DNA from: a virus
Taxonomy: Duplodnaviria > Heunggongvirae > Uroviricota > Caudoviricetes
Virus record (IMG/VR): IMGVR_UViG_2698536535_000007
Coordinates: 1-8,413 of that record
Direction: 5' to 3' (one strand)
Length of the DNA stretch: 8,413 nt
In this document: positions 1 to 8,413 of the stretch, in pieces
Layout: every line of letters starts with the position of its first letter
Numbering within the stretch: position 1 is the stretch's first letter
Notes under the pieces: generated by a model
What the model was told of the DNA's origin: nothing
The model's input: the letters and a program-made list of their open reading frames with translations, nothing else
The model's database searches: none
Position numbers and translations under genes: made by a program

Positions 1-423
1 ATGGAAGAACAAGCAAACAAGATTCTCGTAGAACTACTGCAAAAAGCCAGCAATGGAATAGATGCTGCTGTCTCATTTAGCCAGGCACAGATTCCTGATG
101 TTGTTCGTCAGTTGCTAATATGGAGTTTTGTCCATAGCGCACTTTTCCAAGTGGCTGGGTTGTTGCTTTTAATTGCAGCAATGAAACTTCCTAGTTTTGC
201 AAGAACGGAAAGAAATAATGGCGAGAGATGGACGTCTTTAGATGGATGTCCAAATGATAGATATTTTATATCTTCTTTTTATTACGACATGTGCACTGTA
301 TTTGCTCCTATATTTGGCTCAATTATTGGTGTTTTAATTATTGCCTTCAATTTCGAATGGTTGAAGATTTGGCTTGCACCTAAGTTATTCCTAATCGAAT
401 ATGCAGCATCATTGGTTAAGTAA
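1..423 (+). CDS. Hypothetical small membrane protein, 140 aa; possibly 5'-truncated by the window edge; candidate superinfection-exclusion type protein
   Basis: ORF starts at base 1 so the true start cannot be verified. Two long hydrophobic stretches (VAGLLLLIAAM, FAPIFGSIIGVLIIAF) suggest transmembrane helices. Followed directly by an intrinsic terminator. The functional guess is positional only. Confidence 0.45.
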   Translation: MEEQANKILVELLQKASNGIDAAVSFSQAQIPDVVRQLLIWSFVHSALFQVAGLLLLIAAMKLPSFARTERNNGERWTSLDGCPNDRYFISSFYYDMCTVFAPIFGSIIGVLIIAFNFEWLKIWLAPKLFLIEYAASLVK

Positions 424-427
424 TTTC

Positions 428-453
428 AGGCCGCATAGTCGGCCTTTATTTTT
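428..453 (+). terminator. Rho-independent terminator
   Basis: Stem AGGCCG (428..433), loop CATAGT, stem CGGCCT (440..445), then a T-rich tail TTTATTTTT. Lies 5 nt after the stop of ORF 1..423. Confidence 0.6.
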
Positions 454-475
454 GGCATAAACAACAGAGGCTAAC

Positions 476-766
476 ATGGAATTTAAAGGTACTGAAGGTA
501 AGTGGGAAATAATGATGGATGGCGATGAGATTAAAATCATCCAGGCAGACTCACTTGAAAATGGCGCAGGCTGGCGTTCGTATATTGCAATCTGTGAGGA
601 AGTTCAATGCATTGAAGATGCCAATCTAATAGCGGCAGCACCAGACCTTTTAAATGCCATGCAAGCAATGCTAAACAAGGCATACAAGCAAAACTGGAAT
701 GACCATTATCCTGATGAAGTATCGAAAGCACAGTCAGCAATCAGCAAAGCTCTTGGGGATGAGTAA
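476..766 (+). CDS. Hypothetical phage protein, 96 aa, carrying an IAAAP-type motif shared with the Ea22-like protein
   Basis: ATG at 476 preceded by AGAGG (466..470). Motif ANLIAAAPDLLNAM resembles [18 protein letters not shown] in the 3151..3885 protein. Its stop overlaps the next start (TAATG). Confidence 0.6.
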   Translation: MEFKGTEGKWEIMMDGDEIKIIQADSLENGAGWRSYIAICEEVQCIEDANLIAAAPDLLNAMQAMLNKAYKQNWNDHYPDEVSKAQSAISKALGDE

Positions 767-954
767 TGAAAGTAAAAATAACGAAGTCGAATACCAGTTT
801 TGTTCGGCCGGGAGAGATAACAGATATCGAAACTCGCCCGCATGGAAGTCAGTTTATGTGGTCTGAATCTTGTCAACGGTACGAAAAACTATCCTGGGTA
901 ACAAACATGTGGGGTGTTGAATACGAAGAAATACCTGAAATGCATGACGAATAA
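766..954 (+). CDS. Hypothetical small protein, 62 aa
   Basis: ATG overlaps the upstream stop (TAATG), consistent with translational coupling. No recognisable motif. Confidence 0.45.
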   Translation: MKVKITKSNTSFVRPGEITDIETRPHGSQFMWSESCQRYEKLSWVTNMWGVEYEEIPEMHDE

Positions 955-959
955 GCACT

Positions 960-987
960 GTGTATTCATTCCAACGAGTGAATACAC
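960..987. promoter_or_regulatory. Perfect inverted repeat GTGTATTCA-N10-TGAATACAC; candidate operator or RNA hairpin
   Basis: Half-sites at 960..968 and 979..987 are exact reverse complements. No T-tract follows, so it is not an intrinsic terminator. Sits 6 nt after the stop of the 62-aa ORF. Confidence 0.3.
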
Positions 988-1049
988 GGAGCAATGTCGC
1001 TCGTAACTAAACAGGAGCCGACTTGTTCTGATTATTGGAAATCTTCTTT

Positions 1050-1073
1050 GCCCTCCAATGTGAGGGCTTTTTT
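1050..1073 (+). terminator. Rho-independent terminator
   Basis: Stem GCCCTC (1050..1055), loop CAATGT, stem GAGGGC (1062..1067), then TTTTTT (1068..1073). The track ORF 1035..1274 runs through this hairpin, so its 5' part is unlikely to be coding. Confidence 0.6.
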
Positions 1074-1139
1074 ATATGCATACCAATAACGCTTCACTCG
1101 AGGCGTTTTCGTTATGCAATCAAATATAAGGAGTTACCC

Positions 1140-1274
1140 ATGATGCACTTTCAGCTCGCGGGTAGCGGCGTCATGTCCGCTTTCTACCCGCACGAATCTG
1201 AATTATCACGCCGAGTTAAACAATTAATCAGAGCAGCAAAGAAACAACTGGAGGCGTTATGCGCAATGAAATAG
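1140..1274 (+). CDS. cIII: CIII-like protein (FtsH inhibitor / CII stabiliser homolog), 44 aa
   Basis: Strong SD AAGGAG (1129..1134) ahead of ATG 1140. Product MMHFQLAGSGVMSAFYPHESELSRRVKQLIRAAKKQLEAL aligns by eye with my recollection of lambda CIII (MQYAIAGWPVAGCPSESLLERITRKLRDGWKRL). Not search-verified. Confidence 0.55.
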   Translation: MMHFQLAGSGVMSAFYPHESELSRRVKQLIRAAKKQLEALCAMK

Positions 1275-1411
1275 CCATCAATCACCAGATGCTTCGTGCT
1301 GCACAGAACAAAGCAGTAATAGCCAGATTTATTGGTGATTCAAAAATGTGGCTTGAAGCAAATAAAGCGATGAAATCAGCTATCAACCTTCCGTGGTATC
1401 GCAGGAAATGA
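1259..1411 (+). CDS. kil: Kil-like small protein (host cell-division inhibitor homolog), 50 aa
   Basis: Not in the ORF track (under 60 aa). SD GGAGG (1250..1254) ahead of ATG 1259. Product MRNEIAINHQMLRAAQNKAVIARFIGDSKMWLEANKAMKSAINLPWYRRK. The segment IARFIGDSKMW resembles lambda Kil as I recall it (IATFIGDEKMF). Position directly after cIII matches lambda order. Confidence 0.5.
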   Translation: MRNEIAINHQMLRAAQNKAVIARFIGDSKMWLEANKAMKSAINLPWYRRK

Positions 1412-1578
1412 GTTTTACAGATAACTGGTCAGACGAAGAATTCATTCGTCAGATGAAAGAATTAATCGGTAACGAAGGAGATATTCATGTCACTTGCAAC
1501 CACAGTGAAGGAGAGCAAGTTACAGAGACGCATGTACACGCAGCAGGCGTTAATGTATCGCCAGAAGGGAGATCGTGA
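1408..1578 (+). CDS. Hypothetical acidic small protein, 56 aa (alternative A of two overlapping out-of-frame ORFs)
   Basis: ATG 1408 overlaps the kil-like stop (ATGA coupling) but has only a weak, close AGGA. Product MSFTDNWSDEEFIRQMKELIGNEGD... Overlaps ORF 1487..1657 in another frame for 92 nt. Confidence 0.35.
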   Translation: MSFTDNWSDEEFIRQMKELIGNEGDIHVTCNHSEGEQVTETHVHAAGVNVSPEGRS

Positions 1579-1657
1579 AGGTGTTCGCGTATTTTTAAAT
1601 GCGGCAAAGACTGAAGTATTAAATCAGCGTTATTTCCTTGGGCCATGTCCATTCTGA
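1487..1657 (+). CDS. Hypothetical basic small protein, 56 aa (alternative B; occupies the position of an accessory recombination gene before erf)
   Basis: Not in the ORF track. Strong SD AAGGAG (1474..1479), 7 nt before ATG 1487. Product MSLATTVKESKLQRRMYTQQALMYRQKGDREGVRVFLNAAKTEVLNQRYFLGPCPF. Ends 10 nt before the erf start. Confidence 0.4.
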   Translation: MSLATTVKESKLQRRMYTQQALMYRQKGDREGVRVFLNAAKTEVLNQRYFLGPCPF

Positions 1658-1667
1658 GAACAATCAT

Positions 1668-2273
1668 ATGAGCAAAGAATTTTACGCAAGACTGGCAGCT
1701 ATTCAGGAGAATCTGAACGCGCCAAAGAATCAATACAACTCATTCGGCAAATATAAATACAGAAGCTGCGAAGACATTCTTGAGGGTGTTAAGCCGTTAC
1801 TGAATGGCCTGTTTTTATCAATCAGCGATGAAGTTGTGTTGATTGGTGATCGGTATTACGTGAAAGCCACGGCAACTATTACCGATGGCGAAAACAGTCA
1901 TACGGCAACCGCTCTTGCACGAGAGGAAGAAAGCAAGAAAGGAATGGATTCTGCACAAGTTACGGGAGCTACAAGCTCTTATGCACGCAAGTATTGCCTC
2001 AATGGTTTGTTCGGCATTGATGATGCGAAAGATGCAGATACAGACGAGCATAAACATCAGCAGAACGCAGCAGCAAAGCAATCAAAACCATCACTTACAC
2101 CTGAACAGGTTCTAAAAGCATTCACTGACGCAGCAATGCAGAAAAACACCGTAGAAGAGCTTAAACAGGCGTTCGCCAAAGCGTGGAAGATGCTCGAAGG
2201 CACACCGGAGCAGCACAAAGCGCAGGACGTTTACAACATCAGACGAGACGAATTAGAAGGAGCGGCTGCTTAA
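1668..2273 (+). CDS. erf: Erf-family single-strand annealing (essential recombination function) protein, 201 aa
   Basis: Product from the internal Met (MSKEFYARLAAIQENLNAPKNQYNSFGKYKYRSCEDILEGVKPLL ... YARKYCLNGLFGIDDAKD) matches phage P22 Erf as I recall it. The track's ATG 1638 gives a 10-residue extension without an SD, so 1668 is preferred. Confidence 0.85.
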   Translation: MSKEFYARLAAIQENLNAPKNQYNSFGKYKYRSCEDILEGVKPLLNGLFLSISDEVVLIGDRYYVKATATITDGENSHTATALAREEESKKGMDSAQVTGATSSYARKYCLNGLFGIDDAKDADTDEHKHQQNAAAKQSKPSLTPEQVLKAFTDAAMQKNTVEELKQAFAKAWKMLEGTPEQHKAQDVYNIRRDELEGAAA

Positions 2274-2656
2274 TGGCACATTCGATTACTGTAAGACTAA
2301 ACAAGCCCGCAAGAGAGTTTCAGGCCGGGGAAAATATCGGATTCAACATCCGTGCTGGCGTTCAGTATTACGATCGCCAGACAAAAAAGAAAGAATGGAC
2401 AAACTACAGCGCCGTTGTATTTGCCAAGCCGGGAGCGCAAGCGGATTACTACCGTAGTGTTCTTGTTGAAGGTGGCATTGTAGAAATTACCGGAGAAAAC
2501 ATCAGGGTTGATGTTTATCATGGGCAAAATGGTCAATCAATCACTCTTGAATTACTGAATGCAAAGATTGGATTTGCAACCTCAGGAAACAGCCAACAGC
2601 AGCAAAGTAGCAATCATCAAAATCATCCTGAATACGACGATTCAATTCCCTTCTAA
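2273..2656 (+). CDS. ssb: Phage single-stranded DNA-binding protein (SSB-like, OB-fold) with conserved acidic C-terminal tail, 127 aa
   Basis: ATG overlaps the erf stop (TAATG); SD AAGGAG at 2257..2262. C-terminus ...PEYDDSIPF matches the bacterial SSB tail consensus D-F-D-D-D-I-P-F. Preceded by a Gln/Ser/Asn-rich linker. The track's 5' extension from 2183 lies inside erf and is rejected. Confidence 0.8.
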   Translation: MAHSITVRLNKPAREFQAGENIGFNIRAGVQYYDRQTKKKEWTNYSAVVFAKPGAQADYYRSVLVEGGIVEITGENIRVDVYHGQNGQSITLELLNAKIGFATSGNSQQQQSSNHQNHPEYDDSIPF

Positions 2657-2679
2657 AGTAGCAACATAAGGATTCCATT

Positions 2680-2976
2680 ATGCCAGCGCCTTTGTATGGT
2701 GCGGATGACCCGCGCCGCTGTTCCGGCAATTCCGTATCGGAGGTGCTGGATAAATTCAGAAAAAACTACGATCGAATAATGTCTCTACCGCAGGAAACGA
2801 AAGAGGAAAAGGAATTTCGCCACTGTATATGGCTTGCAGAGAAAGAAGAACGCGAGCGAATTTACCAGACATCAATCCGACCATTCCGCAAAGCCACATA
2901 TACCCACTTCCCTGAATATATCGACCCGCGCCTGCGTAATTACCGCTCACGTTATGGCGCTATCAGTAATGACTGA
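2680..2976 (+). CDS. Hypothetical phage protein, 98 aa
   Basis: SD AAGGA (2668..2672), 7 nt before ATG 2680. No recognisable motif. Confidence 0.55.
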
Positions 2977-2986
2977 GGAATTTACC

Positions 2987-3154
2987 ATGAGAGGACTTGC
3001 ATACAATCCCGGCATTCTTCCGGCAGAAATGATTATTCGCCAGCGCGTAAAGCCAATGCCATCGAGAGAGGAATTGCTTAAGAGAAATTCTTTTCCGTCA
3101 GTGAATCAAAACAAATATCTGAATGCGATGTGGCGCAAAGGAGGCAACCAGTGA
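2987..3154 (+). CDS. Hypothetical small protein, 55 aa
   Basis: SD GAGGA (2975..2979), 7 nt before ATG 2987. Stop TGA overlaps the GTG start of the next gene (GTGA). The 5' part of track ORF 2834..3154 overlaps the previous gene out of frame and is rejected. Confidence 0.45.
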
Positions 3155-3885
3155 GCAAGATTGACTATCAGGTACTGCGTGCCAAGGCAGAAAAAGCAAC
3201 GTGTGGTGTATGGTCGCTCGAATATGGAGAGAGCCGATTTGATGGTGATGATGCTCTAATTCATCGCGAGGCTGCTGGATATATTCCCATTTGCAGAATT
3301 GAAGGAGCGCATCCAGAAAGCGGTTTCGATGAAGATTTCCAAATGGAACAGCAGGCCAATGCTGAATTCATCGCCGCAGCCAATCCGGCTACCGTGCTGG
3401 CATTACTGGATGAACTGGAAAGAAACCAGCAATACATCAAACGCCGCGACCAGGAGAACGAGGATATTGCGCTAACGGTAGGGAAGATGCGTGTTGAGCT
3501 GGAAGGCAAAGACAGCAAAATAGCCAATCTTACCGCCGAACGCGATGCTCTTCGTGAAGGTGAGATGGGCGACGCTAGGCATAGCAACACACGGGCCGCA
3601 GCTGATATCTACTTCCAACTGGTCGAGGAGTGCGAAATTCCTGCTGGCGGATCTCTGGTCGAGTACGTTGACGATATGCGCGAGAAGCTGGAAGCCGCAG
3701 AGAAGCGCATTGCTGAGCTGGAGTTGCGGGAGGTTGTGCTTCCGCAATGCTATAGCATGTTGCATCGCGTCGATTTTGACGAGCCTTACCACACTGAAAT
3801 GGTTTACAGGCAGCATCAGGTTCTTGAGGCACTGCACAACGCTGGAATAAACGTCACCGAAGCAGGTAAAGGAGAGGCATCATGA
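3151..3885 (+). CDS. Ea22-like (Ead/Ea22 family) early accessory protein with central coiled-coil, 244 aa
   Basis: GTG 3151 preceded by AAGGAGG (3138..3144) at 6-nt spacing; the upstream ATG-frame start at 3130 lacks an SD. Motif [21 protein letters not shown] and heptad-like charged stretches resemble Ea22-like proteins as I recall them. Confidence 0.6.
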
Positions 3886-4415
3886 GCACTATCACAAGAG
3901 AATGGCTGCAGCAGGCTATCAACGATTATGAAAGCGTTCGTGATGAGCTTCCTTTCGGGCTTGATGATTACCAGGGGAATATCCTGGCTGCCCTGCGTAT
4001 CGCACTGGCATCGCTGGAAGCAGAGCCGGTGGCGTGGAAGGTAACATTCACGCAAATTGACCGTGAATATAACACGTTCACTGGTATGTATTCTGACAAA
4101 GCAGAAGTCGAACGGTGGGTGCGGCTGCATAAAGCATGTAATTTTCGGGCAGATATAACACCGCTTTATACCGCCAAGCCAGTGCCGGTAACTCCGGGTG
4201 GTTGGATAAGCTGTAGTGATCGAATGCCGGATAGCAAAACAGCCGTTCTTGTTGCCAGGGAGTTTGACAGGAAAGGTGACTGGCGAATGAAATGGGCGAC
4301 TTACATCCCTGGGCATCCTGACGCTAATGATGGGTGGATAATTCCTGGTGCGTCGTGGATACCATCACACTGGATGCCGCTACCAGAACCGCCGCAGGAG
4401 GTTAACCGTGGCTAA
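3882..4415 (+). CDS. Hypothetical protein with C-terminal DUF551-like domain, 177 aa
   Basis: ATG overlaps the upstream stop (ATGA). C-terminal region WISCSDRMPDSKTAVLVA ... GWIIPGASWIPSHWMPLPEPP resembles the DUF551 signature as I recall it (W...LP...VLV...W...HWMPLPEPP). Confidence 0.6.
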   Translation: MSTITREWLQQAINDYESVRDELPFGLDDYQGNILAALRIALASLEAEPVAWKVTFTQIDREYNTFTGMYSDKAEVERWVRLHKACNFRADITPLYTAKPVPVTPGGWISCSDRMPDSKTAVLVAREFDRKGDWRMKWATYIPGHPDANDGWIIPGASWIPSHWMPLPEPPQEVNRG

Positions 4416-4689
4416 CCTTCAACTTGCCGTCAAAGGTGAATACTTCGATGCCATGATTCGAGGAGAGAAAACGGAAGAGTATCGCCTGTGTAATGACTAT
4501 TGGAATAAGCGAATTATGTTCCGGGAGTATGACCGCCTGATTATCACAAAGGGATATCCGAAGCGCGACGACTCCAGTCGCAGAATTGATGTTCCGTATG
4601 GAGGATATGAAGTGAAAACAATCACACACCCCCACTTCGGTGATAAACCGGTAAAGGTATACGCGATAAAGGTGAATATCAATTGCTAA
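4408..4689 (+). CDS. ASCH-domain (PUA-like fold) protein, 93 aa
   Basis: GTG 4408 preceded by GGAGG (4397..4401) at 6-nt spacing; overlaps the DUF551 gene end by 8 nt. Contains the ASCH signature GxKxxExR (IRGEKTEEYR). Confidence 0.6.
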   Translation: MANLQLAVKGEYFDAMIRGEKTEEYRLCNDYWNKRIMFREYDRLIITKGYPKRDDSSRRIDVPYGGYEVKTITHPHFGDKPVKVYAIKVNINC

Positions 4690-4713
4690 ATTAGTAGCAT
4701 AGCATAAAGATGC

Positions 4714-4738
4714 TTGCATTAATGAAGTGTGTATAATA
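4714..4738 (+). promoter_or_regulatory. Candidate sigma70-type promoter for the downstream small ORF
   Basis: TATAAT at 4732..4737 preceded by TGTG. A TTGCAT -35-like hexamer at 4714..4719 is too close (12-nt spacer), so the call rests mainly on the -10 and the AT-rich context. Confidence 0.3.
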
Positions 4739-4800
4739 ACGCCTCATCAATAGTAAACTACTGAAATAGCAAAAAATGCATATTAAAGAGGATTCGAAAA

Positions 4801-4992
4801 TTGAAAATGTTCATGCAAATAGACAGACGCATAGATATTAATGGCAATTCATACTTAGTTAGATGCGAAGAGAGGCCTAACGGTGAGTGGCGTGTATATG
4901 ATATTGACCGTAAGATCAATATCAGCACCATGAACAAAGACACTGCCTTTGATGAATGGAAAGCTGAAGCTAAAAAACAACATAATTCGTAG
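4801..4992 (+). CDS. Hypothetical small protein in an AT-rich moron-like unit, 61-63 aa
   Basis: Preceded by GAGG (4788..4791). Start is ambiguous between TTG 4801 and ATG 4807. Flanked by a promoter-like element upstream and a terminator downstream. Visibly lower G+C than neighbouring genes. Confidence 0.5.
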   Translation: MKMFMQIDRRIDINGNSYLVRCEERPNGEWRVYDIDRKINISTMNKDTAFDEWKAEAKKQHNS

Positions 4993-5035
4993 AATTACAA
5001 AAACCCTAACCAATTGATGGATTTCTTTTATCTGA

Positions 5036-5059
5036 ACTCGCTACGGCGAGTTTTGTTTT
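5036..5059 (+). terminator. Rho-independent terminator
   Basis: Stem ACTCGC (5036..5041), loop TACG, stem GCGAGT (5046..5051), then TTTTGTTTT. Confidence 0.5.
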
Positions 5060-5072
5060 ATGGAGATGATAA

Positions 5073-5240
5073 ATGCACTTTCGAGTCACAGGTGAATGGA
5101 ATGGAGAACAATTCAACAGAGTTATCGAAGCAGAGAACATCAATGACTGCTATGACCACTGGATGATATGGGCGCAGATAGCCCATGCAGACGTAACCAA
5201 TATTCGAATTGAAGAACTGAAAGAACACCAAGCCGCCTGA
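5073..5240 (+). CDS. Hypothetical small protein, 55 aa
   Basis: Not in the ORF track. SD GGAGA (5062..5066), 6 nt before ATG 5073. Product MHFRVTGEWNGEQFNRVIEAENINDCYDHWMIWAQIAHADVTNIRIEELKEHQAA. Confidence 0.45.
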   Translation: MHFRVTGEWNGEQFNRVIEAENINDCYDHWMIWAQIAHADVTNIRIEELKEHQAA

Positions 5241-5252
5241 TGGCGGTTTTTT
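5232..5252 (+). terminator. Short rho-independent terminator overlapping the stop codon of ORF 5073..5240
   Basis: Stem GCCGCC (5232..5237), loop TGAT, stem GGCGGT (5242..5247, one G-U pair), then TTTTTT. Confidence 0.4.
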
Positions 5253-5266
5253 ATTGGAGACAAGAA

Positions 5267-5611
5267 ATGTCAGATTTGGCTATGAAGGTTTTGAAATGGC
5301 AATCAACTGGCGATGTTAGCATCAGTAGCGCAACTCTTGCCTCAATCGCATGTGGACTGAAAAAGAATATCTATTGTCATCACTTCGGCGCTCCCCATGA
5401 CGCAGCCGATTTCAGACGATGCGTTGCACTTGTTGAGCAGATTCCAGAAATCAGAGATTCATTCAACAAGGTTGCAAAGCGCGTTCCGGCATTCAAAGGA
5501 ATCCTCAACGAATGGGATTCCCTCGTTGCTCTGTTGAAGTCTGAAATGAAGATACACGGAAACAAAGCACCAGAGACTTACAGAAGAATCAGAGAGCTAC
5601 GCAAGGACTAA
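5267..5611 (+). CDS. Hypothetical Cys/His-rich protein (possible zinc-binding), 114 aa, directly upstream of xis
   Basis: SD GGAGA (5256..5260), 6 nt before ATG 5267. The track's start at 5240 lies in the terminator T-tract and is rejected. Cluster C29-x7-C37-H38-H39-x4-H44-x7-C52 could bind a metal. Confidence 0.55.
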   Translation: MSDLAMKVLKWQSTGDVSISSATLASIACGLKKNIYCHHFGAPHDAADFRRCVALVEQIPEIRDSFNKVAKRVPAFKGILNEWDSLVALLKSEMKIHGNKAPETYRRIRELRKD

Positions 5612-5680
5612 CCATGAAATAACACCGCCTCACACTCGATGAGGCCTGTTCATTGCTCAATGATATCCAGACCTACCATC

Positions 5681-5701
5681 GCCGCATCAATGCGGCTTTT
5701 T
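5681..5701 (+). terminator. Rho-independent terminator upstream of xis
   Basis: Stem GCCGCA (5681..5686), loop TCAA, stem TGCGGC (5691..5696), then TTTTT (5697..5701). Confidence 0.5.
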
Positions 5702-5702
5702 C

Positions 5703-5716
5703 TTGCGTGTAATTGC
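5703..5716 (+). promoter_or_regulatory. CII-binding site (TTGC-N6-TTGC) of the pI integrase promoter
   Basis: TTGCGTGTAATTGC lies just upstream of the xis ATG, matching lambda pI, whose transcript starts inside xis so that Int is made without Xis during establishment of lysogeny. Confidence 0.6.
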
Positions 5717-5728
5717 GGAGACTTTGCG

Positions 5729-5947
5729 ATGTACTTGACACTTCAGGAGTGGAACGCACGCCAGCGACGCCCAAGAAGCCTTGAAACAGTTCGTCGATGG
5801 GTACGCGAGTGCAGGATATTCCCTCCTCCGGTTAAGGATGGAAGAGAGTATCTGTTCCACGAATCAGCGGTAAAGGTTGACTTAAATCGACCAGTAACAG
5901 GTAGCCTTTTGAAGAGGATCAAAAATGGGAAGAAGGCGAAGTCATGA
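5729..5947 (+). CDS. xis: Excisionase Xis, 72 aa
   Basis: Product MYLTLQEWNARQRRPRSLETVRRWVRECRIFPPPVKDGREYLFHESAVKVDLNRP... matches lambda Xis as I recall it. Track ORF 5639..5947 is an in-frame 5' extension across the terminator and pI site and is rejected. Confidence 0.93.
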   Translation: MYLTLQEWNARQRRPRSLETVRRWVRECRIFPPPVKDGREYLFHESAVKVDLNRPVTGSLLKRIKNGKKAKS

Positions 5948-6995
5948 GCGCCGGGATTTACCCCCTAATCTTTATATAAGAAACAATGGATATTACTGCT
6001 ACAGGGACCCAAGGACGGGTAAAGAGTTTGGATTAGGCCGAGACAGGAGGATAGCAATCACTGAAGCTATACAGGCCAACATTGAGTTATTTTCAGGACA
6101 CAAGCACAAGCCTCTGACAGCGAGAATCAACAGTGATAATTCTGTTACGTTACATTCATGGCTTGATCGCTACGAAAAAATCCTGGCCAGCAGAGGAATC
6201 AAGCAGAAGACACTCATAAATTACATGAGCAAAATTAAAGCAATAAGGAGGGGTCTGCCTGATGCTCCACTTGAAGACATCACCACAAAAGAAATTGCGG
6301 CAATGCTCAATGGATACATAGACGAGGGCAAGGCGGCGTCAGCCAAGTTAATCAGATCAACACTGAGCGATGCATTCCGAGAGGCAATAGCTGAAGGCCA
6401 TATAACAACAAACCCGGTCGCTGCCACTCGCGCAGCAAAATCAGAGGTAAGGAGATCAAGACTTACGGCTGACGAATACCTGAAAATTTATCAAGCAGCA
6501 GAATCATCACCATGTTGGCTCAGACTTGCAATGGAACTGGCTGTTGTTACCGGGCAGCGAGTTGGTGATTTATGCGAAATGAAGTGGTCTGATATCGTAG
6601 ATGGGTATCTTTATGTCGAGCAAAGCAAAACAGGCGTAAAAATTGCCATCCCTACAACATTGCATGTTGATGCTCTCGGGATATCAATGAAGGAAACACT
6701 TGATAAATGCAAAGAGATTCTTGGCGGAGAAACCATAATTGCATCTACTCGTCGTGAACCGCTTTCATCCGGCACAGTATCAAGGTATTTTATGCGCGCA
6801 CGAAAAGCATCAGGTCTTTCCTTCGAAGGGGATCCGCCTACCTTTCACGAGTTGCGCAGTTTGTCTGCAAGACTCTATGAGAAGCAGATAAGCGATAAGT
6901 TTGCTCAACATCTTCTCGGGCATAAGTCGGACACCATGGCATCACAGTATCGTGATGACAGAGGCAGGGAGTGGGACAAAATTGAAATCAAATAA
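5925..6995 (+). CDS. int: Tyrosine site-specific integrase Int (lambda-type), 356 aa
   Basis: Product MGRRRSHERRDLPPNLYIRNNGYYCYRDPRTGKEFGLGRDRR... is near-identical to lambda Int as I recall it. Catalytic R (VTGQRVGD), H-x-x-R (HELRSLSARLY) and H...Y (LLGHKSDTMASQY) are present. SD GAGGA (5914..5918). Start overlaps the xis end by 23 nt, as in lambda. Confidence 0.96.
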   Translation: MGRRRSHERRDLPPNLYIRNNGYYCYRDPRTGKEFGLGRDRRIAITEAIQANIELFSGHKHKPLTARINSDNSVTLHSWLDRYEKILASRGIKQKTLINYMSKIKAIRRGLPDAPLEDITTKEIAAMLNGYIDEGKAASAKLIRSTLSDAFREAIAEGHITTNPVAATRAAKSEVRRSRLTADEYLKIYQAAESSPCWLRLAMELAVVTGQRVGDLCEMKWSDIVDGYLYVEQSKTGVKIAIPTTLHVDALGISMKETLDKCKEILGGETIIASTRREPLSSGTVSRYFMRARKASGLSFEGDPPTFHELRSLSARLYEKQISDKFAQHLLGHKSDTMASQYRDDRGREWDKIEIK

Positions 6996-7083
6996 TGATT
7001 TTATTTTGACTGATAGTGACCTGTTCGTTGCAACAAATTGATAAGCAATGCTTTTTTATAATGCCAACTTAGTATAAAAAAGC
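6996..7083. other. attL: lambda attP P' arm (Int arm-type and IHF sites) plus 15-bp core
   Basis: The region is the reverse complement of the lambda attP P' arm and core (GCTTTTTTATACTAAGTTGGCATTATAAAAAAGCATTGCTTATCAATTTGTTGCAACGAACAGGTCACTATCAGTCAAAATAAAATCATTATTTG). Core TTAGTATAAAAAAGC is at 7069..7083. Flanking host bases (AGGC...) match the attB B arm. Confidence 0.88.
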
Positions 7084-7129
7084 AGGCTTCAACGGATTCA
7101 TTTTTCTATTTCATAGCCCGGAGCAACCT

Positions 7130-8413
7130 GTGAACACATTTTCAGTTTCCCGTCTGGCGCTGGCATTGGCTTTTGGCGTGACGCTGACCGCCTGTAGCTC
7201 AACCCCGCCCGATCAACGTCCTTCTGATCAAACCGCGCCTGGTACCTCTTCTCGCCCGATTCTGTCGGCAAAAGAAGCGCAGAATTTCGATGCTCAACAC
7301 TATTTTGCATCCCTGACACCAGGTGCTGCAGCGTGGAATCCTTCCCCGATTACCCTGCCTGCGCAACCTGACTTTGTTGTCGGCCCGGCGGGCACTCAAG
7401 GTGTAACGCATACCACGATTCAGGCGGCGGTAGATGCGGCAATTATCAAGCGTACCAACAAGCGCCAGTATATTGCCGTGATGCCTGGTGAGTATCAGGG
7501 AACGGTATATGTCCCTGCCGCTCCGGGTGGAATTACTCTGTACGGTACAGGTGAAAAACCGATTGATGTGAAGATTGGGCTTTCCCTTGATGGTGGCATG
7601 AGCCCTGCCGACTGGCGTCACGACGTCAACCCGCGCGGCAAATATATGCCAGGTAAACCAGCGTGGTATATGTACGATAGCTGCCAGAGCAAACGCAGCG
7701 ACAGTATCGGTGTTCTCTGCTCTGCGGTCTTCTGGTCACAAAACAATGGCCTGCAACTGCAAAATCTGACCATCGAAAACACGCTGGGCGATAGCGTAGA
7801 TGCAGGTAACCATCCGGCGGTGGCACTGCGTACTGATGGTGACCAGGTACAGATTAACAACGTTAACATTCTCGGTCGTCAGAACACCTTCTTTGTCACC
7901 AACAGCGGTGTGCAGAACCGTCTGGAAACGAATCGTCAGCCGCGTACGCTGGTGACCAACAGCTACATTGAAGGGGATGTGGATATCGTTTCTGGTCGCG
8001 GCGCAGTGGTGTTCGATAACACCGAATTCCGCGTGGTGAACTCACGTACTCAGCAAGAAGCGTATGTGTTTGCACCGGCTACGCTGTCCAACATTTACTA
8101 CGGTTTCCTCGCCGTAAACAGCCGTTTCAATGCTTTCGGTGATGGTGTGGCGCAACTGGGCCGCTCGCTGGATGTTGATGCCAATACCAACGGTCAGGTG
8201 GTGATCCGTGATAGCGCCATCAACGAAGGTTTTAACACGGCTAAACCGTGGGCCGATGCGGTGATCTCTAATCGTCCGTTTGCGGGTAATACCGGCAGCG
8301 TAGATGATAACGACGAAATACAGCGCAATCTGAATGACACTAACTACAACCGCATGTGGGAATACAATAACCGCGGCGTGGGTAGTAAAGTGGTTGCAGA
8401 GGCGAAGAAGTAA
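7130..8413 (+). CDS. ybhC: Host lipoprotein YbhC (pectin methylesterase-family fold), complete, 427 aa
   Basis: GTG start with SD GGAG (7120..7123). Lipoprotein signal MNTFSVSRLALALAFGVTLTAC with lipobox LTAC. Recognised as E. coli ybhC, the gene flanking attB-lambda on the gal side. Stop TAA is the last codon of the window. Confidence 0.9.
   Translation: MNTFSVSRLALALAFGVTLTACSSTPPDQRPSDQTAPGTSSRPILSAKEAQNFDAQHYFASLTPGAAAWNPSPITLPAQPDFVVGPAGTQGVTHTTIQAAVDAAIIKRTNKRQYIAVMPGEYQGTVYVPAAPGGITLYGTGEKPIDVKIGLSLDGGMSPADWRHDVNPRGKYMPGKPAWYMYDSCQSKRSDSIGVLCSAVFWSQNNGLQLQNLTIENTLGDSVDAGNHPAVALRTDGDQVQINNVNILGRQNTFFVTNSGVQNRLETNRQPRTLVTNSYIEGDVDIVSGRGAVVFDNTEFRVVNSRTQQEAYVFAPATLSNIYYGFLAVNSRFNAFGDGVAQLGRSLDVDANTNGQVVIRDSAINEGFNTAKPWADAVISNRPFAGNTGSVDDNDEIQRNLNDTNYNRMWEYNNRGVGSKVVAEAKK

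Follow-up and report, generated by a model that had tools for sequence, protein, structure and literature searches.

Two small open reading frames overlapping out of frame between kil and erf in an HK022-like prophage: frame-by-frame evidence for two likely genes and an incidental overlap

In phage P22, the small protein Arf aids Erf-dependent recombination and is not essential (Poteete et al. 1991, cited in PMC12315714); the roles of Arf and Abc1 are described in PMC12315714 as still open. HkaM of phage HK620 is the product of an orphan gene located upstream of sak4, which was first labelled 'arf'. According to PMC5928155, HkaM is not needed for Sak4 stimulation in recombineering, SSB alone being enough. 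Closer counterparts of the locus described here are found in HK022 (AF069308), in which HK022_42.1 and HK022_42, corresponding to ORF1 and ORF2, are 171 nt each, overlap by 92 nt and differ in nothing substantive from the pair analysed here, and in Sf6 (AF547987), in which genes 30 and 29 represent a second allele of the pair (allele B, 159 and 171 nt, with an 80-nt overlap). The Sf6 pair differs from ours in the ORF1 tail, which is shorter and of different sequence, and in the recombinase encoded downstream, which is Rad52-like rather than Erf. The HK022 and Sf6 copies of both ORFs are annotated as hypothetical, and both ORFs are also annotated in several mEp/HK phage records. The overlapping pair is already known from GenBank records; literature searches retrieved no work on the function of gp42 or gp42.1, the names by which the HK97 counterparts of ORF2 and ORF1 are known.

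The window, i.e., the whole stretch of 8,413 nucleotides that was analysed, has about 99% DNA identity with HK022, and the locus belongs to the early-left (PL) recombination module of an HK022-like prophage of E. coli. All genes of interest lie on the + strand. The kil gene (1259-1411) encodes a 50-residue product that matches PF06301 Lambda_Kil in Pfam (1.7e-20) and phrog_2055 in PHROG (1.2e-35); Kil is annotated also in HK022 and HK97. The stop codon of kil (TGA, 1409-1411) is fused with the ATG of ORF1 in the tetranucleotide ATGA. ORF1 (1408-1578, 56 residues) extends from ATG 1408-1410 to TGA 1576-1578, and ORF2 (1487-1657, 56 residues) from ATG 1487-1489 to a stop codon at 1655-1657, in the +1 frame relative to ORF1. 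The overlap (1487-1578) involves ORF1 codons 27-56 plus the stop codon, and ORF2 codons 1-31. Re-reading of the sequence bore out the coordinates of the two ORFs and the 92-nt out-of-frame overlap reported in the first-pass annotation, as well as its description of the start regions. ORF1, which starts on the kil stop codon, has a poor Shine-Dalgarno (SD) sequence, the sole element being AGGA (1403-1406) at 1 nt from the ATG. In ORF2, a near-consensus AAGGAG (1475-1480), which falls within ORF1 codons 23-25, is well spaced at 6 nt before the ATG. The ORF2 frame is closed upstream by TAA at 1463-1465.

Downstream, the ORF2 stop codon is separated by 10 nt from the ATG of erf (1668-2273), which encodes a 201-residue strand-annealing protein (PF04404 ERF, 3.8e-44; phrog_155). 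The next gene in the recombination module (2273-2656, 127 residues) encodes an SSB similar to HK97 gp40, which matches the phrog_44 family of single-strand DNA binding proteins (1.2e-27) and has DDSIPF at the C-terminus; HK97 gp40 is named SSB-1b in PMC12315714. An antisense ORF with a TTG start (1485-1733, 82 residues) was considered as a gene and set aside, as nothing was found in its support. Rfam searches of the whole window gave no match, and a promoter and terminator scan revealed nothing relevant inside the ORF1/ORF2 pair; a weak terminator-like hairpin is present at 1574-1589, within ORF2.

Of 5,426 complete E. coli genomes, about 1,100 carry the locus, on the content of which automatic pipelines disagree. 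PGAP annotates one ORF of the pair, and which one varies by allele; for instance, in an E. coli locus identical to ours ORF2 is called and ORF1 is omitted. PHROGs labels both families as "recombinase", without basis. The search for homologs of the two products proposed in the first-pass annotation was productive in both cases. ORF2 matches phrog_1723, the HK97 gp42 family, at 4.5e-34 (all 56 residues, aligned to positions 3-58 of the 58-position profile). ORF1 matches phrog_2123, the HK97 gp42.1 family, at 4e-40 (residues 1-52, aligned to the whole of the 52-position profile), a match that denotes annotation identity and not proof of ORF1 translation, as phrog_2123 is built from near-identical annotated ORFs. 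Searches of Pfam and NCBIfam gave no meaningful family for either ORF. The first-pass annotation had left it undecided whether one of the two ORFs is an artefact or the pair is genuine. The reading that we consider likely, with some room for doubt, is that both are real small genes, with ORF2 strongly selected, the N-terminus of ORF1 coding and the overlap incidental. A coding signal is detectable in both ORFs, and within the overlap constraint acts on the ORF2 frame alone. When frames were compared one by one, as had been suggested, conservation was evident along the whole length of ORF2 and in the first ~21 codons of ORF1, and it was not found in the part of ORF1 that lies in the overlap.

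On comparative grounds, ORF2 is a conserved and strongly selected gene. Among 1.84 billion representatives, a profile search picked out a small coherent family of proteins 56 to 60 residues long; a scan of genome contigs yielded 8 loci only. Divergent homologs, 45-68% identical to ORF2, keep the length and 7 invariant residues. Most start with MSLAT, and the C-terminal F-L-G-x-x-P-F motif (FLGPCPF in the window) is invariant. Omega values range from 0.2 to 0.4 in each half of the gene, with changes mostly at third codon positions, and 25 synonymous and 10 non-synonymous polymorphisms were counted in ORF2 among 60 E. coli-type sequences (binomial p 1e-8). ORF2 would be translated from its own strong SD; SD-like GGAG or GAGG sequences precede ORF2 also in divergent relatives (L085, L086, L099, L100 and L118). 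The predicted AlphaFold structure of ORF2 consists of two helices arranged in a helical hairpin (pLDDT 86). The ORF2 family profile matched no sequence in the PDB, and a Foldseek comparison of the model with BFVD gave none at E <= 0.001, generic helical hairpins only being retrieved.

The genomic context of ORF2 is equally constant. A strand-annealing protein (SSAP) gene is located 2-12 nt downstream of ORF2 in 23/23 loci, the window included, and phage-to-phage homology ends just past the ORF2 stop codon (query position 251 of 260). As assigned by Pfam for one representative of each SSAP sequence type among the 23 loci, the downstream genes are of the ERF, Rad52_Rad22 and AAA_24 (Sak4-like) types. 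ORF2 homologs preceding Sak4-like genes were identified in L099, L103 and Erwinia phage vB_EhrS_59. This synteny suggests that ORF2 may be an accessory or a partner of the annealing protein/SSB module, and that it would not be Erf-specific.

The status of ORF1 is less straightforward. Open frames of 56 codons are unremarkable on their own. In relatives that carry ORF2 only, base composition alone keeps the ORF1 frame free of stops for about 38-43 codons beyond the ORF2 start; hence, the case for either ORF being a gene rests on comparison with relatives and not on ORF length. Such comparisons reveal a conserved N-terminal core (1408-1473, about codons 1-22; MSFTDNWSDEEFIRQMKELIGN). Between the window and the locus of another genus, Pseudocitrobacter L099, ORF1 codons 2-21 show pS values of 0.88-0.97 and pN values of 0.18-0.21, corresponding to an omega of about 0.2 (Fisher p 2e-5), and the other two frames across the core are interrupted by stops. 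Protein-level conservation is confined to the first ~21 codons, which specify the motif W-S/T-D-D/E-x-F-I-R-x-M-K. This module, 16-21 residues long, is found joined to three distinct downstream sequences; it heads a 35-residue ORF in HK140 and SEN22, and a 60-residue ORF in Salmonella phage 118970_sal4. In L117, the ORF1-like sequence reads MSCRDMTDEQFARLMKDLG... Homology begins precisely at the ORF1 ATG where a cIII-like gene replaces kil upstream, and the NTGA start-stop overlap is kept with whatever gene lies upstream in L099, L117, L089 and HK140. This deep conservation spans about 20 codons and is based on few independent lineages (L099, L117 and L089).

According to an alternative reading, which we regard as unlikely while giving it some weight, ORF2 would be the sole gene and ORF1 an annotation artefact, the interval 1408-1486 serving as an untranslated or read-through leader between kil and ORF2, and the length of the open frame being a by-product of the composition of ORF2. 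The poor SD of ORF1, its omission by PGAP and the openness of its frame even in loci in which ORF1 is missing suit this reading. So does the frequent presence of ORF2 without ORF1 (L085, L086, L100, L108, L110, L114, L115, L116 and L118). Moreover, polymorphism in the ORF1-only region looks neutral. In the E. coli sample, 5 synonymous, 14 non-synonymous and 1 nonsense changes were counted, a pattern that equals the neutral expectation and differs from that of ORF2 (Fisher p 0.0016); the nonsense allele, found in L015, is a natural C1430A change that converts codon 8 from TCA to TAA. If ORF1 is under selection at all in these prophages, that selection is therefore weak or relaxed. The third-position periodicity and the low omega of the N-terminal ~21 codons relative to another genus, in an interval in which the other frames are closed, are at odds with an untranslated leader, as is the recurrence of the same module, in frame, ahead of three distinct downstream sequences, with its start invariably placed on the stop codon of the gene before it. 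In addition, an experimentally supported gene, arf, occupies the same position in P22, as cited in PMC12315714. We thus favour the reading in which the ORF1 N-terminus is coding, and ORF1 is probably a gene for a short acidic peptide. We infer that ORF1 is translated in a manner coupled to kil, probably by termination-reinitiation at the kil stop codon within ATGA, and its functional part would be the N-terminal ~21 residues.

The region in which the two ORFs overlap behaves differently in the two frames. Between the window and L099, pS is 0.95-1.0, pN 0.20 and omega 0.21 in the ORF2 frame, and pS 0.14, pN 0.40 and omega 2.8 in the ORF1 frame. Synonymous sites of ORF2 are saturated in the overlap, where pS is not below the value of 0.72 measured outside. 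The same two loci share 7/28 residues in the ORF1 tail and about 74% of residues in ORF2. Each of the 10 polymorphisms detected in the overlap changes the ORF1 product; in the ORF2 frame, 7/10 are synonymous. The end of ORF1 also shifts among relatives. ORF1-like products of 32, 52, 53, 56 and 60 residues were found, the ORF1/ORF2 overlap being 4, 80, 86, 92 or 95 nt long. Alleles A and B differ in the ORF1 tail (AAGVNVSPEGRS vs ESSLVSP); in the window, a stretch of this tail reads HVTCNHSEGEQVTETHVHAAGVNVSPEGRS.

These data bear on the possibility that both frames across 1487-1578 are functional and held by selection, which we consider very improbable. Overlaps of 80-95 nt do occur in four sequence types (allele A, to which the window belongs, the Sf6-type allele B, L099 and 118970_sal4), and alleles A, B and HK97 show no differences from nucleotide 1487 to about 1535. 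This invariance is however attributable to the recent common ancestry of a mosaic segment, because the flanking DNA is equally invariant. Both marks of dual coding are absent, since synonymous variation in ORF2 does not drop in the overlap and omega in the ORF1 frame is not below 1. Tails that vary in length and sequence between alleles, and overlaps reduced to a mere 4 nt in L117, L120, L101, L102 and L105, argue against dual coding as well. Genuine dual coding appears to be largely refuted by the frame-wise comparison. Conservation of one frame only across relatives had been listed at first pass as evidence against an overlapping pair; this is in essence what we observed in the overlapped part, although the ORF1 N-terminus is still conserved. 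The view that the pair would be notable as an overlap did not hold, as the ORF2 frame alone is conserved there and the ORF1 stop codon shifts among relatives. Nor is the pair new, both ORFs being present in the HK022 and Sf6 annotations. We thus return to two genes with an incidental overlap. In the window lineage, the ORF1 frame by chance meets no stop until 92 nt into ORF2, so that ORF1 carries an unconstrained tail of ~30 residues, specified by the alternative frame of ORF2.

HK97 raises a further question. It is homologous to the window over the whole interval (87.5% DNA identity), with the same position between kil and erf. In contrast to the window, HK97 gp42.1 is an 83-residue protein in which the N-terminal part of ORF1 is in frame with the C-terminal part of ORF2. 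In the HK97 annotation, gp42 begins internally within the gp42.1 frame, which implies that the normal ORF2 N-terminus is lost there. The HK97 fusion results from two 1-nt insertions located 6 nt apart, and among 71 IMG/VR and phage loci no record other than that of HK97 showed this configuration. Natural fusion proteins of ~82 residues are also on record, one of which (P0056) occurs on 36 contigs, and many natural 1-nt indels fuse ORF1 and ORF2 at varied positions. Folding of RNA from 1396 to 1530 revealed no unusual stability (z -1.0), and the ORF2 SD is not sequestered. The hypothesis that ORF1 and ORF2 are halves of one gene, either separated here by a mutation that shifted the frame or read as one through programmed +1 frameshifting, draws on the 83-residue HK97 ORF and on the ~82-residue fusions, and is to be dismissed as extremely improbable, given that the HK97 fusion requires two separate insertions, fusion junctions are scattered as random indels or sequencing errors would give, ORF2 keeps its own ATG, SD and MSLAT... 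N-terminus in all divergent relatives, even those lacking ORF1, divergent pairs feature no slippery site or conserved nucleotide block in the overlap, and the local RNA fold is unremarkable. Judged by these comparisons, the overlap is real but incidental, and is neither a case of dual coding under selection nor a frameshift device.

As a sequence feature, the pair is ordinary; what is gained is a frame-by-frame verdict on a locus on which automatic pipelines disagree, and a caution that a long out-of-frame overlap may persist without dual-coding selection. The ORF2 family accompanies annealing proteins of three different structural types (Erf, Rad52-like and Sak4-like), and for this reason we raise, as a speculation with a small chance of being correct, that gp42 proteins could serve phage single-strand-annealing modules in general as an accessory factor, a role so far unrecognised. 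The hydrophobic F-L-G-x-x-P-F-COOH tip of ORF2 recalls the D-I-P-F-COOH end of SSB, and the neighbouring phage SSB has a tip of this kind. A tip resembling that of SSB could dock in the SSB-tail pockets of host or phage proteins, and thereby recruit recombination intermediates or protect them. The Arf-like ORF1 peptide could be a partner of ORF2, and the passage of ribosomes translating ORF1 over the ribosome-binding site of ORF2 could determine how much of each protein is made relative to the other. The ORF2 family is a cheap candidate for the study or the engineering of phage recombineering systems.

Comparison with the described accessory genes changes the analogy drawn initially. HkaM resembles ORF2 in that its small gene belongs to a lambdoid recombination module and directly precedes the strand-annealing gene; HkaM was considered as an ORF2 relative, a reading that gained no support, HK620 being absent among the 60 tblastn matches listed for an ORF2 homolog. 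Because ORF2 ends next to erf, it had been proposed to be the accessory recombination gene of P22-type phages. This is unsupported by the sequence: ORF2 belongs to a different family, that of HK97 gp42, and weak likeness to Arf was detected in the N-terminus of ORF1. P22 has no ORF2 homolog. ORF1 residues 5-26 weakly match phrog_2445 (Arf; E 0.042), and an hhalign comparison of the ORF1 and Arf families gave a probability of 27% (P 6.6e-4) over 17 columns encompassing the SDEEFI motif. PF17585 Phage_Arf, which is present in every P22 Arf homolog, matches neither ORF1 nor ORF2 at E <= 0.1. ORF1 weakly resembles P22 Arf, and as a sequence link the resemblance is not significant. A family of small ORFs marked by the sequence DFDFIRAL, which precedes ORF2 in other phages, was similarly evaluated as homologous to ORF1 and discarded, since the hhalign match (P 0.026) is limited to the motif; the same family compared with Arf gave nothing. 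In organization, P22 arf, like ORF1, is a small acidic ORF located between kil and erf, the start of which overlaps the end of kil (by 11 nt in P22), and the two products have in common the N-terminal motif [FW]-S-D-E-E-F-I. ORF2, unlike P22 arf, starts without overlapping the end of the upstream gene. P22 Arf differs from ORF1 in being 47 residues long and in abutting erf through a 4-nt overlap. The positional analogy is corrected accordingly: any likeness to Arf belongs to ORF1, and not to the erf-proximal ORF2.

The DNA belongs to a lambdoid prophage and represents its early-left arm, in which cIII (1140-1274) and kil (1259-1411) are followed by ORF1 (1408-1578, + strand), ORF2 (1487-1657, + strand), erf (1668-2273) and an HK97 gp40-like SSB gene (2273-2656). 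Distal to the latter lie xis, the lambda-type integrase gene int (5925-6995) and a chromosomal ybhC-like gene (7130-8413), which we take from its translation to encode a pectinesterase-family lipoprotein; the window thus crosses the prophage-chromosome junction. The ORF1 ATG at 1408 forms an ATGA with the kil stop codon, the ORF2 ATG at 1487 has an AAGGAG 6 nt upstream, and erf starts 10 nt past the ORF2 end. ORF1 and ORF2 share 92 nt, ORF2 being read in frame +1 with respect to ORF1, and the coordinates assigned to the pair in the first-pass annotation are all correct. A strong intrinsic-terminator-like hairpin (GCCCTC...GAGGGC, then TTTTTT) is located upstream of cIII, at 1050-1075. It is the counterpart of the "putative terminator" annotated before cIII in HK97, and antitermination presumably lets transcription pass it.

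The pair is already annotated in close relatives. The interval is 99% identical to that of phage HK022, the record of which carries exactly both ORFs (HK022_42.1 and HK022_42), and the equivalent pair in Sf6 consists of genes 30 and 29. The locus is present in 1,114 of 5,426 complete E. coli genomes. PHROGs labels both small-ORF families (phrog_2123 and phrog_1723) "recombinase", a name taken over by RefSeq phage records. Pfam, fold comparison and the literature found yielded nothing in support of this label, which has probably spread from the adjoining erf.

ORF2 is a genuine gene. Its C-terminal half circulates among E. coli phages as two alleles, A (window and HK022) and B (Sf6 and CUS-3); ORF2 has 56 residues in both, and they differ largely at third codon positions. 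PGAP calls ORF2 alone in a locus identical to that of the window, and ORF1 alone in an allele-B locus. Distant homologs (45-68% identity) from Pseudocitrobacter, Kluyvera, Salmonella, Klebsiella and Erwinia phages and from metagenomes retain the start and a length of 56-60 residues, and seven residues, the terminal P-F among them, are invariant. Pairwise omega is 0.2-0.4 in either half of the gene. Of the variant sites in 60 E. coli-type sequences, 25 are synonymous and 10 non-synonymous. ORF2 stops 2-12 nt before a strand-annealing gene in each of the 23 loci checked, of which the window is one, and this gene encodes an ERF (two sequence types), a Rad52_Rad22 or an AAA_24/Sak4-like protein. 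Among phages with different recombinases, homology ceases directly past the ORF2 stop, and in many loci ORF2 is present without ORF1 upstream.

The overlap is real but incidental. The first-pass annotation had considered a genuine overlapping pair, to be judged by comparing each frame among relatives; conservation extends throughout ORF2 and to the ORF1 N-terminus, but not to the ORF1 frame within the overlap. When the window is compared with the Pseudocitrobacter prophage locus L099, in which both ORFs are present, the overlap yields an omega of 0.21 in the ORF2 frame (pS 0.95, pN 0.20) and of 2.8 in the ORF1 frame (pS 0.14, pN 0.40). ORF2 synonymous sites are saturated there, with no depression relative to the non-overlapped half. 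All 10 overlap polymorphisms alter ORF1, and 7 of them are silent in ORF2. ORF1 tails are unlike in length and sequence (...AAGVNVSPEGRS, ...ESSLVSP, ...ASPLLPSQG), and the overlap spans 92, 80, 86 and 95 nt in four lineages, shrinking to 4 nt (ATGA) in locus L117, as it does for the small ORFs upstream of ORF2 in L101, L102, L105 and Erwinia phage vB_EhrS_59. Dual coding is rejected on the grounds of the unconstrained ORF1 frame, the saturated ORF2 synonymous sites and the variable tails. Even in loci lacking ORF1, its frame stays open for ~38-43 codons beyond the ORF2 start; hence, the composition of ORF2 accounts for the long open tail.

ORF1 is probably a short gene of which the N-terminus alone is of consequence. 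Its first 16-21 codons (MSFTDNWSDEEFIRQMKELIG) are also found elsewhere: they start a 35-residue ORF in HK140, SEN22 and 21 IMG/VR loci and a 60-residue ORF in Salmonella phage 118970_sal4, the L099 homolog has 53 residues, and L117 features a 32-residue ORF with a diverged module (MSCRDMTDEQFARLMKDLG...). All of these ORFs have a start codon that overlaps the preceding gene's stop as NTGA, be that gene kil or cIII-like, and nucleotide homology begins at the ORF1 ATG. Between the window and L099, codons 2-21 exhibit a pS of 0.88-0.97 and a pN of 0.18-0.21 (Fisher p 2e-5), and the two other frames contain stops. A caveat is the neutral pattern of variation in the ORF1-only segment across the E. 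coli population sample (5 synonymous variants, 14 non-synonymous and 1 nonsense), which is significantly unlike that of ORF2. The N-terminal segment is also a rearrangement hotspot (proteins P0029, P0036, P0059, P0064, P0026 and P0031; Klebsiella phage phiKp_30, L119), featuring in-frame 21-nt tandem duplications (EFIRQMK two or three times) and an in-frame 18-nt deletion; in other prophages, deletions fuse it to the N protein N-terminus or to a cIII-like gene.

In the HK97 record, gp42.1 (83 residues) and gp42 are annotated in one frame. Alignment with the window revealed that the 83-residue form results from two single-base insertions, 6 nt apart, which join the N-terminal part of ORF1 to the C-terminal part of ORF2 in an allele-B background (HK97 1936-1950, corresponding to window ~1530-1545). 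Of 71 loci sharing Kil, none but the HK97 record and its IMG/VR copy has this configuration, which may go back to an early sequencing error or to mutation in the laboratory. Other natural fusions, of ~82 residues, derive from 1-nt indels, the scattered positions of which favour random frameshift mutations or sequencing errors over a programmed event. Programmed frameshifting is likewise opposed by the overlap itself, in which neither a conserved block of nucleotides nor a slippery site nor a stable RNA fold was found.

We propose that ribosomes ending at the kil stop would reinitiate at the overlapping ATG, producing from ORF1 a short acidic peptide whose functional part may be the conserved N-terminal helix motif. 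Translation of ORF1 in this lineage would continue in the alternative frame of ORF2 up to the first stop, and ORF2 would start independently from its own strong SD, both products being putative members of the recombination module. That ORF2 keeps its place ahead of annealing proteins of three different kinds suggests a partner common to the module (SSB, a host factor or DNA ends, for example) rather than Erf in particular.

What remains of most interest is the ORF2 family itself, uncharacterised and linked to genes for strand annealing. AlphaFold models the ORF2 protein with confidence as a helical hairpin whose C-terminal tip is flexible; structural and sequence searches gave no relative of known function. 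The family ends in an invariant ...FLGxxPF-COOH (window 1634-1654), and the gp40-like SSB in ...DDSIPF-COOH (2633-2653), a classical SSB tip; judging from these residues, the ORF2 C-terminus might mimic the SSB tail. ERF, Rad52_Rad22 and AAA_24/Sak4-like proteins and a RecT have a similar ~40-residue C-terminal module (...W..L.G.....K....Y..R..EL...AA), seen in the window Erf (1668-2273) and in loci L085, L090, L099, L101-L117, L084 (P22 erf) and L087 (HK140 recT), which looks like a common partner-binding tail that can be swapped. The module is not confined to loci with ORF2, since P22 Erf and HK140 RecT also have it.

Another family of small ORFs (~49-53 residues; ...EQYRxQQEALERQRKEE...RLKDFDFIRALYEMACPGVK) adjoins the 5' side of ORF2 in other enterobacterial phages (L101, L102, L105, L107, L109, L111-L113 and L120), ending in an ATGA on the ORF2 start. 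It has only the motif D-x-D/E-F-I-R-x-L/M in common with ORF1 and P22 Arf, and hhalign comparisons are not significant. Arf is itself encoded between kil and erf, and shares with ORF1 an N-terminal [FW]-S-D-E-E-F-I. The statistics of this resemblance are weak (phrog_2445, E 0.042; hhalign probability 27%), and a Pfam search of ORF1 gave no match to the Arf family PF17585. Arf is reported to help Erf-dependent recombination but not to be essential for it (PMC12315714). HkaM of HK620, an orphan gene upstream of sak4, is dispensable for Sak4 stimulation in recombineering (PMC5928155). By comparison with these two systems, any phenotype of ORF1 or ORF2 may be subtle.

Follow-up and report, generated by a model that had tools for sequence, protein, structure and literature searches.

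The closest described counterparts of the locus are found in the lambdoid phages HK022 (genes 35/34), 933W (L0065/L0064) and VT2-Sakai (H0075/H0074). All three carry an Ea22-like gene, a DUF551 gene and a gene for a 94-aa protein, the last two overlapping by 8 nt, in a block between abc2 and xis-int. The DUF551 gene of this arrangement is annotated as a homolog of the C-terminal half of P22 EaA, and 933W L0065 has been described as a split-off C-terminal domain of Ea22 (PMC8614690). DUF551 is also carried by Ea22 variant 2 (Ea22_V2) of Shiga-toxin phages (PMC10834534), and YfdS of CPS-53 has likewise been discussed as carrying it as a portable C-terminal domain. In both, it follows N-terminal modules that vary, in the exo-xis region. 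For these relatives, the reported phenotypes are pro-lysogenic in the case of Ea22 and peroxide tolerance in the case of YfdS.

The product of the second gene was compared with members of the ASCH family (PF04266), namely PDB 3iuw, PH0355 (2z0t), E. coli YqfB, ZmASCH, human EOLA1 and TRIP4. A conserved GxKxxExR motif of the family is located in the region of helix 1 and strand 2, lining the cavity (PMC6803910). In YqfB, the catalytic residues are Lys21, Thr24 and Glu74, plus Arg26 (PMC9599836). A literature search found no experimental work on the phage ASCH subfamily described here.

The window, i.e., the whole stretch of DNA that was analysed (8,413 nt), has the same arrangement as HK022, 933W and VT2-Sakai (Table 1). 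Judging by gene order, it would represent, on the + strand, the early leftward (pL-type) operon of a lambdoid prophage of the HK022/P22 type. The prophage sits at the lambda attachment site, adjoining the host gene ybhC. The DUF551 and ASCH genes fall in the exo-xis region (the “ea” region of P22), with the recombination genes erf and abc2 on one side and xis-int on the other. No promoter or terminator was found between the two genes, and terminator-like hairpins were located solely downstream of the pair (5034–5053 and 5230–5249). The DNA identity with HK022 was 94% over window positions 4185–4680. The difference from HK022 lay in the N-terminal half of the window’s DUF551 protein, HK022 gene 35 encoding just 121 aa. 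Of 5426 E. coli genomes, just two had the exact combination of the window across 80% or more of its length. The pair itself is already known, with both genes being named in RefSeq and present in the long-sequenced HK022 and 933W.

Table 1 Features of the window, with coordinates given as window positions.
Feature	Position	Strand	Remarks
Kil-like ORF		+	Name taken from the RefSeq label at the equivalent position in a related prophage (L173); position-based only
Erf	1638–2273	+	PF04404
SSB/Abc1-analogue	2273–2656	+	
Abc2 anti-RecBCD	2680–2976	+	PF11043
55-aa ORF	2988–3154	+	Stop TGA 3152–3154
Ead/Ea22-like gene	3151–3885	+	PF13935, E 2.2e-29; RefSeq “ead/Ea22-like family protein” in relatives
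DUF551 gene, 177 aa	3882–4415	+	ATG 3882, TAA 4413–4415; PF04448
DUF551 protein, N-terminal module	3882 to ~4180	+	Shared “RIALASLEAEP” segment; PHROGs 5117, 660, 3323
Linker PVTPGGW	~4183–4203	+	Coincides with mosaic joint
DUF551 domain proper	4200–4397	+	Residues 107–172
Junction cassette CAGGAGGTTAACCGTGGCTAA	4395–4415	+	GGAGG 4397–4401, 6-nt spacer, GTG 4408–4410, TAA 4413–4415
ASCH-fold gene, 93 aa	4408–4689	+	GTG 4408, TAA 4687–4689; standalone PUA-like beta-barrel (predicted)
Three small ORFs	Between ASCH gene and xis	+	
xis and int	5732–6995	+	
Lambda att core GCTTTTTTATACTAA	7069–7083		
ybhC, host gene	7130 onward		

[quoted passage not shown] They share the stop/start chaining of their operon, and the ASCH gene brings along a portable initiation cassette. 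The DUF551 protein would be an Ea22 module, and the ASCH protein would act on its own.

For the 93-aa protein, the family assignment by sequence was marginal. PF04266 matched it with an E-value of 0.024 and 15.7 bits, below the Pfam cut-off of 21.2. The NCBIfam search gave no match, and phmmer and profile searches of the PDB sequences returned no ASCH chain and nothing else of relevance. We aligned 41 diverse relatives, 40–76% identical and drawn from 746 representative clusters. Only four of them gave PF04266 hits at E < 0.01, and two matched the related DUF3850. Since confirmation by sequence either failed or was marginal, the ASCH call rests on structure and motif. The AlphaFold model (pLDDT 92, pTM 0.80) had the topology b1-a1-b2-a2-b3-b6. 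Its best 16 Foldseek matches in the PDB were ASCH proteins, at weak E-values of 0.06–0.5, and its viral structure matches included DUF3850 and ASCH phage proteins. The GxKxxExR motif was present as G19-E-K21-T-E-E24-Y-R26, encoded at 4462–4485, at the helix 1/strand 2 junction and with a numbering identical to that of EOLA1 and YqfB. K21 was invariant among the 41 relatives, and G19, E24 and R26 were at least 90% conserved. Further conserved residues, specific for this family, were W32, R35, GYP (49–51) and THxHFG (73–78). RefSeq likewise labels the protein family ASCH. The ASCH domain proposed by the first-pass annotation thus fell short of the Pfam threshold and was upheld by the structure model and the motif, and we accept a predicted ASCH fold for this protein.

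The fold and motif suggest a probable role for the 93-aa protein as a small binder or hydrolase with a nucleobase pocket. The pocket around K21, E24 and R26 would hold a nucleobase-containing ligand or single-stranded RNA, and the conserved aromatics Y12/F13, W32, Y50 and F77, plus H74, may contribute to it. Most likely, the protein would bind, and possibly hydrolyse, a nucleobase, nucleoside, nucleotide or single-stranded RNA during early infection or induction. The longer ASCH-containing representatives offered no informative fusions, the sole hint being a sub-threshold reverse-transcriptase fragment.

More specific activities can be proposed from the characterized relatives. The 93-aa protein could be a single-strand RNA nuclease or binder, similar to ZmASCH, modulating host or phage transcripts and in this way the lysis–lysogeny balance. 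We consider this unlikely. In its favour, the ASCH superfamily was first predicted to be RNA-binding (credited to Iyer 2006), and exo-xis genes influence developmental decisions (PMC10834534). A Dickeya prophage ASCH protein, a putative member of the 93-aa subfamily, was reported as essential by Tn-seq, its designation as “endoribonuclease” coming from annotation only. However, ZmASCH has 143 aa, with extra elements, while the 93-aa protein has no equivalent of the helical inserts of ZmASCH and YqfB and aligns better with the minimal 3iuw and 2z0t.

It is rather improbable that the 93-aa protein is a N4-acetylcytidine (N4-acyl-cytosine) amidohydrolase of the YqfB/EOLA1 type, serving nucleoside salvage or remodelling by the phage. 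K21 and R26 are in register with the YqfB motif, and the conserved octapeptide is the site of YqfB catalysis (PMC9599836). EOLA1, whose motif is the canonical E24 version, is reported to deacetylate free ac4C in a 2026 preprint. Against this, the Thr24 nucleophile of YqfB is replaced by E24 in the 93-aa protein. As we read the sequences, the 93-aa protein also lacks an equivalent of the helical segment in which YqfB carries Glu74, having a conserved T-H74-x-H-F-G loop instead, and H74 lies in a different loop from Glu74. Judged by the catalytic triad, it falls outside the YqfB type. The hhalign comparison with YqfB was not significant (E 0.17, 16 columns) and covered the motif region only. In addition, a temperate phage has no obvious need for ac4C salvage.

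With respect to the gene junction, the DUF551 and ASCH genes overlapped by 8 nt (GTGGCTAA, 4408–4415, + strand), and the Shine-Dalgarno (SD) sequence GGAGG (4397–4401) was found within the DUF551 coding sequence, 6 nt ahead of the ASCH start. This confirmed the positions given by the first-pass annotation. The GTG at 4408 matches the start annotated by RefSeq in relatives, and ATG or GTG occupied exactly this position in related loci with wholly different upstream sequences. A stop/start overlap and an internal SD, the sequence features of translational coupling, are both present, and the two genes are likely co-translated. The co-expression proposed earlier therefore stands as a likely co-translation, based on the overlap and the well-placed SD.

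From the same features it had also been suggested that the two genes possibly form a functional pair. This was not supported, because overlaps of this kind are the rule in the operon and the initiation cassette travels with ASCH. Overlaps of 4 nt were found at 3151/3154 and at 3882/3885, where the stop of the Ea22-like gene and the start of the DUF551 gene form an ATGA. Overlaps of 1 nt occurred at 766, 2273 and 5240, and xis and int overlapped by 23 nt. The Ea22-like gene, whose relatives begin with MSKIDYQ, copies the design of the ASCH junction, with GGAGG at 3140–3144, a 6-nt spacer and a probable GTG start at 3151, overlapping the TGA at 3152–3154. In total, four consecutive ORFs (2988–4689) are chained by stop/start overlaps, with a SD site before each start, so that ribosomes finishing one gene can re-initiate on the next. 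Among 81 related loci, the ASCH start overlapped the upstream stop in 77 (8 nt in 49 and 1 nt in 28), whichever gene was upstream. ASCH relatives in Kluyvera, Brucella and Ignavibacteria had 4-nt overlaps with unrelated genes. The overlap together with the SD is a general operon design and no mark of partnership.

Lambdoid phages are mosaics at module boundaries, with recombination joints at gene or domain borders. The locus is a textbook case at the resolution of a single cassette, with breaks 11–16 nt ahead of the ASCH start and at the PVTPGGW linker of the DUF551 protein. When the 60 nt upstream of the ASCH start were aligned across related loci, similarity ended sharply 11–16 nt ahead of the start codon. 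What remained was the 21-mer CAGGAGGTTAACC(G/A)TGGCTAA, found behind unrelated upstream genes. Those ending in the identical 21-mer were DUF551 genes of many subtypes, a gene for a Lar-like restriction-alleviation zinc-finger protein, a dATP/dGTP pyrophosphohydrolase gene and three unknowns. Upstream genes encoding DUF4752, a TraR/DksA-type zinc finger and one unknown family had SD/start junctions of variant sequence, overlapping by 8 nt or 1 nt. The TAA closing the upstream gene is formed by ASCH codons 2–3 (GCT AAC) in another frame. Because the cassette is common to these unrelated genes, their proteins all end in Q-E-V-N-R-G. Likewise, with the joints just 5’ of the cassette, any incoming gene gains Q-E-V-N-R-G, a stop codon and the 8-nt overlap. 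These alignments show that the SD-GTG-GCTAA cassette behaves as the predicted translation-initiation region of the ASCH gene itself, portable together with ASCH.

In the explanation we favour, the DUF551/ASCH chain would be part of an early polycistronic transcript, as suggested by gene order and by the literature (PMC10834534). Ribosomes ending on whichever gene lies upstream would re-initiate at the ASCH GTG, as far as this can be judged from sequence only, and this re-initiation would give expression of ASCH wherever recombination places the cassette.

To assess how often the two genes are found together, we counted their arrangement in several sets of loci. The first-pass annotation had proposed co-occurrence in related prophages as a check on the pair, and the counts went against it. 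In 80 ASCH loci seeded with the window protein, DUF551 was immediately upstream in 27, only elsewhere in the locus in 29, and absent from 24. In a second ASCH-seeded set (n = 80), it was immediately upstream in 19, downstream in 3, elsewhere in 37 and absent in 21. Of the 5426 complete E. coli genomes, 1477 (~27%) carried the ASCH gene. The junction of DUF551 tail and ASCH head (at least 80% covered) was found in about 538, or about 37% of ASCH carriers counted as 1457. Overall, DUF551 was directly upstream in 24–37% of the ASCH loci. In the reverse direction, of the 79 loci that could be used after seeding with the DUF551 domain, 14 had ASCH as the next gene (~18%). Where a locus had DUF551, it was adjacent to ASCH in roughly 40–50% of cases, above random placement, in a count uncorrected for shared descent of the block. 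Adjacency is thus frequent and far from obligate, and may be somewhat enriched over random placement.

The two genes also came apart in both near and distant genomes. Three aligned loci seeded with DUF551 (L103, L109 and L125) had the cassette and an 11-codon ASCH stub, followed by sequence matching the window from ~5015. By alignment, these are apparent natural deletions of ASCH, in which DUF551 is kept. Among eleven ASCH loci from across species, only the Escherichia one had DUF551 nearby. HMM scans and ORF inspection did not find DUF551 near the ASCH relatives in Kluyvera, Pseudomonas, Rhizobiaceae, Brucella, Polaromonas and Ignavibacteria, within flanks of up to 4 kb (much shorter in three loci). 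The ASCH subfamily (PHROG 625) comprised 627 clusters, versus >7000 for the DUF551 family (PHROGs 60, 924 and 7704), and the ASCH gene was found in 332 phage records, including Shiga-toxin phages. In sum, DUF551 and ASCH do not show the behaviour of a conserved gene pair, which would co-occur and stay adjacent in near and distant genomes.

A different arrangement was found in the Jerseyviruses, lytic siphophages of Salmonella. In three of five loci, a 69-aa DUF551 protein was encoded right after ASCH, with a 4-nt overlap. By eye, this protein was closely similar to the DUF551 domain of the window and of the same subtype. The phage ZCSE9, a fourth Jerseyvirus case, had no DUF551 protein after ASCH. 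Two observations run counter to the explanation we favour. DUF551 is the single most common upstream neighbour of ASCH, and finding two genes side by side in either order is classically taken to hint that they are functionally linked. The occurrence of both orders keeps alive a loose functional link between DUF551 and ASCH, which we regard as improbable.

The DUF551 domain call held in the HMM check. PF04448 gave a full-length domain match (residues 107–172; E 1.3e-20, 74.4 bits versus a cut-off of 22), and was found in all 120 homologues among the matches listed. The structure model was poor, with a pLDDT of 68.5 overall and of about 55 for the DUF551 domain, and a sequence search of the PDB returned no relative. 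DNA similarity to HK022 and 933W began at query base 304, corresponding to window position 4185, i.e., at the PVTPGGW linker. The linker and the domain were also found joined to different N-terminal modules, one of them a MazG-like dATP/dGTP pyrophosphohydrolase. PHROG 60 aligned with both neighbouring proteins, the Ea22-like protein covering profile positions 1–144 and the DUF551 protein positions 116–284. The DUF551 gene would therefore represent a C-terminal module detached from a multidomain protein of the Ea22 type. Unlike in Ea22 variant 2 and YfdS, the domain in the window is on a polypeptide apart, which has an N-terminal module of its own. Because PHROG 60 spans both genes, and given the literature on L0065 and Ea22_V2, Ea22 is a likelier partner for DUF551 than ASCH. 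If DUF551 has a natural partner, this would be the upstream Ea22-like gene. The statement that neither protein has a demonstrated role remains valid, and the one that DUF551 lacks a described context is slightly dated, the domain having been discussed as the C-terminal part of Ea22 variants and YfdS.

These results also bear on the proposal that DUF551 and ASCH make up a dedicated module of two proteins. Coupling would keep the two at a fixed ratio, with DUF551 as adaptor and ASCH as reader of modified bases or RNA, in a modification sensor or an anti-defence system. This proposal, quite unlikely in our view, draws on the 8-nt overlap and the SD site, on the recurrence of the pair in HK022, 933W, VT2-Sakai and many E. 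coli prophages, and on the rank of DUF551 as the most frequent ASCH neighbour. The reverse-order adjacency in Jerseyviruses, with a closely similar DUF551 subtype, points in the same direction, as do the anti-restriction-type genes of the same neighbourhood (Abc2, Lar-like and the MazG-like pyrophosphohydrolase). However, the cassette is common to unrelated upstream genes. Between 63 and 76% of the ASCH genes had no adjacent DUF551, and ~82% of the sampled DUF551 genes had no adjacent ASCH. ASCH-deleted phages keep DUF551, and the scanned flanks of the relatives from the six other taxa (up to 4 kb, three much shorter) were free of it. Inspection of the long representatives revealed no protein in which DUF551 and ASCH are fused. 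The PADLOC defence models gave no match to either protein at E ≤ 0.01. The reading of the coupling as the mark of a sensor or anti-defence module was not supported. From their sequences, DUF551 and ASCH appear to be ordinary mosaic neighbours and no dedicated two-gene machine.

A further reading, very unlikely in our estimate, has ASCH as a counter-defence or host-takeover factor that captures or hydrolyses a modified nucleoside or nucleotide, with DUF551 as a loosely associated adaptor. Example ligands would be N4-acylated cytosine, or a danger signal of the methylated dNMP type, as sensed by PUA-domain immune proteins. This arrangement would explain why the two genes are neighbours in both orders, across lambdoid phages and Jerseyviruses.

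An open ASCH frame extends from 4348, and two proteins in the databases (P0121 and P0122) read through “NRRRRLTV” into ASCH. A fusion by programmed frameshift was rejected: the N-terminal parts of these two, a zinc-ribbon protein and an Ea22 fragment, bear no relation to DUF551, marking them as gene-call or deletion artefacts, and no slippery heptamer was seen in the sequence at 4380–4412.

In lambdoid early operons, a gene overlap with a SD site is unusable as evidence of partnership, because the cassette moves with the downstream gene by mosaic recombination. What value remains in the locus lies in how this widespread phage ASCH protein works biochemically. As the gene occurs in ~27% of the complete E. 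coli genomes and 332 phage records, a biochemical assignment would put a function to a very abundant component of phage “dark matter”, and it could tie the exo-xis region to the biology of nucleotide or RNA modification.

The 21-nt cassette that carries the ribosome-binding site and start codon of the ASCH gene, and the TAA closing the DUF551 gene upstream of it, recurs in related loci. It encodes an identical C-terminal tail, QEVNRG, on otherwise unrelated upstream proteins in the window, L004, L006, L027, L077, L079 and others. The cassette is a clean case of a mosaic joint immediately 5' of a ribosome-binding site. Three further loci (L103, L109 and L125, at about 3211-3290) keep DUF551, the cassette and an 11-codon ASCH stub (MANLQLAVKGE-stop). 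Comparison with window 4408-4442 and ~5015 showed that after the stub their sequence joins the equivalent of window ~5015, the ASCH gene and the AT-rich ORF having been lost through deletion. These loci are natural deletion variants.

Apparent joints were also found inside genes. The "PVTPDGW" linker and a "RIALASLEAEP" segment recur between differing domains of EaA/DUF551-type proteins (proteins P0309, P0344, P0345, P0355 and P0366; loci L009-L015), including dATP/dGTP pyrophosphohydrolase-DUF551 fusions followed by ASCH. Both segments behave as intragenic recombination joints.

In Jerseyvirus phages the gene order is inverted, with ASCH preceding a 69-aa standalone DUF551 protein and a 4-nt overlap between them (L174 2501-2982, Salmonella phage Kenya-K56; L176-L178). 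By eye, the DUF551 domain of the window is closely similar to this 69-aa protein. Some Jerseyviruses (ZCSE9, L179, L180) have no DUF551 gene.

Two potential ASCH fusions were recognized. A metagenomic protein from the representative library (P0183, 364 aa) had a reverse-transcriptase-like segment (sub-threshold RVT_1) and a partial ASCH domain of the window subfamily. This joining was met in one protein only, and faulty assembly or gene calling may account for it. The phage protein A0A8S5UN54 in BFVD (168 aa, "Restriction alleviation protein") gave a structural alignment to the ASCH model spanning 93 columns (E 9e-6), and may be a Lar-ASCH fusion. Lar-like genes were found directly 5' of ASCH in L004, L006 and L044.

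Features located in the window
Feature	Position	Strand	Remark
Cassette CAGGAGGTTAACC(G/A)TGGCTAA, 21 nt	4395-4415	+	recurs in L004, L006, L027, L077, L079 and others
"PVTPDGW" linker	4183-4203		
Antisense ORF, 166 aa	3816-4316	-	overlies DUF551 gene
Antisense ORF, 105 aa	4402-4719	-	overlies ASCH gene
Small ORF	4801-4992		PHROG 16329
Small ORF	5073-5240		PHROG 676
Terminator-like hairpin	5034-5053		
Terminator-like hairpin	5230-5249		
Lambda att core GCTTTTTTATACTAA, exact	7069-7083	-	between int (end 6995) and ybhC (start 7130)

The Ea22-like gene, directly upstream of DUF551, probably starts at GTG 3151, rather than at GTG 3130 of the mechanical ORF list. From GTG 3151 the N-terminus reads MSKIDYQ..., matching relatives, a GGAGG lies 6 nt 5' (3140-3144), and the 55-aa ORF at 2988-3154 overlaps this start by 4 nt. 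For the two long antisense ORFs we found no evidence of being genes; the strong family matches belong to the plus-strand genes beneath them.

Downstream of ASCH, positions 4690-5250 have a G + C content of 35-40%, compared with about 50% upstream. With its small ORFs and terminator-like hairpins, this segment looks like a moron-like insert, acquired separately. The position of the att core gives the end of the prophage, which lies at the classical attachment site of lambda.

Follow-up and report, generated by a model that had tools for sequence, protein, structure and literature searches.

Positions 4681-5018 of the window, the 8,413-nt stretch of DNA analysed here as a whole, are an acquired cassette that carries a real gene and lies in a lambdoid prophage, within its early-left operon and upstream of terminators that belong to the backbone. 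The account we favour, and hold to be probable, is that of a horizontally acquired accessory-gene cassette in the variable exo-xis part of the pL operon, a moron only in the sense of "more DNA". The original prediction had described a moron-like, self-contained unit with a promoter-like element and a terminator of its own. Of that description, the extra DNA, the distinct composition, the real small gene and the terminator downstream have stood, and the self-containment and own terminator have not; a promoter of its own is at best putative. The locus would be a clean example of how lambdoid phages gain a small accessory gene, in which a 338-bp cassette entered a terminator hairpin and was then shared among unrelated prophages. 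Its gene is real and rare, goes unannotated in all complete E. coli carriers under the standard NCBI pipeline, and enlarges by one the set of uncharacterised small phage proteins that are screened for anti-defence or exclusion functions. None of the results points to a new kind of system.

The insert in the early-left operon

The gene content identifies the window as a lambdoid prophage's early-left arm (pL, "exo-xis"), up to the flanking host gene; its plus strand is the direction of leftward early (pL) transcription. Gene order was assigned from PHROG and Pfam matches. All on the plus strand, the order is cIII (1035-1274), kil (1259-1411), erf (1638-2273), ssb (2183-2656), abc2 (2680-2976), ea22 (3130-3885), a gene for a DUF551 protein (3882-4415), an ASCH-domain gene (phrog_625, 4408-4689) on the left flank of the insert, the insert itself, an orf55-type gene of 55 aa (phrog_676; HK022_33; 5073-5240) on its right flank, a phrog_1229 gene, xis (5639-5947), a lambda-type integrase gene, int (5925-6995), and a pectinesterase-like host gene (427 aa, 7130-8413). 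We take this last gene to be ybhC, neighbour of the lambda attachment site, and the prophage appears to be integrated there. PGAP calls the left-flank gene ASCH in all E. coli carriers, and the HK022_33 record mentions a lambda homologue. The phrog_1229 match begins only at residue 10 of the ORF that opens at 5240, and the gene after orf55 therefore probably starts at ATG 5268 and not at 5240. The insert occupies the position of an exo-xis accessory gene, on the pL strand, with erf, ssb and abc2 upstream and the orf55 homologue, xis and int downstream. Exo-xis genes are reported to belong to early pL transcripts (PMC8614690).

Alignment to related phages, which had been proposed as a check, confirmed the presence of extra DNA. 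Homology to HK022, APC_JM3.2 and vB_EcoP-720R6 breaks at 4680 and restarts at 5019, so that the edges of the inserted module (338 bp, or ~340; 34% G+C) are 4681 and 5018. These 338 bp stand in place of 30 bp in the three phages, in which the gap between ASCH and orf55 is ~60 nt, and the 30 bp of HK022-type backbone that were replaced include the 5' arm of the tL4 hairpin. Since the HK022-type homology ends at 4680, the last three codons and the stop of the ASCH gene are supplied by the insert. In the carriers L032-L040, the right boundary is at 5009 instead (insert 4681-5009). The original prediction had treated 4690-5060 as one unit; this gives way to an insert at 4681-5018 (4681-5009 in some carriers), with 5019-5060 being conserved backbone outside it.

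The AT-rich dip that had been reported was borne out by a sliding-window G+C analysis, in which 4690-5060 has 34.5% G+C (29.7% in the leader at 4690-4800, 37.5% in the ORF) against 45.0% for the phage part of the window (1-7000), 49.8% for 3000-4685 and 45.6% for 5061-7000. The segment is the minimum of the phage part: only 0.7% of the 371-nt stretches in 1-7000 are this low, every one of them overlapping 4690-5060. Measured on the inserted module itself, the composition is likewise unlike that of the surrounding genes (34% vs 45-50% G+C). The same holds for homologues of the gene, which in HK639 and in the loci L010 and L011 have a G+C content below that of their own flanks in every context.

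Promoter-like element and terminators

In the Hendrix/Juhala definition, a moron is DNA added between genes that adjoin in relatives, of distinct composition, with its own promoter and terminator, and expressed from the repressed prophage (PMC3594210). A true moron at this locus would have a sigma-70 start about 7 nt downstream of the TATAAT at 4732-4737 and a transcript that ends at 5034-5059; its protein would be made in the repressed lysogen and would benefit the host, for example through exclusion or blocking of other phages. We consider this unlikely. Several features of the locus do fit that definition: the insert adds DNA of distinct composition between ASCH and orf55, which adjoin each other in related phages, its leader is long and AT-rich, a perfect -10 hexamer lies at 4732, a strong predicted terminator follows 42 nt past the stop codon, and diverged homologues have a terminator right after the gene.

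The TGTG-TATAAT element of the original prediction is present on the plus strand (4728-4737, by motif scan), and its perfect -10 hexamer at 4732-4737 is one of only two on the plus strand of the window, but it is hardly convincing as a promoter. With spacers of 14-20 nt, the best -35 for this hexamer matches at 2/6 positions. The TG dinucleotides lie at -16/-15 and -14/-13, against -15/-14 in an extended -10, and are thus out of register by one base. A consensus promoter scan did not report the site at 4732-4737, and a TATAAT arises in 15% of shuffles of the 111-nt leader (a chance of ~0.15). The first base of the hexamer is also variable, T4732 (position -12) being replaced by A in 9 carrier loci (AATAAT; the L032, L033 and L040 variants). 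In addition, the leader shows no conservation against HK639 or L011, and the homologue P0008 has no leader at all: the start of its gene overlaps the stop of the upstream gene by 4 nt, which therefore leaves no room for a promoter of its own. The leader further contains, between the -10-like hexamer and the ribosome-binding site, a poly-A run (4771-4776, plus strand; identified by carrier comparison) of 6 to 9 A among otherwise near-identical carriers, a run that seems prone to slippage.

The terminator is real as a predicted structure, and the claim of a hairpin at 5036-5059 was upheld. Folding gives an intrinsic terminator on the plus strand (5034-5059) with an 8-bp stem at 5034-5053 and loop UACG, followed by the U tract UUGUUUUAU; its free energy is -11.9 kcal/mol (z -4.9), and 0 of 200 shuffles fold as well. 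It starts 42 nt past the stop codon of the ORF. This terminator is backbone sequence, present in HK022, APC_JM3.2 and 720R6, all of which are without the insert. In the HK022 record X51962, the annotated tL4 terminator (AATCCTCGCATTCGCGGGGATTTCTTTTA) is directly followed by a second hairpin (GAACTCGCTACGGCGGGTTTTGTTTT), the two together folding at -26.6 kcal/mol, and the terminator of the window is this second hairpin with one base different. The insert has destroyed the HK022-type tL4 hairpin next to it: comparison with HK022 tL4 shows that the 5' arm is lost to the insert and that part of the 3' arm and the T tract are left as a remnant at 5019-5031 on the plus strand (GGATTTCTTTTAT). A search of the tL4 literature, as far as the sources were accessible, returned nothing relevant. 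In carriers L032-L040, with their right junction at 5009 and different right flank, the neighbourhood of the ORF yielded no terminator. The claim that the element has its own terminator is therefore withdrawn, since none is carried with it, though a predicted terminator follows the gene in the window. Nor is the unit self-contained, as its terminator pre-existed in the backbone; the promoter-like element amounts to an isolated -10 hexamer, no better than chance.

The different right flank of L032-L040 holds a DinI-like gene behind a LexA-box-like site. At L032 3400-3425, the insert is followed by TACTGTGTTTATATACAGTA, which we take to resemble a near-perfect LexA box, and then by an 83-aa DinI-like gene at 3433-3684 (Pfam DinI, E 2.3e-27). 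In these carriers, the DinI-like gene beside the cassette would be an SOS-controlled unit. Within the window, terminator-like sites number 17 vs 7.6 expected, several of them on the plus strand of the operon. One found by the terminator scan follows orf55 (5230-5249, plus strand), and its loop contains the orf55 stop codon plus the ATG at 5240.

The surroundings of diverged homologues were compared for the same features. The non-coding gap before the gene is 111 nt in the window and 124 nt in HK639 and L011, which is unusual in a tightly packed operon and is room for a promoter. The gap of HK639 holds a promoter-like consensus site (9/12, within chance expectation) that is found in HK639 only and not in L011. 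In HK639, L010 and L011, an intrinsic terminator follows the gene, its stem starting 16-26 nt past the stop codon. The terminator scan is expected to return about 0.6-0.7 sites per 700-900 nt on both strands; with a stem at this distance in three of three homologues and so low an expectation, the association is unlikely to be due to chance. The family thus tends to end a short terminated segment, a role that in the window is filled by the pre-existing terminator. No conserved partner genes were found beside the homologues. This gene-plus-terminator pattern fits an insulated unit, and it bears on a further possibility, which we rate as improbable: that the 63-aa protein founds a very small family, is produced from the AT-rich leader in the lysogen, and is a new small inhibitor, its target being for example a competing phage or a host defence or repair protein. 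If this were true, the gene-plus-terminator arrangement in all three diverged contexts would indicate a unit that is insulated, expressed from the prophage and placed safely upstream of xis and int.

For the accessory-gene cassette that we favour, position and strand suggest that, soon after infection or induction, antiterminated polymerase coming from pL would read the gene, primarily together with its neighbours. A polymerase that started within the AT-rich leader would be halted at 5034-5059 and again at 5230-5249, before xis and int. Against transcription as part of the pL operon stand the upstream gap of 111-124 nt, the 9/12 promoter-like site of HK639 and the terminators placed 16-26 nt after the stop codons of the homologues.

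Spread of the cassette and its gene

We searched for the unoccupied site with an HK022-type query consisting of ASCH, the tL4 hairpin, the second hairpin and orf55, counting matches with at least 80% query coverage. The empty site occurs in 648 of 5426 complete E. coli genomes and in 71 phage records. The filled site was found in 27 full and 3 partial E. coli genomes, 29 IMG/VR contigs and one phage record, the Stx2a phage Stx2_16002 being the sole carrier of that kind; carriers make up ~4% of sites. Across carriers, the segment is 95-100% identical despite mosaic backbones, and the host genes adjoining the carrier prophages differ (the pectinesterase-like gene in the window, wrbA in L006, dsdC in L007). 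A near-identical insert in mosaic backbones beside different host genes indicates that it has moved between prophages via recombination in the flanks.

These counts and the tL4 remnant bear on the direction of the change. That the segment is ancestral and was lost by deletion in most relatives is very improbable. Truncated remnants (L008, P0006, P0007) show that deletions or recombination inside the segment do occur, but the insert-free phages have a complete tL4 with a 9-bp stem, and a deletion would have needed to create its matching 5' arm. The G+C content of the segment is also unlike that of both flanks, and the carriers, at ~4% of sites, share it at 95-100% identity in backbones that are mosaic. 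The half tL4 hairpin kept in the window argues for insertion into a tL4-bearing backbone, and not for deletion from the others. As a horizontally acquired cassette, the segment would have brought in an AT-rich leader of 120 nt, a ribosome-binding site and the gene for a soluble protein of 63 aa. It would have entered between the ASCH gene and two tandem terminators already in place, taking the 5' arm of the first (HK022 tL4 type) and sparing the second (5034-5059). Recombination in the conserved flanks would then have carried it into unrelated lambdoid backbones.

Several further observations concern the junctions and variants of the segment. A perfect 8-nt inverted repeat, ATCAATTG / CAATTGAT, lies at 4678-4685 and 5011-5018, exactly at both insert junctions, and contains the palindrome CAATTG. 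By a rough, post-hoc estimate, such a placement would arise by chance in a few cases in a thousand; its right copy is absent from carriers L032-L040, and the repeat could be an insertion trace or a coincidence. In E. coli 2015C-4498 (L006, 5386-5704), a further extra gene, encoding a hypothetical protein of 99 aa, lies between the terminator and orf55. The sequence of window positions 5056-5070 (TTTTATGGAGATGAT) flanks this gene on both sides, and for that reason the terminator/orf55 junction looks like a recurrent site of module exchange. In E. coli OkiPb01684 (L007), the leader is interrupted by an ISEc8 element (IS66 family), which separates the TATAAT from the ribosome-binding site and has the equivalent of window positions 4781-4788 on either side. 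Gene remnants in other E. coli and Salmonella prophages have kept only the 3' part, joined to unrelated 5' sequence; the remnant at L008 4001-4099 retains nothing before the equivalent of window position 4921, and in P0006 and P0007 just the C-terminal part of the protein is left.

Judged by its conservation, the ORF at 4801-4992 is a real gene. It lies on the plus strand of the ORF list, opens with TTG, and is preceded by a Shine-Dalgarno-like AGAGGA read from the sequence (4787-4792, plus strand), 8 nt upstream of the start. The small ORF named in the original prediction was thus found in place, and its support is better than chance in two respects. First, its product matches the phrog_16329 profile with E 8.5e-49, residues 1-63 aligning to positions 1-63 of 63, which makes it a member of that family. 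Second, tblastn places a full-length homologue (66-67% identity) inside the annotated gp31 of phage HK639, and over 61 codons the comparison with HK639 gp31 gives pN 0.205 and pS 0.82 (saturated), indicating purifying selection. DNA likeness between the window and HK639 ends where the coding sequence ends. An exhaustive HMMER search of 1.84 billion representative proteins returned nine hits, two of them full-length, diverged homologues (P0008, 49% identity; P0009, 36% identity) with the same length and start position as the protein of the window. An alignment of the four proteins runs over their entire length and has 17 invariant positions; the start methionine of the homologues falls on the TTG at 4801, and frame +1 alone is open in all four diverged homologues. 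Among carriers, 7 sites vary in the 192-nt ORF, vs about 16 in the 111-nt leader. A scan of species-representative genomes returned nothing but a spurious 13-residue match.

Two reverse-strand ORFs (4758-4943 and 4855-5013) were considered and rejected, as their frames are not kept open in L010 and L011. The annotated start of HK639 gp31 (L009 3914-4180, 88 aa) has no support upstream in the family alignment; it is probably too far upstream, and the ATG at L009 3992, giving 62 aa, would be the start. In the accessible part of the literature on HK639, we found no study of a gp31-type gene.

A structured leader RNA was also considered and rejected. The leader folds at 4685-4771 with -24.7 kcal/mol (z -2.2), and its covariation is no better than that of shuffles (103/500 reach the score), with a single compensatory pair among 15 distinct carrier variants; Rfam has no match anywhere in the window at E up to 1. 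It is hardly credible that the ORF encodes nothing and that the segment is a small RNA, a regulatory RNA leader or junk DNA: the ORF is unannotated by PGAP in 27/27 full-length E. coli carriers, starts with TTG and follows a leader that folds at z -2.2, but against this stand the pN of 0.21 beside a saturated pS of 0.82 in the HK639 comparison, homologues at 49% and 36% identity that share length and start position, a frame that is the sole one open in all homologues, an AlphaFold single-sequence pLDDT of 86, the empty Rfam result and the leader structure without covariation.

The acquired cassette thus encodes a 63-aa protein of 7.6 kDa and pI 7.9 that is hydrophilic and without a membrane segment. 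A single-sequence AlphaFold model (pLDDT 86) has four antiparallel strands followed by a C-terminal helix. Foldseek searches of this model against PDB and BFVD gave nothing significant, Pfam, NCBIfam and PADLOC were empty for the ORF, and a profile search of PDB sequences with the family alignment had no hit below E 1.7. A relation to the cyanovirin-N homology (CVNH) family was rejected: a 34-residue hairpin resembles one repeat of the CVNH protein P0011 with an hhalign probability of 23%, and there is no Pfam hit. The original prediction had recognised no motif in the product; the homology and structure searches it called for amend this with the phrog_16329 family match and agree with it as to structure, where no match was significant. 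From its size and location, our best guess is that this small product may bind and modulate a protein of the host or of a competitor, a role put forward for other exo-xis products.

Comparison with known systems

The cassette resembles the lambdoid morons HK97 gene 15, lambda bor and lom in being extra DNA of distinct G+C content that carries a single small gene with a terminator downstream. It differs from them in lying in the early-left operon, whereas those morons lie in the late operon, in relying on a terminator owned by the backbone, and in having a lone -10 hexamer. HK97 gp15, Bor and Lom are envelope proteins. The product of the cassette, in contrast, is hydrophilic and has no membrane segment.

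The resemblance to exo-xis genes extends to location and product. Like them, the cassette gene lies in the same operon and on the same strand, in the variable block between ea22 and xis and directly upstream of the orf55 homologue, and its product is small and soluble like theirs. It has no sequence or family match to the named exo-xis proteins, however, and the gene is far rarer.

Among proteins, the relatives are HK639 gp31 and the phrog_16329 family. The protein of the window and gp31 are 66-67% identical over their full length, and both genes lie in the early-left arm on the same strand, upstream of the integrase gene and with a terminator after them. The homology is limited to the coding sequence, the leader and terminator of HK639 being unrelated to those of the window. 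For the site of insertion, the counterpart is HK022 tL4 (X51962): the right junction of the insert falls inside the tL4 hairpin, and the second hairpin of the tandem pair is the terminator of the window. The tL4 hairpin is intact in HK022, whereas in the window it is destroyed, leaving its T tract and part of its 3' arm.
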